From Candidatus Omnitrophota bacterium (GTDB taxonomy: Bacteria > Omnitrophota > Gorgyraeia > Gygaellales > Profunditerraquicolaceae): 64,000 nucleotides of DNA. A model generated the notes under the pieces. That model searched no databases. It was not told where the DNA came from and saw only the letters and a program-made list of their open reading frames with translations. Positions within the stretch are counted from its first letter, which is position 1, and the number at the start of each line of letters is the position of its first letter. The position numbers were made by a program, and so were the translations under genes. The DNA lies in assembly GCA_041651115.1 (NCBI GenBank), contig JBAZJY010000001.1, positions 69,165 to 133,164 on the forward strand, read 5' to 3'. Below, piece by piece: positions 1-64,000 of this stretch.

Positions 1-1
1 A

Positions 2-169
2 AAAAGGCTGTGGCTGGTTTTTTCCGCATGGCATACGGAACTTCTGGATGATGCCCCGGGAAAACAGAAGCTTAAGGCATGGGTTGACCGTAATTTTACC
101 CCGATCGGCAGCCGCGCATTCGCCGGAGTCAGGGTATTCCTCTATGAGATCCCCTTGCATAACTAATCC
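2..169 (+). CDS. 3' end of an upstream gene entering the window; product unknown
   Basis: Frame 2 is open from the window edge to TAA at 167-169 (55 codons). No homology recognised. Confidence 0.3.
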
Positions 170-226
170 ATTATGCTACAATAACATGATTGGGAATATG
201 CCTATATACCATTGAAAGGAAGCTTT

Positions 227-1177
227 ATGTTCAGGGAAAAGATCAAGGTTCTTGATTGCACAATAAGAGACGGCGGGCTGATAAATAATCACGATTTTGA
301 CCTTAAATTCGTGCGCGCGGTATATAAGGCGCTTGCCGAGGCCGGTGTGGATTATATGGAGATCGGTTATAAGAACTCCAAGCGGTTGTTTTCGCCTAAA
401 GAATACGGCAGATGGAAATTCTGCGAGGACGATGACATTCGCGCGGTGGTTGACGGCGTTGATTCGCGCACGAAGATCTCCGTGATGGTTGACGTGGACA
501 GGGTAGACATGGACGATATCAAGCCGCGTAAGGAAAGCCCGGTATCCATGATCCGGGTCGCCTCCTATGTAAAAGACATAGATAAGGCGATATATATGGT
601 CAATCAGTTCGCGGATAAAGGCTATGAAACTACGGTTAATATCATGGCGATATCCAAAGCGCTTGACAACGAGCTGAATGAATGCCTGCATCAGCTTGAA
701 GAAGAAAGCAAGGCAGGAGTTATTTATATCGTGGATAGTTTCGGCGCGCTGTATCAGGAAACTACCGAGTTCCTGATAAAAAAGGCAAAGAGTATCCTGA
801 AAACAAAAGAAGTGGGGATACACGCGCATAATAACCAGCAACTCGCCTTTTCCAATACTATTGAAGCGATAATCCACGACGCGAATTTTGTTGACGGCAC
901 AATCTATGGCCTGGGCAGGGCAGCAGGCAACTGCCCGCTGGAACTGCTTCTGGGTTTTTTAAAGAATCCAAAGTTTGACATCCGTCCGGTGCTGGACGTG
1001 ATCTCAAAAGAGTTTATTCCTCTAAGAGAAAAGATGGAATGGGGTTATATTATTCCTTATGCCATTACCGGCATATTGGATGAGCATCCGCGTTCCGCGA
1101 TCGCGCTGCGCGACAGCGACAAAAAAGAAAATTACCGCGAATTTTACGAAAGTCTCGTCGGCGAGGACGAAGACTAG
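227..1177 (+). CDS. HMGL-like / DRE-TIM metallolyase family aldolase (4-hydroxy-2-oxovalerate aldolase / pyruvate carboxyltransferase-domain protein)
   Basis: Motifs CTIRDGG, DSFG and HAHNN...GLGRAAGNCPLE are typical of the HMGL-like TIM-barrel family. ATG at 227 follows the RBS GAAAGGAAG; the ORF track begins at TTG 212. Confidence 0.65.
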   Translation: MFREKIKVLDCTIRDGGLINNHDFDLKFVRAVYKALAEAGVDYMEIGYKNSKRLFSPKEYGRWKFCEDDDIRAVVDGVDSRTKISVMVDVDRVDMDDIKPRKESPVSMIRVASYVKDIDKAIYMVNQFADKGYETTVNIMAISKALDNELNECLHQLEEESKAGVIYIVDSFGALYQETTEFLIKKAKSILKTKEVGIHAHNNQQLAFSNTIEAIIHDANFVDGTIYGLGRAAGNCPLELLLGFLKNPKFDIRPVLDVISKEFIPLREKMEWGYIIPYAITGILDEHPRSAIALRDSDKKENYREFYESLVGEDED

Positions 1178-1819
1178 ATGGATATCGCGAAGTTTAAGCA
1201 GCTGCCGGTGATGGGCGTTTTGCGCGGAGTAAAGCCGGATGTTCTGCTGCCGCTTTTGGATGTCGCTGCCAACGCAGGCCTTGAGACTGTTGAAATTACC
1301 ATGAACACCAAGGATGCCTCCTCGCTTATCCGGCAGGCAGTTAAATCTTATGCCGGCCGCCTTTGCGTAGGTGCGGGAACGGTCCTGGACTTAAAGGGCC
1401 TTAAAGAGGCGCTTGAAGCCGGGGCAACGTTCATCGTTACGCCGGTGCTGGTTGAAGACGTGGCGCAATACTGCGCAAAAAATAAAATACCGGTTTTTCC
1501 CGGCGCGCTTACGCCGCTGGAAGTTTACCGGGCATGGCAGGCAGGAGCAACAATGGTCAAGGTTTTTCCTGCCAAGGTTTTTGGCCCGGAGTATTTTAAA
1601 GAATTGAAGGGCCCGTTCCAGGATATTGAATTGCTCGCCTGTGGAGGTGTTACTCCGGAAAGTATGCAGGCTTATTTTGATAACGGAGCAAGCGCAATAA
1701 CTTTCGGGGCAAGCGTTTTTAGGAAAGACCTGATTGATAAAAAAGATTACGCAACGATCAGCTTGAATATAGGCAGATATTTATCCGGTTTTAAGCGCCG
1801 GGCCAATAATGGGAGTTAA
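1178..1819 (+). CDS. eda: 2-dehydro-3-deoxyphosphogluconate / 4-hydroxy-2-oxoglutarate aldolase
   Basis: The KDPG aldolase signature (VLRG...GLETVEIT...GAGTV...FPGA.TP.E...KVFPA) is present. Confidence 0.85.
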   Translation: MDIAKFKQLPVMGVLRGVKPDVLLPLLDVAANAGLETVEITMNTKDASSLIRQAVKSYAGRLCVGAGTVLDLKGLKEALEAGATFIVTPVLVEDVAQYCAKNKIPVFPGALTPLEVYRAWQAGATMVKVFPAKVFGPEYFKELKGPFQDIELLACGGVTPESMQAYFDNGASAITFGASVFRKDLIDKKDYATISLNIGRYLSGFKRRANNGS

Positions 1820-1825
1820 TATTTT

Positions 1826-2224
1826 ATGGCTGAAGAAGCAAAGCCCGTTGTTCCTAAGAGGATCCTTCTTGTAGACGACGACCTCGATCTATTGTTCCTG
1901 CTTTCTAAAACCATAGAATCGTGGGGTTATAAGGTAATCACCGCTTCCTCCGGGAAAGAGGCAGTTGCCTGCATGGCGCAGGCGAGCCCCGATATCCTTA
2001 TCCTTGATTATAAAATGCCGGATATGAACGGTATTGATACGCTTAAGGAGATCAGGAAGACAAATACTAAGATCCTCGCTATCCTGTTCACTGCCGACCT
2101 TGACAGCGTGCCGATAAAAGGCACCGAAAACCTTGGCATTGCCACTTTCATCCCCAAATGGTATCCCGAATCAATGCTTAAGACCGCGATCATGATGGCG
2201 GAGAAAAAGATTGATGAAAAATAA
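1826..2224 (+). CDS. Single-domain response regulator (CheY-like receiver)
   Basis: Receiver motifs are present (ILLVDDD ... phospho-acceptor Asp in ILILDYKMPDMNG ... K). There is no output domain. Confidence 0.8.
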   Translation: MAEEAKPVVPKRILLVDDDLDLLFLLSKTIESWGYKVITASSGKEAVACMAQASPDILILDYKMPDMNGIDTLKEIRKTNTKILAILFTADLDSVPIKGTENLGIATFIPKWYPESMLKTAIMMAEKKIDEK

Positions 2225-2750
2225 ACGCGTAATACCGGCATTAGTTTTATTAGCGGCTCTTTTTTTCGCTCAACCGGCAGCCGCAAAGGAAAAGCCTGCC
2301 GCGGATAAGCGCAATAAAACTTTTAAGTCTGACTTGGACGCCGATGCAAAATTTGAAGTCATCCAGGTCATTCCCGCGGTTGACCTGGCCGGTGAAACGC
2401 AGGTGAAGATCGCAAAACGCGACCGCACGGAGATCGGTAATTTCAGCGTACCGGGAAAATTCAGCAGGCTGGAGATTATTGACCTTAATGAAGACGGCTA
2501 CAAGCAAATGGCGGTATATTGCGCCGGAGAAAACGGGTTTACTAACCTCGCCGTATATAATCTTAAGAACGGCAGGCTTTCCAAGGTGTTTGCCGCAGGC
2601 AGCAGCTATGGCATAGATACGGATTTCCGCTCTGTGCTTGCCAGGATAAGGGTCGGCAGGCAATGCAAAGTCGCAGACAGGAATTCTTATACGGATATAC
2701 CGGAGTGGGATGTTTGGATATGGTCAGGGGAGAAATTTATCAAGCAATAA
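2211..2750 (+). CDS. Hypothetical secreted protein with an N-terminal signal peptide
   Basis: The hydrophobic leader LVLLAALFFAQPAAA looks like a signal peptide. No recognisable domain. Confidence 0.5.
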   Translation: MMKNKRVIPALVLLAALFFAQPAAAKEKPAADKRNKTFKSDLDADAKFEVIQVIPAVDLAGETQVKIAKRDRTEIGNFSVPGKFSRLEIIDLNEDGYKQMAVYCAGENGFTNLAVYNLKNGRLSKVFAAGSSYGIDTDFRSVLARIRVGRQCKVADRNSYTDIPEWDVWIWSGEKFIKQ

Positions 2751-3436
2751 CTCATCCGGCTATCCGGGAATCGGATATAGTTGAAACTTTTATCAGGTCT
2801 TCCGGCCCGGGCGGCCAGAACGTCAACAAGGTCTCTACCTGCGTGTATTTAAGGCATATCCCTACGGGGATTGAAGTAAAATGCCAGCGGGAGCGTTCGC
2901 AGGCGCTGAACCGCAGGCTGGCAAGGCAGCTATTGTTTCAAAAAATAGAGAGTTTGCGTTTCGCCCGTTTAGCCGAAGAGAAAAAAAAGCTTGAAAAATT
3001 AAGGCGGCAGAAACGCAAAAGATCAAGAGCGGCAAAAATAAAAATGCTTGAAGCCAAGCGCCGGCATTCCCAAAAGAAGATGTTGCGTAAACGCCCAGGC
3101 TTAGAGGCAATTTTCCTGGTTTTTCTGTTTTTAACGGCATTAATCTTGCCCGGAAATTGTTTCGGCAGCGAAGAAACCCGTCAAACAAAAACTCTTGATG
3201 GCCGCGTTGTTGATATTGATTGGGTGGCCGGGACTATCGTGGTCAGCTGGCTGCAGTCTCAGGGGCAGGTTCAATTTGACGAGACTACTTTTTTTGTGCC
3301 GGAGAATACCAGAATAACCAAAGGCTCTGATTCAATATGGCTTTCAGACCTGAATATATCCGATTCGGTAACCGTGGAATATTACAATGCTTCGCCCGGG
3401 CCGCTTACGGCAATCAGCATCAATGTAAATACGTAG
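2663..3436 (+). CDS. arfB: ArfB-like peptidyl-tRNA hydrolase (class-I release factor GGQ domain) continuous with a hydrophobic segment and an extra C-terminal domain
   Basis: SSGPGGQNVNK plus a basic K/R tail matches ArfB/YaeJ. The frame then continues without a stop into a TM-like segment (IFLVFLFLTALILPG) and about 100 further aa. The real start is probably internal (about 2720), because 2663-2750 overlaps the previous ORF. Confidence 0.7.
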   Translation: MQSRRQEFLYGYTGVGCLDMVRGEIYQAITHPAIRESDIVETFIRSSGPGGQNVNKVSTCVYLRHIPTGIEVKCQRERSQALNRRLARQLLFQKIESLRFARLAEEKKKLEKLRRQKRKRSRAAKIKMLEAKRRHSQKKMLRKRPGLEAIFLVFLFLTALILPGNCFGSEETRQTKTLDGRVVDIDWVAGTIVVSWLQSQGQVQFDETTFFVPENTRITKGSDSIWLSDLNISDSVTVEYYNASPGPLTAISINVNT

Positions 3437-3448
3437 CGATATAGTCCT

Positions 3449-3476
3449 TTGTTTTACGCCGGCATTGGTATATAAT
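3449..3476 (+). promoter_or_regulatory. Candidate sigma70 promoter (TTGTTT-16-TATAAT) upstream of the first PilZ gene
   Basis: Hexamers at 3449-3454 and 3471-3476 with a 16-nt spacer. Confidence 0.4.
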
Positions 3477-3496
3477 TATAGCAGGAGAAACAACCT

Positions 3497-3841
3497 ATGG
3501 AAGAACGCAGAGTATTTAAGCGGTTTGACGTGGATATCCCGGTAAAATTCCTTATTGTAGAAGAAAATAAGGAAGGGATGGGCAAGATCATGGATATCTC
3601 TGCCGGAGGCGTAGGTTTGGTCATTACCTTTGAAAGGATGCAGCCATTTATGCATCTGGAGCTTTGGCTTCAACTGCCCGACACCAAGGAACCCTTTCAT
3701 ACTTCCGGAAAAGTAATGTGGCTTAGGCAGGTCCAGCCTGCGGTTTTCCGGGTCGGGATCCAATTTGATAAAGTGGATTTTATGGGCATGTCAAAAGTCC
3801 TTAGGGCCAAGGGAGTGCTGCGCGACAGCCCCTCTTTATAA
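3497..3841 (+). CDS. PilZ-domain protein (c-di-GMP binding)
   Basis: RxxxR (RRVFKRF) and D-x-S-x-G-G (DISAGGVG) PilZ motifs are present. Confidence 0.8.
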   Translation: MEERRVFKRFDVDIPVKFLIVEENKEGMGKIMDISAGGVGLVITFERMQPFMHLELWLQLPDTKEPFHTSGKVMWLRQVQPAVFRVGIQFDKVDFMGMSKVLRAKGVLRDSPSL

Positions 3842-3861
3842 AGGCTTAAGCCGGCAGCTTG

Positions 3862-4182
3862 ATGCAAGAGCGAAGAATCTTTGAGCGGTTTAAAGTAAAT
3901 ATCCCGTTCCGGTTCATGGAAACAGCAAGGAACCGGGAGGGCGTTGGCGAAGTCACCGATATCAGCGCCAGCGGCGCGGGAATGATCGTTACCTGCGGGA
4001 AGCTGGAAGATGCGGCGCGATTGGATATGTGGCTTGAGATACCCGGCAGGCCAGAGCCGCTGCATGCCAAAGGCAGGGTGAGTTGGCTCAAAACCATTGT
4101 CCCCGGTATATTCAGGATCGGCATCATCTTTGACAAAGTAGATTTTATGGCGATTGCGCAGGCGCTGAAATTAAAGGTATAA
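3862..4182 (+). CDS. PilZ-domain protein, tandem paralogue of the preceding gene
   Basis: RRIFERF and DISASGAGM motifs. The product shares its overall layout with 3497-3841 and has a similar C-terminal FDKVDFM motif. Confidence 0.8.
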   Translation: MQERRIFERFKVNIPFRFMETARNREGVGEVTDISASGAGMIVTCGKLEDAARLDMWLEIPGRPEPLHAKGRVSWLKTIVPGIFRIGIIFDKVDFMAIAQALKLKV

Positions 4183-4326
4183 TCGGGGCGCCAAAGAAAT
4201 ATTCTCTTGTATTTCCGGATATTTTTGCTATACTTAGATAAGTTAACTTAGTGCCCCCGCAGTCTTGTTTTATCGGAAGCCCGCGTTTTTTTAGTCAGAT
4301 CCGCTCTTCCGTTATTACCTAAATTA

Positions 4327-4354
4327 TTGACTTATAGTAGAAATTAGGTATAAT
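4327..4354 (+). promoter_or_regulatory. Sigma70 promoter (TTGACT-16-TATAAT) for rpsO-pnp
   Basis: Near-consensus hexamers at 4327-4332 and 4349-4354. Confidence 0.6.
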
Positions 4355-4420
4355 ATTATTCTAAGTTTCAAAACACCCGGACCTATTGGTTGGTTTGGTG
4401 TGCATTTTCTATGCTAGGAG

Positions 4421-4699
4421 GTGGAGAAATTGGCTTTAGTGAAAGATAACAAGAAGAAGATCATTGACGACTTTAAGGCCCATGGCCGCGATACCGGTTC
4501 GGCTGAAGTCCAGATCGCGCTTTTAAGCGAGCGGATCAATATCTTAGGCGAACATTTTAAGTCGCATAAGAAAGATTTCCACTCCCGGCGCGGGCTTTTA
4601 GCCATGGTAGGCAGGCGGCGCAGGCTCCTTAACTATATCAAGCATAAGGATGCCGCTAAATACGAACAAATATTGGATAAGCTTGGCCTGAGAAAATAA
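4421..4699 (+). CDS. rpsO: 30S ribosomal protein S15
   Basis: The conserved S15 sequence ([35 protein letters not shown]) is present. The start is GTG 4421 or TTG 4430, after an AGGAGG RBS. Confidence 0.9.
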
Positions 4700-4733
4700 T
4701 TTTCAGGAAACTATCCTTAAGAAAGGTATAATT

Positions 4734-6818
4734 ATGCAAGTGGGGACAATGAAGATCAATTTCGGCAAGAATGAGCTCCTTCTGGAAACCGGCAAGGTTG
4801 CCAAGCAGGCAAACGGCTCGGTGGTTGTCCAGTATGGAGGGACAGTCATCCTGGTTACGGCATGCATGTCAAAAGAGCCGCGCGAGGGGCTGGGGTTTTT
4901 CCCTTTAACCGTTGAATATCAGGAAAAGACTTATGCCGCAGGCAGGATACCCGGAGGTTTTTTCAAGCGGGAAGGCCGGCCTTCCGAAAGTGAGATCTTA
5001 ACCGCCCGTCTTATTGACCGGCCGATCCGGCCGTTATTCCCCAAAGGCATTTTTAACGACGTGCAGATCATTGCCGTTGTGCTTTCCAGCGATGGAGAGA
5101 ACGACCCTGACATTTTAGCGGTGACCGGCGCTTCAGCCGCGTTAACCATTTCCGATATACCGTTTAACGGGCCGCTTGGCTGCTGCCGCGTGGCTTATGT
5201 AGATAAGCAATTCGTCTTAAACCCCACTTATGCCGAGCTTGAAAAAGCAGAATTAGAAGTTGTGCTTGCTGCCAACGCTAACGGCGTAATGATGCTGGAG
5301 TCCAAGGCCAAAGAAGTATCAGAGGAGCTTTATATTGAGGCGGTAAAATTCGCCAATGAAAGCATCCAGCCCATATTAAAGTTTCAGGAAGAGCTTAGGA
5401 AAAAATTCGGTAAGCCAAAGACAGAAGTCCCGTATAAGAAAATTTCTCCCGAATTGCTCAAACAGGTAGAATCATTGGCTGCGGAAAAACTAAAAGAAAT
5501 CTATAAGCTCGGCAATAAGGATGAAAGAGAAGACCAGATCAGCCTGTTATCTAAAACGCTGGGGGAAAAACTCGCTTCTGACGAATGCACTGCTTCCGAT
5601 ATCAAAATGGCATTGGTGGAAGTGGAAGAAACGCTGGTAAGAAGGAAGATCCTTGAAGAGAACGTGCGCATAGACGGCAGGGGCTTTAAAGAGATCCGCC
5701 CGATCACCTGTGAAGTTGCCGTATTGCCGCGCACTCACGGTTCAGCCTTATTTACCCGCGGCCAGACGCAAAGCCTTTCAGTCACTACCCTCGGCACCGG
5801 AGAGGACGAGCAACTCGTAGAAGCCCTGGAAGGTGAAAAATCAAAATCGTTCATGCTGCATTACAGTTTTCCGCCTTTTAGCGTCGGAGAAACTGCCCCG
5901 ATGCGCGGCCCCGGACGCCGGGAGATCGGCCACGGCGCGCTTGCGGAAAAAGCGCTTTTAGCGGTAATGCCGGCTAAAGAAAAATTTCCTTATACGATCA
6001 GGGTAGTTTCGGAAATCCTGGAATCTAACGGCTCTTCAAGTATGGCCACGGTCTGCGCGTCAACGCTTTCGCTTATGGACGCGGGTGTGCCGATAAAGGA
6101 CGCGGTCAGCGGCATTGCCTTAGGTTTGATAAAGGAAGGCCCGAAGGCATTAATACTAAGCGATATTGCCGGATTAGAAGATCATTTTGGCGATATGGAT
6201 TTTAAGGTTGCCGGCACTGCGCAGGGAATTACCGCGGTGCAGCTTGACCTTAAGATTGATGGGATCCCCGTTGACCTCCTGGATAAGTGCCTTCAGCAGT
6301 CAAAAGAAGGCAGGCTCTTTATTTTAGGGAAAATGAACGAGGCTTTAAAACAGCCGCGCCAGGAATTATCAACTTATGCCCCGCGCATTGAAGTTTTAAA
6401 GATCAACCCGGAAAAGATCGGCGGTTTGATCGGCCCCGGAGGCAAGACGATCAAAAAGATCATTGCCACTACCGGCGCCAGCATTGATATCCAGGATGAC
6501 GGGACAGTCTTTGTCGGTTCAACCGACGCGGTGAAATCCCAGGAAGCGATCAAGCTGATCAGGGCGATCACCGACGACGTTGAGGTCAACCGTATCTATT
6601 TCGGAAAGGTAAAACGTATTATGGCTTTCGGCGCTTTCGTGGAGATCGCTCCCGGCAAAGAAGGGCTGGTGCATGTTTCCGAATTAGCCGACACTTTCGT
6701 GAAAGACGTGGACAGCGTGGTGAAGATCGGCGATGAATTCAAGGTCAAGGTCATAGGCATAGACGAGCTTGGCAGGATCAACTTGAGTAAAAAGCAGGTC
6801 CCGCCGGAAGATCGATAG
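4734..6818 (+). CDS. pnp: Polynucleotide phosphorylase / polyadenylase
   Basis: A 694-aa product with two RNase PH domains, then KH and S1 domains. It lies directly downstream of rpsO, as in the canonical operon. Confidence 0.95.
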   Translation: MQVGTMKINFGKNELLLETGKVAKQANGSVVVQYGGTVILVTACMSKEPREGLGFFPLTVEYQEKTYAAGRIPGGFFKREGRPSESEILTARLIDRPIRPLFPKGIFNDVQIIAVVLSSDGENDPDILAVTGASAALTISDIPFNGPLGCCRVAYVDKQFVLNPTYAELEKAELEVVLAANANGVMMLESKAKEVSEELYIEAVKFANESIQPILKFQEELRKKFGKPKTEVPYKKISPELLKQVESLAAEKLKEIYKLGNKDEREDQISLLSKTLGEKLASDECTASDIKMALVEVEETLVRRKILEENVRIDGRGFKEIRPITCEVAVLPRTHGSALFTRGQTQSLSVTTLGTGEDEQLVEALEGEKSKSFMLHYSFPPFSVGETAPMRGPGRREIGHGALAEKALLAVMPAKEKFPYTIRVVSEILESNGSSSMATVCASTLSLMDAGVPIKDAVSGIALGLIKEGPKALILSDIAGLEDHFGDMDFKVAGTAQGITAVQLDLKIDGIPVDLLDKCLQQSKEGRLFILGKMNEALKQPRQELSTYAPRIEVLKINPEKIGGLIGPGGKTIKKIIATTGASIDIQDDGTVFVGSTDAVKSQEAIKLIRAITDDVEVNRIYFGKVKRIMAFGAFVEIAPGKEGLVHVSELADTFVKDVDSVVKIGDEFKVKVIGIDELGRINLSKKQVPPEDR

Positions 6819-6851
6819 ATCTCAATTTTTTCAGGTAAGCGATTACCAAAA

Positions 6852-9041
6852 GTGAAAGAAAAAAGAATAAACGAAATTAAAGGCGTAATTCTTTTTGCCG
6901 CGGGCCTGATCATCCTTGTCAGCCTGTTATCGTTTACTCCTTTTGACCTTTCTTTTTACACCTCCCATCCTAATATCCCCCCGAAGAACCTTATCCGCGG
7001 TTTTGGCGCGTATTTTTCCGGGATACTTTTCTTTTTATTCGGCTGGTCAAGCTATTGCATCCCCGGGCTGGTATTGCTTATCGCGGTAAAATTATTTAAA
7101 CAAGAAAAACCTGATTTGCGCATTCCCCGTTTTGTGGGCATCCTCGTATTATTACTTGCCTTAAGTTCGCTGCTTGCGACCTTCAGCCTGAAAAATGCGG
7201 CAATGAGATTCTCTCATGCCGGTTACCTCGGGTATGTTATTTCCAGCTTTGTGACGAATTATTTCGGTAAGATCGGGGCAACCGTGCTTTTTGTGACCCT
7301 GATCATTCTTTCCGCCGCGCTGGTAACCGATATATTGATCTCGACCTTCTTTGCCAATATCGCCGGCTATTTTAAGTCTCTCTTTAAACCGTTATTTTCC
7401 TTTAAGCCGAGGCCGCGCATAAAAGATAAGCCGGTTTTTGAGCCGTCAAAAGCAATAAAGAAGCCTTCTGAACCATTGATAAAAGTAAAGAATGGTGCAA
7501 TTGATATTACGCCTAAACAGCCTGCGCCGTTGATCAAGCCCAACATTCAGATAAAGCAGGCAAAGCCGGCTGCTGCGGTTGAAGTAAAGCAAAGGCCGCC
7601 GGAATTAAAGATCGGCGATTATAATTTGCCTTCATTAGAGCTGCTTGATTCTCCGCCGCCGCTTGAAGCAAGACACATCAAAGATGACCTTGAGGCAAAC
7701 GCGCGTATCCTTGAGGCGACCCTGGAAGATTTCAGCATTTCCGCCAAGGTTACGGATATTGAGCGCGGGCCGGTGATCACCCGCTATGAACTTGAACCTG
7801 CTCCGGGCGTTAAGTTAAACCGCATTGTCGCCCTTGGCGATGACATTGCCCTGGCAATGAAAGCGCAGTCGGTAAGGATTGTTGCGCCCATACCCGGAAA
7901 GGCAAGGGTCGGCGTAGAAGTGCCTAATTCCCAAAGTAGCCTCGTTTACCTTAGGGACCTGCTTGTATCGGGAGAATTCCAAAAATCAGAATCAAAGCTT
8001 ACGCTTGCCCTTGGAAAAGACATTGCCGGGTATCCGGTAGTGGCTGACCTGGGCGATATGCCGCATTTACTTATTGCCGGTACCACCGGCGCGGGAAAAA
8101 CAGTCTGCGTGAATACCCTGATATTGTCTATGCTTTACCGCTGTTCTCCCAATGACCTGAAATTCCTGATGGTTGATCCGAAGATGGTAGAGCTGGCGCC
8201 GTTTAACGGCTTGCCGCATCTGCTTTGCCCGGTAGTTACCGACGCGAAAAAAGCCGCCGTTGCCCTTGGCTGGGTGGTCAGCGAAATGGAAGACCGTTAT
8301 CAACTTTTGGCAAAAGCCAGCGCCAGGAACATTGATGCTTATAATGCCAAGCAGGAAGACAAGATACCTTATATCGTAGTGATTATCGATGAAATGGCAG
8401 ACTTAATGATGGTTGCCCGCGACCAGATTGAAAGCGCGATCACCCGCCTGGCGCAGCTATCGCGCGCCGTAGGCATTCATTTGATCATGGCAACGCAGAG
8501 GCCGTCAGTTGACGTTATCACCGGCGTAATTAAAGCCAATTTCCCCGCGCGTATCTCATTTAAAGTCGCTTCTAAGGTTGATTCCCGCACCGTGCTTGAC
8601 ATGAACGGCGCGGATAAGCTTTTGGGTAAAGGGGACATGCTTTTCTTGCGTCCGGGAGAAGCAAAATTAACCCGCGCTCAAGGCTCGCTGGTAAAAGATA
8701 AAGAGATTGAGCGGGTAGTGGATTTTATCAAGGCGCAGGCCGAACCGGTTTACGACGAAGAGATACTCAAGGAGTCGCATAAATCCGGGGTCGGCGGCGG
8801 CGAAAAAGACGATATGTATGATGAGGCGGTAAGGGTGATCATTGAGAGCAATCAGGCATCAGTATCTATACTGCAGAGAAGGCTGCGCCTGGGCTATACG
8901 CGCGCCGCGCGCATCATTGACACAATGGAACAGGAAGGATTAGTCGGCCCGTTTGAAGGCAGTAAGCCGCGCAGGATCCTTGTTGACCGGGATGCCTGGT
9001 TGAGGAATCAGGTTATGCCCGCGGAAGAAGGGACCCAATAA
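6852..9041 (+). CDS. ftsK: DNA translocase FtsK
   Basis: N-terminal TM helices, a proline-rich linker, the Walker A motif GTTGAGKT, and a C-terminal winged-helix gamma domain (ILQRRLRLGYTRAARIID). Confidence 0.9.
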   Translation: MKEKRINEIKGVILFAAGLIILVSLLSFTPFDLSFYTSHPNIPPKNLIRGFGAYFSGILFFLFGWSSYCIPGLVLLIAVKLFKQEKPDLRIPRFVGILVLLLALSSLLATFSLKNAAMRFSHAGYLGYVISSFVTNYFGKIGATVLFVTLIILSAALVTDILISTFFANIAGYFKSLFKPLFSFKPRPRIKDKPVFEPSKAIKKPSEPLIKVKNGAIDITPKQPAPLIKPNIQIKQAKPAAAVEVKQRPPELKIGDYNLPSLELLDSPPPLEARHIKDDLEANARILEATLEDFSISAKVTDIERGPVITRYELEPAPGVKLNRIVALGDDIALAMKAQSVRIVAPIPGKARVGVEVPNSQSSLVYLRDLLVSGEFQKSESKLTLALGKDIAGYPVVADLGDMPHLLIAGTTGAGKTVCVNTLILSMLYRCSPNDLKFLMVDPKMVELAPFNGLPHLLCPVVTDAKKAAVALGWVVSEMEDRYQLLAKASARNIDAYNAKQEDKIPYIVVIIDEMADLMMVARDQIESAITRLAQLSRAVGIHLIMATQRPSVDVITGVIKANFPARISFKVASKVDSRTVLDMNGADKLLGKGDMLFLRPGEAKLTRAQGSLVKDKEIERVVDFIKAQAEPVYDEEILKESHKSGVGGGEKDDMYDEAVRVIIESNQASVSILQRRLRLGYTRAARIIDTMEQEGLVGPFEGSKPRRILVDRDAWLRNQVMPAEEGTQ

Positions 9042-9043
9042 AA

Positions 9044-9880
9044 ATGGAGCCTATCGGAGAAAGAATAAAAAAAGCGCGCCTGGAAAAAGGCCTTACGCTT
9101 GAGGACGTGCACCGCAAGACCAAGATCCACCTTAACGTGCTTAAGTCCATTGAAGAAGGCAGCCTTGTAAATTTCAACCCCGTATATATAAAAGGTTTTT
9201 TGAAGATCTATTGCAAATTCCTCGGCGTGGAATATTCGGATTCCGGGATCAGCGCTAAAACTACGGCGCCGGTTGCGGCTCGCCCGACGCAGGAAAAACA
9301 TAAGCCGTCTTTGCCGGCTGTTAATGTCCCGCCCCTGTTGACGGAAGCGGTAAAGTTTATCCGCGGCAAGTCAAAGCAGATTTTATTCACCGGACTTATC
9401 ATTATCGCAATAATCGGTTTGTTTAAGTTCGGGAAATTTATTAACCTTAAAATCAGGCAGATGCCTAAGAAGCCTGCTGCAGTCAAGCCGGTCCAGCGCC
9501 AGCCGTTAAAGCAGGAGAAGAAAAAAGAAACAACAGCCGCAAAACCGGCAAAAGCTGAAAAGCCGGCTGCCGCGGCGGCGGCAGCGCCTAAGCCGCAAAA
9601 GCCTGAAGATAACGCGGCTGCGGGAATAAGGTTGGGTATCCGCGCTAAAGAAGATTGCTGGACCCAGGTAAAGATTGATGGAAAAACCGTCTTCCAAAGC
9701 ATTTTGAAAAAAGGAAGATTTGAGAATTGGCAGGCAAAGAATAAGATCGAGCTTTCGCTGGGCAATGCCGGCGTTGTGGAGCTGGAGGTGAACGGCAAAT
9801 TTATTTCCAGCCTCGGCCGCCGCGGCCAGTCAGTGAAAAACATCCTGATCACCAAAGACGGCTTAACTACACCCAGATAA
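9044..9880 (+). CDS. rodZ: RodZ-like cytoskeleton protein (XRE HTH, TM helix, low-complexity linker, C-terminal RodZ/DUF4115 domain)
   Basis: An N-terminal HTH (LTLEDVHRKTKIHLNVLKSIEEG), a TM segment, an Ala/Pro/Lys-rich linker, and a conserved C-terminal domain. Confidence 0.7.
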   Translation: MEPIGERIKKARLEKGLTLEDVHRKTKIHLNVLKSIEEGSLVNFNPVYIKGFLKIYCKFLGVEYSDSGISAKTTAPVAARPTQEKHKPSLPAVNVPPLLTEAVKFIRGKSKQILFTGLIIIAIIGLFKFGKFINLKIRQMPKKPAAVKPVQRQPLKQEKKKETTAAKPAKAEKPAAAAAAAPKPQKPEDNAAAGIRLGIRAKEDCWTQVKIDGKTVFQSILKKGRFENWQAKNKIELSLGNAGVVELEVNGKFISSLGRRGQSVKNILITKDGLTTPR

Positions 9881-9885
9881 GCCAT

Positions 9886-11130
9886 ATGTATAAAATAGGT
9901 ATACTGAATCTGGGTTGCCCGCGTAATTTGGTAGACGCGGAAAACATCCTCGGACGGTTAAAGCGCAAAGGTTACCGGATCGTGGATATGGAAAAGGCCG
10001 ATGTGGCGATTGTTAATACCTGCGCTTTTATTGAAGAGGCCAAGCAGGAATCGATCAACGCCATACTTGACTTGGCAGGGCTTAAAAAAGAAGGCAGGCT
10101 TAAGAAAATAATCGTTGCCGGATGCCTTTCCCAGCGCTACCGGGATGAATTAAGAAAAGAGCTGCCGGAAGTAGACGCCTTTACCGGGGCAGCTGCTTTA
10201 AATCACGGCTTGAGCCGATTTGCGATCACGCCCCGGCATTACGCGTATCTGAAGATCTGCGAAAGCTGCCTGAATAATTGCAGTTATTGCGTTATACCTA
10301 AAATAAAAGGCAGGTTTTCAAGCCTTGACATTGATGCGGTATTAAAACGCGTGGAAATGCTCCGGGATTCCGGGATATCGGAGCTTAATATTATTGGCCA
10401 GGATATTACCGCTTACGGCGCGGATATTTACGGCCGAAAGATGCTGCCGGAGCTTTTGCGGCGCATCGTGAAAAAAGCAAAGCGCATCGGCTGGATCAGG
10501 CTGCTTTATTTATACCCTGACAGCATAGTGAATGAATTGCTTGAAATCATTGCCGCTGAGCCAAAGGTTTGCAAGTATATCGATCTGCCTGTGCAGCATA
10601 TAAACGACAGGATATTGAAATTGATGCACCGGCGTCCGGCTAAGAAAGATATTCTCGGCCTGATCGATAAAATAAGGAAGAAGATCCCGGCTGCTGCGAT
10701 CAGGACGTCTGTAATCGTGGGTTTTCCCTCGGAAACAGAGGAAGAGTTTGCAGGGTTATTGGAATTCATAAACGATGTCAAGTTCGACCGGCTTGGCGCG
10801 TTTACTTATTCGCGGGAGGAAGGCACGCCGGCATATGATTTTAGCGGCCAGATTCCGGAAAAAGTGAAACTCGAGCGTTTCAACCGGATCATGTCTGCGC
10901 AGAAGCTTGTTTCCGAGGAGAACAACCGGAAATTCCTGGGGAAAACGCTCGTCTGCCTGATTGATGAAAAAGCCAAGGGGCATTACTTGGCAAGAAGCCA
11001 ATATGACGCGCCGGAAGTTGACGGCACGGTCTACGTAAAATCTTCGCGCAGGCTTAAAGCCGGCGAATTCGTAAAAGTAAAGATCACCGATACGTTAGAT
11101 TACGATTTAGTAGGAGAGGATGTCAAATGA
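9886..11130 (+). CDS. rimO: Ribosomal protein S12 methylthiotransferase
   Basis: The N-terminal MTTase domain (IGILNLGCPRNLVDAE), a radical-SAM CxxxCxxC motif (CESCLNNCSYC), and a C-terminal TRAM domain. Confidence 0.85.
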   Translation: MYKIGILNLGCPRNLVDAENILGRLKRKGYRIVDMEKADVAIVNTCAFIEEAKQESINAILDLAGLKKEGRLKKIIVAGCLSQRYRDELRKELPEVDAFTGAAALNHGLSRFAITPRHYAYLKICESCLNNCSYCVIPKIKGRFSSLDIDAVLKRVEMLRDSGISELNIIGQDITAYGADIYGRKMLPELLRRIVKKAKRIGWIRLLYLYPDSIVNELLEIIAAEPKVCKYIDLPVQHINDRILKLMHRRPAKKDILGLIDKIRKKIPAAAIRTSVIVGFPSETEEEFAGLLEFINDVKFDRLGAFTYSREEGTPAYDFSGQIPEKVKLERFNRIMSAQKLVSEENNRKFLGKTLVCLIDEKAKGHYLARSQYDAPEVDGTVYVKSSRRLKAGEFVKVKITDTLDYDLVGEDVK

Positions 11131-11705
11131 ACATTGCTAATCGGCTTACGATGCTCAGGATCGCCTTAACTTTTGTCTTCATGTTTTTTATTTTCTGCAA
11201 CGGGCTTTGGGCAAAGGTCAGCGCCTTGCTCGTATTTATTTTCGCGGCGCTTTCCGATTTCTTAGACGGCTGGCTTGCCCACAAAAAGAACATGGTCACT
11301 GATTTCGGCAAACTGATGGACCCCATAGCAGATAAGATCCTCGTGCTTGCCGCGTTCTCCGCGTTCGTGCAAATGGGTTTGATCGAGGCGTGGATGATCG
11401 TGATCATCATTTCCCGCGAGCTGCTGATCACTTCCCTGCGGCTTTTTGCCCTTAATAAAGGTAAGGTGCTTTCTGCTGCCAAGGCAGGCAAGCATAAAAC
11501 CGTATCGCAGATGGCGGTGATTTTTCTTATATTGAGCTTTGTAGTCTTTAAGGAGGCAATGCTTACTTTCTCTACCTGGAACCCGGCATGGGAAAGTTTG
11601 TTCAGCCAGGGCATCTACATCCTTATGCTGATTACTGTTGCGCTCACTCTTTATTCCGGGCTTTCTTACCTCTGGGATAACCGTAAGATCATCGCCAAGT
11701 TATAA
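11127..11705 (+). CDS. pgsA: CDP-diacylglycerol--glycerol-3-phosphate 3-phosphatidyltransferase
   Basis: The CDP-alcohol phosphatidyltransferase motif (DGWLAHKKN...G...DPIADK) in a multi-pass membrane protein. Confidence 0.85.
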   Translation: MNIANRLTMLRIALTFVFMFFIFCNGLWAKVSALLVFIFAALSDFLDGWLAHKKNMVTDFGKLMDPIADKILVLAAFSAFVQMGLIEAWMIVIIISRELLITSLRLFALNKGKVLSAAKAGKHKTVSQMAVIFLILSFVVFKEAMLTFSTWNPAWESLFSQGIYILMLITVALTLYSGLSYLWDNRKIIAKL

Positions 11706-11709
11706 GTAA

Positions 11710-12165
11710 ATGAAGCCTTCCGATTTTCTTACCCGTATCACCGCAACTTTTTTTTATGTCGGGTACCTGCCGTTTGTGCCGGGCACGTTCGGAAGCATTG
11801 CCGGCCTCGCCCTGTATTTTTTCTTAAAGGCTGACATTATCCTGTATCTATCTGTTTTGCTGTTGATCGTGTTTTTAGGATTTATTTCCTGCGGCCGGGC
11901 GGAAAAAACTTTTGGGATAAGGGACCCGAAATATGCCGTGATCGATGAAGTAGCGGGGATGTTGATCAGCCTTGCATTTCTGCCTTATGATATCAAGTGG
12001 GTAGTCAGCGGATTTCTATTATTCCGGCTTATCGATACCATTAAGCCGTTTCCGGCAAACCGCTTTCAAAGGATGCACGGGAGCCTGGGCATAATGGGGG
12101 ATGATATTGTAGCCGGCATTTATTCTAATATCGTGCTTCAGGTTGTTTTAAGGCTTGCTTCATAG
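11710..12165 (+). CDS. pgpA: Phosphatidylglycerophosphatase A
   Basis: The PgpA signature (GYLPFVPGTFGS) in a membrane protein. It is adjacent to pgsA. Confidence 0.8.
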   Translation: MKPSDFLTRITATFFYVGYLPFVPGTFGSIAGLALYFFLKADIILYLSVLLLIVFLGFISCGRAEKTFGIRDPKYAVIDEVAGMLISLAFLPYDIKWVVSGFLLFRLIDTIKPFPANRFQRMHGSLGIMGDDIVAGIYSNIVLQVVLRLAS

Positions 12166-12710
12166 ACGGCCTCGTAAACCGGGCCTTTAGGAGAGAGTGA
12201 GCTTTTAAAGAGGGTGATCTTTCCTGCCTGTAATCGCAGGCATTCATTTTTTAATTCCGCGCTTATTTTTTCAATTCCTTCCGTAAGTTTTAACCTGTTG
12301 CGCCCCGATCTTACCCTGGCGATAGTTATGTGACAGGCGAATTCCCTGTCTTCTTTGGGGATCCCGATCTTTTCCAGTCTTTCTTCCAGGCTTTTGGCGA
12401 TTTTTACGGTTTCCGCGCTGCCAGCGTCAGCTCCTACCCAGACTATGCGCGGGTATTTTATGTCCGGGAACGCGCCGGCAGAAGAGAGCTGCATGGAGAA
12501 TGCCGCGTTTTCTTCCGCGGTATCTTTGATCGCCGCAACCGCTGATTCTTTTGTTTTTTCGTCGATCTCTCCGAGGAATTTTAAGGTAATGTGGATATTG
12601 GCAGGCTCAACCCATTTTGCGTCCGCGCCGGAGGTTTTTAATTGTTCTTCAATCCGGCCAAGGCGGGTTTTGACCTCTTTTGGCATGTCAATGGCGATGA
12701 AGGCTCGCAT
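12138..12710 (-). CDS. thpR: RNA 2',3'-cyclic phosphodiesterase (2'-5' RNA ligase family)
   Basis: Two H-x-T-x motifs (HITLKFLG and CHITIARV) in a 190-aa product. Confidence 0.8.
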   Translation of the reverse strand: MRAFIAIDMPKEVKTRLGRIEEQLKTSGADAKWVEPANIHITLKFLGEIDEKTKESAVAAIKDTAEENAAFSMQLSSAGAFPDIKYPRIVWVGADAGSAETVKIAKSLEERLEKIGIPKEDREFACHITIARVRSGRNRLKLTEGIEKISAELKNECLRLQAGKITLFKSSLSPKGPVYEAVYEASLKTT

Positions 12711-13170
12711 ATAACAATTCTAATGAATTTAACGTTGCCAGTTTTCTTACTGCCTGGCGGTTTCCTTTGAAGCGTAATTTTTTACAGATCCCGAAATCGC
12801 GGTCTTTGATGGCGATAAATACGGTTCCTACGGGCTTACCGGGCGCAGCGCCTGTTGGCCCGGCTATGCCGGTAATTCCGATTCCGATATCGGAGCCGGC
12901 CAGTTTTTTTACCGAACCAGCCATCATTATGGCGGTTTCTTTTGATACTGCACCATACTTTTTGATTACGGGCGCAGGTATCTTTAAAATCTTATTTTTG
13001 GCTTTATTGCTGTATGCGGCGACCCCAAGGAGAAAATATTTTGAGCTTCCCGGGGTGCGGGTGAGGGATTCAGAGAGCATGCCACCGGTACAGGATTCAG
13101 CCGCGGAAATAGTCCTCTTTTTCTGTATCAATAAGCCATGTATTTGTTTTATTAAGCGTTCCATGACCAC
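12688..13170 (-). CDS. CinA C-terminal domain protein (nicotinamide-nucleotide amidohydrolase PncC-like)
   Basis: The AESCTGGML motif is typical of the CinA C-terminal domain. Stand-alone, 160 aa. Confidence 0.8.
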   Translation of the reverse strand: MVMERLIKQIHGLLIQKKRTISAAESCTGGMLSESLTRTPGSSKYFLLGVAAYSNKAKNKILKIPAPVIKKYGAVSKETAIMMAGSVKKLAGSDIGIGITGIAGPTGAAPGKPVGTVFIAIKDRDFGICKKLRFKGNRQAVRKLATLNSLELLYASLHRH

Positions 13171-13192
13171 ATTATAAACGGCTTTTATGGTA

Positions 13193-13220
13193 TTGACAAG
13201 CAGCAGTTTTGTGGTATACT
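13193..13220 (+). promoter_or_regulatory. Sigma70 promoter (TTGACA-16-TATACT) driving the FMN riboswitch and rib operon
   Basis: A perfect -35 hexamer at 13193-13198 and TATACT at 13215-13220. Confidence 0.65.
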
Positions 13221-13227
13221 TAAAAAC

Positions 13228-13345
13228 AATCTTCAGGGCAAGGTGAAATTCCTGACCGGCGGATAATGCCCGCGAGTCCCCTATAGGGGACAGATCCGGA
13301 GAGTTTCCGGAGCCGATAGCTATAGTCTAGATGGAAGAAGATAAA
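13228..13345 (+). promoter_or_regulatory. FMN riboswitch (RFN element) aptamer
   Basis: Matches the conserved RFN core (CTTCAGGGCAAGGTGAAATTCCTGACCGGCGG ... GATCCGGAGAGTTTCCGGAGCCGATAGCTATAGTCTAGATGGAAGAAGAT) and lies immediately 5' of ribBA. Confidence 0.85.
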
Positions 13346-13359
13346 AAATATTCATTTAT

Positions 13360-13393
13360 GCCCGAAGAGTCTGTCTTCGGGCATCAGTATTTT
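13360..13393 (+). terminator. Riboswitch expression-platform hairpin or attenuator candidate
   Basis: A 9-bp stem (GCCCGAAGA ... TCTTCGGGC) is followed by a U-rich tract ATCAGTATTTTA, just before the ribBA RBS. Confidence 0.45.
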
Positions 13394-13407
13394 ATAGGGG
13401 GTTTTAG

Positions 13408-14607
13408 ATGGTATTTAACACCATTCCTGAAATATTAGAAGACCTGAAAAACGGCAAGATGGTTATTGTTGTTGATGATGCTGACCGGGAAAACGAGGGC
13501 GACCTGGTGATGCCTGCGTCTTTTGCCCGGGCAGAAGACATAAATTTTATGGCTAAGTTCGGCCGCGGCCTGATTTGCGTGCCTATGGAAGAAGAGAGGC
13601 TTGAGGCCCTTGATTTACAGTCAATGCTTGATGAGAAAGGCAGGGATCCTTTTTCCACTGCCTGGGTGATCTCGGTTGATGCGGCAAGCGGCATTACTAC
13701 CGGAATTTCAGCTTATGACCGGGCGCATACGATCGGCGTATTGATAAATCCCCAAAGTAAGCCGGAAAACCTGATTCGGCCGGGGCATGTGTTTCCTTTA
13801 AAAGCGCGCAAGGGCGGAGTATTGGTAAGGGCAGGCCATACCGAAGCAGCCGTGGACATGATGAAGTTGTCCGGTTTATACCCGGCAGGAGTGATCTGTG
13901 AGATTATGAATGAAGACGGCACAATGGCAAGGCTGCCTCAACTCATTGAATTTTCCCGCCGGCATAAACTTAAAATTTGTTCTATTGAAGACCTGATCGG
14001 GTTTCGCCGCCGCTCTGAAAAATTCGTGGAAAAATTATCCGAAACAGTCCTTCCTACGGACAGCGGCACGTTCAGGCTGATCCTATATAAAGACCTTACC
14101 AATGACCAGGAGCACGTTGTCCTGGCTATGGGAGATCTAAGCGGAGAAGGCGTGCTTGTGCGCGTGCATTCGGAATGCCTTACCGGAGACGTATTCGGTT
14201 CGCTGCGCTGTGACTGCGGCAGGCAATTGAAAAAAGCGATGCAAATGATAGAAAAAGAAGGCAAAGGAGTGATCCTTTATATGAATCAGGAAGGCTGCGG
14301 CATCGGGCTGGCGGATAAGATTAAGGCATATGCGCTTCAAGACGGCGGGCTTGATACGGTTGAGGCCAATGAAGCGTTGGGTTATAAGCCGGACTTGAGG
14401 GATTACGGCATAGGCGCCCAGATACTTGTGGACCTCGGCTTAAAAAATATCCGGCTCCTGACAAATAATCCGCGTAAGATCATCGGGCTTGAGGGCTATG
14501 GCCTGAAAGTTGTAGAACGGATGGCGCTGGAAATAGAGCCAAATCCGTCAAATTATAATTATCTAAGGACAAAGAAGGAGAAATTGGGGCATCAGTTAAA
14601 GATATAG
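13408..14607 (+). CDS. ribBA: Bifunctional 3,4-dihydroxy-2-butanone-4-phosphate synthase / GTP cyclohydrolase II
   Basis: A DHBP synthase N-terminal half (VVDDADRENEGDLV) and a GTP cyclohydrolase II C-terminal half (CDCGRQL zinc site). Confidence 0.9.
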   Translation: MVFNTIPEILEDLKNGKMVIVVDDADRENEGDLVMPASFARAEDINFMAKFGRGLICVPMEEERLEALDLQSMLDEKGRDPFSTAWVISVDAASGITTGISAYDRAHTIGVLINPQSKPENLIRPGHVFPLKARKGGVLVRAGHTEAAVDMMKLSGLYPAGVICEIMNEDGTMARLPQLIEFSRRHKLKICSIEDLIGFRRRSEKFVEKLSETVLPTDSGTFRLILYKDLTNDQEHVVLAMGDLSGEGVLVRVHSECLTGDVFGSLRCDCGRQLKKAMQMIEKEGKGVILYMNQEGCGIGLADKIKAYALQDGGLDTVEANEALGYKPDLRDYGIGAQILVDLGLKNIRLLTNNPRKIIGLEGYGLKVVERMALEIEPNPSNYNYLRTKKEKLGHQLKI

Positions 14608-14679
14608 GGACGGTTCTCAGCCAAGGAGAAAAATGTCCCCGAATGGGGACACTTTTCCCTTGGACTGAGAACCGTCCCT
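14606..14679. repeat. 74-bp near-palindromic repeat element, copy 1 (intra-operonic, between ribBA and ribH)
   Basis: AGGGACGGTTCTCAGCCAAGGAGAAAAATGTCCCC GAAT GGGGACACTTTTCCCTTGGACTGAGAACCGTCCCT. An identical 74-bp copy is at 47575-47648. Confidence 0.85.
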
Positions 14680-14695
14680 AAAGAGGGAGGACAAA

Positions 14696-15163
14696 ATGGT
14701 TAAGACCATCGAAGGTAACTTTATTGCAAAGGGTAAGAAGTTCGGGATTGTTGCTTCGCGTTTTAATGATTTTATCACCAAGGAACTTGTTTCCGGATGC
14801 GTAGATACGTTGGTCAGGCATGGAGCAGACGAATCTGACATCACGCTTACCTGGGTGCCGGGCGCGTTTGAAATACCCGCGGTTGCCGCGAAGATGTCCA
14901 AAGGGAAATCCTATAATGCTCTTATCTGCCTCGGCACGGTGATCCGCGGTTCAACGCCTCATTTTGATTATATCGCGGCGGAAGTTTCCAAAGGCGTGGC
15001 AAAGGTTTCGCAGGAATCGGCGCTGCCGGTCATTCTCGGGGTAATTACCGCGGATACCATTGAGCAGGCTGTAGAGCGCGCCGGGACAAAAGAAGGCAAC
15101 AAAGGCAGCGATGCCGCGTTAAGCGCCATTGAAATGGCCAATTTATTTGAAAAACTAAAGTAA
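14696..15163 (+). CDS. ribH: 6,7-dimethyl-8-ribityllumazine synthase
   Basis: The lumazine synthase signature ([13 protein letters not shown]...GAFEIP) is present. Confidence 0.9.
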
Positions 15164-15165
15164 TC

Positions 15166-15576
15166 ATGCGTAAACGCACACAGGCAAGGATATTTGCTAT
15201 ACAAATCCTTTACCAGATTGATATCACCGGCGATAACCGCAGGGACAGCATTGGTAATTTCTGGCGCGCTATGGATGAGCAAACCGATGTTCAGGTAAAG
15301 GAATTTACCGGAGAGCTGGTTAACGGCACGCTGGAAAATATTGAAGCAATAGACAAAAAGATCGCTGAATACGCGGCTAACTGGCAGATTAAGCGCATGG
15401 CCGTGATCGACAGGAACGTGCTGCGCTTGAGTTGCTATGAGCTGCTTTTCCGGAAAGATATCCCGCCAAAGGTTTCTATCAACGAAGCAGTTGACCTTGC
15501 CAAGAAGTATTCCGGCCCGGAAGCAGGCAAATTCGTCAACGGCATACTGGACAAAATAAAATCAGAAAAGGAATAG
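15166..15576 (+). CDS. nusB: Transcription antitermination factor NusB
   Basis: NusB family (ARIFAIQILYQID), 136 aa. It follows ribH, as in many bacteria. Confidence 0.85.
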   Translation: MRKRTQARIFAIQILYQIDITGDNRRDSIGNFWRAMDEQTDVQVKEFTGELVNGTLENIEAIDKKIAEYAANWQIKRMAVIDRNVLRLSCYELLFRKDIPPKVSINEAVDLAKKYSGPEAGKFVNGILDKIKSEKE

Positions 15577-15579
15577 GCC

Positions 15580-16401
15580 ATGGCTTTTGCCGACCTGCAT
15601 CTACATACCGTTTTTTCCGACGGTACTTATACTCCCGCAGAGCTTGTCCAGCGGGCAGCAAAAAATGGCCTTGCGGCGATCGCGGTTGTTGACCACGATA
15701 CTGTCGGGGGCATTGAGCTGTCCATTGAAGCCGGCAAGGCAAGCGATTTAGAAGTATTGCCAGGCATAGAATTAAGTACCGAACTTGAGGATAAAGAGAT
15801 CCATATCCTCGGCTATCTGATTGATTACAAATCCCCGCTGTTACTTGAGAAACTGGATTTCTTAAAACGCTGCCGCATTGAACGTGTCTATAAGATCACC
15901 GATAAATTAAAAGAAATCGGGATTGACCTAAAACCTGAAGCGGTTTTTGATATTGCCAAAGAAGGCGTGCCCGGCAGGCTGCATATTGCGCGGGCAATGG
16001 TAAAACAGAAGATCATCCGCTCAACCTTTGAAGCATTTCAAAAATATATCGGCGATAACTGCCCTGCCTATGTTTCAGGTTTTAAGCTTTCTCCTTCCGA
16101 AGGCATCCAGTTAATCAAAGCTGCTAAAGGCGTTCCCGTGCTTGCCCATCCCTATAGCTTAAATCAAGATGAACTTATACCGCAGCTTGTAAGCTACGGC
16201 TTGATGGGGCTGGAAGTGTATTATCCCGAGCACAGCCAGTCAATGGTCAATTATTATCTGGACTTAGCGCAAAAAAACGGATTATTGGCCACCGGCGGCT
16301 CGGATTGCCACGGCAGCGCAAAACCGGATATCCGGATCGGTCTGGTAAAAATACCCTATGAGCTGGTGGAGAAATTAAAACAGGCAAAAGAACGGCTATG
16401 A
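15580..16401 (+). CDS. PHP-domain phosphoesterase (TrpH/YciV-like)
   Basis: A PHP domain N-terminus (DLHLHTVFSDG ... VVDHDT) with C-terminal His/Asp metal ligands. Confidence 0.75.
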   Translation: MAFADLHLHTVFSDGTYTPAELVQRAAKNGLAAIAVVDHDTVGGIELSIEAGKASDLEVLPGIELSTELEDKEIHILGYLIDYKSPLLLEKLDFLKRCRIERVYKITDKLKEIGIDLKPEAVFDIAKEGVPGRLHIARAMVKQKIIRSTFEAFQKYIGDNCPAYVSGFKLSPSEGIQLIKAAKGVPVLAHPYSLNQDELIPQLVSYGLMGLEVYYPEHSQSMVNYYLDLAQKNGLLATGGSDCHGSAKPDIRIGLVKIPYELVEKLKQAKERL

Positions 16402-17489
16402 AAAAAGACCGCTTATATTTTATGGATCTGGCAATGAAGCTTGCGCTGCGGGCAAAAGGCCGCACGTCGCCCAATCCTTTAGTCGGCGCGGTCATTGTCA
16501 AGGGCGGAAAAATAGTAGGCAAGGGTTATCATAAGAAAGCCGGTTCTGAGCACGCGGAGATCGTTGCCTTGAATCAGGCAGGAGAGAGGGCAAGGGGCGC
16601 TACTTTATATGTCACGCTTGAGCCTTGCGCGCATTTCGGCAGGACGCCGCCATGCGTAAACAGGATAATTAAAAGCGGCATAAAAGAAGTGATCATAGGC
16701 ATGGCTGACCCTAATCCGGTAAATAACGGAAAGGGCATTGGGCTGCTGCGTAAGCAGGGGATAAAATTAAGCGTGGGCCTGCTTGAGCCGGAATTAAAAC
16801 GAATGAATGAAGTCTTCATAAAATATATTACCAAGAGGATGCCGTTTGTAACTGTCAAGGCTGCCGAGTCTCTGGACGGCAGGATCGCCGCAAAGACCGG
16901 CGATTCCAAATGGATAACTTCCGATAAGTCGCGGCAGCGCAGCCATCGCCTGCGCTGCGATTACGACGCGATAATGGTGGGGATTAACACGGTATTAAGG
17001 GACAATCCGAAATTAGACGCCTGGTTTTCCCGCAAAGAGCCGGTAAAGATCGTAGTTGATACGCAGCTAAGTACTCCCAGCAACGCGAATATTTTTATGA
17101 AAGGGCAGACAGTGATTGTTACTTTACCGGCTAAATCCGGGCAGGAGACCGAGAACCGGGCTATATTGGCGCACAAGGCCAAAATACTTGAGGTCAAAGA
17201 AAAAGACGGGCAGATAAACCTTAAGGATATGATGAAAAAGCTGGCAGCTATGGAGATCACCAATATCCTGGTTGAAGGCGGCGGCACGCTTAACGGCGCG
17301 TTATTTGACGAAGGCCTGGTAGACCGGGTGATGTTTTTTATCAGCCCGAAGATCATCGGCGGCAAAGACGCCATTAGTTCGGTCATGGGCCGGGGCATCA
17401 GCCGGGTGGATAAGGCAATAAAGCTTAAGGAAGTAAAATTATCGCGCGTTGGCGAAGATTTTTTGATTGAAGGAAAATGTTCCTACTAA
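16398..17489 (+). CDS. ribD: Bifunctional diaminohydroxyphosphoribosylaminopyrimidine deaminase / 5-amino-6-(5-phosphoribosylamino)uracil reductase
   Basis: The CMP/dCMP deaminase zinc motif (HAEIVAL ... EPCAHFGRTPPC) plus a C-terminal RibD reductase domain. Confidence 0.9.
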   Translation: MKKDRLYFMDLAMKLALRAKGRTSPNPLVGAVIVKGGKIVGKGYHKKAGSEHAEIVALNQAGERARGATLYVTLEPCAHFGRTPPCVNRIIKSGIKEVIIGMADPNPVNNGKGIGLLRKQGIKLSVGLLEPELKRMNEVFIKYITKRMPFVTVKAAESLDGRIAAKTGDSKWITSDKSRQRSHRLRCDYDAIMVGINTVLRDNPKLDAWFSRKEPVKIVVDTQLSTPSNANIFMKGQTVIVTLPAKSGQETENRAILAHKAKILEVKEKDGQINLKDMMKKLAAMEITNILVEGGGTLNGALFDEGLVDRVMFFISPKIIGGKDAISSVMGRGISRVDKAIKLKEVKLSRVGEDFLIEGKCSY

Positions 17490-17500
17490 TCCATTCATAA

Positions 17501-18070
17501 ATGTTTACCGGGATAATCGAGGATCTGGGTGAAGTAAAAAAACTGTCGCGCAAGGGCAGGGTTACTTTAATTGAGGTCGGGATAAAGGCAGCTGGTTTTA
17601 CCGACGATGTCAAGCCCGGCGACAGCATCGCGGTTAACGGCGCCTGCCTGACAGCGGTAGATAAAAAATCCGGCCTTTTAAGCTTTGAAGCAATGCCGGA
17701 AACTTTAAGCCTTACTAATCTCGGCGCTTTAAAAATAAGAGATAAGGTTAACCTTGAGCGGGCATTAAAGCTCGGCGACCGGGTTTCCGGGCATTTTGTC
17801 AGCGGTCACGTGGACTGCATGGGCGTTATCCGCAGTAAAAGGTATTCCGGCGGGAATCTGGCTTTTGAGATCAGCGTGCCGGTCAAATTCATGAAAGACG
17901 TTCAGCCTAAGGGTTCGGTAGCCATTGACGGCATCAGCTTGACGGTCGTGGATAAGAAAGCCAATTCTTTTACCGTTTACCTGATCCCGCATACGCTTGA
18001 ACATACCACCCTTAAATTCAAAGGCCCTTCAGCCAAAGTCAACGTTGAATTCGATCTCCTTAATAAGTAG
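17501..18070 (+). CDS. ribE: Riboflavin synthase alpha subunit
   Basis: MFTGIIEDLG with duplicated lumazine-binding halves. 189 aa. Confidence 0.85.
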   Translation: MFTGIIEDLGEVKKLSRKGRVTLIEVGIKAAGFTDDVKPGDSIAVNGACLTAVDKKSGLLSFEAMPETLSLTNLGALKIRDKVNLERALKLGDRVSGHFVSGHVDCMGVIRSKRYSGGNLAFEISVPVKFMKDVQPKGSVAIDGISLTVVDKKANSFTVYLIPHTLEHTTLKFKGPSAKVNVEFDLLNK

Positions 18071-18082
18071 GCCCTGTCCCTA

Positions 18083-18110
18083 TTTACAACCCTGTATTTT
18101 CTGATATACT
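18083..18110 (+). promoter_or_regulatory. Candidate promoter (TTTACA-16-TATACT) for the repeat and tRNA-Pro transcript
   Basis: Hexamers at 18083-18088 and 18105-18110, upstream of the repeat array. Confidence 0.35.
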
Positions 18111-18128
18111 AATAGCTTAACATTAGAT

Positions 18129-18274
18129 GATTTCGCCACTTGACGATAAGATAGCGGGGCGTGGCTCATCCCCGCAAAAAGCAGCGAGGATTTCGCCACT
18201 TGACGATAAGATAGCGGGGCGTGGCTCATCCCCGCAAAAAGCAGCGAGGATTTCGCCACTTGACGATAAGATAG
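18129..18274 (+). repeat. Tandem 60-bp direct repeats (2 full units plus a partial third), each carrying the first 14 nt of the downstream tRNA-Pro
   Basis: Unit GATTTCGCCACTTGACGATAAGATAGCGGGGCGTGGCTCATCCCCGCAAAAAGCAGCGAG is at 18129-18188 and 18189-18248. A third copy runs into the genuine tRNA at 18275. Each unit holds a GCGGGG/CCCCGC hairpin. Confidence 0.85.
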
Positions 18275-18349
18275 CGGGGCGTGGCTCAGTTTGGCTAGAG
18301 CGCAGCGTTCGGGACGCTGAGGTCACAGGTTCAAGTCCTGTCGCCCCGA
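18275..18349 (+). tRNA. tRNA-Pro (anticodon CGG)
   Basis: A manual cloverleaf gives acceptor CGGGGCG/CGCCCCG, D arm GCTC/GAGC, anticodon stem CAGCG/CGCTG with loop TTCGGGA, T arm ACAGG-TTCAAGT-CCTGT, and discriminator A. No CCA is encoded. Confidence 0.85.
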
Positions 18350-18355
18350 CTTTTT

Positions 18356-18760
18356 ATGACAAAGATCAAAAAAATAACCAGCAAGAATTTCCGGCGCTAT
18401 GGATGGGTGATTGAATATCCCGGCAAGAACTCCCGCGCAAGGAGCAAGAACCTCTTTCGCGTTGTTCTAAAAGAGCCCGCTAAAACCGGCTGGAGGATCG
18501 CTTATCTGGTTGTCCGGGACAAGGCAGTAAGTAAACTGGAACAGCACCCTGACAGTTTTGAAAGTTTTGAGCCGGTTTGCGGAAGAAGTATCCTCTACGT
18601 GGCTGATGCCGGAAATAACGGTAATGCCGCGTGTTTTCTTCTTGATAAACCAGTCATCCTTAAAAAAGGCATCTGGCATGCCATAGCCAGCATTGGAAAA
18701 GAATCGGAAATAAAGATCACCGAAAATTCCAAAGTCAGGTGCGTATACCGGAGGTTATGA
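18356..18760 (+). CDS. Cupin-like protein resembling ureidoglycolate lyase (AllA family); function uncertain
   Basis: Weak similarity to AllA in the motifs YGWVIE ... LEQHPDSFESFEP ... GIWHA. Confidence 0.4.
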   Translation: MTKIKKITSKNFRRYGWVIEYPGKNSRARSKNLFRVVLKEPAKTGWRIAYLVVRDKAVSKLEQHPDSFESFEPVCGRSILYVADAGNNGNAACFLLDKPVILKKGIWHAIASIGKESEIKITENSKVRCVYRRL

Positions 18761-19131
18761 TGGCCAAAAAAAGGATATTGCTGGTAGACGATGAAACCGC
18801 ATTAGTAGATTTGATGAAGATCCGCCTTGAGGCCAATGGCTACGACGTCCTTACCGCAGGCGACGGCCAACTCGCGCTGGATAAGGCGCGCGCAGATATA
18901 CCCGACCTGATCATTCTGGACCTCATGCTCCCCAAGATAGACGGCTATCAAGTTTGCCGCCAGCTTAAATCCGACGAGAAATATAAGCACATCCCCGTAT
19001 TGATGTTCAGCGCCCGCGCTCAGGAAGCCGATAAAAAAAATGGCGAGGAAGCAGGCGCTGACGGCTATATTGTAAAGCCGTTTGATCCGCCCGCTTTATT
19101 ATCCAAGATCAAAGAGCTTCTAAAAGAATAA
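18760..19131 (+). CDS. Single-domain response regulator (CheY-like receiver)
   Basis: A receiver domain (ILLVDDE ... [13 protein letters not shown] ... K). ATG 18760 sits 5 nt after a GGAGG RBS; the ORF track begins at GTG 18739. Confidence 0.8.
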
Positions 19132-19399
19132 TGAAAAAGCAGGTTCACGTTTATTATAACGGCAGGGTCCAGGGTGTGGGTTTTCGCTTTACTGCCAGAG
19201 AAGCTGCCGATGAATTAGGGGTATCCGGCTGGGTAAGGAATCTTTCCGACGGCAGGGTAGAGATTACCGCAGAAGCCGAAGAGGCAGCGCTGGACGCTTT
19301 TTTAAATAAGTTATACAATTATTTTGAGCGTTATGTGCAGGATGTCGAAATCAACTGGCTTGAGGCAAAGGGAGAATTGAAGGGTTTTGAAGTGAGGTT

Positions 19400-19403
<4 letters not shown>
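19131..19403 (+). CDS. acyP: Acylphosphatase
   Basis: The acylphosphatase signature ([10 protein letters not shown] ... [12 protein letters not shown]), 90 aa. Confidence 0.85.
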
Positions 19404-22641
<3,238 letters not shown>

Positions 22642-22645
<4 letters not shown>

Positions 22646-23262
22646 TCTTAGAAAGGGTTTGTGTCGGAGAACTGGAAGTTAACTGCTATGTCGTTGCCGG
22701 TGACGGATCGCCTGCGGCGGTAGTCATTGATCCGGGAAGCGAAAAAGATAAGATAGCGAAGGTATTGGCCAAACATAAGCTTAAAGCCGTTGCCGTGATC
22801 AATACCCACGGCCACATAGATCATATTGGTTGCGATGATGATTTCGGCGTGCCGGTTTACTGCTCTGAAAAAGATGCGAAGCTCTTGAAAGACAGCCGGC
22901 TTAATTTATCGGGTTTTCTTTCTTCGCCGTTTAGCGTGAAGTCGGCAATAACGCAGTTAAAGGACAATCAGGTAATCAGCCTGGCCGGGATTGAATTCAA
23001 GGTTATCCATACTCCGGGCCACACACCCGGCGGGATCTGCCTCTTAGTAAAGGATGAGGCAAGGTACGTGCTTTTCAGCGGGGACAGCTTATTTCGTTCA
23101 AGCGTGGGCCGCTCGGATTTTGAGGGCGCAGACGGCGAGGCCTTGATAAATTCGATCAAAGAGCGGTTGCTGGTTTTGCCAGATGAAACAGTCGTCTATC
23201 CCGGCCATGGCCCGGCAACGACGATCGGATATGAAAAAGAACATAATCCATTTTTGGTATAG
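22642..23262 (+). CDS. MBL-fold metallo-hydrolase (hydroxyacylglutathione hydrolase-like)
   Basis: The motif HGHIDHIG plus downstream His/Asp ligands. 206 aa. Confidence 0.8.
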
Positions 23263-23264
23263 CA

Positions 23265-23356
23265 ATTACGGGTCCTGTCTGTTGATTTACCCCGTCCTCA
23301 CTCAAGCTTGCGCTTTCGTTCGGTCGGGGTCCCCAAATCAACAGCCACCCGTAATT
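23265..23356. repeat. 92-nt three-stem extended hairpin that fills the MBL-xerD intergenic region
   Basis: Nested inverted repeats: AATTACGGGT/ACCCGTAATT, CTGTTGATTT/AAATCAACAG and ACCCCG/CGGGGT, around a 30-nt loop. Confidence 0.45.
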
Positions 23357-23369
23357 ACCCAAAGCAAAT

Positions 23370-24257
23370 ATGAATGAATTAATTGACAGCTTTTTAAATT
23401 ATCTCTCTGTAGAGAGGGGGTTGTCGGGCAATACGCTTTCTTCGTATGGCCGGGACCTTAAATGTTATATGGATTTTCTGACCCGCAGCCATATTGATGC
23501 CCTATCCAAAGCCGGAAAGAATGAGATCGTAGATTTTATGTTTTATCAAAAAGATAAAGGCATGGCGCCGAACTCGGTCTCCCGCCGGCTTTCGGCAATA
23601 AGGATGTTCTATAAGTTCCTGGCGCGGGAAAGGATCTTAAAAAGCGACCCTTCCAGCCAGATCGATTCCCCAAAGCTTTGGCATAAAATACCCGATGTCC
23701 TGTCATTGAACGAAGTAGAATCCCTCTTGGCTCAGCCGGATACCCGCGACAGCCAAGGCATACGCGACAAGGCCTTTATCGAGGCTCTTTATGCAACCGG
23801 CATGCGGGTTTCGGAAGTAGTAAACTTAAAAGTTGACAACGTGAACATGGATGTTGGGTTTTTGCGTTGCACCGGCAAAGGCAATAAAGAACGGATCATT
23901 CCTTTGGGCAGGAAAGCGATTGATTACATCAAACGGTATATGGATACCGGCCGTAAAAAATTGCTTGGGAATAAAGAAAGCGAATATTTATTTATCAGCC
24001 GGCTGGGCAAGAAGATATCGCGGCAGTCGTTTTGGAAGATCATTAAGAAATACGCCCGGCAGGCAAAGATCAAAAAACCGATCAAGCCGCATACGCTGCG
24101 GCATTCCTTTGCCACGCATCTTTTAGAGAGGGGCGCCGACCTGCGCTCGGTGCAGGAAATGCTCGGCCACGCGAATATTTCCACGACGCAGATCTATACG
24201 CACGTAAACAAGGACCGGTTAAAATCGATACATAAAACTTTCCATCCGAGGCCCTAA
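23370..24257 (+). CDS. xerD: Tyrosine recombinase XerD
   Basis: Near-collinear with XerD across the whole 295 aa (LYATGMRVSE ... GKGNKERIIPLG ... HTLRHSFATHLL ... LGHANISTTQIYTHV, ending HPRP). Confidence 0.85.
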   Translation: MNELIDSFLNYLSVERGLSGNTLSSYGRDLKCYMDFLTRSHIDALSKAGKNEIVDFMFYQKDKGMAPNSVSRRLSAIRMFYKFLARERILKSDPSSQIDSPKLWHKIPDVLSLNEVESLLAQPDTRDSQGIRDKAFIEALYATGMRVSEVVNLKVDNVNMDVGFLRCTGKGNKERIIPLGRKAIDYIKRYMDTGRKKLLGNKESEYLFISRLGKKISRQSFWKIIKKYARQAKIKKPIKPHTLRHSFATHLLERGADLRSVQEMLGHANISTTQIYTHVNKDRLKSIHKTFHPRP

Positions 24258-24258
24258 A

Positions 24259-25542
24259 ATGAAAAAATATCTGGCGAAACTACCGAAAGAAATGCGGGAC
24301 TTGATTTGCCTTACCGGCGAGGTCGCTGAGCTAAGGCGTATGCGCGTTTATCTTGTTGGCGGGTTTGTGCGCGACCTTATGCTTAAGGTAAAAAACTTTG
24401 ATCTTGACGTTGTGGTTGAAGGCGACGGCATAACCTTTGCCGAGGACCTTGCGGCCAGGCTTAAGGCAAGGCTTATCAAGCATCATAGATTTTGCACGGC
24501 AACGGTCATTGCCGGCCGCGGGTTAAAAATAGATGTTGCCACGGCAAGGAACGAGACTTACCCGGAGCCTGCGGCGCTTCCCGTAGTTGAACCGGGATGC
24601 GTTAAGGAAGATTTAAAAAGGCGCGATTTTACGATAAATGCCATGGCCATAGATATCAGCGGATGTAGATACGGCAGCCTGGTAGATTTTTTTCACGGTA
24701 AGCAGGACCTGGCAAAAAAGAAGATCCGGATATTGCACGATAAGAGTTTTATCGACGATCCAACGCGCATGCTGCGCGCGGTGCGCTTTGAACAGCGCTA
24801 TGGCTTCCGCATGGAGCCGCAGACCATAAAATTGCTTAAGGCTGCGAAGCGCAGGAAAATGCTGGAAAAAGTCCAGCCGCAGAGAGTGCGCGACGAATTG
24901 ATCCTTATGCTTAAAGAGAAATACCCGATAATCCATTTGAAGCGTTTAAGCAGCCTTGTGGGCTTGCGGTTCATCAGCCCGCGCCTTAAATTGGCTGCCG
25001 CAGGCATGCGGTTGCTGAAGGCAGTAGAAGAGGAGATCAACTGGTATAAACGCACGTACAGCCATCGCCGGCCGCTGGAAACCTGGCTGATGTATCTCAT
25101 GGCATTAACCGATAGCCTGCGAGTCCCTGCTGCGCAGCAGATATGCAAGGATTTTGCCTTACGCAAGGGAGAAGAAAAAAGGATTATCAGCCTTAAAAAG
25201 CTAAACAGAAAATTTATCCTTGAGCTGGCAAAGCCGGGCCTCAAGCCTTCAAGGATATTCCGGTTGCTTGAGCCGCTAAGCTATGAAACAATCCTTTTGG
25301 CTAAGGCAAAATATCGCCTTGGCGCGGTCAACCGGCACATTGAGGATTTCCTGGAGATCTATAACGGGATGCGTATCTATATTTCCGGCAATCATCTGCG
25401 CAGCCTCGGGATAGAGCCGGGCCCGGTTTACCAAAAAATATTTACAAAAGTGCTTGAGGCTAAGCTAAACGGCCTGATAAAGACCGAAGCAGAAGAGCTG
25501 GCCCTAATCAAAGAGTTAACGAAAAAAACGGAGACGAGCTGA
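24259..25542 (+). CDS. cca: CCA-adding enzyme / poly(A) polymerase family nucleotidyltransferase
   Basis: The Pol-beta-like head motif GGFVRDLML ... DLDVVV plus a tRNA-NT C-terminal region. Confidence 0.7.
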   Translation: MKKYLAKLPKEMRDLICLTGEVAELRRMRVYLVGGFVRDLMLKVKNFDLDVVVEGDGITFAEDLAARLKARLIKHHRFCTATVIAGRGLKIDVATARNETYPEPAALPVVEPGCVKEDLKRRDFTINAMAIDISGCRYGSLVDFFHGKQDLAKKKIRILHDKSFIDDPTRMLRAVRFEQRYGFRMEPQTIKLLKAAKRRKMLEKVQPQRVRDELILMLKEKYPIIHLKRLSSLVGLRFISPRLKLAAAGMRLLKAVEEEINWYKRTYSHRRPLETWLMYLMALTDSLRVPAAQQICKDFALRKGEEKRIISLKKLNRKFILELAKPGLKPSRIFRLLEPLSYETILLAKAKYRLGAVNRHIEDFLEIYNGMRIYISGNHLRSLGIEPGPVYQKIFTKVLEAKLNGLIKTEAEELALIKELTKKTETS

Positions 25543-25937
25543 TGGCAAGGCATGACAGGATAGTTGAGGCATTAAGGGAGGAAGTGAGCATTATCATCCA
25601 TGATGACATAAAAGACCCGCGCCTGGGGTTTGTTACGATTACCAAAGTTGAGCTGGCGCCGGATAAGCGGTTTGCCAAGATCTTTTACAGCGTCCTGGGC
25701 AATGAAGATGCGCGCAACAAGACCAAAGAGGCGCTTGATTCTTCGCTCGGGTTTGTCCGCAAGCTCGTCGGAGAAAGGATCAATTTAAGGTTTGTGCCTG
25801 AACTTATGTTTGATGAAGACAGGTCACAGGAATATTCCAGCCGCATTGAGGAAATCCTTAATGAAATAAAAGAGAGCGAGGCAAAGGAGAAGCATGGGCC
25901 TAAAAAAAATCGTCGCACAAATAAAAAATCACAATAA
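25542..25937 (+). CDS. rbfA: Ribosome-binding factor A
   Basis: RbfA family (RLGFVTITKVELAPDKRFAKIFYSVLG). Confidence 0.85.
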   Translation: MARHDRIVEALREEVSIIIHDDIKDPRLGFVTITKVELAPDKRFAKIFYSVLGNEDARNKTKEALDSSLGFVRKLVGERINLRFVPELMFDEDRSQEYSSRIEEILNEIKESEAKEKHGPKKNRRTNKKSQ

Positions 25938-26883
25938 TTTCCTGATCTCAAGCCACGTCAATATGGAAGGCGACGCCCTGGGTTCGGAATTGGCGTTTGG
26001 CCGCCTGATAAAGCTGCTGGGGAAGAACGCGGTCATCGTCAACGAAGATAAAGTGCCTTATGGTTACGGGTTTTTGCCGGGTATAAACGGCATCAAAAAA
26101 TATAAAGATAACCTCAAGGGCATAAAATTTGACTGTTTTGTGGCGCTTGATTGTTCTGATATAAAGCGCACAGGCGAAGTCTACCGGATGAATAAGGAAA
26201 ATAAGCCCGTACTTAATATTGACCACCATATCAGCAATACAAAATTCGGCACGTTCAACTGGGTTGATCCGTATGCTTCTTCCGCCTGCGAAATGGTCTA
26301 TGAGCTGTATAAAAAAATGAAGGTCCGGCTTGATAAGGACGCGGCATTATATCTTTACGCGGGCATACTTACGGATACCGGGTCTTTCCGTTATTCCAAT
26401 ACTACGGCCGCCACGCATAAGATCGCTGCCGAACTTCTGGGTTTCGGCATTAATGTGGTGGAGGTTTACAAAAACGTCTACGGTAACCTGCCGTTTAACG
26501 AGATGAAGCTGGTCACTCATATTTTAAACAACATCAAGCGCCGCAATAACGGTAAGGTGGTCTGGTTTGAGGCAGATAGCCGCTTGCTTAAAAAATATAA
26601 AGCGCAGTATGTTGACCTGACGGATTATGTGATGAATTTCGGCCGGGCGATTGACGGCGTGGAAGTGGTGGTATTGTTTAAAGAGAACCTGGGAGTTAAA
26701 AACGAGGTTCGCGTCAATTTTCGCTCGCAGGGTAAGATTGATGTAAACGCGATCGCCCAGGGTTTTGGCGGTGGCGGCCACAGGGGCGCTGCCGGATGCA
26801 CCCTGCACGGCGCGCTTGCCGGGATAAAAAAGCAGGTATTAAAAAAGGTTGATGCCGCGTTTGCAAAAGAGAAGGACTGGTGA
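25894..26883 (+). CDS. nrnA: DHH-family oligoribonuclease / pAp phosphatase NrnA
   Basis: A DHH motif (HVNMEGDALGS, DHH) and a DHHA1 GGGH motif. It follows rbfA, as usual. The true start may lie a little downstream of 25894. Confidence 0.8.
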   Translation: MGLKKIVAQIKNHNNFLISSHVNMEGDALGSELAFGRLIKLLGKNAVIVNEDKVPYGYGFLPGINGIKKYKDNLKGIKFDCFVALDCSDIKRTGEVYRMNKENKPVLNIDHHISNTKFGTFNWVDPYASSACEMVYELYKKMKVRLDKDAALYLYAGILTDTGSFRYSNTTAATHKIAAELLGFGINVVEVYKNVYGNLPFNEMKLVTHILNNIKRRNNGKVVWFEADSRLLKKYKAQYVDLTDYVMNFGRAIDGVEVVVLFKENLGVKNEVRVNFRSQGKIDVNAIAQGFGGGGHRGAAGCTLHGALAGIKKQVLKKVDAAFAKEKDW

Positions 26884-28472
26884 AAAAGATAGCGGCGCTG
26901 ATAATATTTACCGCCATAGTTTATGCCAATTCGCTCGCGAATAATTTTGTCCTGGATGATTCCAGCGTCATCTTAGGCAATAAATTCATAAAATTATGGA
27001 AGAATTTTCCGCGCATCTTCACGCGGTCTTATCTTACGCCTTTTACGGATACTGCGGTTGATCATCGTTTTGGCAGCCAGGAAACTTCTTACCGGCCGGT
27101 AACCACCGCGTCCTACTTTATAGATCACGCCCTTTGGAAAAACAACCCTTTTGGATATCACCTGACCAACCTGCTGCTGCACATATTTAACGTGATCCTG
27201 GTTTATACCCTCGCGCTATTGATCACCGGCACAAGCGCGGCTGCCCTGTTCGCGGGATTACTGTTTGCCCTTCACCCGGCAAATGCCGAAGCGGTAAACG
27301 TGATCTCTTTCCGTGATGACCTGCTTTGTTTTACCTTCTTTATTTCTTCGTTAATATTTTACATTAAGCTGCGTAAGCCTGCCGCGAAGAAAAATCCGTT
27401 AATCTATGCAGCCTCATTGTGCTTATTCCTGCTGGCGTTATTTTCCAAAGAGATGGCGATCAGCCTGCCGCTGGTAATACTTTTATACGATTGGATCTTT
27501 AACCGGGAGAGCGAAGCAGGAAAGCCGCTTATCAGGCCGCGGCACTTTGGGTATTTTTTTGTTTTGCTGTTTTACGCCTGGATCAGGTTTTCTGTCATGC
27601 GCAACCCGACAGAGCCGGCAGTGGCTTATATCGGAGGAAGTTTCTTTACGGCCATGATCGCGATGTTCCAGGCTGCGGCCGCGTATTTAAAAACGCTGGT
27701 ATTGCCGCTTGACGCGCATTACATACTGCCGCAAGATCCGCGTATTTCCGTAAACCCGGTATTCGTGCCCGCGGCATTATTTTCCGCGCTGCTGGTTCTA
27801 TCGGTTTTACTGTTTGCGCTGAAGGCCCGCAGGAATTTTAAAGTGGCGGCATTTTGCATATTCTGGTTTTTTGTTACGCTGCTTCCGGTATCTAATCTTT
27901 GGCCGATAACAAACCCGATGGCAATGCGCTACCTGTATATACCCATTTCAGGATTTTGCATTTTACTCGCGTTGGCATTGACCCGCCGGAATACGTTTAA
28001 GGCCGGGGTTTTAGCGGTGGTTATTTTATCGTTTTACGCTTTCTTTACAACGGCAGCTAACCGCACCTGGCATAATAATGCCGGTTTTTGGGCAGAGATG
28101 ACAAAAAAATACCCGGAAAGCCCTTTAGCGTATTATAATCTGGGATTAGCTTATGCAAAGGCCAGGCAGGCAGATACGGCAATCCCGTTATTTAAGAAGG
28201 CGATAAGCCTTAAGCCTGCTTACGCCGATGCCCATAGGAATTTAGGGATCTGTTATTTATTAAATGGCATATCGGATAAGGCGATTGAAGAATTCAACGC
28301 GTCGTTAAATTCAAAGCCACGATCGGCAGATACGTACAACGACCTTGGCATCGGCTATGCCGCGAAGAAAGACTATGAGAAGGCGCAAAAGATGTGGCGG
28401 GAGGCCCTGGCGATAGACCCGGAACATAAGAACGCGCAAAGCAACCTGGAGCAATCCGCGGGAAAAATATAA
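26880..28472 (+). CDS. Multi-pass membrane protein with C-terminal TPR repeats (TMTC/PMT-like glycosyltransferase family 39 architecture)
   Basis: About 11 predicted TM helices are followed by TPR units (YYNLGLAYAK ... AHRNLGICYL ... YNDLGIGYA). Confidence 0.6.
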   Translation: MKKIAALIIFTAIVYANSLANNFVLDDSSVILGNKFIKLWKNFPRIFTRSYLTPFTDTAVDHRFGSQETSYRPVTTASYFIDHALWKNNPFGYHLTNLLLHIFNVILVYTLALLITGTSAAALFAGLLFALHPANAEAVNVISFRDDLLCFTFFISSLIFYIKLRKPAAKKNPLIYAASLCLFLLALFSKEMAISLPLVILLYDWIFNRESEAGKPLIRPRHFGYFFVLLFYAWIRFSVMRNPTEPAVAYIGGSFFTAMIAMFQAAAAYLKTLVLPLDAHYILPQDPRISVNPVFVPAALFSALLVLSVLLFALKARRNFKVAAFCIFWFFVTLLPVSNLWPITNPMAMRYLYIPISGFCILLALALTRRNTFKAGVLAVVILSFYAFFTTAANRTWHNNAGFWAEMTKKYPESPLAYYNLGLAYAKARQADTAIPLFKKAISLKPAYADAHRNLGICYLLNGISDKAIEEFNASLNSKPRSADTYNDLGIGYAAKKDYEKAQKMWREALAIDPEHKNAQSNLEQSAGKI

Positions 28473-28473
28473 A

Positions 28474-29379
28474 ATGAAAATTATTTATGGGATCGAAAAG
28501 ATCGGGAAATTCAGCAAACCGGTAATTGCGCTGGGCGTGTTTGACGGCGTGCATTTAGGCCACAAGCATATCCTGCGGGCAGCCGTAAAAAAGGCGCGGG
28601 AAATAAACGGCACGAGCGTGGTCGTAACTTTTTACCCGCATCCGCAAAAAGAACAGAGCCTTTATTCTTTAGAGCATCGCTTAAGGCTGATCGCCGCTAT
28701 CGGCATAGATGCATGTATCGTAATTAATTTCAGCCCGGCTTTCGCGAAGATAAAGGCGGAAGATTTTATCAGGAAAATGATCTGCGGCAGGATCGGGGCG
28801 GCATTTATTTTTGTGGGGAAGAATTTCCGTTTCGGCTATCGCGCGGCAGGAAGCCGCCGGCTCCTGGAGAATTTAGCGCGGGAGTGCGGTTACAAGCTTA
28901 AGGTTTTCGCGGCAATAAAAACTAACCGCCGCCTGATCAGCAGCACGCGCATCCGCAGATTGATCACAATGGGCAGGCTGTCCACGGCGCAAAAACTGCT
29001 TACCCGCCCGGTAACTGTCCTCGGGACGGTAGTGAAGGGGATCTCGTTGGCGAGGAAAATAGGTTTTCCCACTGCCAATATCAATCCGCACCACGAAATA
29101 CTTCCGCCTTCGGGAGTATACGCGGTAAAAGTTTTCTTTGAAGGAAAAAATTTTAACGGCGTTTGTAACATCGGAAGAAAGCCGACAGTTACAGCCGGCC
29201 GCAAAGATAAACATGTGGAAGTTTACATTTTTAATTTTAACAGGAATATTTACGGTAAAGACTTGGAAATACGGTTTATCAAAAAAATAAGAGAAGAAGT
29301 GGAATTCCCCACGCTTAAGCATTTAGCCTGCCAAATCGCAAAAGACGTAAAAAAAGCCAAAATTATCCTGTCCGCGTAA
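28474..29379 (+). CDS. ribF: Bifunctional riboflavin kinase / FMN adenylyltransferase
   Basis: An FAD synthetase N-terminus (GVFDGVHLGHKHIL) and a riboflavin kinase C-terminus. Confidence 0.9.
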   Translation: MKIIYGIEKIGKFSKPVIALGVFDGVHLGHKHILRAAVKKAREINGTSVVVTFYPHPQKEQSLYSLEHRLRLIAAIGIDACIVINFSPAFAKIKAEDFIRKMICGRIGAAFIFVGKNFRFGYRAAGSRRLLENLARECGYKLKVFAAIKTNRRLISSTRIRRLITMGRLSTAQKLLTRPVTVLGTVVKGISLARKIGFPTANINPHHEILPPSGVYAVKVFFEGKNFNGVCNIGRKPTVTAGRKDKHVEVYIFNFNRNIYGKDLEIRFIKKIREEVEFPTLKHLACQIAKDVKKAKIILSA

Positions 29380-29462
29380 AGTTTACCCACCACAAGCTGT
29401 CCAAAATATCCGGGTTTTAGCCACAATATCTTGTGCCGCAATACTTTTTTAAATTATTTATC

Positions 29463-29491
29463 TTGACAAAAAGGGGGTGTTTTACTATAAT
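29463..29491 (+). promoter_or_regulatory. Sigma70 promoter (TTGACA-17-TATAAT) of the mraZ / division-cell-wall operon
   Basis: Consensus hexamers at 29463-29468 and 29486-29491. Confidence 0.7.
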
Positions 29492-29502
29492 CATGTCACG
29501 AT

Positions 29503-29526
29503 GTGGTTAAGAGTGGAGTAAAGTGG
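29503..29526 (+). promoter_or_regulatory. Putative MraZ operator: three GTGG repeats at 10-bp periodicity
   Basis: GTGG-N6-GTGG-N6-GTGG lies just downstream of the -10 element. MraZ is known to bind such direct repeats in its own promoter. Confidence 0.55.
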
Positions 29527-29564
29527 ATGAGGGCATAAACCGAATCCTACAGGAGTAAAACGCT

Positions 29565-30002
29565 ATGTTCTATGGCGAATATTCACATTCAATAGACCGT
29601 AAAGGCCGCCTTATTTTACCTGCCAAATTCCGCGAAGTTGCCAAGAATAACTTCATTGAAAAATTTTTTGTTACCCGTGGTTTAGATAAGTGCCTTTTTA
29701 TGTTTTCCGAGGAAGAATGGAAGACCCAGGAAAATAAATTTAAGGCGATCTCTTTTACCAAACAGGAAGGCAGGACGTTCAACCGCATCTATTTTTCCGG
29801 CGCGGCTGACGTTACTCCCGATAAGCAGGGGAGGATCCTTCTGCCGCAATACCTTAAGGATTTTGCCGCGATAAAAAAGGACGTGATCATCGTCGGCGTA
29901 TCTAACCGGATTGAGATCTGGGCAAGCACTGCGTGGGAGGATTTTTACGCCAACTCCCGCCAGTCGTTTGAAGGCATAGCTGAAAAGTTGATTGACAATT
30001 AG
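29565..30002 (+). CDS. mraZ: Transcriptional regulator MraZ
   Basis: Duplicated MraZ domains (DRKGRLILPAKFR ... DKQGRILLPQYLK). Confidence 0.9.
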   Translation: MFYGEYSHSIDRKGRLILPAKFREVAKNNFIEKFFVTRGLDKCLFMFSEEEWKTQENKFKAISFTKQEGRTFNRIYFSGAADVTPDKQGRILLPQYLKDFAAIKKDVIIVGVSNRIEIWASTAWEDFYANSRQSFEGIAEKLIDN

Positions 30003-30026
30003 CGTTTTAAAAAACGTTTAACATAT

Positions 30027-30938
30027 ATGATCGGGTTGTTGAAAGTGGAAGAAAAATATCATATCCCCGTGATGTGCGGGGAAATCATAAATTACCTGAA
30101 CCTCGCGCCCGGGAAAAAAATAGTGGACGCGACGCTTGGTACGGCCGGCCACAGCATAGAAATACTCAAGCGGATATCGCCCGGAGGAAAACTTGTGGGC
30201 ATAGACCGCGATGAAGCGGCGATCAACGCCGCGCGGCAAAGGTTGGCCGATTACAGCGCAGCAGCAAATTTTTTTCACGGGAATTTTACGGATATTGATA
30301 AAGCGCTTAGCGCAGCCGGCATCGGCAAGGTTGACGGGATCATCTTTGACCTGGGCATATCAAGTATGCAGCTTGACGATCCGGAGCGCGGTTTTAGTTT
30401 TCAGAACGAGGGGCCGCTGGACATGCGCCTGGATAGGAATAGCTACATATCGGCCTATGACTTGGTGAACAATCTTAACGAAGACGAGCTCTCGGAGCTG
30501 CTTTGGAACTTCGGGCAGGAGAGGTGGCATAACCGTATTGCGCGTTACCTGGTAAAAGAAAGGGAGAAACACCCGATCTCTACCACTTTAGAATTAAGCG
30601 ACGCAGTAGTCAGGGCAATACCATATAGATACAGGCATTACCGGATCCATCCGGCAACAAGGACTTTTCAGGCAGTGCGCATCGCAGTCAACCGCGAATT
30701 GGAATCACTGCAGGCTGCTATCGGCAAGGCGGTTGAGTTTTTGGAAAAGAGCGGCCGGATTTGCGTAATATCTTTTCATTCTTTGGAAGACCGTATCGTG
30801 AAATTCAGTTTTCGCGAACTTGCGGCAAAAGGTCTATTAAAGATCATCACACCTAAGCCGTTGGAAGCTTCGGATGAAGAAAAGGCGCGTAATCCCAGGT
30901 CAAGGAGCGCCAAGCTAAGAGTAGCAGAGAGGTTATAG
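30027..30938 (+). CDS. rsmH: 16S rRNA (cytosine1402-N4)-methyltransferase
   Basis: MraW/RsmH family (HIPVM ... DATLGTAGHS ... DLGISSMQLD). Confidence 0.9.
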   Translation: MIGLLKVEEKYHIPVMCGEIINYLNLAPGKKIVDATLGTAGHSIEILKRISPGGKLVGIDRDEAAINAARQRLADYSAAANFFHGNFTDIDKALSAAGIGKVDGIIFDLGISSMQLDDPERGFSFQNEGPLDMRLDRNSYISAYDLVNNLNEDELSELLWNFGQERWHNRIARYLVKEREKHPISTTLELSDAVVRAIPYRYRHYRIHPATRTFQAVRIAVNRELESLQAAIGKAVEFLEKSGRICVISFHSLEDRIVKFSFRELAAKGLLKIITPKPLEASDEEKARNPRSRSAKLRVAERL

Positions 30939-30939
30939 G

Positions 30940-31308
30940 ATGAGGCTATCCAGATTCCTCCTTACGGTTTCTCTGGTTACGTCATTTTCCCTGCTTTACG
31001 TATATCAGCAGTCGGAAATCTTCCGGCTTGCTTACGCGGGGCAGAAGCGGGTAACGCGTTTTGAGGATTTGCTTGATAAGAACGCGGGATTAAAGTACAA
31101 TATAGCCAAGAATGTTTCTTTGACCCGCATCGGCAGTAAAGTTGCCGCTGACCCGGATTTTCAGATGCCTGACAGTTATAGGCTGATCAAGTTATCGCGG
31201 CCGTTGAACGGCCTTAAGGTAACGCAATACGCGCCAAAGAAAGAAACCCTGCTGTCGCGGTTGTTCGGGATAAAGCGGCAGGCTGAAGCAGCACTGAGCC
31301 AACAATAA
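30940..31308 (+). CDS. ftsL: Cell division protein FtsL-like (small bitopic membrane protein)
   Basis: A 122-aa product with one TM helix, in the canonical position between rsmH and ftsI. Its last 17 nt lie inside an inverted repeat. Confidence 0.55.
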   Translation: MRLSRFLLTVSLVTSFSLLYVYQQSEIFRLAYAGQKRVTRFEDLLDKNAGLKYNIAKNVSLTRIGSKVAADPDFQMPDSYRLIKLSRPLNGLKVTQYAPKKETLLSRLFGIKRQAEAALSQQ

Positions 31309-31608
31309 ATAACGGACACATTGGCTGAGCTAATTTTTGAGCGAGACAAGGAACGAGGACGCAGACGTAGTCTTGTGCTACGTCAAGGACGAGTGACGCA
31401 GTCGCAGCCAAAAATTAGCCAGCTCATAGTATAGATTAAGGAGAAGCCCGCCTTTCAGCCGTCTGCGGCGTTGCTCCTCCTCGGCGTAGTACTGAAGACT
31501 ACGCCTTCGTCGTCGCGCCTTGCATACGGCCTAAATTCGGGCTTCCAATGTATCCGTTATTTATTGTTGGCTCAGTGATCAATCCCTGATAACAGGTTCT
31601 ATTCTTAA
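31292..31608. mobile_element. MITE-like 317-bp element bounded by perfect 25-bp terminal inverted repeats, between ftsL and ftsI
   Basis: CACTGAGCCAACAATAAATAACGGA (31292-31316) is the exact reverse complement of 31584-31608. The interior carries several further hairpins and no ORF. Confidence 0.35.
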
Positions 31609-31620
31609 CCTTCACTCATT

Positions 31621-33345
31621 GTGCATATCAGCAATTATCGCCGCAGGACCGAAGCGGTGTTTTTATGTTTCATCCTCTTTTTTCTATTCTGCGCAGGCAG
31701 GCTTTTCTTCATTCAGGTTTTCCGTTCCAATTACCTCGCGATAATCGCCAAAAAACAGCATAACCTTTTCGTGGAATTAGAGCCGCGCCGCGGCACAATA
31801 TACGATTCCAACCTTAAGCCGCTGGCAGTCAACATGCAGGTGGATTCGCTTTTTGCTTGCCCCAACGGGATGTCTTTTAAAGACCGGGAAACCGCGGCAA
31901 AAAAGATCTCCGCGATCTTGGGCCTGAATATTTCCCAGCTCCGGGAAAGGCTTAACCGGAAAAAATATTTTGTCTGGCTCGCCCGCAAGATCACCCCGCA
32001 GCAAAGCGCAGAGATCAGAAAACTTAATATTAAAGGGCTTGATTTTATCAAGGAAAGCAAGCGCTGCTATCCCGACGGTTATCTTGCCAGCCATGTGCTT
32101 GGTTTTGCCGGATTGGATAACACCGGGTTGGAAGGGCTGGAATTATATTATGACTCTTATCTTAAGGGAGAGGCAGGCTGGGCAATGTTTTTGCGCGACG
32201 CGCGCCAGAAGAAGCTTGACCTTTGGGAAAAAATGGTCCTGCCTAAAGATGGTTACGACCTCGTACTTACGATTGATGAGGTGATCCAGTATATTGCCGA
32301 GCGAGAGCTTGATAAAGCTTACCGTAAATATAATGCCAAAGGCGCCAGTATTGTCGTGCTTGATCCGCGCACCGGAGCCGTGCTTGCCTTAGCCAACCGG
32401 CCGACCTATGACCTTAACGAATCTACCAGCGTAAGCCGCGATATCCGGCGTAACCGCCTCATCACCGATATGTTTGAGCCGGGCTCGGTGTTTAAGATCG
32501 TTACCGCTTCCGGGGCGCTTGAAGAAAAAAAAGTAGATGAGAAAGTAAAGATCTTTTGCGAGAACGGCGCTTATAAGGTCTCTTCGCATGTCTTGCATGA
32601 CCACAGGCCGCACGGATGGTTGACCTTCCGCGAGGTGATCGAGCAGTCAAGCAATATCGGCACGTCCAAGGTCGCGCAGATGCTCGGCAATGACCTATTA
32701 TATAAATATATCCGGCTTTTCGGGTTTGGCGCTAAACTCGGCATTGACCTGCCCGGTGAAATATCCGGCGTTGCCAGGCCTCCGCGTTTTTGGTCAAAGG
32801 TATCCGTTGCTACGATACCAATGGGCCATGAGATTGGCGTAACTACGCTTCAGCTTGCCGGCGAGATCTCTATCATTGCCAACGGCGGCCGCTTGATGAA
32901 GCCGTATATTGTAAGCGAAGTGCGCGATAAATTCGGGGAAACCATAAAACAATTTTCCCCGGTTGAGATCAACCGCGTAATGTCTGAGAATACGGCAGAG
33001 AGGATTAAAAAAATACTTGTCGGCGTAATAGAAGAAGGCACAGGCAAGCTTGCGAAGGTCATGGGATTTGATGCTGCCGGTAAGACCGGCACAGCGCAGA
33101 AGCTTGAGCCAAACGGCAGGTATTCGCATAATAAATACGTTGCTTCGTTCATCGGCTTTGCTCCGGCGGACGAGCCGTTGATCGCCGTAGCGGTAACGCT
33201 TGACGAGCCGCACCCATATTATTTCGGAGGCGTTGTGGCTGCCCCGGTATTTAAGGGCGTGGCCAACGATGCGATAAGGTATTTAAAGACAAGACAGTTG
33301 CCTGAAGAAATATCTGTGAGCCATGAAATTAACCCGGTTAATTAA
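31621..33345 (+). CDS. ftsI: Peptidoglycan D,D-transpeptidase FtsI (PBP3)
   Basis: An N-terminal TM helix, a PBP dimerisation domain and transpeptidase motifs (SxxK ... KTGT). GTG start. Confidence 0.85.
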   Translation: MHISNYRRRTEAVFLCFILFFLFCAGRLFFIQVFRSNYLAIIAKKQHNLFVELEPRRGTIYDSNLKPLAVNMQVDSLFACPNGMSFKDRETAAKKISAILGLNISQLRERLNRKKYFVWLARKITPQQSAEIRKLNIKGLDFIKESKRCYPDGYLASHVLGFAGLDNTGLEGLELYYDSYLKGEAGWAMFLRDARQKKLDLWEKMVLPKDGYDLVLTIDEVIQYIAERELDKAYRKYNAKGASIVVLDPRTGAVLALANRPTYDLNESTSVSRDIRRNRLITDMFEPGSVFKIVTASGALEEKKVDEKVKIFCENGAYKVSSHVLHDHRPHGWLTFREVIEQSSNIGTSKVAQMLGNDLLYKYIRLFGFGAKLGIDLPGEISGVARPPRFWSKVSVATIPMGHEIGVTTLQLAGEISIIANGGRLMKPYIVSEVRDKFGETIKQFSPVEINRVMSENTAERIKKILVGVIEEGTGKLAKVMGFDAAGKTGTAQKLEPNGRYSHNKYVASFIGFAPADEPLIAVAVTLDEPHPYYFGGVVAAPVFKGVANDAIRYLKTRQLPEEISVSHEINPVN

Positions 33346-34789
33346 GAGCCTTGAAGGCTGTAACGTAAATTATCATCTTGCCGACTTTGAAGTCAAGGGC
33401 ATCAGCGCCGATTCAAAGGGCATCAGGGAAGGTTTTGTTTTTGTGGCGATAAGAGGCTCGGGTGCCGACGGCAACGCGTTTATCGATGAAGCCATAAAGA
33501 ACGGGGCAGGTGCGGTGGTGGTCGCAGCTTCGGAGTTGACCGCCCGCAACCTCTACAAGGCGCCGGTTGTTACTGTCAGCGATCCGCGCAAGGCGCTGGC
33601 AATGCTGGCCGTGGAATTTTACGGAAATCCCGGACAAAAAATAAAAATAGCGGGGATCACCGGCACAAACGGCAAGACAACCATATCTTATCTGCTTGAG
33701 GCGCTGCTGAAAAAATCAGGCAAGAACCCGGCAGTCATCGGTACGATTAATTACCGGTTTAAGGACAAGCTTATCCCGGCGAAAAATACCACGCCCGGCC
33801 CGGTTGAGCTCCAGTCAATGCTTGCTCAAATGCTTGAAGAAAAAGTAGATTACGCGGTAATGGAAGTATCTTCGCACGCGCTGGACCAGGACAGGGCATT
33901 AGGCATACCGTTCCATTCCGCGTTGTTTACGAATTTAACGCAGGACCACCTGGATTATCATAAAACACTGGAAGATTATTTTCAGGCGAAGGCGCGGCTC
34001 TTTACCGGCCTTGCCAAGGATTCCTTCGCGGTGATCAATACCGACGACCCGTACGGCCGGAGGCTGGCAGCAATGACTGAGGCAAAAGTAATTTCTTACG
34101 GCATTGATCAGCCCGCCGATATTATGGCCCAAGACATAAAGTTTGACATTTCTCATACGGAATTCACGCTTGATGCAGCCGGGCAAAGCATAAAATTGAA
34201 AAGCCGGCTTATCGGCAGGCATAATGTGTATAATCTCCTTGCCTGCGCAGGCTGGGCAGTCAATGCCGGCTTTAGCTTAAAAATACTGCAGTCAGCGCTG
34301 GAAGATTTTTCCTGCGTGCCAGGCAGGCTTGAGCCGGTGCAGACCAACCGGGGTTTTTCCGTGTTTGTAGATTACGCCCATACCGACGACGCGTTGAATA
34401 ACGTTATCCGCACGCTGCGGCAGGTAGCGCAAGGAAAGATCATCGTGGTATTCGGCTGCGGCGGAGATAGAGACAGATTAAAGCGGCCCAGGATGGGCGC
34501 GATCGCTGCGCAATTGGCGGATTACGCGGTGATCACCAGCGATAATCCGCGCTCGGAAGACCCGCTGGAAATAATTAAGGAGATCAAAGAGGGGATCACG
34601 AAAGATAATTATTGCGTTGTAGCCGACCGGATGGAAGCGATAAAGAAAGCTTTGTCTATTGCCTCCAATGGTGATATTGTATTGATTGCCGGCAAGGGCC
34701 ATGAGAATTATCAGGTTATCAAGGATAAGGTTTTGCAATTTGACGACAGAGAGGCAGTAAAAAAATGCTTAGGGTTGATGAGATCCTAA
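33323..34789 (+). CDS. murE: UDP-N-acetylmuramoyl-L-alanyl-D-glutamate--2,6-diaminopimelate ligase
   Basis: Mur ligase P-loop (GITGTNGKTT) plus a DNPR motif indicating meso-DAP specificity. Confidence 0.9.
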   Translation: MKLTRLIKSLEGCNVNYHLADFEVKGISADSKGIREGFVFVAIRGSGADGNAFIDEAIKNGAGAVVVAASELTARNLYKAPVVTVSDPRKALAMLAVEFYGNPGQKIKIAGITGTNGKTTISYLLEALLKKSGKNPAVIGTINYRFKDKLIPAKNTTPGPVELQSMLAQMLEEKVDYAVMEVSSHALDQDRALGIPFHSALFTNLTQDHLDYHKTLEDYFQAKARLFTGLAKDSFAVINTDDPYGRRLAAMTEAKVISYGIDQPADIMAQDIKFDISHTEFTLDAAGQSIKLKSRLIGRHNVYNLLACAGWAVNAGFSLKILQSALEDFSCVPGRLEPVQTNRGFSVFVDYAHTDDALNNVIRTLRQVAQGKIIVVFGCGGDRDRLKRPRMGAIAAQLADYAVITSDNPRSEDPLEIIKEIKEGITKDNYCVVADRMEAIKKALSIASNGDIVLIAGKGHENYQVIKDKVLQFDDREAVKKCLGLMRS

Positions 34790-36132
34790 AGGCTGTCCAG
34801 GGAAAGCTGGTCTGCGGCAGCAGGAATAAAACGGTCCGGGGTTATTCCATAGACTCCCGGGCGATAAAAAAGGGCGAAGCATTTATCGCCATAAAGGGCG
34901 ATAAGTTTGACGGCCATGATTTTATACCGCAGGCGTTAAAGAAGGGCGCTTCCTGCGTTATTGCTTGCGCGATACAAAAGCCTTCTGCTGCCGGCAGGGC
35001 AACTTTTATTGAAGTCAATGATACGCAAAAAGCATTAGCTGGCATTGCCCGGGCATTACGCGTGAAATATGACATTCCGGTGATCGCGATTACCGGTTCA
35101 GCCGGAAAAACTACAGTTAAGGAAATGCTTGCGTGGGTGCTTTCGGCAAAGTTAAATGTCCTTAGTAACGAAGGCACGAAGAATAATCATATCGGCATGC
35201 CCATTACTCTCTGCGGGCTGAACAAGAGCCACAATATTGCCGTGCTTGAGTTAGGGACAAATCATTTTGGCGAGATCAAAAATCTTAGCCAGATCTGCCT
35301 GCCGGACGCGGCGGTGGTCACGAACATCGGGCCGGCGCACCTGGAGCATTTTAATAACCTTGAAGGCGTGCTTAAGGAAAAATATACCCTGGTGGAAAAT
35401 CTACGCGGAGCGCAACTGGCGGTCTTAAATGCCGATGACGCGATGCTTAGCCCGAAACTTTTGAATCATTGCGCGGCAAAGCCGTTTATTCTGGGTTTCG
35501 GCATAAATAATTCGGCGGATTTCCTGGCTTCGGATATCCGCCTTACGCCGGGCGGAATAAAATTTTTGATAAACGGCAGGCATAAATTCAGCCTGAACAC
35601 CTGCGGCAGGCACAATGTCTATAATGCGCTGGCTGCGGTTGCCGCGGCAAGGGCTTTCGGCATTGAATATAAAACCATAATCCGCAGGCTGGCGAGCTTT
35701 ACGTTCCCGGCAGGCAGGCTTAGCCTGAAGTCCTGCAATAAGGTCAAGTTTATAGATGATACCTATAATTCCAACCCGCTTTCCCTGAAACAGGCGTTGG
35801 ACGCGCTGGAAAAATTGGAAGGGGCAGGCAGGAAGATCTTTGTTATGGGCGACATGCTTGAACTGGGCGAGGCAAAAGAGGCGTTCCACTGCGAAGCAGG
35901 CTTTAACGCCGCTAAGATCTGTGATATATTTATTGCCGTAGGCAGCCTTTCTCGCCTGGCGGCAAAAGAAGCGGCCTCCTGCGGCTTAAAAGCAAAAAGC
36001 ATATTTACCTGCGACAGCGCCTTAGAGGCGCGTGACATCTTAGTCAATAAGATATCGCTTAAAGACGGCGACATCGTCCTCGTGAAAGGTTCACGCGGGA
36101 TGAAAATGGAAAATGTTTTAAATGCTATATAA
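34765..36132 (+). CDS. murF: UDP-N-acetylmuramoyl-tripeptide--D-alanyl-D-alanine ligase
   Basis: Mur ligase family (ITGSAGKTT). In canonical cluster order. Confidence 0.9.
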   Translation: MLRVDEILKAVQGKLVCGSRNKTVRGYSIDSRAIKKGEAFIAIKGDKFDGHDFIPQALKKGASCVIACAIQKPSAAGRATFIEVNDTQKALAGIARALRVKYDIPVIAITGSAGKTTVKEMLAWVLSAKLNVLSNEGTKNNHIGMPITLCGLNKSHNIAVLELGTNHFGEIKNLSQICLPDAAVVTNIGPAHLEHFNNLEGVLKEKYTLVENLRGAQLAVLNADDAMLSPKLLNHCAAKPFILGFGINNSADFLASDIRLTPGGIKFLINGRHKFSLNTCGRHNVYNALAAVAAARAFGIEYKTIIRRLASFTFPAGRLSLKSCNKVKFIDDTYNSNPLSLKQALDALEKLEGAGRKIFVMGDMLELGEAKEAFHCEAGFNAAKICDIFIAVGSLSRLAAKEAASCGLKAKSIFTCDSALEARDILVNKISLKDGDIVLVKGSRGMKMENVLNAI

Positions 36133-37210
36133 TCTACTCTACCCCCTTCACGAGATATTCCCTGTTTTTAATCTTTTCCGCTATATCAGTTTCCGGGCGA
36201 GCATGGCAGCGCTTACCGCCTTTATCATCAGCCTGATATTAGGGCCGGTGATCATCAATATGATGAAGCGGCTGCAGATCGGCGAGAAGGTAATCAAGGA
36301 GGACAGTAAACGGCTCGACGACCTCCACAAGAAAAAGCAGGGCACGCCGACCATGGGCGGGATATTGATCCTGCTTGCGATATTTTCTTCGGTATTCCTC
36401 TGGGCAGATATCTTTAACAAATACATCCTGATCGCGGCGTTGAGCACGTTATGGCTGGGCATTACCGGTTTTGTGGACGATTACCTTAAGCAGATAAAAA
36501 AAGTATCAAAGGGCCTGACTGTTACTGCCAAGTTCACCAGCCAGATCATTCTCGGCCTTATCCTCGGGGTCATTCTTTTCAGCGACCCGCAGACCTCCAC
36601 AAGGCTGGACGTTCCGTTCCTCAAGGACGTTTCTCTTGAGCTGGGCATAATCTATATATTGTTTACGTTATTAGTCGTTACCGGATCATCCAATGCCGTT
36701 AACCTTACTGACGGCCTTGACGGCCTGGCAATCGGCTGTGTAGTCATGGCTTCGCTTGCTTTCGGAGTATTAAGCTATGTTTCCGGTAATATCAAGATCA
36801 GCGAATACCTGCTTATTCCCTATATCAAAGGAAGCGGGGAGTTGACGATCTTTTGCTCTGCGATCTTCGGGGCAGGCCTGGGTTTCTTATGGTTTAATTG
36901 CTATCCGGCGCAGATCTTTATGGGCGACGTGGGCGCGCTGGCATTGGGAGGGGCGCTGGGCACAGTGGCGCTTTTAATAAAAAAAGAATTGCTCCTGGTG
37001 ATCGTCGGAGGGATCTTTGTGGTTGAGGCATTGTCGGTAATTTTACAAATCGTTTCTTTCCGGCTGACCAGAAAAAGGATATTTAAGATCGCGCCGCTGC
37101 ATCATCATTTCCAGTTCCTTGATTGGCCGGAGAATAAGGTGATCGTGAGGTTTTGGATCATTGCGGCGTTTTTGGCGCTGGTAACCATCGTGACGCTGAA
37201 GTTGAGATAA
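36122..37210 (+). CDS. mraY: Phospho-N-acetylmuramoyl-pentapeptide transferase
   Basis: A polytopic membrane protein with MraY motifs (NLTDGLDGLA ... HHHF). Confidence 0.9.
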   Translation: MLYNLLYPLHEIFPVFNLFRYISFRASMAALTAFIISLILGPVIINMMKRLQIGEKVIKEDSKRLDDLHKKKQGTPTMGGILILLAIFSSVFLWADIFNKYILIAALSTLWLGITGFVDDYLKQIKKVSKGLTVTAKFTSQIILGLILGVILFSDPQTSTRLDVPFLKDVSLELGIIYILFTLLVVTGSSNAVNLTDGLDGLAIGCVVMASLAFGVLSYVSGNIKISEYLLIPYIKGSGELTIFCSAIFGAGLGFLWFNCYPAQIFMGDVGALALGGALGTVALLIKKELLLVIVGGIFVVEALSVILQIVSFRLTRKRIFKIAPLHHHFQFLDWPENKVIVRFWIIAAFLALVTIVTLKLR

Positions 37211-37217
37211 TCATAAT

Positions 37218-38492
37218 ATGTTAAGCAGGAATTATTTTAGAGGTAAAAAAGTGACAATCGTGGGTTTGGCGCGTTCCGGCCTTGCCTGCGCCAACCTGCT
37301 TTTTGACCTGGGCGCTAAGGTAAGGATAACCGATAATCAGGACAGTTCCGCGGTGCGCACTAATGCCGCGCAGTTAAGGTCTGCGGATATAAAAGTTGAG
37401 CTGGGCAGGCACACGCGGGAATTCATTAAAGGAAGCGACCTGGTTGTGGTTTCTCCCGGCGTTACCGATGCAAGCCCTGCGCTGGCCTGGGCTAAGGAGC
37501 TACACATTCCGGCGATCAGCGAGATAGAAGTAGGCTGGCTTGTTTGCCCGGCGCCGATAATTGCCGTTACCGGTTCAAGCGGCAAGACCACAGTCACCAC
37601 CCTGATCGGAAAAGTTATTGAGGCATCCGGGAAAAAAGCCTTTGTCTGCGGTAATATCGGGAATCCATTCTGCGGCGAAGTGGCGAAAGTATCGCCTCAT
37701 GATTATGTCTGCCTTGAGATCAGCTCTTTTCAGCTGGAGAGGATCGTTACCTTTATGCCGAAGATCGCCGTGATGCTGAATTTCAGCAGGAACCATCTGG
37801 ACCGGCACAAGGACATGCAGGAATACCTGGACGCAAAAAAACGCATATTCATGAACCAGGATAAGAATGATTTTCTTGTTTTGAACGCCGCTGACCCGGC
37901 GATCAAGGCCCTGGCCAAAGAAACAGCGGCAAAAGCCGTGTATTTTTCAGAAGGCGACGGCTTAAATCCTAATCAGGCGGCAGTAGCGGCAGTTGCCGCG
38001 ATCCTGGGGATCAATAAGCAGGTATGCTTAAAGGTCTTCAGTGAATTTAAAGGCCTGGAGCACCGCTTTGAATACGTGGCTGAGATCAACGGAGTAAAAT
38101 TCATCAATGATTCCAAGGCAACTGTGGCGGAGTCAACTGTCTGGGCATTAAAAAATATTCCGTCTTCCGTGATATTGATCGCCGGAGGCAGGGACAAGGG
38201 CGTTGATTATTCCGGTATCCTTGAAGCAGCGGCGGGAAAAGTGCGCGCGGTAATACTCATCGGCGAGGCCAAAGAAAAGATCAGCCAACAGCTCTCGGGT
38301 ACGCTGGCAGTTAAGCAAGCCGCGGATTTAAAGGATGCGGTTAACGAAGCATTCGCGCTTTCATCTTCGGGGGATTACGTATTATTATCACCGATGTGCT
38401 CCAGTTTTGATATGTTTGCCAATTACGAAGAGCGCGGCAAGGCGTTTAAAGAAATCGTCTTTGACCTGGCCAAGAGCATTGCTATCAGATAA
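37218..38492 (+). CDS. murD: UDP-N-acetylmuramoylalanine--D-glutamate ligase
   Basis: Mur ligase family (VTGSSGKTT) with an N-terminal Rossmann-like domain. Confidence 0.9.
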   Translation: MLSRNYFRGKKVTIVGLARSGLACANLLFDLGAKVRITDNQDSSAVRTNAAQLRSADIKVELGRHTREFIKGSDLVVVSPGVTDASPALAWAKELHIPAISEIEVGWLVCPAPIIAVTGSSGKTTVTTLIGKVIEASGKKAFVCGNIGNPFCGEVAKVSPHDYVCLEISSFQLERIVTFMPKIAVMLNFSRNHLDRHKDMQEYLDAKKRIFMNQDKNDFLVLNAADPAIKALAKETAAKAVYFSEGDGLNPNQAAVAAVAAILGINKQVCLKVFSEFKGLEHRFEYVAEINGVKFINDSKATVAESTVWALKNIPSSVILIAGGRDKGVDYSGILEAAAGKVRAVILIGEAKEKISQQLSGTLAVKQAADLKDAVNEAFALSSSGDYVLLSPMCSSFDMFANYEERGKAFKEIVFDLAKSIAIR

Positions 38493-38495
38493 GAT

Positions 38496-39590
38496 ATGGT
38501 CCGCAACATAAGGTTGAATCTTTTTACTGTTACGGTCATCCTGATCTGCGTGGGGATCGTAATGATCTATAGTTCTTCCAGTATTTATGCCTGGGAGAAG
38601 TATAAAGACAGTTTTTTCTTCCTCAAAAGGCACCTCGCTTTTCTGTTTATCGGAGTAGCCCTGGCATTCCTGGCGATGTGCGCCGATTACCGCAAATTGC
38701 AGGAAGCTGCCAAGCCCTTATTGGCAGTATCCCTGCTTTTGTTGTTTTTGGTCTTGATACCGGGTATAGGCAGGGAGGTATCCGGAGCGCAGCGCTGGTT
38801 CAGGTTTAAGTTCCTAAGTTTCCAGCCGTCGGAACTGGCAATACTGGCAGTGATCGTTTATACCGCGGATTTTGTTTCTCGTAAACAAAACCTCCTGCGT
38901 AATTTCTGGAAAGGATTTATGCCGCCGATGTTCATTCTCGGCAGCACTGCGCTGCTTATTTTGATGCAGCCTGACCTCGGCACAACCATATCTTTAAGCG
39001 TAGTGGTGATGGTGATGGTATTTTCTGCCGGCACGCGGCTGACTTATCTATTGTCGCTTTTTCTGATGAGTTTACCGGCGCTGTACATATTGATCTTTAG
39101 CGTGCCATACCGCCGTATGCGTATCATGGCGTTTTTAAATCCCTGGCTTGATCCTAAAGGAAGCGGCTTCCAGATCATTCAGTCGCAGCTTGCATTAGGC
39201 TCCGGCGGGATATTCGGCGTGGGCCTTGGGCATTCGCGGCAAAAATTATTTTATTTGCCGGCTGCGCACACCGATTTTATTTTTTCAATCATCGGGGAAG
39301 AGCTCGGCCTTTTGGGAACGTTAAGCATTGTCATACTTTTTATGATCTTTGTCCGGCAGGGCCTGAAAGTGATCAGGAACGCGCCGGACAGATTCGGGCA
39401 TTTCTTAAGCCTCGGGCTGGTTTTAATGATCTGCCTCCGCGCGGCAATAAATATCGGGGTTTCCTGCGGCCTGCTTCCTACAAAAGGCCTGCCGCTGCCG
39501 TTCATCAGCTACGGCGGTTCTTCTTTGATGTTTGACATGGTTGCAGTAGGAATACTCCTGAACATCGCCCGCACCGGAGAATATCCATGA
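38496..39590 (+). CDS. ftsW: Peptidoglycan glycosyltransferase FtsW (SEDS family)
   Basis: A ten-TM SEDS protein (PSEL ... HTDFIFS). Cluster position. Confidence 0.85.
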   Translation: MVRNIRLNLFTVTVILICVGIVMIYSSSSIYAWEKYKDSFFFLKRHLAFLFIGVALAFLAMCADYRKLQEAAKPLLAVSLLLLFLVLIPGIGREVSGAQRWFRFKFLSFQPSELAILAVIVYTADFVSRKQNLLRNFWKGFMPPMFILGSTALLILMQPDLGTTISLSVVVMVMVFSAGTRLTYLLSLFLMSLPALYILIFSVPYRRMRIMAFLNPWLDPKGSGFQIIQSQLALGSGGIFGVGLGHSRQKLFYLPAAHTDFIFSIIGEELGLLGTLSIVILFMIFVRQGLKVIRNAPDRFGHFLSLGLVLMICLRAAINIGVSCGLLPTKGLPLPFISYGGSSLMFDMVAVGILLNIARTGEYP

Positions 39591-40678
39591 AACCTGCCAG
39601 GATACTTGTCGCTACCGGCGCAAGCGGAGGCCATATATTTCCGGCGCTGGCATTCCTTGAGGCGCTTAAAGATAAATATCCGCAAGCCAAAACGCTTTTA
39701 CTGCTGCCGGAAAAAAGCAAAACAAAGGTCCGCATTGACGAAGATGAATTTGATACCAGGTATATTTCTTTATCTTCTGTCAGCGCCGGCATAAACCGCG
39801 AAAGCATAAAAAGTTTTTTAGCCGCGATCAGGGGGATATTGCAAAGTATCCGCGCCTTGCTGAAATTCCATCCGGATATCGTAGTCGGTTTTGGCAGCGC
39901 TGCCAGTGTGCCCGCGGTAATTTTCGGCTGGCTGCTCAGGGCAAAAACGATCATACATGAACAAAATGTGATCCCCGGAAAAGCAACCCGGCTACTGGCG
40001 GAATTCAGCGATAAAATCGCTATTTCTTTTGAAGCGAGCCGCGGATATTTTAAGCGGCATCAGGATAAGATCGTGCTTACCGGAAATCCCTTGCGTAAGC
40101 AAATGGCGCCGGTAGCCAAAGACGCGGCATTGGGATACTTTAAATTTGATAAAAATAAATTGACCGTATTGGTTATGGGCGGCAGCCAGGGTAGCCGCAG
40201 GATAAACGAAGAATTCCTGAACGCGTTAACGCTGCTTTCGGACAAACAAAAGCTGCAGGTGATCCATTTGTCCGGCAGGCAGGATTATGTCCGCTTAAAA
40301 GAGCGGTATCAGGCATCCGGGGTAAGCTTTGCCTTATTTGATTTTTTCGGGCCGATGAATTACGCTTATTGCGCCGCTGATATTGCCTTGTCCAGGTCAG
40401 GCGCCACCACAGCCGCGGAGCTGATATTTTTTGCGCTGCCGGCAATGCTTTCGCCTTATCCTTACGCCTACGACCATCAGCATAAGAACGCAAAGGCGCT
40501 GGAAGAAAAAGGCTGCGCGTTTATCATTAAAGATCAGGATTTGAACCGTCAATTGCTAAAAGAAAAATTGGAAGCGCTGATCGCGGACCGTTCTTTGCTT
40601 GAGAAGATGCGCCGCAGTTACAGCGGCTTTAAGGTTGAGGATGCCGCCGGCTTGCTGGTAAAGGAGGCCTTGTCATGA
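39587..40678 (+). CDS. murG: UDP-N-acetylglucosamine--N-acetylmuramyl-(pentapeptide) pyrophosphoryl-undecaprenol N-acetylglucosamine transferase
   Basis: GT28 family (GGSGGHIFPALA ... MGGSQGS). Confidence 0.9.
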   Translation: MKPARILVATGASGGHIFPALAFLEALKDKYPQAKTLLLLPEKSKTKVRIDEDEFDTRYISLSSVSAGINRESIKSFLAAIRGILQSIRALLKFHPDIVVGFGSAASVPAVIFGWLLRAKTIIHEQNVIPGKATRLLAEFSDKIAISFEASRGYFKRHQDKIVLTGNPLRKQMAPVAKDAALGYFKFDKNKLTVLVMGGSQGSRRINEEFLNALTLLSDKQKLQVIHLSGRQDYVRLKERYQASGVSFALFDFFGPMNYAYCAADIALSRSGATTAAELIFFALPAMLSPYPYAYDHQHKNAKALEEKGCAFIIKDQDLNRQLLKEKLEALIADRSLLEKMRRSYSGFKVEDAAGLLVKEALS

Positions 40679-41454
40679 AAAGATTTTTTTTCGCGGTATT
40701 GGCCGTAAGCATTCTTTTTTATCCCTGCCTTTGCCGGGCAGAGGAAAAATGGAAGACTTCCAAAAGCACGCATTTTATAGTATACTTTAAAAACGCTCCG
40801 GAAAGTTTTATTGAGCAGTTGGTTGATAAAGCGGAATATTACTATGACCGGATCGCCGACAACCTCGGCTTTACGCGTTTTAATTTCTGGCTTTGGGATA
40901 ATCGCGCCAAGGTTTATATATACGACGACGCCAATGACTACCGCGTTTCCACCGGCCAGCCCGGCTGGTCCGCAGGCGCTGCGCGGCCGCGGGAAAAAAT
41001 AATCTATACTTATCCCTACGCGCAGGGGTTTTTTGAAACTATCCTGCCGCATGAAATGGGCCATATTATTTTTCGGGAGTTTGTGGGATTTGACAATCAT
41101 GCCATACCGGGTTGGCTTGACGAAGGCGTGGCGTCTTATCAGGAGAGCATGCGTTATTCCGCTGCCCTGGCGGTAGCAAAAAAGGCGGCGAGGGAAGGGG
41201 CGCTGATCCCGCTGGATAAGCTTGCGCAGATCAACCCGCAGTCGATCATTGACCAGTCTTCAGCGCAGCTTTATTATGCCGAGGCGATCAGCCTCGTAGA
41301 TTATTTAATCAAGGAGCATGGCAAGGATAATTTTGTGATCTTCTGCCAGAATTTACGCGATAAGAAGGACCTGCGCCAGTCGCTCTGCCTGGTCTATCCT
41401 TTTTCCGGGCTGCAGGACTTTGACGAAGCGTGGCAAAGATACCTTAAAAAATGA
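40675..41454 (+). CDS. Secreted HExxH zinc-metallopeptidase-like protein inserted between murG and murC
   Basis: A signal peptide and the motif LPHEMGHIIFREF with a downstream Glu. There is no counterpart in the canonical division-cell-wall cluster. Confidence 0.5.
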   Translation: MKRFFFAVLAVSILFYPCLCRAEEKWKTSKSTHFIVYFKNAPESFIEQLVDKAEYYYDRIADNLGFTRFNFWLWDNRAKVYIYDDANDYRVSTGQPGWSAGAARPREKIIYTYPYAQGFFETILPHEMGHIIFREFVGFDNHAIPGWLDEGVASYQESMRYSAALAVAKKAAREGALIPLDKLAQINPQSIIDQSSAQLYYAEAISLVDYLIKEHGKDNFVIFCQNLRDKKDLRQSLCLVYPFSGLQDFDEAWQRYLKK

Positions 41455-42836
41455 GCAAACACATTCATTTCATCGGCATTGGCGGCATTGGCATGAGCGG
41501 GATCGCGTTCATCCTGCTTAACCGGGGCGTGAAAGTAAGCGGCTCGGACGTGAAGAATACCAGGGTAACCGCCGGGCTTGCTGCTGCCGGAGCAAAAGTA
41601 TTTATCGGCCACAGCCCGGAGAATATCGGTATGGCGGATACAGTGGTTTATTCTTCCGCGGTAAAAGAAGATAACCCCGAGATGATTGAAGCGAGAAAGC
41701 GCGGCATACCCCTTATCAGGCGCGCGCAGGCGCTTGCCGGGTTAATGCAGGACAAGAAAGTCATTGCCGTAGCCGGCAGCCACGGTAAGACCACTACTAC
41801 TTCGCTTGTATCGCTTTTGCTTTCAGAGGCGGGCTTACGGCCCAGCGCGGCAATCGGCGGCATACTTAAAAACACGGATGCCAATACTTATTTCGGGGAC
41901 GGGGAATTTTTTGTTGCCGAGGCAGACGAATCCGACGGTTCTTTTCTTTATTACGATCCGCTCTATTCCATAATTACCAATATTGACCGTGAACACCTTG
42001 ATTATTACGGTAATTTTCAAAGCGAGTTGGACGCGTTCCGGCAGTTCATTGCCAAGACCAGGAATTCCGGCTGCATATTCTATTGCGCAGACGACGCGAA
42101 TTTAGAGAAGCTCGTGGGCCAGCATAAAGGAAGAAAGATCTCGTTCGGGCTTAACCCCGGAGCGGATATTTATCCGCTGGAGGTTAAAATGCAGGGGCTG
42201 GTTTCTTCTTTTGAATGCGCATATAAAGGTAAGCCGCTGGGAAGTTTCGGGCTTTCTTTAGCCGGGATACACAATGTTTCCAACGCGCTTTCCGTCATTG
42301 CCCTCGGCTTGGAGTTGGGCATAGATATAGAAACAATTAACAATACCCTCGTCGCGTATAAAGGTTCGGGCAGGCGCATGGAAGTCAGGTTCCGCAACAA
42401 CGATTATATGGTGATCGATGATTACGCGCATCATCCGACGGAAATAAGCGCTACTTTGCAGGCAGCCCGGAATATCGCGCCCGGCAGGCTGATCGCCGTA
42501 TTCCAGCCTCACCGCTATACGCGCACAAAGCTTTTATTGGATGAATTCGGCAGTTGTTTTGATCAGGCAGACCACGTGATTATCACGGATATCTATGCGG
42601 CAAGCGAGCCGGCCATAGAAGGGGTTTCCGGAATGAATATTTGCGAAAAGATCCGGCAGCGCAGGCCGCAAAAATCCGCGGCTTTTCTGCATAAAGAAGA
42701 ATTGCTCCCGGCAATACTTGGAATGCTCAAGGCCGGCGACCTTGTGGTCATGCTCGGCGCGGGGGATATTGTAAAGGTTTGCGATGAACTGGTGGGAGAA
42801 CTTAAGGGGCAGGGTCAGGCTCAAAGAGCCGCTTAA
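41451..42836 (+). CDS. murC: UDP-N-acetylmuramate--L-alanine ligase
   Basis: Mur ligase family (FIGIGGIGMSG ... VAGSHGKTTTT). Confidence 0.9.
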   Translation: MSKHIHFIGIGGIGMSGIAFILLNRGVKVSGSDVKNTRVTAGLAAAGAKVFIGHSPENIGMADTVVYSSAVKEDNPEMIEARKRGIPLIRRAQALAGLMQDKKVIAVAGSHGKTTTTSLVSLLLSEAGLRPSAAIGGILKNTDANTYFGDGEFFVAEADESDGSFLYYDPLYSIITNIDREHLDYYGNFQSELDAFRQFIAKTRNSGCIFYCADDANLEKLVGQHKGRKISFGLNPGADIYPLEVKMQGLVSSFECAYKGKPLGSFGLSLAGIHNVSNALSVIALGLELGIDIETINNTLVAYKGSGRRMEVRFRNNDYMVIDDYAHHPTEISATLQAARNIAPGRLIAVFQPHRYTRTKLLLDEFGSCFDQADHVIITDIYAASEPAIEGVSGMNICEKIRQRRPQKSAAFLHKEELLPAILGMLKAGDLVVMLGAGDIVKVCDELVGELKGQGQAQRAA

Positions 42837-43668
42837 GCTGCATACGACATTTAAGATCGGCGGCCCGGCAAAATATTTTATTGAACCGAGAGATGCCGTT
42901 GACCTGAAATTTCTGCTTGAGTCGGTAAAAAGCCGCAAGATCCCTTTAATGGTGATCGGGGCAGGCAGCAATATCCTTGTTGCTGACAGGGGCGTGAATG
43001 CCTGTGTGGTTAAATTAAGCCCGCAGGATTTCGGAAAAATCGATTTTAAGCCCGGGGGCTTCGTTGTTGGCGCGGGCTGCCCGCTTAACCGGGTGATCGC
43101 TGAATCAAAGAATCGCGGCGTTTCTTCTCTGGAGCTTTTGGCAGGCATACCCGGAACAGTAGGGGGCGCTCTGGTAATGAATGCGGGAGTGCCGGGAAAA
43201 AATATCGGCGATTTAGTTGAAGAAATCACGGTAATGGATTATAATGGTAAAGTAAAGCAGCTTAAGCGCAGTGAGGCGAAATTTACCTACCGCGGCTCAA
43301 AGCTCTCAAAATACATAATCCTGGCCGCTTCTTTCAGGTCGCGGCCTAAACGCGCGGAAGAGATCGCGGCAATGATCAGCAGCCGTTTGTCTATGCGCCG
43401 CGATAAACAGGAATGGTCTTTGCCTTCAGCAGGTTGCGTGTTTAAAAACCCGGCAGAAGAGATTTCCGCCGGCAGGCTGATAGACCTCTGCGGCCTTAAA
43501 GGCGAGCGCGCGGGCAACGCCGTTATTTCAGAAAAGCACGCGAATTTTATCGTTAACGCGGGAAGCGCAAGCGCCAGGGACGTTGCGCGGTTGATGCGCC
43601 TGGCGACGCGGCGGGTAAAAAATAAATTCAACATTGATTTGCAGCCGGAGATAAAAATATGGCGGTAG
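42784..43668 (+). CDS. murB: UDP-N-acetylenolpyruvoylglucosamine reductase
   Basis: FAD-binding MurB family (LHTTFKIGGPA ... GAGSN). Confidence 0.85.
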   Translation: MNWWENLRGRVRLKEPLKLHTTFKIGGPAKYFIEPRDAVDLKFLLESVKSRKIPLMVIGAGSNILVADRGVNACVVKLSPQDFGKIDFKPGGFVVGAGCPLNRVIAESKNRGVSSLELLAGIPGTVGGALVMNAGVPGKNIGDLVEEITVMDYNGKVKQLKRSEAKFTYRGSKLSKYIILAASFRSRPKRAEEIAAMISSRLSMRRDKQEWSLPSAGCVFKNPAEEISAGRLIDLCGLKGERAGNAVISEKHANFIVNAGSASARDVARLMRLATRRVKNKFNIDLQPEIKIWR

Positions 43669-44687
43669 ATGTAGCGAATTGCAGGTTACAAGTTCCGCCG
43701 CAGGCGGACCAGCCTACGGCTGGCACAAATCACGACGGCGAATGTTTCGGTAGGATCGGGGTCCTGATGGGCGGGCCGTCAACAGAAAGAGAGATTTCTT
43801 TAAAGTCCGGTAATGCCGTTTATGAAAGCTTAAAGGGGATCGGCCTTGACGTGATTGCCCTGGATATTAAGACTGCCGGCAGAGAAGAGAATCTGCATTT
43901 GATAAAATCTTCCGGCATAAGCTGCGCTTTTGTCGCCCTGCACGGATATTTCGGCGAAGACGGCAAGATCCAGGTGATCCTTGATGAAGCAGGCATACCG
44001 TATACCGGCTCAGGGGCCGAAGCCAGCAGGCTGGCAATGGATAAGGTTGCTTCCCGCGCGATATTCCAGGATAAGGGCATTAGGGTACCGCGTTCTGAAA
44101 TCGTGCTTAAAGATTCCAGTTTTTCTCCGGGTGATCTTTGCGCTGCGCTGGGCTTACCGCTGGTGGTTAAGCCTGCAACGCAAGGCTCAAGCGTCGGGCT
44201 TTCCATAGTAGATAAGGAACAGGATATGCCTGCGGCGCTTGCGTTGGCGCTTAGTTTTGATGAAAAAGCGATTGTGGAGGAATACATCCGCGGCCGCGAG
44301 CTGACCGTCGGCATATTAGAAGAGAAGGCCTTGCCGGTGGTAGAGATTATTCCGAAGCACAGGTTTTTTGATTTCGAGGCAAAATATCAATACGGATTGA
44401 CGGAATATATCGTGCCTGCCGAGCTGGACCCCACAGTAAGCCTGGAGCTTGCCGATAATGCGCTCCGGGCGCATAATGCGCTTGGCTGTTCCGGCTGTTC
44501 CCGCGTGGATATCATCCTGGCAAAAGGCAATACCCCTTTTGTGTTGGAGATCAACACTATTCCCGGATTAACGGCAACAAGCCTTTTACCGAAAGCGGCA
44601 AAAGCCGCGGGCATTGATTTTTCTCATCTTTGCGCTACCCTGATCCGGCTGGCATATGAAAAAGCGAAAAATAAAAGTACCCGTTAA
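43659..44687 (+). CDS. ddl: D-alanine--D-alanine ligase
   Basis: ATP-grasp Ddl family (VLMGGPSTEREISL ... GSSVG). The real start probably lies downstream of 43659, which would remove the roughly 30-aa N-terminal extension. Confidence 0.85.
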   Translation: MAVDVANCRLQVPPQADQPTAGTNHDGECFGRIGVLMGGPSTEREISLKSGNAVYESLKGIGLDVIALDIKTAGREENLHLIKSSGISCAFVALHGYFGEDGKIQVILDEAGIPYTGSGAEASRLAMDKVASRAIFQDKGIRVPRSEIVLKDSSFSPGDLCAALGLPLVVKPATQGSSVGLSIVDKEQDMPAALALALSFDEKAIVEEYIRGRELTVGILEEKALPVVEIIPKHRFFDFEAKYQYGLTEYIVPAELDPTVSLELADNALRAHNALGCSGCSRVDIILAKGNTPFVLEINTIPGLTATSLLPKAAKAAGIDFSHLCATLIRLAYEKAKNKSTR

Positions 44688-45450
44688 GCCGGCTGCCTCG
44701 GCTGCCGCGGTTGTACTTATTTTATTCATTTCTTTTAATCTGCTGGCGACCGCTGCGAGAAATTCCCGCCTCTTTATCGTGCGGGATGTGATCGTCAGAC
44801 AGGATATTGCTTCCGGGGAAAAGATCGACCTTTCTTTTCTTGCCGGCCGCAATATCATGGATATCAACCTGCAGGAGCAGGAGCGCAATATTACCAAGCT
44901 TTATCCGGGTTACAACCAGATCAAGCTTGTGCGTATATTTCCCGATCGGCTATTCGCGTATTTTATCAAGCGTAAGCCCGTGGCAGCCGTAAAACTGAAC
45001 CGTTATTTCTGCGTTGACGAAAACGCGGTATTATTTGATATGCCTGCGGCTGGGTCAGCGGCAAGCATAGAGCTTCCGGTTATCTACGGCCTCCAGGGAA
45101 AAATACCCGCTCCGCAGCCTGGCAGGAAATATAATGTCAGGGAACTGCTGCTTGCGGTGAATTTGACTAAGGTAGTAAAAAATAACCGCCAGCTGCGAGG
45201 GCTAAAGATAATACGCATTGACGTTACTAACCCGGCAAATGCCTCGCTTTCGGTATCGCTTCCTGCTATGGCGCAGGCCAAAGTTCCGGCAGGCATGGAG
45301 ATAAAAGTGGGGCAGGATTATCTGGCGGATAAAATGAATATCTTAGCCAGCCTGCTCATTCAGGGCAGGAGCGACTGGGATAATATAAAATATATTGATT
45401 TGAGATTTAAAGAACCGGTAATAAAATTTAAAGATAAGGCAAAAAAGTAA
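44656..45450 (+). CDS. ftsQ: Cell division protein FtsQ (POTRA domain)
   Basis: A basic N-terminus, one TM helix and a POTRA-like region. Canonical position between ddl and ftsA. Confidence 0.7.
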   Translation: MKKRKIKVPVKPAASAAAVVLILFISFNLLATAARNSRLFIVRDVIVRQDIASGEKIDLSFLAGRNIMDINLQEQERNITKLYPGYNQIKLVRIFPDRLFAYFIKRKPVAAVKLNRYFCVDENAVLFDMPAAGSAASIELPVIYGLQGKIPAPQPGRKYNVRELLLAVNLTKVVKNNRQLRGLKIIRIDVTNPANASLSVSLPAMAQAKVPAGMEIKVGQDYLADKMNILASLLIQGRSDWDNIKYIDLRFKEPVIKFKDKAKK

Positions 45451-45451
45451 A

Positions 45452-46708
45452 ATGTTTAAAAATTACATTTGCGGTGTGGACATCGGTTCAAGCAAGATCT
45501 CTGCGGTGCTGGCAAAATTTGACCGCAAGCGCATCAGCGGGCTTTATTTCGGGACAGTAGATTCCCGGGGCGTAAAAGCCGGGGCAGTCGTTGATTCAAT
45601 TGAATTGACCGGATGCATTGAACGCCTTCTTAAAAAATTAAAAGCCGATTCCGGCGTAAAGATCAAGGTGGTTTATTCCAATATCTCCGGCCATGACCTG
45701 ATTGTCAAGCACAGCCGGGCGATCCTGCCTTTGGCGGAAAGAGGCAACAAGGTTATCACCTTGTCGGATATTTATAAAGTCAATGATATGGCGCGTATAT
45801 TGGGCTCAAGCCTTGAAGAAGAGGTGATCCATCAAATGCCCTATGGCTACGCGATAGATTCCAAGAGCGACATCCTTAACCCCCTCGGCCTTTATAGCCA
45901 CAGGCTGGAGACCGACCTGCTGCTGATCTCCGCGCGAATGTCGTGCGTGCAAAGCGTGATCCGGGTGATCAACCAGGCCGGCTATGAGATCAAAGACCTG
46001 TTTTTTTCAGGCCTGGCTACTGCCAAGGCAGTGCTCGGCAAAAACTCCGGAGAAGGGATAAGCGCTGTCTGCGATATCGGCAGCGACGTTACAGAGTTAT
46101 TGATATTTCACGGCAACCTGCTTAAGGCCATTGAGATCCTGCCGCAGGGCGGCGATGACCTGACGCATGAGATCGCCGAAACGCTCAAAATTCCTTTTGA
46201 ACTTGCCGAGGAAGTAAAAAAATCCCACTCCAGCATTGGAGACTCCAGCCTTATAGATGAGAATAAGGAAATATTAATAAAGAAGAATAATATCTATAAG
46301 CCGATCAAACAAAGGGCGGTTTCGGAAATGGTTACTTCCCGGGCAAAGCAGCTTTGCCAAAATATCCGGGCGGCGATAGAAAAGACCGTTCCCGTAGATA
46401 ACTTGGATAATTTTATCGTTACCGGTAGGGCCGTGCTGCTGGACGGCCTTATGGAAGCGCTGGAAAATAATTTAGGAGTAACGGTCAAGCTTGGCCGGGC
46501 CAGCAATCCGGGAATCGCCCCTCTGGTAAACAGCTATGATGCGCTCGCAGGCCAGAAATACCTTGTTTATCTTACCTGCCTCGGCATAATCTGCCAGGTC
46601 ATACAGGCAGATGACCCCTATTTGTTGTCATCCAACCATCAACCTAGTCCAAATAAGCTCGTCAGGCTGCTGGACAGGGCTAAGGAAGTGTATCAGGAAT
46701 ACTTTTAA
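45452..46708 (+). CDS. ftsA: Cell division protein FtsA
   Basis: Actin-like ATPase fold (VDIGSSKISAV ... ). 418 aa. Confidence 0.9.
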   Translation: MFKNYICGVDIGSSKISAVLAKFDRKRISGLYFGTVDSRGVKAGAVVDSIELTGCIERLLKKLKADSGVKIKVVYSNISGHDLIVKHSRAILPLAERGNKVITLSDIYKVNDMARILGSSLEEEVIHQMPYGYAIDSKSDILNPLGLYSHRLETDLLLISARMSCVQSVIRVINQAGYEIKDLFFSGLATAKAVLGKNSGEGISAVCDIGSDVTELLIFHGNLLKAIEILPQGGDDLTHEIAETLKIPFELAEEVKKSHSSIGDSSLIDENKEILIKKNNIYKPIKQRAVSEMVTSRAKQLCQNIRAAIEKTVPVDNLDNFIVTGRAVLLDGLMEALENNLGVTVKLGRASNPGIAPLVNSYDALAGQKYLVYLTCLGIICQVIQADDPYLLSSNHQPSPNKLVRLLDRAKEVYQEYF

Positions 46709-46837
46709 ATGAGGCCATAACTTATGGAGCGTGTGAAAGCGCGAACATAAGTTATTGGGCCGAATTAATCCCGCAGCTGCGAGTAGGTCCCAACAGAACC
46801 TACGAGCTGCTTAGCTGCCGGGATCCACGTTATTTGA

Positions 46838-46865
46838 TTGACCCTGCCGGTTTGTTGTGTATAAT
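46838..46865 (+). promoter_or_regulatory. Candidate promoter (TTGACC-16-TATAAT) immediately upstream of yggS
   Basis: Hexamers at 46838-46843 and 46860-46865. The yggS GTG start is only about 9 nt downstream, which implies a very short leader. Confidence 0.45.
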
Positions 46866-46873
46866 AATGTATC

Positions 46874-47569
46874 GTGATAACAGAAAATATCGTCAGGATA
46901 CGGCAGAGGGTTGCCTCTGCCTGCTCGCGGGCAGGCCGGGCCCCTGCGTCAGTAACACTCGTTGCTGTTACTAAGAACCGCGGAGTGGAAGAAATAAAAG
47001 CGGCCATTACCAACGGCGTAACCGATATCGGTGAGAACCGGGTGCAGGAAGCCCTTTTGAAATACCAACACCTATCACCTGACACCTATCACCTAACACC
47101 TATAAGCTGGCATCTGGTTGGCCATTTGCAGACGAATAAAGCCAAAGAAGCAGTGGGGATTTTTGACCTGATCCATTCAGTGGACAGCCGGCGACTGGCA
47201 GAAGAGATTGATAAGCAGGCGTTAAAAATAAATAAGGTCCAGGATTGTTTGATTGAGGTTAATGTTTCCGGCGAAGCGTCAAAATTCGGGGTAAAGCCGG
47301 TTGCGGCAGCCGGGCTGATAAAAGAAATATCCGGATTGAAAAATATCAGCGTTAAAGGCCTGATGACAATCGCGCCGATGGCTGATGATCCGGAAAAAGC
47401 CAGGCCGTATTTCAGGCAGTTGAGAGAGCTTAGGGATAATATCAACACGCTTGGAATTTGGGATTTGAAATTTGGAATTTTATCAATGGGTATGACCGAC
47501 GATTTTGAAGTTGCAGTAGAAGAAGGCGCGACAATCGTCAGGATAGGCAGGGCGATATTTAAAGACTAA
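46874..47569 (+). CDS. yggS: YggS-family pyridoxal-phosphate homeostasis protein
   Basis: The alanine racemase N-terminal-like fold (LVAVTKNRG ... GENRVQE ... WHLVGHLQTNK). Confidence 0.85.
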   Translation: MITENIVRIRQRVASACSRAGRAPASVTLVAVTKNRGVEEIKAAITNGVTDIGENRVQEALLKYQHLSPDTYHLTPISWHLVGHLQTNKAKEAVGIFDLIHSVDSRRLAEEIDKQALKINKVQDCLIEVNVSGEASKFGVKPVAAAGLIKEISGLKNISVKGLMTIAPMADDPEKARPYFRQLRELRDNINTLGIWDLKFGILSMGMTDDFEVAVEEGATIVRIGRAIFKD

Positions 47570-47574
47570 GGGGT

Positions 47575-47648
47575 AGGGACGGTTCTCAGCCAAGGAGAAA
47601 AATGTCCCCGAATGGGGACACTTTTCCCTTGGACTGAGAACCGTCCCT
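47575..47648. repeat. 74-bp near-palindromic repeat element, copy 2 (between yggS and proC)
   Basis: Identical over 74/74 nt to 14606-14679. Confidence 0.85.
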
Positions 47649-47658
47649 AACTAAAGAA

Positions 47659-48480
47659 ATGAAAATTGGGATTATTGGTTACGGGAATATGGGCTCGGCA
47701 ATTGCCCGGCAGCTCAAAAACAATTATGAGGTATTGGTTTTTGATAAAGATAAGGCCAGGCTTGGCAGTGCTGACGGCATAGCCGCTACGGCGAGCATTG
47801 CCGAGCTCGTGGAAAAATCAGGGATCGTGATCCTGGCAGTTAAGCCGCAGGATTTTTCCGATGCTTTGGCGGCTATCAAGGCAGTTGCAAAAAATAAATT
47901 ATTCATTTCCATCGCTGCCGGAATAAGCGCAACGTACATTGAAGATGCGCTTGGTCAGGCAAGGGTGATCAGGACCATGCCGAATATGCCGGCAAAGATC
48001 GGAGAAAGCATGACCTGCCTGGCGCAGGGAAGATTTGCTACATTAGATGATCTTGATACCGCGGAAAACCTTTTTGAATATATGGGTGAAGTCTTGGTAA
48101 TTGAAGAAAATATGATGAACCAGGCTACGGCAATTTCGGGAAGCGGCCCGGCTTACGTGTGCAATTTCCTTGAATCGCAGGGGCTTGGCCCGGAGAATGT
48201 CCCGGACGATAAAAAGGCTTATTTCCTGGATATTTTTCAGAAGGCAGCGCGGGAATTGGGCTTCAGCGAGCATGACGCAAGGCTTTTGACAAAGGCGACA
48301 TTTAACGGGACTTTAAGTTTTTTGAAACGGGAAAAAATATCACCTGCGGAATTAAGAGAGCAAGTAACTTCCAAGGGTGGTACTACTGAAGCGGCGCTGG
48401 TAACATTAAATAAAGGCGGTTCTTTGGTTGATGCTGTTAAGGCCGCGGCTAAACGGGCGGAAGAGTTATCAAGGGGGTAA
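47659..48480 (+). CDS. proC: Pyrroline-5-carboxylate reductase
   Basis: A Rossmann motif (IGIIGYGNMGSAIA) and the P5CR C-terminal domain (SKGGTTEAAL). Confidence 0.85.
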   Translation: MKIGIIGYGNMGSAIARQLKNNYEVLVFDKDKARLGSADGIAATASIAELVEKSGIVILAVKPQDFSDALAAIKAVAKNKLFISIAAGISATYIEDALGQARVIRTMPNMPAKIGESMTCLAQGRFATLDDLDTAENLFEYMGEVLVIEENMMNQATAISGSGPAYVCNFLESQGLGPENVPDDKKAYFLDIFQKAARELGFSEHDARLLTKATFNGTLSFLKREKISPAELREQVTSKGGTTEAALVTLNKGGSLVDAVKAAAKRAEELSRG

Positions 48481-48481
48481 A

Positions 48482-49342
48482 ATGGGTAAGATCGGCATTA
48501 TCGGCGGCAGCGGATTATATAATATTGAAGGTATCAAAAATGTGAAGAAAGTTTCCGTGGTGACGCCTTTTGGCAAGCCATCGGATAAATTTATCACTGG
48601 AAAACTTGAGGGTAGGGAAGTGGTGTTCTTGCCGCGCCACGGGGTTGGCCACCGCATTTCGCCCAGCGAAATAAATTACCGCGCCAATATTTACGCAATG
48701 AAAAAACTCGGCGTGGAAAGGATCGTTTCCGTAACCGCCTGCGGCAGCCTGCGTGAAGATTTTAAGCCGTTGGATTTTGTTATTCCGCATCAATTCGTGG
48801 ATCGCACAAACCAGGCGCGGCCAATGACTTTTTTCGGCTCAGGGATAGTCGCGCATATAAGTTTTGCTGATCCGGTTTGCCCTGGAACCGCAGAAGTAGT
48901 CAGCCGCGCAGCGAAAAGTTCCGGCGTTATCGTGCATGACGGCGCGACTTACATAAATATGGAAGGCCCGGCTTTTTCTACCCGCGCGGAATCGGAATTA
49001 TACCGCAAATGGGGAATGGATATTATCGGCATGACCAATATGTCGGAGGCAAAGCTGGCCCGCGAAGCTGAGATCTGCTATGTGACCCTGGCTGCGATCA
49101 CCGACTACGACTGTTGGTATAAATCAAGGGAATCAGTTACCCTGGAAATGGTCATACAAAATCTTTTTAAGAACGTGGATAACGCGAAGAAAATAATCCG
49201 GGAGTTCGTAAAAAATATGCCGCAGGAAAGAAGCTGCGGTTGTGGCTTTGCCCTGAAGGACGCGATAGTTACTGATCGCAAACTGATCCCGGCGAAAGTC
49301 AAAAAAGACCTGAAGATATTTATCGGAAAATATGGAATATAA
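48482..49342 (+). CDS. mtnP: S-methyl-5'-thioadenosine phosphorylase
   Basis: PNP/MTAP family (IGIIGGSGLY ... LPRHG). ATG 48482 is chosen; the track ORF begins at 48428. Confidence 0.8.
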   Translation: MGKIGIIGGSGLYNIEGIKNVKKVSVVTPFGKPSDKFITGKLEGREVVFLPRHGVGHRISPSEINYRANIYAMKKLGVERIVSVTACGSLREDFKPLDFVIPHQFVDRTNQARPMTFFGSGIVAHISFADPVCPGTAEVVSRAAKSSGVIVHDGATYINMEGPAFSTRAESELYRKWGMDIIGMTNMSEAKLAREAEICYVTLAAITDYDCWYKSRESVTLEMVIQNLFKNVDNAKKIIREFVKNMPQERSCGCGFALKDAIVTDRKLIPAKVKKDLKIFIGKYGI

Positions 49343-52085
49343 AAATACACTAAACTTACCCAAGACCGATTTTCCCATGAAAGCGGACTTGCCTAAGCGC
49401 GAGCCGCTTTTATTGGAGCGTTGGAAAGGCGAAGATATTTATCAGCTGATCGTTAAGAAATCAGAAGGAAGCCCAAGGTACGTCCTGCATGACGGCCCGC
49501 CTTATGCCAACGGCAATATCCATATCGGCCATGCTTTAAATAAAACACTGAAGGATATTGTGGTTAAATATAAGACCATGCGCGGATATTTTTCACCCTA
49601 TGTCCCGGGATGGGATTGCCACGGGCTGCCGATAGAGCACGCGCTTTTTAAAGAGCTGAAGATTAATAAATCCCAGATCTCGCAGGTAGAATTCCGTAAA
49701 AAGGCACACGAGTATGCGATGAAATTTGTGGACACGCAGCGCGAGCAGTTCAAGCGCCTCGGCGTAACAGGGGATTGGCCCAACCCATACCTGACGCTTA
49801 CCCCGGAATATGAAGTAGGCATCCTGAATTCTTTTAAACTGCTGCGCGAAAAAGGCTATATTTACCGCGGCTTAAAACCGGTTAACTGGTGTTTTAGATG
49901 CGAAACCGCGCTGGCGGAAGCGGAAGTTGAATATGAAGACCATAGTTCGCCGTCTATCTTCGTAAGATTCAAGCTGGCAGATGCCGGAAAATTCGGCAAA
50001 GATGCTTACCTGGTAATTTGGACCACTACTCCCTGGACATTGATGGCGAACGTCGCGGTAGCAGTGCATCCTAATTTTACCTATCATTGTATCAAGACCG
50101 ATAAAGGGGATTTGATCGTCGGCGACAAAGACCTGTTCCCTGATCTTTTGTCAAGGCTGGGGATCACTGATCCGGTTGTCACAAGCACAATGCCCGGCAA
50201 AGAGCTTGAAGGATTGACGTATCAGCATCCTTTTTTAGAGAGAAAAGGCAAAGTAGTGCTGGCGGATTATGTAGCTGCCGGAGACGGGACCGGACTCGTG
50301 CATACTGCGCCGGGCCACGGAAACGAAGATTATGTCACCGGTGTAAAATATAAATTGGAAACCGTAATGCCGGTGGATGCGCGCGGCCGTTACGATGAAA
50401 GCGTGCCCGAACAATTCCGTAAAATGAACGTGCTTGAGGCGAATAAGGCGATCCTGGAAATGATGCAGGAAAGCAAAGCGCTTTTGTGGGCAGGGCAATT
50501 ACAGCACTCTTACCCGCATTGCTGGAGATGCAAGAATCCGATCATCTTTCGGGCAACCAACCAATGGTTTTTAAACCTTGATCATGAAGATCTACGTAAA
50601 AAGCTGGTGGAGGCAATTGAAAAAGAAGTGGTATGGGTCCCTGCGGCAGGCAAGGAACGCATTAAGGCAATGGTCCAACTGCGGCCTGACTGGTGCCTTT
50701 CCCGTCAGAGATATTGGGGCGTACCTATTCCGGCGCTGATCTGTAAAAAATGCGGGCACGAAGATATTTATCTTTCGGTAGTGGATAAATTTATCGGCGC
50801 AGTTGCCAAAGAAGGCACGGACAGCTGGTTTATCAGGGATGTCAAAGATTTTATTCCCGAAGGATTAAAATGCCCGAAGTGCGGCCATACCGATTTCCAG
50901 CCGGGTTCGGATATTCTTGACGTGTGGTTTGATTCCGGGGTAAGCCACCAGGCAGTATTAAAAAACAGGAAAGAGCTGGGAGGCGTTCCCTGCGATTTGT
51001 ATCTTGAAGGTTCTGACCAGCATCGCGGCTGGTTCCAGGCTTCGCTTATTCCCGGCATATGCATAGAAGGAAAGCCGCCGTTTAAGTCAGTGCTCACGCA
51101 CGGCTTTGTGGTTGATGGCGAAGGCAGAAAAATGTCCAAGTCATTGGGCAATGTGATTGCGCCCGATGAGATCATCAAGAATTATGGGGCAGATATTCTG
51201 AGGCTTTGGGTTGCTTCCAGCGACTACAATGAAGATATAAGAATATCGCCGCTGATCCTTACGCGGCTTGCCGAAGCATACCGTAAGATCAGAAATACGG
51301 CGCGCTTTATCTTAAGCAATTTATATGATTTTGATCCTGATGCGGACAAGGTTGAGCACAAAGACCTGAAAAAAATAGATAAATGGATATTGTCCAGTAT
51401 TAATAGCCGGCTGCTTGAGCCTGCGGAAAAAGCATACGAGGGATTTGAATTTTACAAAGCTTATCAGGCGGTCTATGATTTTTGCAACATAGAGTTATCG
51501 TCGCTGTATCTGGATATGGCAAAGGGCAGGCTCTATACTTACGCGGCGAAATCCGTGGAAAGAAAGGCTGCGCAGACTGCGATGCATGCGGCTCTTAGTG
51601 CTTTGGTAAGGGCAATGGCGCCGATATTGGTATTTACCGCGGAAGAGATCTGGCAGTGTATGCTCAAGGCAAAAGCGGAGCGCGCGATTGCCAGCGTGCA
51701 TCTGGCGGCTTGGCCGGCCGAGGCTGATATCTTACCGGAAGAGGGCTTAAAAGAAATTTTTGCATTGATCCCGGAAGTAACAAAAGTGCTGGAAGAGAAG
51801 CGCAGCGCCGGTTTGATCGGCAGTTCTTTTGACGCGAAAATAAAACTATTGACAAATAATGAAATTCGTTATAATTATTTATCCGCTTTAAGGCAGGATC
51901 TGCCGGAAATCTTTAAAGTTTCGCAGGTTGAGGTTGAAAAGCGTGAGGGGCCGGCCGGCATAGAAGTGAGCAAGGCCGACGGCATTAAGTGCGAGCGCTG
52001 CTGGAATTATTCGCATTCGGTAGGGGCTGATAAGGATCATCCTTTAATCTGCGACAGGTGTTGTCGTGCCATAACAGGAAAGTAA
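49332..52085 (+). CDS. ileS: Isoleucine--tRNA ligase
   Basis: HIGH (HIGHALN) and KMSKS motifs, an editing domain, and C-terminal zinc-finger cysteines (CERCWNY ... CDRCCRA). Confidence 0.95.
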   Translation: MEYKNTLNLPKTDFPMKADLPKREPLLLERWKGEDIYQLIVKKSEGSPRYVLHDGPPYANGNIHIGHALNKTLKDIVVKYKTMRGYFSPYVPGWDCHGLPIEHALFKELKINKSQISQVEFRKKAHEYAMKFVDTQREQFKRLGVTGDWPNPYLTLTPEYEVGILNSFKLLREKGYIYRGLKPVNWCFRCETALAEAEVEYEDHSSPSIFVRFKLADAGKFGKDAYLVIWTTTPWTLMANVAVAVHPNFTYHCIKTDKGDLIVGDKDLFPDLLSRLGITDPVVTSTMPGKELEGLTYQHPFLERKGKVVLADYVAAGDGTGLVHTAPGHGNEDYVTGVKYKLETVMPVDARGRYDESVPEQFRKMNVLEANKAILEMMQESKALLWAGQLQHSYPHCWRCKNPIIFRATNQWFLNLDHEDLRKKLVEAIEKEVVWVPAAGKERIKAMVQLRPDWCLSRQRYWGVPIPALICKKCGHEDIYLSVVDKFIGAVAKEGTDSWFIRDVKDFIPEGLKCPKCGHTDFQPGSDILDVWFDSGVSHQAVLKNRKELGGVPCDLYLEGSDQHRGWFQASLIPGICIEGKPPFKSVLTHGFVVDGEGRKMSKSLGNVIAPDEIIKNYGADILRLWVASSDYNEDIRISPLILTRLAEAYRKIRNTARFILSNLYDFDPDADKVEHKDLKKIDKWILSSINSRLLEPAEKAYEGFEFYKAYQAVYDFCNIELSSLYLDMAKGRLYTYAAKSVERKAAQTAMHAALSALVRAMAPILVFTAEEIWQCMLKAKAERAIASVHLAAWPAEADILPEEGLKEIFALIPEVTKVLEEKRSAGLIGSSFDAKIKLLTNNEIRYNYLSALRQDLPEIFKVSQVEVEKREGPAGIEVSKADGIKCERCWNYSHSVGADKDHPLICDRCCRAITGK

Positions 52086-52147
52086 ATTAGGCCCCGCGTT
52101 TCCTAAGAAATTTAGGTACGGGGGTATATTCAGAAAGGAAGAGCGGG

Positions 52148-52531
52148 GTGAAAAAGAAACTGACGAAAAAAGAGCTGGGTGAATACAAGAAGCTGATATT
52201 AAAGAGAAAAGACGAAATTGTAGAAGACATTCAGCATATCTCCGAAGACACGCTTAAAAAATCGCAGAAAGACGCGTCGGGAGACATTTCCGGCTATACC
52301 TACCACATGGCTGACGTAGCCACCGATACCTATGACCGGGAATTTTCCCTTAGCCTTGCCTCAAGCGGCAGGGAAATGCTTTACGGTCTTGATGATGCAT
52401 TAAAAAGGATAGAAGAAGGCGCGTTCGGAGTTTGCGAAGAGTGCAAGGTGCTGATTGCCAAGTCCCGCTTAAAAGCAGTGCCTTGGGCGCGCTACTGCGT
52501 GAAGTGCCAGCAGAAAAAGGAAAAGAAATAG
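52148..52531 (+). CDS. DksA/TraR-family C4 zinc-finger protein
   Basis: A C-terminal CxxC-N17-CxxC motif (CEECKV ... CVKCQ) after a coiled-coil region. GTG start. Confidence 0.7.
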   Translation: MKKKLTKKELGEYKKLILKRKDEIVEDIQHISEDTLKKSQKDASGDISGYTYHMADVATDTYDREFSLSLASSGREMLYGLDDALKRIEEGAFGVCEECKVLIAKSRLKAVPWARYCVKCQQKKEKK

Positions 52532-52535
52532 CCTT

Positions 52536-52979
52536 TTGATGATCGTTATCATCGTTTTCACGGTCCTCGCTCTAGACCAGTTCAGCAAATACCTGATCAC
52601 AAATAATCTTTCCCTGCACCAGTCTGTGCCGGTCATAAACGGCATATTCCATATAACGCTTGTTCATAACCGCGGCGCGGCTTTTGGGCTGCTCAAGGGC
52701 CAGCTTTATTTATTTATGCTTGCCTCTCTTGGTGCTATAATACTTATCGGCTTGCATCTTAAGCAGCAGCGGGGCAAAAGGCTTGATCTTTACACTTTTT
52801 CTTTGACGCTTATTCTTGCCGGAGCGCTGGGCAATCTCATTGACCGCGCGATGTTCGGCCATGTGATTGATTTTTTGGATTTCCGCGTCTGGCCGGTATT
52901 TAATATTGCCGACAGCGCGATAACCGTTGGAGCAATATTACTGGGGTGGAAGATATGTATCCGGTCATCTGCAAAATAG
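52536..52979 (+). CDS. lspA: Lipoprotein signal peptidase II
   Basis: LspA motifs (NRGAAFGLL ... FNIADSAI) in a membrane protein. Confidence 0.9.
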   Translation: MMIVIIVFTVLALDQFSKYLITNNLSLHQSVPVINGIFHITLVHNRGAAFGLLKGQLYLFMLASLGAIILIGLHLKQQRGKRLDLYTFSLTLILAGALGNLIDRAMFGHVIDFLDFRVWPVFNIADSAITVGAILLGWKICIRSSAK

Positions 52980-53644
52980 GGCCGTTTCAGGTATACTCTT
53001 ACGGCTTGATGCTTGTTTTGGCTTTTATTGCCGCTACGTCGCTTGTGCTGGCAGAAGCAAAACGGCAGAAGCTTGACCATGAAGCGATCTTTAATTTTTT
53101 GTTTACAGCGCTGGTCTGCGGCATAATCGGCAGCCGGCTTTTTTATGTGCTGGAGCACCTTGGTTACTATGTAAAGAATCCGCTGGAGATCATTATGCTG
53201 CAGCAGGGAGGCCTGTCCTGGTTCGGCGGCCTGATGCTGGGCAGCAGCGCGGGAATATGGTATTTAAAGAAGAAGAAGCTCCCGATATACCGGACGCTTG
53301 ATCTGATAGTTCCGTATCTGGCGCTGGCGCAATCTATCGGCAGGATCGGCTGCCTGCTTAACGGCTGTTGTTACGGCAGGACGCCGTTTTTGCCTACGCA
53401 GATGTATGCGTCGCTGGCGCTTCTGGCGATCTACATTATTTTGCGGATGATGCAGGCAAGCCCGAAGCCGCAGGGCACGATATTTTTCTCTTACCTATTG
53501 TTATATTCCATTAAAAGGTTTACCATTGAATTCTGGCGGGAAGATAATCCGGCAGTCTTCTACGGCCTGAGCCTTTTCCAGCTCTTGAGCATCGTCTTAT
53601 TCGTCTTAGCCGCTGCCAAGCTCTGCCTGATCAAGAAAAAATAA
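52946..53644 (+). CDS. lgt: Prolipoprotein diacylglyceryl transferase
   Basis: Lgt family (GPFQVYSYGLMLVLAFIAA ... GRIGCLLNGCCYG). Confidence 0.85.
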   Translation: MEDMYPVICKIGPFQVYSYGLMLVLAFIAATSLVLAEAKRQKLDHEAIFNFLFTALVCGIIGSRLFYVLEHLGYYVKNPLEIIMLQQGGLSWFGGLMLGSSAGIWYLKKKKLPIYRTLDLIVPYLALAQSIGRIGCLLNGCCYGRTPFLPTQMYASLALLAIYIILRMMQASPKPQGTIFFSYLLLYSIKRFTIEFWREDNPAVFYGLSLFQLLSIVLFVLAAAKLCLIKKK

Positions 53645-53698
53645 TAAGTAGGGACAGAGACTACTTTTCTGCAGAAAAGTAGTCTCTGTCCCTACTTA
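53645..53698. repeat. 54-bp perfect palindrome (27-bp arms, no loop) between lgt and rluD
   Basis: TAAGTAGGGACAGAGACTACTTTTCTGC|GCAGAAAAGTAGTCTCTGTCCCTACTTA. It shares TAGGGAC...GTCCCTA termini with the 74-bp element. Confidence 0.8.
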
Positions 53699-53711
53699 TA
53701 CAAGGATATAT

Positions 53712-54620
53712 ATGCAAGAATATACGCTTACCGTATCTGAACAGGATGTCGGCAGCCGCCTGGACATATTTTTATTTGAATTTTCCAAGCGCGACAATAT
53801 CGGCCTGTCCCGCACTTTTATCCAGAAACTGATTGAAAACGGCAATGTCAGCGTTAACGGCGTAGTTGTAAACAAGGCCAAGCATAAAATGAAACTCGCC
53901 GAAGCGGTCCGGGTTTCCTTTGAAGAGCATAAGCAGTCTTCGGCGGCAGCAGAAGACATTCCCCTGGAAATTATTTATGAAGACGATGACCTCGCGGTAA
54001 TAAATAAACCTATCGGGTTAGTTACTCATCCTGCGCCCGGAAATTACGAGCACACGCTGGTCAATGCGCTATTACACCACATCAAGAAACTTTCCGATAT
54101 TAATCCTGAAAGGCCGGGCATAGTTCATCGTTTGGATAAAGATACTTCCGGGCTGCTTGTCATCGCCAAAAATAATGCCAGCCATTTGAATCTCGCCCAG
54201 CAATTTGCCAAGCATGCAATCAAACGCCAGTATGCCGCCGTTGTTTTCGGAAAAATGGAATTTGACGAGAATATTATTGAGATCCCTATCGGAAGGCATC
54301 CGTACAAGCGTAAAAGTATGTCCGTAGGCTTTGGTAAGAGCACAAAATACGCCAAGACCTTATATCGCACAATAAAGCGCGGCAAAGAATTCACGCTGGT
54401 TGAGCTGGAACCGTTTACCGGAAGGACGCATCAGTTAAGGGTGCACCTGGCGTTTATCGGCCATCCGATCATCGGAGATATCAAATACGGCAAGCATACG
54501 GTTTTTAAGCGGCTTGCCCTGCACGCGAAATTACTCGGCTTTACCCATCCCCGCACCGGGAAATATCTGGAATTTTCCTGCCCCGTGCCGAAAGAATTCG
54601 GGGAGATAGTAGGAAAATAA
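53712..54620 (+). CDS. rluD: 23S rRNA pseudouridine synthase, RluA/RluD family
   Basis: An S4-like N-terminus and the catalytic motif HRLDKDTSGLLVIAKN. Confidence 0.85.
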   Translation: MQEYTLTVSEQDVGSRLDIFLFEFSKRDNIGLSRTFIQKLIENGNVSVNGVVVNKAKHKMKLAEAVRVSFEEHKQSSAAAEDIPLEIIYEDDDLAVINKPIGLVTHPAPGNYEHTLVNALLHHIKKLSDINPERPGIVHRLDKDTSGLLVIAKNNASHLNLAQQFAKHAIKRQYAAVVFGKMEFDENIIEIPIGRHPYKRKSMSVGFGKSTKYAKTLYRTIKRGKEFTLVELEPFTGRTHQLRVHLAFIGHPIIGDIKYGKHTVFKRLALHAKLLGFTHPRTGKYLEFSCPVPKEFGEIVGK

Positions 54621-54715
54621 ACCTTGAAAATCGGTAATTTTATGGTATATTTTAAGTAGATTTTTAGGAAAGCGTTTTCGCAGGAGGCGCGAAAGCGCGA
54701 TATACGGTTTGAATA

Positions 54716-54770
54716 AACCGGAATGCCACGGAAAAAGAAAGAGGGTTGGCTTCCGGATTTTTTATTTTTT
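54716..54770 (+). terminator. Candidate rho-independent terminator after rluD
   Basis: An imperfect stem (ACCGGAATGCC ... GGCTTCCGGAT) is followed by TTTTTTATTTTTT. Confidence 0.35.
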
Positions 54771-54812
54771 GATATTTAAAACTTTGATAAACAATTGAAG
54801 AAAGGGATAGCG

Positions 54813-57800
54813 ATGTTAAATAAAATAATATCCTTAGTCTTAAGCTTCGGCTTGCTCTTTCAGCAAATAAGCTTTGCGCAAATCGCCACAGAGTTAAACC
54901 TTTCAAATTACCTCTCTAAGATCAGCAGCAATATAATTCAGGAAAAATTCCGGCCTTTACACCTACGTTATTTCTCTTATGACAGCTTAAATGATAATTT
55001 TAAAATACTTCTTGATAAGGGTAGCGTAAAACAGCTGGATGATGTCAAGGCGCAGGAATCAGCTAAAACGCTATTAAGCTACTTTTTAATAGGGGTAACT
55101 CTTCCTGATGAAGCATTCTGGGTTAACTTAAGGCCTGACACAGAAGACCAGATCATAGACCCGTCTTTGGAGAAAACTGATGTCGGTAAGATTATGCTGG
55201 AAGCAGATCTCCAGCTTAAGAAAGACACTGCGCTTTTTACTTCTCCCAAGACTCCCGAAGGAAAAGAATACTGGAATAAGCTCTATAAGAAAGCGGGAGA
55301 GCTTTGCGGTAATGATAATGTTACCATTCCTACCTTAACCCGGCCCTGGATAGTCCCCGGGGAAATAATTGTCAGGGAAGCGAAAGATTCAGCTTATGTC
55401 TATAAAGCTACATTAAAGGTAATGTTAGAACAGGATTATCTTAAAGATTCCGCTACCTATAGCTTTAAAGATGAACGCTCTAAAGCGTTAAATGAATATT
55501 CTTCGCAGCTAATCCGAGAACTAATTATTCCTAAACTTACCAAAGAAGTAAATTCAAGCAAGAGGTATGCAGCCTTGCGTCAAGTTTACTATTCATTAAT
55601 TCTCTCCCGATGGTTTAAGCTGCGTTTTAGCGGCAAAACCGGCACCTACGCTTCATTGATCAATACTAAAAACCTTACCAACTTAGTTTCTCAAGAGGCT
55701 TGGTCAAAAACCGAATATTTTAAGCAATATAAAAAATCCTTTGCCGAGGGTGAATACAGCATCCAGGAGCCCGTTTATACCCCTACAGGGCAAGTTATCA
55801 GAAGCTACTTTAGCGGCGGCATAAATGTAGCCAGCAGCGCTATTAATACGCAGAATGGTGCTATCTTTTTAAATGATAATGCAAATAAACTGGGCGATGT
55901 CATTGGGGGTAGGGCGGTCCTTGATTTAAAAAGTATAAATCTAAAACCGATTGCCGTAAGCTCACCGATAACTAACCCAGACAAAGTTACAATCGAGTTC
56001 CCTATTGAGGAATGGTCTGCTTACGAAGATCAGTACGGACTTGGCTCTGGTCCAACTATTATTAACGCAGTGCCCTATGCTCTTTTAGAAGAAGTTAAAC
56101 GGAAATTCGGTAAGCAGGTTATTATTGATATATCAATATTTGATCATGAAAGTTCTACGGATGATTACGGAGGTTGGAAGGGATCATATAAAACAAAAAC
56201 AACATTGATTTTCTCCCAGGATATTGCCGATAAAATTAAAGAAGTAGTCAGAAAATATTATCCGAACGAATCTTTTAGTATTAGTTTACCTTTTCATTTA
56301 GATGAGGCTGCCATTTTAAGCTTTAAAACAACAGTCCTCAGTTTAGTAAAAAACAACCAACGAACATCGTTAGACAGCTTAATTGATTCTCTACCTCAAG
56401 GCTCCGCCGTAAGGAATGCTTTATTTAATTTAAAGCACCTCCATGGTAAGCCGACCGATGAAGCTGTTCAGCGAATAATTAAGGAAAATAATCTTAACGA
56501 CGCCGAACAGGCAGCTATTGTTCAGGTGCCTATTGTTTTACTAGCGCAGCCGGAAGTCACAATTGAATTACCTATCGATGAATGGTCTGGTAGTGAGGAT
56601 ATGTACGGGCTTGGTTATTCAACTCAGACGAACCCGATACCAAGAGGTTTTCTGGAGGAAATTAAAAGTAAATTTAGCAAGCAGGTTAGCATTGATCATG
56701 GAATATTTGATAGCGAAAATTCTGAAGATAATGTTGGGGGCTGGAAAGGTTCCTTTAAAACAAAAACAACATTGATTTTCTCCCAGGATATTGCCGATAA
56801 GGTTAAAGAAATATTCAGAAAATATTATCCTAACGAATCTTTTTTCGTTAGTTCGCCAATTAAAGATACTACAGAGGATAGCTCGCCGGTTTCTAAATTT
56901 GTAACTTTACCGGTAAACAAAGACGAGCAAGGTTTGGATTTTAGGGATGTTGAAAAAGCAATTGCGAGCGGAAGAATGGCGATTGCTGAAGTTTCGGTTG
57001 ATTGGGCAGAGAAAATAAAAAAGACTTTTCCTGATGAGGTTTATACTATTTTTATATCTCCTTTGAGCGAAGAACAAATTACAGAGCGTATGCGAAAGAA
57101 GGGTCAAGCGCGAGAGGCGGTTATTTTTGACGAGATGACAGGAAGACAGAGAGAGCGTGCCATAGAAAAACCAACGGATGAAAAGAAACAACTTGCACGC
57201 GCTCAAGCGTCAATTATAGAAATGTCTAGACAGAATGAATATGATATCGTTATTGTCAATAACGTATTAAAAGATTTAGAAAAAGATAATATTCGGTGGG
57301 CAGGTGAAGAGGGGGCTAAGGTAGTCTCGAAGTTTATGGGCGCTGTGGATAATGCCAGGAAGGATGGGAAAAAATTGATTCTGTATTCCGGCCCTTCTGC
57401 CACCGGGAAGAGCCCATTGTGGAACCAAATACAGCAGAGATATGGTGATCAATTTTCGCGTATTGTTCTTCATACAACACGCCCGATGCGAGACGGAGAA
57501 GAGAACGGAGTAGATTTTCATTTTTCTCCGGTTACAAAAGACCAAATTGAAAAAATCGGGATGGATTGGAATGACACTTCCAGTAAGCTTGTTAAAAATG
57601 GCTGGGCCCAGCAAGTAAGTCCAACAGAAGTAATTATGTTGACGAAAATAGAGAAAGAAAAAGATAAGGCGTTGGAAGCTTTTGGTGACAATCTCACGAA
57701 AATCTTACAGGCTCCTGTTGAGCAGTTAAAAGAGCTTGAGAAAAAAATTAATGCTTCTAGTCCTGTGTTAAACAGGGAGGATGATTTATATATTCCAACT

Positions 57801-58895
57801 TCTCAAGGTGAAGCCTATGATGCCGTAATGGCAACGTTAACTAAAATAAGAGGTACCCAGGAAAGTCACGGCTATCCGCTCTTTAAAACAAATATCGACA
57901 GAAATAAGGTGGAAGAGGCTTTTTCTGCTAAGAAAGCTACTCAAATAGGTTCGGTTCTTTACGGGTATGATACAGGTGATTATTCTACCGATTACGAAGT
58001 TACCGTTAATTTTAACGAGGCCAATATAACATTAACTTTTTTAAGCAGAGAAGAAAAATATAAATTAGAACGGCCTTTTAGCGAAGAGCGGGTAAGAGGA
58101 CAACTTTTTGCGATTCTTTGGAATATCGGTTGGGCCCACAAAAACATATCGTTTTCGGTTTCCGAAGAAATAGCGATTGATTCAGTAGAAAACCGCCATC
58201 TTCTTGCGGGGCCCGGTACGGATGATGAACATTACCAGGATGAGCCGGGCTATCAAGAACTGAGAGAAGCCTATGATGCAGTTATGGAAAAGATAAAATC
58301 TGCGACAGAAGCCAAGATCAATGAAATAATCAATTGGGTTAAGGAAAATCCGGAAATAAATTTCAAAATAGAAGAAGTTTATGTCCTTGGCGGAACCGGC
58401 CAGGAAGCAGGTATAGTCGGGCGCATTGACCGTGGTATTGCTGAAAAACTTGGACTTGCTTATGGAACGATCAATTTTTTAACGCAAGATATATCCAAGA
58501 AAACGGATAGAAAGAATAATAGCTCGCCGGTACGATCGATGTCCGGAAAAACAGGCGGTATTGATTTCCGTGCTTTACCGATGGCTATTCAGCCTATGGG
58601 GAGTTTTGGTAGTTTGAATTTTACGCTGCCTCAATTAAGCCAGGTGGAGCTTGAGAAAATAGATGTCGCTGCCGAGATACAACAGATCAAGAATATGGTG
58701 CAATCCGGGATTATCCCCTCCGGCGAACGAGTAAAATATCTTATTGCTGCTTGTGAACAAAAAGGGGAAATAAATTCTCAAGTGGACAACCTGTTGTTAT
58801 GCCTTACGGATATTTTTAAGCTGGAAGAAGAAAATGCTAGCGAGAGTTCTCCGGAATTAAGGGAAGCATTGGTAATTGTTGATATGCAGGCCTAA
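54813..58895 (+). CDS. Giant (about 1360 aa) secreted multi-domain repeat protein with guanylate-kinase-like P-loop segments; no confident family assignment
   Basis: The N-terminus looks like a signal peptide (MLNKIISLVLSFGLLFQQISFAQIA). Two roughly 105-aa internal repeats share stretches of identical DNA. GK-like motifs occur (GPSATGKS ... HTTRPMRDGEENGVDFHF; FISPLSEE ... YDIVIVNN). GC content is visibly lower than in neighbouring genes. ATG 54813 follows AAGGGA; the track ORF starts at TTG 54795. Confidence 0.75.
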   Translation: MLNKIISLVLSFGLLFQQISFAQIATELNLSNYLSKISSNIIQEKFRPLHLRYFSYDSLNDNFKILLDKGSVKQLDDVKAQESAKTLLSYFLIGVTLPDEAFWVNLRPDTEDQIIDPSLEKTDVGKIMLEADLQLKKDTALFTSPKTPEGKEYWNKLYKKAGELCGNDNVTIPTLTRPWIVPGEIIVREAKDSAYVYKATLKVMLEQDYLKDSATYSFKDERSKALNEYSSQLIRELIIPKLTKEVNSSKRYAALRQVYYSLILSRWFKLRFSGKTGTYASLINTKNLTNLVSQEAWSKTEYFKQYKKSFAEGEYSIQEPVYTPTGQVIRSYFSGGINVASSAINTQNGAIFLNDNANKLGDVIGGRAVLDLKSINLKPIAVSSPITNPDKVTIEFPIEEWSAYEDQYGLGSGPTIINAVPYALLEEVKRKFGKQVIIDISIFDHESSTDDYGGWKGSYKTKTTLIFSQDIADKIKEVVRKYYPNESFSISLPFHLDEAAILSFKTTVLSLVKNNQRTSLDSLIDSLPQGSAVRNALFNLKHLHGKPTDEAVQRIIKENNLNDAEQAAIVQVPIVLLAQPEVTIELPIDEWSGSEDMYGLGYSTQTNPIPRGFLEEIKSKFSKQVSIDHGIFDSENSEDNVGGWKGSFKTKTTLIFSQDIADKVKEIFRKYYPNESFFVSSPIKDTTEDSSPVSKFVTLPVNKDEQGLDFRDVEKAIASGRMAIAEVSVDWAEKIKKTFPDEVYTIFISPLSEEQITERMRKKGQAREAVIFDEMTGRQRERAIEKPTDEKKQLARAQASIIEMSRQNEYDIVIVNNVLKDLEKDNIRWAGEEGAKVVSKFMGAVDNARKDGKKLILYSGPSATGKSPLWNQIQQRYGDQFSRIVLHTTRPMRDGEENGVDFHFSPVTKDQIEKIGMDWNDTSSKLVKNGWAQQVSPTEVIMLTKIEKEKDKALEAFGDNLTKILQAPVEQLKELEKKINASSPVLNREDDLYIPTSQGEAYDAVMATLTKIRGTQESHGYPLFKTNIDRNKVEEAFSAKKATQIGSVLYGYDTGDYSTDYEVTVNFNEANITLTFLSREEKYKLERPFSEERVRGQLFAILWNIGWAHKNISFSVSEEIAIDSVENRHLLAGPGTDDEHYQDEPGYQELREAYDAVMEKIKSATEAKINEIINWVKENPEINFKIEEVYVLGGTGQEAGIVGRIDRGIAEKLGLAYGTINFLTQDISKKTDRKNNSSPVRSMSGKTGGIDFRALPMAIQPMGSFGSLNFTLPQLSQVELEKIDVAAEIQQIKNMVQSGIIPSGERVKYLIAACEQKGEINSQVDNLLLCLTDIFKLEEENASESSPELREALVIVDMQA

Positions 58896-58913
58896 AATAT
58901 TTTACTTTAAAAA

Positions 58914-58950
58914 GGGGACGTTTCCCGGTAGGGAAACGTCCCCTTTTTGT
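58914..58950 (+). terminator. Rho-independent, potentially bidirectional terminator after the giant gene
   Basis: A 13-bp perfect stem (GGGGACGTTTCCC-GGTA-GGGAAACGTCCCC) is flanked by AAAA upstream and TTTTTGTT downstream. Confidence 0.85.
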
Positions 58951-58970
58951 TGCACCATTTAAAATAACTC

Positions 58971-58998
58971 TTGATTTTTGGATAACCGATGTTATACT
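58971..58998 (+). promoter_or_regulatory. Candidate promoter (TTGATT-16-TATACT) for the coiled-coil gene and aroA
   Basis: Hexamers at 58971-58976 and 58993-58998. Confidence 0.4.
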
Positions 58999-59067
58999 AA
59001 CAACTTAAAGCATAACGAGTTGCGTTATAATCTTATCTATTCTTTTAAATGTAAAAGGAGGGCGGGA

Positions 59068-59919
59068 ATGAGTGAAAGGGCCAAAGTTCCTGTAGTATTG
59101 ATAATCGTGATCCTGGTCGCCGTACTTTCTTTAGGCGCGGCAGGAATGTTATTTTTATCTTTGCAGCAGGAAGTCATGAAAAGCACCGCCTTGCAGGAAG
59201 AGTTAAAGAGCACGAAAGAAATGCAAAAGATGCTCGAGAACAAGATGGAGGAAACAAAGAAAACCGTGCAAAACCTGGAGTCCAAGCTTAAAGATAACCT
59301 TTCACAAATTGAATCTTTATCCAGGGAATTACAGGCAGAGAGGTCGCAGAAGGAAGAGGCCTTAAGCCAGGTGAAAAATTTAAGGGCTGACTTGGAGCAG
59401 CAGCAGTCGCTGCGTTCCGACCTGGAAGGCAAGTTTATTAACGCGCAGGAACAGTTAAAAAATATGGACGCGCAATTAAGCGCTTTAGAAGGCAAGAAGG
59501 CCGAGCTGGAAGTAAAATTAAAGGAACTGGAAGAAAAGTCGCAGGGTGTTGAATTAGGCACGATAGTTGTCGCTCCGGAAACCCCGCCAGCCGCGGAAAA
59601 ACCAGCGCCGGCAAAAAAGGAACCGGCTAAAAAAGCCGCCAGGGCCGAGAAAAAGCAGAAAGCAGCGCCGGCGCCCGTATCCGGGATGGAAGGCAAGATC
59701 CTGGTAGTCAACAAGGATTATAATTTCGTAGTCATCAGCTTAGGCAGCAAAGACGGAATAAATATGGGCGATACATTCGCGCTTTACCACAACAATAAAT
59801 ATCTCGGGGACGCGAAAATCGAAAAGGTCCACGAGTCGATGTCCGCTGCCGGGCTTGTCAGCGAATCCTTGAAGAATAAAGTTGTTGAAGGCGATAAGGC
59901 CATCCGCAAAGAAAAATGA
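59068..59919 (+). CDS. Membrane-anchored coiled-coil protein with a Pro/Ala/Lys-rich linker and a conserved small C-terminal domain
   Basis: A TM helix (VVLIIVILVAVLSLGAAGMLFL), about 150 aa of heptad-like coiled coil, then a PAPAKKEPAKK linker and a C-terminal domain (GKILVVNKDYNFVVISLGSKDGINMGDTF). ATG 59068 follows a GGAGGG RBS. Confidence 0.6.
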   Translation: MSERAKVPVVLIIVILVAVLSLGAAGMLFLSLQQEVMKSTALQEELKSTKEMQKMLENKMEETKKTVQNLESKLKDNLSQIESLSRELQAERSQKEEALSQVKNLRADLEQQQSLRSDLEGKFINAQEQLKNMDAQLSALEGKKAELEVKLKELEEKSQGVELGTIVVAPETPPAAEKPAPAKKEPAKKAARAEKKQKAAPAPVSGMEGKILVVNKDYNFVVISLGSKDGINMGDTFALYHNNKYLGDAKIEKVHESMSAAGLVSESLKNKVVEGDKAIRKEK

Positions 59920-61304
59920 CCCCTTTTTTAATCAGGCCTGCCTGTTGCGCCGGAGGCAAGCTTTCCTTCCCGGGCGATAAGTCCATAGCTCATCGCGCGG
60001 CGATCCTTGCCGCGCTTAGTTCCCCCAAAACAATAATCAGGAATTTTCCCGCTAATGAAGATTGCTTATCCACGTTAAACGCTTTCCGTCGCTTAGGCGT
60101 CAAAATAGTTTTCCATCCTAATGAAAAATTTTCCGGCAGCGTAACGGTTACGGTCTTCGGCAAAGGGTTGTTTAGCCTGTCCGGGCCGCGGCAGCCTGTT
60201 TTTGTCGGCGATTCCGGGACAACGCTACGCTTATTGCTGGGCGTGTTGGCAGGCCAGGATTTCCAGGTTACACTTAATGCCGGAAAATCCCTTTCTAAAA
60301 GGCCGATGCTGCGCGTTACTGCTCCGTTAAGGACAATGGGCGCGGGAATAAGAGCAAAAAGTTCCGCCGCAGGCGGATCCGCCTACGGCGGAAAAAGTCA
60401 AAAATCAAAAACAGAGGAATACCCTCCGATTGCGATCAGCGGCGGCGAGTTAAGGCCGATCGCATACAAGATGCCGGTTGCTTCGGCGCAGGTAAAATCC
60501 GCGATCCTTTTAGCCGGGCTTTACCCCAGGGGAAAAACTTCTGTAATTGAATCTGTCCGGAGCCGCGACCACACCGAGCGGATGATGAAATTATTCAAGG
60601 CAGACGTAAAAACCAAGGGCAGCGTTGTTTTTATAAACGGAGGCAGGAACCTTTCTTCTCCCGGGGAAGTTAATATTCCCGGAGACATTTCTTCGGCGGC
60701 TTTTTTTATTGTCTTGGGCCTGGTTTGTAAGCATTCGCGGCTGCTGCTGCAAAATATCTGCCTTAACCCTACCCGCAGCGGAATAATTAAGGTATTGAAA
60801 AGAATGGGAGGCAATATCCGGGTGTCAGGTGCCAGGTGCCAGGTGCCAGGCGGAGAGCCCGCGGGAAATATTACAGTCCGGCACAGTAATTTAAAAGGAA
60901 CGCGGATCAAGAAGAAAGAGATTCCGTCTTTGATCGATGAACTGCCGGTTCTAATGGTCGCGGCTTGTTTTGCCAAAGGAAAATCAACATTTGAAGGGGT
61001 AAAAGAGCTGCGCGTAAAGGAAACCGACAGGATAAACTCAATGGCGGAAAACCTTACGAGAATGGGCGCGGATATCCGTATAGAAAAGGCCGCAGGTTCG
61101 GAAAATATCATTATCTATGGCACAAAAGGCTTAAGCGGGGCTGCGGTTAAGAGTTTTGGCGACCATCGCACGGCAATGAGTATGGCCATAGCCGGCCTGG
61201 CTGCTAAAGGCGGCACCCTGATTGACGACATTAACTGCGTAAAGAAGTCTTTCCCGCAGTTTTTCTCGGTTTTGGAAAAGGCGACAAAGCCTGCCTTACG
61301 CTAA
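59916..61304 (+). CDS. aroA: 3-phosphoshikimate 1-carboxyvinyltransferase (EPSP synthase)
   Basis: EPSP synthase motifs (KSIAHRAAILAALS ... GDSGTTLRLL ... RVKETDR). The coding sequence contains a GYCAGGY heptamer tract. Confidence 0.9.
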   Translation: MTPFLIRPACCAGGKLSFPGDKSIAHRAAILAALSSPKTIIRNFPANEDCLSTLNAFRRLGVKIVFHPNEKFSGSVTVTVFGKGLFSLSGPRQPVFVGDSGTTLRLLLGVLAGQDFQVTLNAGKSLSKRPMLRVTAPLRTMGAGIRAKSSAAGGSAYGGKSQKSKTEEYPPIAISGGELRPIAYKMPVASAQVKSAILLAGLYPRGKTSVIESVRSRDHTERMMKLFKADVKTKGSVVFINGGRNLSSPGEVNIPGDISSAAFFIVLGLVCKHSRLLLQNICLNPTRSGIIKVLKRMGGNIRVSGARCQVPGGEPAGNITVRHSNLKGTRIKKKEIPSLIDELPVLMVAACFAKGKSTFEGVKELRVKETDRINSMAENLTRMGADIRIEKAAGSENIIIYGTKGLSGAAVKSFGDHRTAMSMAIAGLAAKGGTLIDDINCVKKSFPQFFSVLEKATKPALR

Positions 61305-61312
61305 ATATTCAT

Positions 61313-61341
61313 TTGACATAGGGTTTAAACTCTGTTAAAAT
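61313..61341 (+). promoter_or_regulatory. Sigma70 promoter (TTGACA-17-TAAAAT) for the mreB-mreC-mreD-mrdA operon
   Basis: Hexamers at 61313-61318 and 61336-61341. Confidence 0.6.
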
Positions 61342-61371
61342 TTCCCCATTAACCTTAAAACAGGAGCAGCC

Positions 61372-62445
61372 TTGGGTAAATTCAAGGAATTCGTCACAAC
61401 TCTCACCGATTATTTCTACGGCTTATTATCCAATGACATCGGCATTGACTTAGGCACTGCCACTACCCTTGTTTACGTCAAGGGCGAGGGGGTTGTTCTT
61501 TGCGAGCCTTCAGTAGTCGCGGTTGAACGGGGTACGTCACACGTGCTTGCCGTAGGCGAAGAGGCAAAGCGCATGCTTGGCCGCACTCCCGGCAATATCG
61601 TGGCGATCCGGCCGATGCGCGACGGCGTGATCACGGATTTTGAAATTACCGAAGCAATGCTGCGCCACTTTATCCGCAGGGTGAAGCACCGCCGTTTCCA
61701 GGTCAGGCCGCGCATTGTCATTGCGATCCCTTCAGGCATTACGGAAGTAGAGCGGCGCGCAGTCAAGGAATCAGCAGAACGCGCCGGCGCAAGAGAGGTG
61801 TATCTTGTTGAAGAGCCGGTTGCCGCGGCAATCGGAGTAGGGCTGCCGATTGATGAGCCGCTGGGCAATATGATCATTGATATCGGCGGCGGCACCACAG
61901 AGATCGCGGTGATCTCGCTGGCAGGCATAGTATTTTCCAAGTCCATCCGCATCGGCGGCGACGAAATGAACGAAGCGATCGTTGAGTACCTTAAAAAAAC
62001 ATATAACCTGATGATCGGCGAGCGCACATCCGAAGACATAAAAATAAAGATCGGCTCAGCTTATCCGCTTGAAGAAGAGATGAGCATGGAAGTCAAGGGC
62101 AGGGACCTGGTAGCCGGGCTTCCCAAAACCGTGACCGTGACTTCCGAAGAAATCCGAGAGGCGCTGCAGGAACCTTTACGCGCGATCCTTGAGATCGCCA
62201 AGATTTCGCTTGAACGCACGCCCCCTGAATTGGCAGCGGACCTGATTGAACACGGCATTGTGATGGCTGGCGGTGGTTCGCTTTTAAGGGGCCTGGATAA
62301 ATTGATCTCTGAAGAGACGGGTTTGCCGGTCCATGTTGCCGATGATCCGCTTACCGCAGTAGCCAACGGCACAGGTAAGGTGCTTAATGAAATAAGCTAT
62401 TTGAAAAAAGTTACGGTCCCGATAAAATCCGAAACACATATTTAA
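61372..62445 (+). CDS. mreB: Rod shape-determining protein MreB
   Basis: Actin-like MreB ([14 protein letters not shown] ... [11 protein letters not shown]). TTG start. Confidence 0.95.
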
Positions 62446-62462
62446 TTGCCGCAGTATAGAAT

Positions 62463-63236
62463 GTGCTTAAGCTCACAAAGAAAAATCTCTCGTATTTAGC
62501 AATATCCCTCGCAGCCCTGCTTCTTTTATCCTCTTTTTCTCCGGCGTTAAGGCCGTCTTTGACCTCTGCTTTGAAATTTCCCCTTGCGGTATTTTCTTTT
62601 TTCTGGAACGAAGCAGGCGCGCTTATTTTTTTCCATCATAATTTTTCCCAAAATAAAAGGTTTGAACGGGAAAACGGCTTTTTAAGGAACAAGCTCAATG
62701 AAGCCAGCGAAGTTTATCTTGAAAACCAGCGCCTGAAAGAGCTGCTTTCATTTAAACAAAAGACAGAACTTAAAGTGATCGCCTGCCGCGTGATCGGCCG
62801 CAGCGCGGATAACTGGTCTTCCGTGATCATCGTGGATAAAGGCCGGCACAGCGGAATAAAACGGGGGATGGCGGTGATCAATTATCTGGGTTTAGCAGGC
62901 AGGGTTATTGAGACAAGCGGCTCTACCAGTAAGATCATGCTGATCAATGACCCTAACTTGAGCGTATCGGCGATCGTGCAGCGCAGCCGCCAGGAGGGCC
63001 TGGTTACCGGCACGCTGGGAAATTTAATGGTGATGAAATATTTGCCGGCGGACGCGGATATTGAAATTTCCGATACGGTCGTGGCATCAGGCTTAAGCAG
63101 CAGTTATCCCAAGGGTATTTTGATCGGCACGGTAACCAGTATTGCCACTGAATTCTCCGGCTTAAGCCGTTACGCGTTAATAAAACCGGCAGTAAACCTT
63201 TCTAACCTGGAAGAAGTCCTTGTCGTCATACAATAA
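62463..63236 (+). CDS. mreC: Rod shape-determining protein MreC
   Basis: An N-terminal TM helix, coiled coil and a beta-rich C-terminal domain, directly after mreB. GTG start. Confidence 0.8.
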   Translation: MLKLTKKNLSYLAISLAALLLLSSFSPALRPSLTSALKFPLAVFSFFWNEAGALIFFHHNFSQNKRFERENGFLRNKLNEASEVYLENQRLKELLSFKQKTELKVIACRVIGRSADNWSSVIIVDKGRHSGIKRGMAVINYLGLAGRVIETSGSTSKIMLINDPNLSVSAIVQRSRQEGLVTGTLGNLMVMKYLPADADIEISDTVVASGLSSSYPKGILIGTVTSIATEFSGLSRYALIKPAVNLSNLEEVLVVIQ

Positions 63237-63768
63237 TCCGCATACCGGAGGCATGGTGAAGAACCTGGTTTTTTTACCGGCCCTGTTCGTCATTGCGATC
63301 GCGCAGGCAACCGTGCTCAACCACTTCAAATTTTTTGGCGTTAAACCGGACCTCTTTATCGGTTTTGTGGCGGCAGCGAGTATTTACCTTAATTGGAAAT
63401 GGGCGCTTCCCTTTAGCCTGCTGGCAGGCCTGCTCAAGGACCTGTTTGGGACCGCGGGTTTCGGAATAAACGTTTTTCTGTTGCCGTTATGGAGTTATCT
63501 TATCCTGCAATTAGCGGGAAAGATCTCGCTGGATGACCCGGTCGCGGTTTCCGCGGCAGCGTTTTTTACGGCGTTGCTTAACGACATCGCCAGCCGCTTG
63601 TTCTACCTGTATTACGGCAAATACATCAGCCTCGGTATATTTTTACGCATCATGCTTATTGAGCCGGCCTATACGGCGCTGGCCGTATTATTCTTTATCA
63701 GGATCTTTGCCTGCGCCGCAGCTAATTTACGGCGTAAGGAAAACGCAAATGTTGAGGCTCCGGTTTGA
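63220..63768 (+). CDS. mreD: Rod shape-determining protein MreD
   Basis: A small polytopic membrane protein downstream of mreC. Confidence 0.65.
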   Translation: MSSYNNPHTGGMVKNLVFLPALFVIAIAQATVLNHFKFFGVKPDLFIGFVAAASIYLNWKWALPFSLLAGLLKDLFGTAGFGINVFLLPLWSYLILQLAGKISLDDPVAVSAAAFFTALLNDIASRLFYLYYGKYISLGIFLRIMLIEPAYTALAVLFFIRIFACAAANLRRKENANVEAPV

Positions 63769-63770
63769 TT

Positions 63771-64000
63771 ATGCGAATAGGGATTGCGGCTTTACTGCTT
63801 GCGGTAATTTTTTTATTCATTGCCGCCGGTATCTTCAATTTACAGGCCATCCACGGCAGGGAATTCAGAGACCTGAGTAATAATAACTGCATCCGTTTGC
63901 TTCCGCAGGCAGGCTCGCGCGGAAGGATCCTTGACCGCCAGGGCAGAGTGATCGCCGGCAATCGGCTTTCTTACGACGCAATGATCTTGCCGCAGGACCG
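63771..64000 (+). CDS. mrdA: Penicillin-binding protein 2 (peptidoglycan D,D-transpeptidase MrdA), 5' fragment running off the window end
   Basis: Hand translation from ATG 63771 gives MRIGIAALLLAVIFLFIAAGIFNLQAIHGREFRDLSNNNCIRLLPQAGSRGRILDRQGRVIAGN. This matches the PBP2 N-terminus: a TM helix followed by RG.I.DRNG.VLA. It is absent from the ORF track because no stop lies within the window. Confidence 0.7.
   Translation, partial: MRIGIAALLLAVIFLFIAAGIFNLQAIHGREFRDLSNNNCIRLLPQAGSRGRILDRQGRVIAGNRLSYDAMILPQD

Follow-up and report, generated by a model that had tools for sequence, protein, structure and literature searches.

Gene organization at the locus

The window considered here, a stretch of 64,000 nucleotides from a Candidatus Omnitrophota genome, carries downstream of rluD an open reading frame whose longest version starts with TTG (54795-58895). 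Read from the ATG at 54813, the frame in the ORF list encodes 1360 amino acids, precisely the figure given in an earlier note on this DNA. That note had placed the gene between rluD and aroA; while rluD is the upstream neighbor, the gene immediately downstream is not aroA but encodes a 313-aa coiled-coil protein (cc, 58978-59919) and overlaps aroA. The strong hairpin terminator described directly after the gene was recovered (Table 1), and the upstream region is AT-rich as reported but not empty, since a conserved promoter and a structured leader are present there. Promoter, leader, ORF and terminator together make up a self-contained cassette that sits between rluD and the coiled-coil/aroA unit.

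Table 1. Features of the inserted cassette and its right-hand border, in window positions.
Feature	Position	Strand	Evidence or remarks
Inserted segment (own promoter, leader, ORF, terminator), rluD stop codon to retained cc-gene promoter	54621..58959	+	Alignment to L006
Promoter-like site, TTGAAA-16 nt-TATATT, TG before second hexamer	54624..54651	+	Best score of scan, 10/12
Leader hairpin 1, GCGUUUUCGC / loop AGGAGGC / GCGAAAGCGC	54672..54698	+	Folding and consensus structure of 8 loci
Leader hairpin 2, CCGGAAUGCCAC...GUUGGCUUCCGG and U-run, resembling an intrinsic terminator	54718..54770	+	Folding, alignment, covariance model
ORF, 1360 aa and stop	54813..58895	+	Identical to MAG protein WC532_00635 (Candidatus Omnitrophota)
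Signal peptide of Sec type (aa 1-22), cleavage predicted between A and Q of SFAQ	54813..54878	+	Hydropathy profile and conserved site
N-block (aa 23-336), conserved N-terminal bookend, ends in invariant SYFSGG	54879..55820	+	
Disordered linker (aa 337-390), first SSP[VI] motif at aa 383	55821..55982	+	pLDDT <50 from aa 335 on
Cargo modules 1-3: repeat 1 (aa 391-494), helical module (aa 495-580), repeat 2 (aa 581-683)	55983..56861	+	
Cargo module 4, circularly permuted guanylate-kinase-fold P-loop kinase (aa 694-981)	56892..57755	+	Pfam, NCBIfam and PDB alignments
Cargo module 5 (aa 986-1236), α/β domain, no function assigned	57768..58520	+	
Junction (aa 1237-1276), SSPV, then strictly conserved GGIDFRALPMxIQPMGSF	58521..58640	+	pLDDT 41-52
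C-block helical bundle (aa 1277-1360), conserved C-terminal bookend	58641..58892	+	
Intrinsic terminator of inserted gene	58908..58949	+	19-bp perfect stem, dG -33.4 kcal/mol, z = -6.6, then UUUUUG
Resident promoter of coiled-coil/aroA unit, TTGATT-16-TATACT, kept right of insert	58971..58998	+	Scan and L006 empty-site alignment

The same promoter aligns upstream of genes of the family described below in other genomes (L086, L087, L004). In the leader that follows, GGAGG is invariant in the loop of the first hairpin at eight loci, and the second hairpin element, 43 nt upstream of the ATG, holds an invariant UGCCACGG (54724-54731). In the leader alignment 95% of the cells are paired, with double changes in 12 of the 24 pairs, and the covariation score was reached by none of 500 shuffles. 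A covariance model (R2) recovered copies outside its seed set in front of other family genes, with zero matches in 1.09 Mb of control DNA; the leader is specific to this family, whose genes often have one.

Composition and horizontal acquisition

The GC content of the ORF is 0.398, against 0.486±0.017 for the 50 other ORFs of the window, and its GC3 is 0.366 against 0.556±0.036 (z = -5.3), with all modules of the gene GC-poor (GC3 0.27-0.42). Codon adaptation is the lowest in the window (CAI-like index 0.664, compared with 0.744±0.021 and a minimum of 0.693 for the window genes; z = -3.8); TTA supplies 38% of the Leu codons (18% elsewhere), ATC 18% of the Ile codons (47% elsewhere) and CGC 10% of the Arg codons (33% elsewhere). 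The gene order ileS-lspA-lgt-rluD-cc-aroA-mreB is kept in about 25 related Omnitrophota genomes (RluD identity 43-76%), and in all of them the window gene is missing and rluD stands directly beside the coiled-coil-aroA pair. The closest relative (L006) has an intact 53-bp spacer between rluD and the coiled-coil gene, and this spacer and promoter align to the window at about 58960-59030, to the right of the insert. The window gene is a horizontal insertion into a conserved housekeeping block.

It is very improbable that no transfer took place and that the low GC is intrinsic to the family, or an expression-related codon bias, with loss of the gene elsewhere. Some family members are slightly GC-poorer than their flanks (L003, z = -2.3; L004, z = -1.2), but a paralog in the same genome (P0096) is compositionally native (GC3 0.521, flanks 0.521), the gene comes with a promoter and leader common to relatives in other genomes, and the empty site of L006 is intact; since the gene is absent from all of the roughly 25 genomes, many independent and precise losses would be needed. 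The closest relatives of the window gene (P0003, P0010) match the background of their genomes of about 38-40% GC, so that a lower-GC Omnitrophota lineage is a plausible donor pool within the phylum. P0017 deviates from its 45% GC genome as strongly as the window gene does from its own (GC3 0.300 against 0.478±0.035).

The earlier note had suspected a gene that differs from its neighbors in GC and codon usage, is missing where related genomes join rluD to aroA, and belongs to no housekeeping family. On all three points the findings came out in its favor: the composition of the gene is foreign, related genomes lack it at the orthologous locus, and its product is no housekeeping enzyme, given a permuted guanylate-kinase fold that has lost the guanine-binding residues. 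Since no mobility genes were found flanking the window gene, the further description as mobile-element cargo is not demonstrated at this locus; the relative P0010 is part of an island that also holds an Imm-NTF2-2 gene, PLD genes and a serine recombinase.

A large family with conserved terminal blocks

The signal peptide was called from hydropathy and conservation of the cleavage site, and bears out the reported signal peptide without TM anchor. The only hydrophobic stretch of the protein is aa 5-20, with K4 before it and S-F-A-Q after it, and the cleavage site is kept as [G/S/V]-F-A-Q in 102 of 120 homologs; no other TM-like segment was found by hydropathy in the 1360 residues. With an h-region of about 12-16 residues between a basic residue and a conserved small-x-A site followed by Q, the predicted geometry is that of a signal peptide in N-in orientation.

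The two bookends, N-block (aa 23-336) and C-block (aa ~1248-1360), are common to at least 5,383 protein clusters, counted as cluster representatives. The family is very large and undescribed; with this membership and a recognizable Guanylate_kin match, the protein can no longer be called one of unknown family. The layout consists of a Sec signal peptide, the N-block, a variable insert, the GGIDFR motif and the C-terminal helical bundle, with inserts of 77 to more than 5,900 aa and total lengths of 537-6,439 aa. The words "giant" and "repeat protein" in the earlier note do not hold either: 1360 aa does not qualify, and there is only one internal duplication (aa 391-494 and 581-683, 67% identical). 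The N-terminus is conserved at 64-84% identity and the remainders are hypervariable; the shortest inserts are mutually unrelated, and P0131 is a near-empty carrier with only a 77-aa linker between the bookends.

The N-block is α+β and the C-block helical, the latter comprising the GGIDFR segment, which is predicted to be disordered when modeled without the N-block, and a five-helix bundle. Neither block matched Pfam or solved structures, and a hydrophobic or lipid-anchor feature was not found in the C-block. Because the folds match nothing, it is from the architecture that we infer a carrier role for the bookends. Distant homologs of the N-block are found within secreted, membrane-anchored Streptomyces proteins with a signal peptide and a C-terminal TM anchor.

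Cargo of the window protein and of the family

The two ~100-aa repeats of the window protein (modules 1 and 3) have no match in the other 119 family proteins among the matches listed, the helical module between them is present twice in P0002, and none of modules 1-3 matched Pfam or PDB. In module 4 the order of a guanylate kinase is reversed, the core and LID half (aa ~700-830) preceding the P-loop and NMP-binding half (aa ~853-930), or ~90-190 followed by ~4-80 in GK numbering (Pfam, NCBIfam and PDB alignments). It matches PF00625 (Guanylate_kin) with 65.8 bits and lies far below the NCBIfam equivalog cut-off (78 vs 160 bits). The P-loop GPSATGKS and the TTRxxRxGE motif are intact, with R38, R41 and E44 kept, and the guanine-binding residues are replaced in all six family copies (S34L, E69T, Y78Q, S80L, D100S). 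These substitutions, the permutation and a 19-aa insertion in the LID set the module apart from Gmk; replaced nucleotide-recognition residues are also found in MAGUK GK domains, which however lose the P-loop that module 4 keeps. The module may be catalytically dead, since the LID residues R135 and R146 lack conservation and the window copy has F in place of Y50. As judged from sequence, the payload of the window protein appears to be a P-loop kinase of guanylate-kinase fold without guanine recognition, together with two uncharacterised modules.

Inserts across the family carry PGK, GAPDH, enolase, TPI, PGM, PPDK, Nudix and J-domain modules, as well as GNAT, SAM methyltransferases, ROK kinase, NAD-epimerase, REC, MraZ and others. 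Catalytic motifs are often intact, including ASCTTN (GAPDH), SHRSGET (enolase), AYEPVWAIGTG (TPI), TASHNP (phosphohexomutase), GGRTSHAA (PPDK) and HPD (J-domain), and the cargo probably consists of active, normally cytoplasmic enzymes. P0127 combines GAPDH, PGK and TPI on a single chain, and the annotation treats some family ORFs as the PGK or PEP synthase of the organism. Cargo modules recur in different combinations between family proteins, and in L003 native bookends (GC3 0.48-0.49) surround cargo of GC3 0.35; together these observations suggest module exchange among family proteins. The linker motif SSP[VI] occurs 132 times in 120 family proteins, compared with about 5 expected, and GG-x-D-F brackets the cargo in Omnitrophota and the domain itself in Streptomyces.

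Proposed function

We tentatively suggest, as the best explanation, a horizontally acquired cassette for an exported modular enzyme carrier whose payload acts in the cytoplasm of a host or prey cell. Sec would export the protein, and the two bookends would form a common carrier, targeting or anchoring device, in which the GGIDFR strand of the C-block probably loops back and either completes the N-block fold or docks onto it, as the domain order in Streptomyces suggests. The insert would be a swappable payload of enzymes needing cytoplasmic cofactors, modules may be released at the SSP[VI] linkers and the GG-x-D-F junctions, and the preferred place of action would be the cytoplasm of a host or prey cell to which the bacterium is attached. 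A host-dependent or predatory lifestyle has been inferred for the Omnitrophota (PMC10066038), and in giant proteins of the phylum these enzyme types occur in parts for which an extracellular location is predicted (bioRxiv 10.1101/2023.11.21.568195). If the payload acts in the host, the family would represent metabolic effectors of a parasitic or predatory nanobacterium. The window protein is possibly delivered to host cells; no linked secretion, injection or immunity genes were found in six inspected contexts of family members, and the membrane-anchored Streptomyces homologs would fit surface display at least as well as delivery.

An exported protein could also remain attached to its own Omnitrophota cell, in the periplasm, on the outer surface or in a coat, held there by the C-block, its enzymes processing metabolites such as sugar phosphates and nucleotides from lysed or leaky prey before uptake, a reading that we regard as unlikely but worth serious weight. 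It is consistent with the signal peptide and with genes unlinked to injection machinery; the TM anchor of the Streptomyces proteins sits at the position of the C-block, suggesting an anchoring role for the latter, and extracellular pre-processing of sugars was proposed by West-Roberts et al. for the same enzyme types in giant proteins (bioRxiv 10.1101/2023.11.21.568195). However, the C-block has no recognizable anchor feature, many payloads need ATP, NAD, SAM or acetyl-CoA, and others need partners confined to the cytoplasm (Hsp70 for the J-domain, DNA for MraZ, a kinase for REC). The cargo, including consecutive glycolytic steps on one chain, would match the cytoplasm if the N-terminal segment were an uncleaved anchor, or misread, and the bulk of the protein stayed in the organism's own cytoplasm, the bookends organizing glycolytic and nucleotide enzymes at the membrane of an ultra-small cell. 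The annotation of some ORFs as PGK or PEP synthase agrees with such a metabolon, and West-Roberts et al. themselves doubted the extracellular prediction (bioRxiv 10.1101/2023.11.21.568195), but we consider it improbable in view of the signal-peptide geometry with its conserved cleavage site, of a kinase module that cannot be the housekeeping Gmk, and of the Streptomyces homologs, in which the same domain between signal peptide and C-terminal anchor would lie outside the cell.

Among the roles first offered for the gene (toxin, effector or surface protein), the toxin is the least likely. We give hardly any credence to a polymorphic toxin for interbacterial antagonism with an N-terminal trafficking domain and a toxic variable part, for example a nucleotide-pool-depleting kinase, even though a conserved N-terminus with a hypervariable remainder is the hallmark of such proteins, P0010 shares its island with an immunity-type gene, PLD genes and a recombinase, and the Streptomyces homologs have an H[S]E...CxxC motif that recalls deaminase toxins but is confirmed by no profile. 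The C-terminus is a conserved block and the variable part lies elsewhere, neither the window gene nor the L001, L003, L004 and L087 genes are followed by a small immunity-like ORF, and most of the recognizable cargo consists of intact central-metabolism enzymes. A PADLOC search found nothing.

Relation to known systems

The MARTX toxins of Vibrio and others have conserved N- and C-terminal regions around an effector array that varies between strains by module exchange, and their effectors are freed by cleavage at inter-domain linkers. They are the closest conceptual match to bookends with a swappable payload and linker motifs, but share no sequence or fold similarity with the window family. 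MARTX toxins rely on glycine-rich repeats, a T1SS signal at the C-terminus and a cysteine protease domain and lack a Sec signal, whereas the family has a Sec signal peptide, an α+β N-block, a helical C-block, no identified protease, and central-metabolism enzymes instead of cytotoxic effectors. With polymorphic toxins (Rhs, CDI, LXG, MafB) the family has in common a conserved N-terminus with hypervariable remainder, several paralogs in one genome and signs that modules are exchanged and genes spread horizontally, but its variable part is internal, adjacent immunity genes are lacking and the payloads are mostly housekeeping-type enzymes. Cargo proteins of the T9SS likewise combine a Sec signal peptide, variable functional domains and a conserved extreme C-terminal domain, in the same order as here; that domain is a β-sandwich of ~80-100 aa in Bacteroidota, in contrast to the disordered GGIDFR segment and five-helix bundle of the C-block and the additional 314-aa N-block.

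The archaeovorins belong to the same phylum and pose the same paradox of cytoplasmic enzymes behind signal peptides, with predictions placing TPI, GPI, FBPase, PGM, aldolase, PPDK and Nudix as well as HEAT, TPR and radical-SAM domains outside the cell, and post-translational cleavage into several products has been proposed for them (West-Roberts et al. 2023, bioRxiv 10.1101/2023.11.21.568195). By definition they exceed 30,000 aa, and they have many TM helices, domains resembling SecA, and N-termini of the C39 or S8 peptidase type (bioRxiv 10.1101/2023.11.21.568195), whereas proteins of the window family (537-6,439 aa) have no TM helices beyond the signal peptide and are set apart by the N- and C-blocks, which are not described in the archaeovorin paper. 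A precedent for the logic of metabolic effectors is found in microsporidia, where the parasite adds a signal peptide to hexokinase, a glycolytic enzyme that is normally cytosolic, and exports it to the host interface; the case presented there is eukaryotic and concerns single enzymes without carrier domains (PMC6460350).

The arrangement of promoter, covarying leader and intrinsic terminator upstream of the ORF resembles terminator-based riboswitches and protein-dependent attenuators, and premature termination would probably gate expression until relieved by a ligand or protein. The leader matched no family in Rfam 15, and covariation support for an antiterminator pairing was not found; the window's class A leader has no obvious alternative fold, and in class B leaders a 5' segment is complementary to the 5' arm of the terminator. 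The hairpin loop with its GGA could equally be a site for a CsrA-type protein.

Composition, Ends and Neighbours of the Window Gene

The gene studied here differs from its neighbours throughout its length. Its GC content is 0.398, against 0.486±0.017 for the 50 other ORFs of the window, and its GC3 is 0.366 against 0.556±0.036 (z = -5.3), with low GC in every module of the gene. A CAI-like index taking the other window genes as reference gives 0.664, the lowest value of all (others 0.744±0.021), and codon shares are shifted relative to the same genes: TTA 38% versus 18%, ATC 18% versus 47% and CGC 10% versus 33%. The AT-richness and skewed codon usage, including the shift towards TTA, that an earlier note on this DNA had reported by eye are therefore borne out.

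The earlier note had placed the gene between rluD and aroA. This is correct on the upstream side, where ileS, a small ORF, lspA, lgt and rluD are found, but aroA is not the immediate neighbour downstream, since a 313-aa coiled-coil gene (cc) intervenes, overlapping aroA and followed by mreB. The terminator seen beyond the stop codon is indeed strong (19-bp hairpin plus U-run, dG -33.4 kcal/mol, z = -6.6), and the AT-rich region before the gene exists as a spacer of 192 nt, but it holds a promoter-like site and two hairpins. The product is identical to a database entry, [quoted passage not shown], from a 647-kb MAG contig. Its sole hydrophobic segment (aa 5-20) is preceded by lysine and followed by S-F-A|Q, the signal-peptide sequence reading MLNKIISLVLSFGLLFQQISFA|Q, and the Sec-type site [GSV]-F-A|Q is kept in 102 of 120 homologues; a signal peptide with no transmembrane anchor is thus predicted, as the note had proposed. 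At 1360 aa, the protein does not merit the description "giant", and the term "repeat protein" applies only to a single internal duplication.

Positions of the main features (window coordinates unless a locus is named; L-numbers are DNA loci from other genomes)
Feature	Position	Strand	Remark
Inserted segment	~54621-58959	+	Alignment to the empty site of L006
Promoter-like site TTGAAA-16-TATATT, TG before second hexamer	54624-54651	+	Best in region
Hairpin 1, GGAGG in loop	54672-54698	+	
Hairpin 2 containing UGCCACGG, then U-run	54718-54770	+	
Window ORF, longest frame	TTG start 54795	+	ATG at 54813 gives 1360 aa; end 58895
Streptomyces homologues	L168 5864-8185, L169 5696-7975		Plasmids NZ_CP023408.1, NZ_CP108712.1

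A Large Family With Conserved Ends

The first ~340 aa of the window protein are common to 119 of 119 listed matches and the last ~120 aa to 114 of them, while the ~900 aa in between are common to only 0-13. The two conserved ends, or bookends, define the family. The N-block, a domain of ~314 aa, lies straight after the signal peptide and ends in SYFSGG, with 54-84% BLASTP identity in all 119 listed matches; the C-block (aa 1248-1360 of the window protein) comprises a GGIDFR segment and a helical bundle, and the alignment for its model was made from trimmed fragments, MAFFT having placed cargo module 4 of the window protein on the N-blocks of other rows. In a set of 120 proteins the position of the N-block is invariably N-terminal, and only 0-28 aa follow the C-block at the other end. 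The C-block motif is found at the C-terminus in 170 of 207 sequences, a member of 6,439 aa included, and most of the 37 sequences without it are short ORFs, probably truncated. With signal peptide, N-block, C-block and leader all present, the window gene belongs to this family.

An exhaustive phmmer census with the N-block as query, covering 1.84 billion cluster representatives (clusters at 50% identity), returned 7,435 matches at E <= 1e-3, of which 5,383 reach E <= 1e-30. The block begins at residues 1-27 of the protein in nearly all of the 150 matches listed; among the matches listed, the shortest proteins have 410 aa (fragments) and the longest 6,439 aa, with an identity of 64-84% (phmmer) in the N-block although the representatives are less than 50% identical overall. 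A near-empty carrier also exists (P0131, 537 aa, with a 77-aa linker), and the shortest inserts are mutually unrelated, so that the family has no default cargo. Genomes carry several copies, each gene standing single among unrelated housekeeping genes, and no conserved neighbours were found in the inspected contexts. A PDB sequence search with the N-block and the repeat region gave a best E of 0.17, and our search of the Omnitrophota literature found no description of the family; new here are the folds of the two bookends, the motifs at the junctions and the leader RNA, all without known relatives. At least 5,383 clusters at 50% identity are thus unnamed, from a phylum for which we know of no cultured isolate, and the lack of a Pfam model or structural relative for both defining domains makes so large a family a target for structural and cell biology.

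Cargo Across the Family

Enzymes of glycolysis and gluconeogenesis are represented in the cargo by PGK, GAPDH, enolase, TPI, cupin-type GPI, phosphoglucomutase, iPGM, FBP aldolase/phosphatase and PPDK/PEP synthase, and one protein, P0127, combines GAPDH, PGK and TPI. Alongside these are nucleotide enzymes (adenylate and guanylate kinase folds, Nudix, HD), other cofactor-dependent enzymes (GNAT, SAM methyltransferases, ROK kinase, NAD-epimerase, dehydroquinate synthase) and regulatory or binding domains (J-domain, REC, FHA, MraZ, HEAT, TPR). Catalytic signatures are intact where checked (ASCTTN, SHRSGET, AYEPVWAIGTG, TASHNP, GGRTSHAA, HPD). Some cargo in six members (P0005, P0006, P0008, P0013, P0016, P0022) matches the recent Pfam families PF26216 and PF26217. 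In a PGK-GAPDH member (L003 10001-15472) the bookends have a GC3 of 0.48-0.49, equal to that of the host genome, and the cargo 0.35; such a contrast is the signature expected from cargo exchange by recombination between bookends.

Several of the long signal-peptide fusions in the family bear NCBI/JGI names such as "phosphoglycerate kinase", "phosphoenolpyruvate synthase", "triose-phosphate isomerase" and "glucose-6-phosphate isomerase". ORFs called "phosphoglycerate kinase", "PEP synthase" or "TPI" in Omnitrophota MAGs may therefore be exported fusions, and pathway reconstructions that take the names at face value may count them as cytoplasmic glycolysis.

Modules of the Window Protein and Its Permuted Kinase

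Behind the N-block, a disordered linker is predicted by modelling, and module borders are marked by the motif SSP[VI], which occurs five times in the window protein (aa 383, 680, 690, 982 and 1237) and 132 times in 120 family proteins against ~5 expected. The five window sites use different codons, so that the motif is conserved as protein and not as DNA; its use as a DNA-level recombination joint was rejected on this ground. The cargo includes two modules of ~100 aa with 67% mutual identity and no match in the other 119 listed hits, a helical module between these repeats that recurs in the family protein P0002, and a 250-aa α/β module common to six relatives, one of which has PGM and Nudix as its other cargo. 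Pfam, NCBIfam, PADLOC and PHROGs, scanned with the full-length protein and with every module separately, yielded only a guanylate kinase.

This kinase module (aa 694-981) scores 65.8 bits with PF00625 (domain cut-off 25.2) and 78.2 bits with TIGR03263, against an equivalog cut-off of 160.45. The fold is that of a guanylate kinase in circular permutation: aa 707-821 match profile positions ~82-173 and aa 854-914 match positions 2-61, a reversal of the collinear Gmk order (P-loop, NMP-binding, core/LID) that alignments to PDB guanylate kinases show as well. We de-permuted the module and aligned it to the yeast and E. coli Gmk sequences, with the PDB alignments agreeing where they cover it. The P-loop GPSATGKS is kept, as are the phosphate-binding arginines R38 and R41 and also E44 (yeast numbering), and the LID has a 19-aa Arg-rich insertion. 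Residues S34, Y50, E69, Y78, S80 and D100 of the yeast enzyme reportedly recognise guanine and GMP; the window copy has S34L, Y50F, E69T, Y78Q, S80L and D100S, and the same positions other than Y50F are also changed in the kinase modules of all five relatives. Permutation together with the loss of these residues argues that the module is not a housekeeping Gmk, and it would be either a kinase with new specificity or a nucleotide-binding module. It offers what may be a natural case of circular permutation with lost guanine specificity and re-specification.

A Conserved Leader RNA

The promoter and leader of the window gene (54624-54773) align with the upstream regions of family genes at 7 other loci, and among the loci L088-L167 the conserved unit lies ~60-190 nt upstream of family gene starts. 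A second and clearer architecture, class B, was found among 80 family loci chosen by protein similarity only, and reads AAUCCGG-UAG-(hairpin, GGAGG loop)-UUGCCACGGUAA-...-terminator. Covariance models were built from six class-B leaders (R1) and from class A, the type of the window (R2). In 0.58 Mb of family loci R1 gave 20 plus-strand matches, scoring 27-107 bits and each lying directly upstream of a family gene, against a best score of 22.9 bits in 1.09 Mb of control loci; R2 had no match in the control loci, found leaders outside its seed and cross-detected class-B leaders at the same position. Of 84 family sources, 31 have a leader in front of the gene by the two models combined; it is not universal in the family.

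In 18 aligned sequences 95.2% of cells pair, and double changes occur in 12 of 24 pairs (44 cells); none of 500 shuffles reaches the observed score, and slid registers collapse. The window leader is a conserved structured RNA. A known riboswitch was ruled out by a scan of Rfam 15, in which the best E-value was 0.79 and all matches fell far below gathering scores. A separate, near-threshold c-di-GMP-I match at L095 991-1137 (34.2 bits, gathering score 35) lies ~1.4 kb upstream of a family gene and is distinct from the family leader.

Strong covariation and the terminator make the family-specific leader a candidate for a new class of cis-regulatory RNA, putatively an attenuator or riboswitch-like element with two architectural classes, and the layout of structured leader plus terminator argues for control by premature termination. 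The segments AAUCCGG:CCGGAUU can pair in 86% of cells, covariation being absent, and an antiterminator helix formed by them is an unproven proposal. Either a metabolite or a protein, for instance a GGA binder of the CsrA type, could be the effector.

Horizontal Acquisition of the Window Gene

In a sample of 80 loci fetched through AroA, ~25, all from Omnitrophota, have the order ileS-orf-lspA-lgt-rluD-cc-aroA-mreB with the coiled-coil gene directly after rluD, at RluD identities between 76% and 43%. L006, the closest relative, separates rluD from cc by a spacer of 53 bp; together with the promoter of the coiled-coil gene, this spacer aligns beyond the right end of the insert, at window ~58960-59030, and the limits of the inserted segment follow from this alignment. 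Low GC as a family-wide trait can be ruled out, since a same-genome paralogue, P0096, has a GC3 of 0.521, equal to that of its own flanks. Foreign GC3 and codons, the adjoining rluD and cc in ~25 Omnitrophota loci and the native paralogue confirm the earlier suggestion that the window gene was acquired horizontally, which happened as a cassette; a non-horizontal origin is very improbable and shares the lowest rank among the explanations considered.

The closest relatives, P0003, which shares the kinase cargo, and P0010, whose N-block is 84% identical (phmmer), come from genomes of ~38-40% GC and match their background in composition, pointing to a donor pool of lower GC. P0017 is also a strong outlier (GC3 0.300 versus 0.478±0.035 for its genome). 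With P0003 and P0010 native and P0017 an outlier, the subclade moves between Omnitrophota lineages. No mobility gene was found flanking the window copy, and a comparison with 50,697 phage records gave no match and hence no sign of a phage origin. A target-site duplication at the insert was considered and rejected, as the sequence on the left, though similar to the resident promoter, is the promoter that family genes conserve; the remaining microhomology is only ~13 nt (AAAATAA.CTTGA).

The rluD/coiled-coil junction holds unrelated gene sets in two other Omnitrophota genomes, and may be a recurrent integration site in this phylum. L022 (635-9140) has a cluster of PMT_2, GT2, three radical-SAM and DUF362 genes at the junction, and L042 (4231-8586) has TPR, ECF sigma and zf-HC2 anti-sigma genes; L029 (515-2330) is also listed for an unrelated insertion there. 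The gene for P0010 lies in what looks like a mobile defence island (L086 1-15800), with genes for a large serine recombinase, a CAP12/PCTIR TIR protein, an HTH protein, a DEAD helicase, an SMC-like ATPase, a Dnd-associated protein and a radical SAM enzyme, two PLD-like genes and an Imm-NTF2-2 gene.

Homologues in Streptomyces and the Junction Motif

A tblastn search of plasmids with the N-block found homologues on six large Streptomyces plasmids at 31-33% identity (E down to 2e-42), and a pairwise BLASTP with a Streptomyces protein gave E = 2e-48 over 299 residues. The two proteins that we read (773 and 759 aa, annotated as hypothetical) consist of a signal peptide, a domain of ~300 aa with H[S]E...(P)CxxC, GG[IV]DF, an N-block-like domain, GG[IV]D[FL], a linker, and a C-terminal TM helix with basic tail. 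H[S]E...(P)CxxC is a deaminase-like motif, for which no support from Pfam or PDB was found. From this predicted topology it follows that the N-block fold would be extracytoplasmic in a second phylum, where it again seems to be fused to an enzyme-like passenger. These homologues provide a genetically tractable way into N-block function.

The motif GGxDF, which opens the C-block in Omnitrophota, stands in Streptomyces directly before the first strand of the domain. Omnitrophota N-blocks end in a degenerate form, SYFSGG-[IMLV]-[DN]-[LVF], and C-blocks start with a strict GGIDFR, so that the cargo is bracketed by GGxDF. The GGIDFR strand may fold back onto the N-block, making the bookends one unit with the cargo looped out; the disorder of the strand in a model of its own would then be accounted for. 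Alternatively or in addition, GG|xDF and SSP[VI] may be processing sites; the two readings are not exclusive.

Comparison With Known Systems and Possible Functions

In concept the nearest system is the MARTX toxins, in which conserved ends likewise enclose an exchangeable array of effectors and linkers are processed. The comparison is one of architecture, as there is no homology: glycine-rich RTX-type repeats, the cysteine protease domain and the T1SS signal are absent by Pfam and NCBIfam, and a Sec signal peptide stands in their place in the window protein. Among described biology the nearest match is the giant Omnitrophota proteins, in which cofactor-dependent enzymes of cytoplasmic type stand behind signal peptides and are predicted to be extracellular, and among which the "Archaeovorins" exceed 30,000 aa and have many TM helices (West-Roberts et al., 2023). 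At the family level the enzyme types are the same (glycolytic, Nudix, PPDK, HEAT, TPR), the window copy contributing a kinase fold; however, the window protein has only 1360 aa and no hydrophobic segment past the signal peptide, and the bookends are not described in that paper (West-Roberts et al., 2023). The family thus presents a cleaner version of the same puzzle of cytoplasmic enzymes behind signal peptides, and its smaller size, lack of TM helices and clean topology make it tractable for expression and localisation work. T9SS cargo differs in its β-sandwich C-terminal sorting domain (Por_Secre_tail), which is absent here, with no Pfam or NCBIfam match and a C-block that is modelled as all-helical.

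We infer export through Sec, a carrier role for the bookends and the destination of the cargo. Payloads that need ATP, NAD, SAM, acetyl-CoA, Hsp70 or DNA make biochemical sense only inside a cytoplasm, and Omnitrophota are regarded as dependent on hosts or as predators (PMC10066038); on these two grounds we rank first, at a little short of even confidence, that the family proteins, by way of the carrier, would be delivered into a partner cell. Display at the surface or in the periplasm comes second, as a possible and rather doubtful reading. A metabolon on the cytoplasmic face is improbable, as the Streptomyces homologues put an N-block-like fold outside the cell. The classical toxin, which the earlier note had among its candidates, stands in joint last place as a very unlikely explanation: a polymorphic toxin would end in a variable toxin domain and have its cognate immunity gene next to it downstream, but the C-terminus is the conserved C-block, and the gene is directly followed by a terminator and then by a coiled-coil gene that is present in all insert-free syntenic genomes.

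Delivery into a partner cell can be extended to a broader, tentative proposal, which we consider unlikely to hold in all its parts. The family would be a phylum-wide, thousands-strong set of Omnitrophota "metabolic effectors", in which a two-part carrier of N-block and C-block, closed by the GGIDFR strand, would export intact glycolytic, nucleotide-handling and regulatory enzymes into an attached host or prey and rewire its metabolism. Cargo would be swapped by recombination, and units of promoter, leader and ORF, with their new class of riboswitch-like leader, would spread horizontally; the window gene would be a recently acquired member delivering a re-specified, circularly permuted kinase.

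Other Features of the Window

An FMN riboswitch (RF00050, 105.8 bits) at 13225-13346, upstream of the ORF at 13408-14607, is unrelated to the window gene, and a tRNA gene is found at 18275-18349 (RF00005, 64.8 bits). A second, smaller GC dip (0.426) at 29001-30000 falls in an ORF-poor stretch between the ORFs at 28474-29379 and 30027-30938.

Follow-up and report, generated by a model that had tools for sequence, protein, structure and literature searches.

The locus and its inserted segment

Within the window (the whole 64,000-nucleotide stretch of Omnitrophota DNA that was analysed), position 54813 (ATG) to 58895 of the + strand forms a single coding sequence of 1360 aa, the features of which are collected in Table 1. 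An in-frame TTG is also present at 54795, and the homologues start at the ATG, with the pattern M-x-R/K-K-I-I-S-L-V-L. An earlier note, made from the letters of this DNA, had described an AT-rich region before the gene and a strong hairpin terminator behind it, and both are indeed there: the 5' spacer is AT-rich, measures 192 bp and contains a promoter-like site, while the terminator is a perfect 19-bp hairpin (dG -33.4 kcal/mol, z -7.8). An Rfam search of leader and terminator gave no credible match. The position between rluD and aroA, as given in the same note, holds on the rluD side; the gene is not adjacent to aroA, because a conserved 313-aa coiled-coil ORF (58978-59919) intervenes.

Table 1. 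Features of the locus, in positions of the window (aa, residues of the protein)
Feature	Position	Strand	Evidence or remark
Inserted segment, ~4.35 kb (own leader, one gene, terminator)	54610..58959		related-strain contigs, synteny, same-genus alignment
Promoter-like site TTGAAA-16-TATATT with TG extension, left edge of insert	54624..54651	+	consensus match only
CDS, 1360 aa	54813..58895	+	GGGA Shine-Dalgarno-like sequence 7-10 nt upstream
Predicted Sec-type signal peptide, aa 1-22, predicted cleavage SFA/Q	54813..54878	+	pattern conserved across homologues
Family N-domain, aa 23-351, motifs FWVNLRP and RPWIVPGE	54879..55865	+	homologue alignment, AF2
Junction motif SSPI, aa 383-386	55959..55970	+	motif scan
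Repeat copy 1, aa 395-493	55995..56291	+	two-copy comparison
Repeat copy 2, aa 585-683, ending in junction motif SSPI (aa 680-683)	56565..56861	+	two-copy comparison
Junction motif SSPV, aa 690-693	56880..56891	+	homology to P0003 and P0004 begins at aa 693
Circularly permuted guanylate-kinase-like P-loop module, aa 694-915	56892..57557	+	profile matches, alignment
Junction motif SSPV, aa 982-985	57756..57767	+	homology to P0008 begins at aa 993
Two further cargo modules, aa 986-1076 and 1077-1236	57768..58520	+	carried by other members in different combinations
Junction motif SSPV, aa 1237-1240, immediately ahead of C-domain	58521..58532	+	motif scan
Family C-domain, aa 1241-1360	58533..58892	+	extended GGIDFR..PMGSF peptide, then five-helix bundle; GGIDFR at 58554-58571
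Intrinsic terminator hairpin	58908..58949	+	19-bp perfect hairpin and U run
Predicted promoter of neighbouring coiled-coil gene, TTGATT-16-TATACT	58971..58998	+	kept in same-genus relative

The claimed AT-richness relative to the neighbouring genes is borne out by the composition. GC is 39.8% in the gene, against 48.5% in the remainder of the window and 46.8% in the genome, and the gene is the lowest-GC 4-kb stretch in the 64 kb (~3.6 sd under the mean). In a comparison with 1245 ORFs genome-wide, GC is 39.8 versus 47.2 +/- 3.2 and GC3 is 36.6% versus 53.3 +/- 6.0% (the 41st lowest in rank). Low GC as a family-wide property was rejected, because the four other paralogues in the genome are at 43.5-47.8% GC.

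In 18 of 19 related genomes, same genus included, rluD is followed by the coiled-coil gene and aroA without the insert, and a related strain from another metagenome has an empty-site allele, in which contigs join 54598 to 58959 and 54609 to 58960. The nearest homologues lie at unrelated loci on contigs of 38-42% GC, and in its N-domain the gene is 82-83% identical to foreign proteins versus 63% to the paralogues of its own genome. The composition, being unlike that of the host and like that of these contigs, thus fits the donor pool. Going by these sequence comparisons, the gene is a recent, lineage-specific horizontal insertion of ~4.35 kb, as had been suspected in the earlier note. The predicted promoter of the coiled-coil gene, which the same-genus relative also has, marks the right border of the resident DNA. 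No mobility genes or clear target-site repeats were found in the insert, which holds one gene only; the sole repeat found is AAAATAA (7 nt), which stands once at the left edge (54614-54620) and once at the right (58961-58967) and may be due to chance. That a gene of a lower-GC organism was misjoined into the contig during assembly is so improbable as to be negligible: the GC shift is sharp at the gene and the highly conserved family ends could mislead an assembler, but independent contigs of the probable source run span both junctions (54422-56218 and 56771-59600) without mismatch, and the junctions fall in unique intergenic DNA, outside the conserved domains.

Constant ends, variable middle and junctions

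The signal peptide, by a heuristic call, begins with a basic n-region, continues with a hydrophobic core of 12 residues and closes with a c-region of the cleavage type (S-F-A/Q), and a hydropathy scan of the remainder of the protein found no 19-aa window over KD 1.6, so that the signal peptide and lack of a membrane anchor claimed earlier seem correct. Behind the signal peptide, the N-domain (~330 aa) shares 60-83% identity with hundreds of proteins, at residues 1-350 of each. Its relatives amount to 7457 cluster representatives (5576 at E<=1e-30), and at least 540 word-indexed matches also have it. The domain is nearly always N-terminal, in proteins of ~400-6400 aa, and a sampling of 201 Omnitrophota genomes found it in 26, all of the same class; several of the genomes that carry it have ten or more matches each, and the present genome has five family members. 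Across the family the middles are variable, including PGK, GAPDH, PGM, PGI, PPDK, enolase, NUDIX, TAL, HEAT, TPR, DnaJ and others, and the modules of the present protein recur in other orders in P0003-P0008 and P0021. PF26216 and PF26217, listed for some homologues, cover neither the N- nor the C-domain. With its signal peptide and N-domain, its GGIDFR C-domain and a variable middle separated by SSP[VIL] motifs, the protein belongs, as far as sequence can tell, to an undescribed family of very large size that was seen in a single class of Omnitrophota; a description of this family is present neither in Seymour et al. 2023 nor in the 2026 complete-genome preprint. The "unknown family" of the earlier note, in the sense of an orphan, has thus become one protein among thousands in a large uncharacterised family of this phylum. 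Its "giant" applies less well too, 1360 aa being large yet not giant by Omnitrophota standards, and "repeat protein" was an overstatement for one module of ~100 aa in just two copies (67% identical).

The AF2 model of the N-domain (pLDDT 82) resembles a DUF2330 protein (Foldseek E 1e-22, TM 0.64) and, in the ESM Atlas, an actinobacterial LPXTG cluster (TM 0.62) and DUF1598 (TM 0.51). The predicted fold is therefore common to DUF2330 (PF10092), DUF1598 (PF07643) and actinobacterial LPXTG cell-wall proteins; these families have no known function, and they differ from the present family in lacking its architecture of cargo plus C-domain. The PF10092 HMM itself gave no match on the protein (E<=1) or the genome (E<=10), and neither Foldseek against the PDB nor a wide VIA-align search found a solved relative. 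VIA-align rows for the N-domain were set aside, as only the signal-peptide helix was matched. The C-domain (~120 aa) is present at the end of 114 of the 119 collected homologues, and each family member in the genome has exactly one GGIDFR; Foldseek searches of the PDB and AFDB with this domain found no known relative besides family members. Because neither terminal domain resembles a solved structure, functional transfer is impossible.

When N- and C-domain were predicted as a complex, an ipSAE of 0.84 was obtained (runs 0.81, 0.84 and 0.84), with at least 83% of the contacts common to the runs and a partner pLDDT of at least 77, compared to 0.00 for the docking controls (best of 3). Of 80 solved complexes, 58 attain this level, as do 2 of 110 mismatched pairs; these are rough counts that give an approximate benchmark only, because own alignments were used. 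In the predicted interface, GGIDFR lies against FWVNLRP and RPWIVPGE, and 32 of the 49 N-domain interface residues are in conserved columns versus 100/279 (p 1.4e-4); conserved residues are expected in the core of any domain. When the residue that follows GGIDF was compared with those that precede FWVNLR in a simple look for co-variation, no clear pattern emerged. The models, which come from one predictor, support a head-to-tail docking of the two domains.

In searches of the whole protein and its parts against Pfam and NCBIfam, one module alone scored above cut-off, namely as Pfam Guanylate_kin (PF00625; 65.8 bits, cut-off 25.2), which also means that the earlier failure to assign any known family does not apply to this part of the protein. 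The TIGR03263 equivalog gave 78.2 bits, under its cut-off of 160.45. Profile positions 82-173 (the C-half, aa 701-821) lie ahead of positions 2-61 (the P-loop N-half, aa 853-915), and the canonical guanylate kinase order (P-loop, GMP-binding, lid) is, judging from this alignment, absent. As in guanylate kinase and the GK-like domains of MAGUK proteins, the P-loop (GPSATGKS), a TTRxxRxGE motif and the lid arginines are retained, whereas the permutation, the score below the equivalog cut-off, the apparently changed GMP positions and the presence of a canonical gmk elsewhere in the genome set the module apart. Several GMP-site positions seem to be replaced in a manual alignment to this gmk, with residue roles that we take to be those of the yeast enzyme. 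Since the ATP site and the arginines are kept and most of the GMP-site residues seem to be lost, the substrate that the module binds or phosphorylates is probably not GMP. The ESM Atlas feature search gave no usable match for the repeat module or for aa 986-1236, and a profile of the latter against PDB sequences came back empty.

The protein has five SSP[VIL] motifs, located at the module borders, and homology to other members breaks off directly behind such motifs. In the family members of this genome, the motif is found 8-10 residues ahead of each C-domain, and their total of 31 corresponds to ~3 per 1000 aa; the genome's three giant ORFs contain a further 55, and the remaining ~570,000 aa of genome ORFs ~20. 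The exact motif is missing in 43 of 120 family members; the wider family shows a 17-27-fold enrichment of the variants ASSA, SSAV, AGSP and AASP. The codons of the motif serines vary, which implies selection at the protein level, and, since these codons alternate between AGC and TCN, the idea of a recombination site at the DNA level was dropped. In the literature searched, SSPV was not mentioned together with Omnitrophota, nor was DUF2330.

Export and function

Following these results, it is moderately probable that the gene encodes an exported modular enzyme carrier, with a logic akin to that of the Omnitrophota giant proteins and with head-tail docking ends as scaffold. The protein would leave the cytoplasm via Sec, upon which the signal peptide would be cleaved off; the GGIDFR peptide and the helical bundle would dock on the most conserved surface of the N-domain, and this docking would close the protein into a loop or chain members of the family head to tail. 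The two constant ends would together be a shared scaffold, from which variable enzyme modules are displayed or delivered beyond the cytoplasm, either on the cell surface or where the cell meets a host cell, while the SSP[VIL] sites would be flexible joints or processing sites common to the genome's giant proteins. A further-reaching version, possible though tentative, is that the N- and C-domains are a self-docking pair, functionally analogous to cohesin-dockerin, by which thousands of exported carriers close or chain into non-covalent "giant proteins" on the surface of host-dependent Omnitrophota, SSP[VIL] being the processing or joint site that they have in common with the covalent giants.

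The protein could also be a polyprotein precursor, cut at SSP[VIL] by a protease encoded elsewhere, which would free the exported modules while the N- and C-domains remain together; this is compatible with the carrier explanation. The placement of the motif at every module boundary and shortly before each C-domain, its location within low-confidence linkers of both models and its near restriction to family members and giant ORFs in this genome would all agree with cutting, and cleavage of giant proteins, at cleavage points not known, has been proposed earlier (bioRxiv 10.1101/2023.11.21.568195). Nevertheless, a precursor seems rather unlikely, as the cleavage is putative, the protein itself has no protease domain in Pfam, and the exact motif is not found in over a third of the members (see above). 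Linkers rich in Ser, Ala and Pro may just as well serve for O-glycosylation or simply as hinges.

The secretion claimed in the earlier note is plausible, given the signal peptide and the extracytoplasmic fold relatives of the N-domain. A counterpoint to export is that enzymes of the kinds carried as cargo in this family normally depend on substrates found in the cytoplasm (ATP, sugar phosphates), and such a need fits poorly with the periplasm or the surface, unless the enzymes act in or on a host cell. Alternatively, the hydrophobic stretch at the N-terminus could stay uncleaved as an anchor, which would make the protein a membrane-tethered scaffold of enzymes inside the cell, for which the cytoplasmic type of the cargo would be natural; West-Roberts et al. 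likewise doubted the extracellular prediction for such domains of giant proteins (bioRxiv 10.1101/2023.11.21.568195). This is nonetheless improbable. Basic residues, a 12-residue core and a small-x-small site are the usual layout of a signal peptide, with the bulk of the protein outside, and the proteins that resemble the N-domain in fold are LPXTG-anchored or secreted. In addition, the genome has gmk, PGI, TAL and PGM as stand-alone genes at other places, so that housekeeping copies are kept separately and the cargo copies are extras.

The earlier note also put the protein forward as a candidate toxin, effector or surface protein. A toxin or antibacterial effector of the polymorphic type would be consistent with export, with a mobile single-gene insert, with a constant N-terminal region ahead of variable parts and with the position of some relatives in variable or defence-rich regions. 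It is very improbable all the same: no toxin family was matched in Pfam or NCBIfam, the extreme C-terminus is constant instead of variable, the downstream gene is a conserved resident (syntenic in all relatives) and not immunity-like, and the cargo is of the metabolic type, with housekeeping-type enzymes throughout the family. Taken broadly, a role at the surface or like that of an effector is possible.

Meaning and comparison with known systems

The Omnitrophota are bacteria without cultured members; most are ultra-small, and they probably depend on hosts. The giant multi-enzyme proteins of this phylum lack an explanation, and the carrier family, which is larger and simpler, follows the same mosaic logic, with constant parts, variable parts and joints that can be read directly. 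It offers three handles that were not found in the literature searched, namely a conserved head-tail pair with predicted docking, a junction motif of four residues by which the giant ORFs are punctuated too, and evidence for the movement of whole carrier genes between genomes. The question raised is what role duplicate glycolytic and nucleotide enzymes have outside the cytoplasm of a putative parasite.

The closest comparison is with the archaeovorin-type and other giant proteins of Omnitrophota, the former exceeding 30,000 aa and having numerous transmembrane helices plus SecA-like or peptidase domains (West-Roberts et al., bioRxiv 10.1101/2023.11.21.568195). Like the carrier, these are mosaics of enzyme modules (glycolytic-type, NUDIX) from the same phylum and are predicted to be largely extracytoplasmic, and the giant ORFs of the present genome are punctuated by SSP[VIL] as the carrier is. 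In contrast, the carrier has 1360 aa and lacks transmembrane helices as well as domains of the SecA-like, C39 or S8 type; its N- and C-domains were not found in the giant ORFs of the genome, and BLAST of the five paralogues against one giant ORF of 14.6 kaa found no common modules.

Two better-known systems share part of the layout. MARTX toxins have constant N- and C-terminal regions around a central set of modules, which strains exchange and which are set off from each other by defined sites, and in this bracketing of variable modules they resemble the carrier protein, which, however, has metabolic enzyme cargo and a predicted Sec signal peptide instead of type I secretion; neither RTX repeats nor a cysteine protease domain for autoprocessing were detected in it (Pfam, E<=1). 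In the cellulosome, cohesin and dockerin are a conserved docking pair found on many different enzyme modules. There is no sequence or fold kinship between this pair and the ends of the carrier, and the carrier has both partners on one polypeptide, but its predicted binding would, in the same manner, permit exported multi-enzyme assemblies.

Insertion of a foreign gene downstream of rluD

The carrier gene is a real ORF, with the same start methionine as its homologues, and it is compositionally foreign: at 39.8% GC, versus 48.5% in the remainder of the window, it is the lowest-GC 4-kb stretch within the 64 kb, and its GC3 of 36.6% compares with 53.3 ± 6.0% for the 1245 ORFs of its own genome (1.94 Mb in 11 contigs, 46.8% GC), among which it ranks 41st lowest. 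Its stop is followed by a hairpin of 19 perfectly matched bp and a U run (ΔG −33.4 kcal/mol, z −7.8). What the earlier note had observed here, i.e. a real low-GC ORF with a signal peptide and no transmembrane segment, between an AT-rich spacer and a hairpin, was confirmed. Its position between rluD and aroA was right on the rluD side only, as a 313-aa coiled-coil ORF had been missed on the aroA side. This ORF keeps its position, just upstream of aroA, mreB and mreC, in all 19 relatives examined; its product is weakly similar to the crescentin rod and to FlgT_C and may belong to the cytoskeleton or the envelope.

The rluD gene was found in 30 related genomes, and the DNA downstream of it was taken from 19 of these. 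Eighteen of the 19 (same genus, same family and same order) show one arrangement: lspA/lgt, rluD, the coiled-coil gene, aroA, mreB and mreC, with ~50–350 bp of spacer and no large gene separating rluD from the coiled-coil gene. An alignment with the locus of the same-genus relative matches at the end of rluD and at the coiled-coil-gene promoter, which puts the borders of the foreign DNA at ~54610 and 58959. Contigs from a landfill metagenome (the probable source run) span both junctions without mismatch, so that an assembly chimera is excluded. In contigs of a related strain from a subsurface metagenome (another study), 54598 is joined to 58959, and 54609 to 58960; these joins are a natural empty site. 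The carrier gene was recently inserted. The insert contains this single gene and no mobility gene; the 7-nt repeat AAAATAA found at both of its edges may be due to chance. In G020, a relative of the same order, a different island of 7.9 kb (L029:6086-14007) occupies the same spacer, with HepT/MNT and HEPN toxin-antitoxin-type genes, two ORF6N genes and a DUF1016 gene, so accessory DNA seems to land in this spacer recurrently.

The nearest homologues (P0003, P0004, P0011 and P0018) have N-domains 78–83% identical to that of the carrier gene and kinase-type modules with 55–76% identity; their genes have 35.5–40% GC and lie on contigs of 38.5–44% GC, at loci unrelated to the rluD site. The four paralogues in the carrier gene's own genome are more distant (N-domain only ~63% identical, 43.5–47.8% GC), and no paralogue of its cargo modules was found in that genome. 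Together with the empty site, this points to transfer and not to local duplication, and supports a lower-GC Omnitrophota lineage as the donor. The horizontal acquisition proposed in the earlier note is supported by the empty site, the foreign composition, the low-GC homologues and the absence of the gene from 18 of the 19 relatives. The P0018 gene (L037:8001-13166), of the same N-domain subfamily, has 35.5% GC compared to 44.1% in its flanks, which suggests repeated transfer of this subfamily between genomes. Outside the window, two ORF clusters of 29–38% GC (C1:542-556 kb and C1:270-279 kb), much lower than the mean of the genome, probably represent larger foreign islands.

A modular family with conserved ends

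The protein, which had previously been left without a family, belongs to a very large modular one with conserved ends and swappable middles. A word-indexed search gave more than 540 relatives, all of those with a source name being Candidatus Omnitrophota or Omnitrophica, which align only to the first ~350 and the last ~125 aa, and an exhaustive HMMER search with the N-domain gave 7457 cluster representatives (5576 at E ≤ 1e-30). The N-domain match is N-terminal in nearly all of the 150 matches listed (proteins of ~400 to 6400 aa), and the C-domain also stands at the end of 114 of 119 collected homologues. Among 201 sampled genomes of the phylum, the N-domain occurs in 26, all of the same class, several of which have at least 10 matches each. 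Neither domain matched a family in the Pfam and NCBIfam copies searched, and no description of the family was found in the literature searched. The finding is of greater interest at this level than for the carrier gene alone.

The cargo ranges from nearly zero to ~5950 aa and comprises enzymes (phosphoglycerate kinase, GAPDH, phosphoglucomutase, glucose-6-phosphate isomerase, PEP synthase/PPDK, enolase and NUDIX) as well as DnaJ, TPR and HEAT domains, among others; a short natural member, of the P0134 type, has 537 aa. Among the four other members in the own genome, the cargo is transaldolase, PGM and GPI in one and an HATPase_c domain in another; the remaining two matched no Pfam family. Two members lie in tandem with overlapping ends (C1:298011-311253, L010 and L011), the first having the transaldolase, PGM and GPI modules and the second nine SSPx motifs and no Pfam match.

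Features of the carrier gene, its flanks and its product (nt, window coordinates; aa, carrier protein)
Feature	Position	Remarks
ileS, dksA-like gene, lspA, lgt, rluD		upstream neighbours
Promoter-like site	54624-54651	inside 192-bp AT-rich spacer
Carrier gene	54813-58895 (+)	ATG to stop, 1360 aa
Coiled-coil-gene promoter	58971-58998	TTGATT-16-TATACT
Coiled-coil ORF	58978-59919 (+)	313 aa; downstream neighbour; stop overlaps aroA start
aroA, mreB, mreC		further downstream neighbours
Signal peptide	aa 1-22	
N-domain	aa 23-351	
Repeat 1	aa 395-493	67% identical to repeat 2
Helical stretch	aa 494-584	
Repeat 2	aa 585-683	
GK-like module	aa 694-915	circularly permuted
Modules of unknown kind	aa 986-1076, 1077-1236	in other orders in other members
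C-domain	aa 1241-1360	

In the guanylate-kinase-like (GK-like) module, profile positions 82-173 (aa 701-821) precede positions 2-61 (aa 853-915). It retains its P-loop, the lid arginines and the TTRxxRxGE motif. In a manual alignment to the genome's own gmk (a canonical copy located elsewhere), several positions with a GMP-binding role in the yeast enzyme are replaced, and the module scores under the equivalog cut-off. Only ten protein clusters have this cassette in common, some of them also carrying nucleoside diphosphate kinase, alanine dehydrogenase or HEAT repeats. It is not confined to the carrier family, since P0209 (a metagenomic protein of 1534 aa, with a nucleoside diphosphate kinase domain at its start) has the permuted cassette without the family N-domain.

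Predicted docking of the two ends

The N-domain model (pLDDT 82) has no solved structural relative that could be found. It does resemble the predicted structure of a DUF2330 protein (E 1e-22, TM 0.64; the DUF2330 HMM gave no match), as well as those of LPXTG cell-wall proteins of actinobacteria and DUF1598 proteins of planctomycetes, all of which are extracytoplasmic and of unknown function. Further matches are distant family members with starch synthase, acetyltransferase or methyltransferase cargo. The model of the C-domain (pLDDT 84), for which no known relative was found, consists of a conserved peptide in extended form (GGIDFR..PMGSF..LNF) and, after it, a five-helix bundle.

Because the two domains nearly always co-occur and the conserved peptide is unstructured alone, docking was tested. 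The predicted complex reached an ipSAE of 0.84 (median run), compared to 0.00 for the best of three controls; among solved complexes 58 of 80 reach this level, and among mismatched pairs 2 of 110, counts that are only a rough reference because own alignments were used. At least 83% of the contacts were common to the runs (partner pLDDT at least 77). The interface sets the most conserved motif of the C-domain against the most conserved ones of the N-domain (FWVNLRP and RPWIVPGE), and conserved columns make up 32 of 49 interface residues versus 100 of 279 (p 1.4e-4). The model thus lends support to docking of the ends, as a predicted head-tail pair bracketing enzyme cassettes.

A possible scaffold and the junction motif

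At the N-terminus of the carrier protein, a basic n-region precedes a hydrophobic core of 12 residues and an S-F-A↓Q site; beyond the signal peptide, none of the 1360 residues form a segment hydrophobic enough for a membrane helix. The protein would be exported by Sec. Its ends would then dock, in cis or in trans, and could provide a shared scaffold on which variable enzyme modules are carried outside the cytoplasm. The genome has gmk, PGI, TAL and PGM as housekeeping genes of their own, so the cargo copies are extras, which fits a separate location or role. The weak point of this view lies in the biochemistry: ATP- or sugar-phosphate-dependent enzymes would have no obvious task outside the cytoplasm unless their action is at or within a host cell, which would be in line with the dependence on hosts that has been proposed for the phylum (PMC10066038). 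Processing of the carrier protein into separate enzymes is compatible with such a scaffold. A scaffold tethered to the membrane on the cytoplasmic side is less likely. The toxin role raised in the earlier note is not supported.

The module borders of the exported-scaffold candidate all carry the motif SSP[VIL] (aa 383, 680, 690, 982 and 1237), directly after which homology to other members begins, and GGIDFR occurs once in each own-genome member, always 8–10 residues after an SSPx motif. In both structure models these sites are low-confidence linker regions. Counts of the motif are 31 for the five family members of the genome and 55 for three giant ORFs (~9.4, 12 and 14.5 kaa), versus only ~20 for the other ~570,000 aa of genome ORFs, and its serine codons vary, which indicates selection at the protein level. 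Across the wider family the exact sequence is kept less strictly, and related Ser/Ala/Pro words such as ASSA, SSAV, AGSP and AASP are 17–27-fold over-represented. The largest giant ORF (C4:95-43834 (+), outside the window, ~14,580 aa) has 37 motifs and ~16 hydrophobic segments, and the others (~12.0 and 9.4 kaa) have 12 and 7 motifs.

Giant proteins of Omnitrophota carry glycolytic-type domains, and proteolytic processing at unknown cleavage points has been proposed for them (West-Roberts et al., bioRxiv 10.1101/2023.11.21.568195). SSP[VIL] is a candidate for these cleavage points, with glycosylation or a mere hinge function equally possible. As it recurs in the giant ORFs, the junction motif ties the carrier family to the giant proteins of the phylum.
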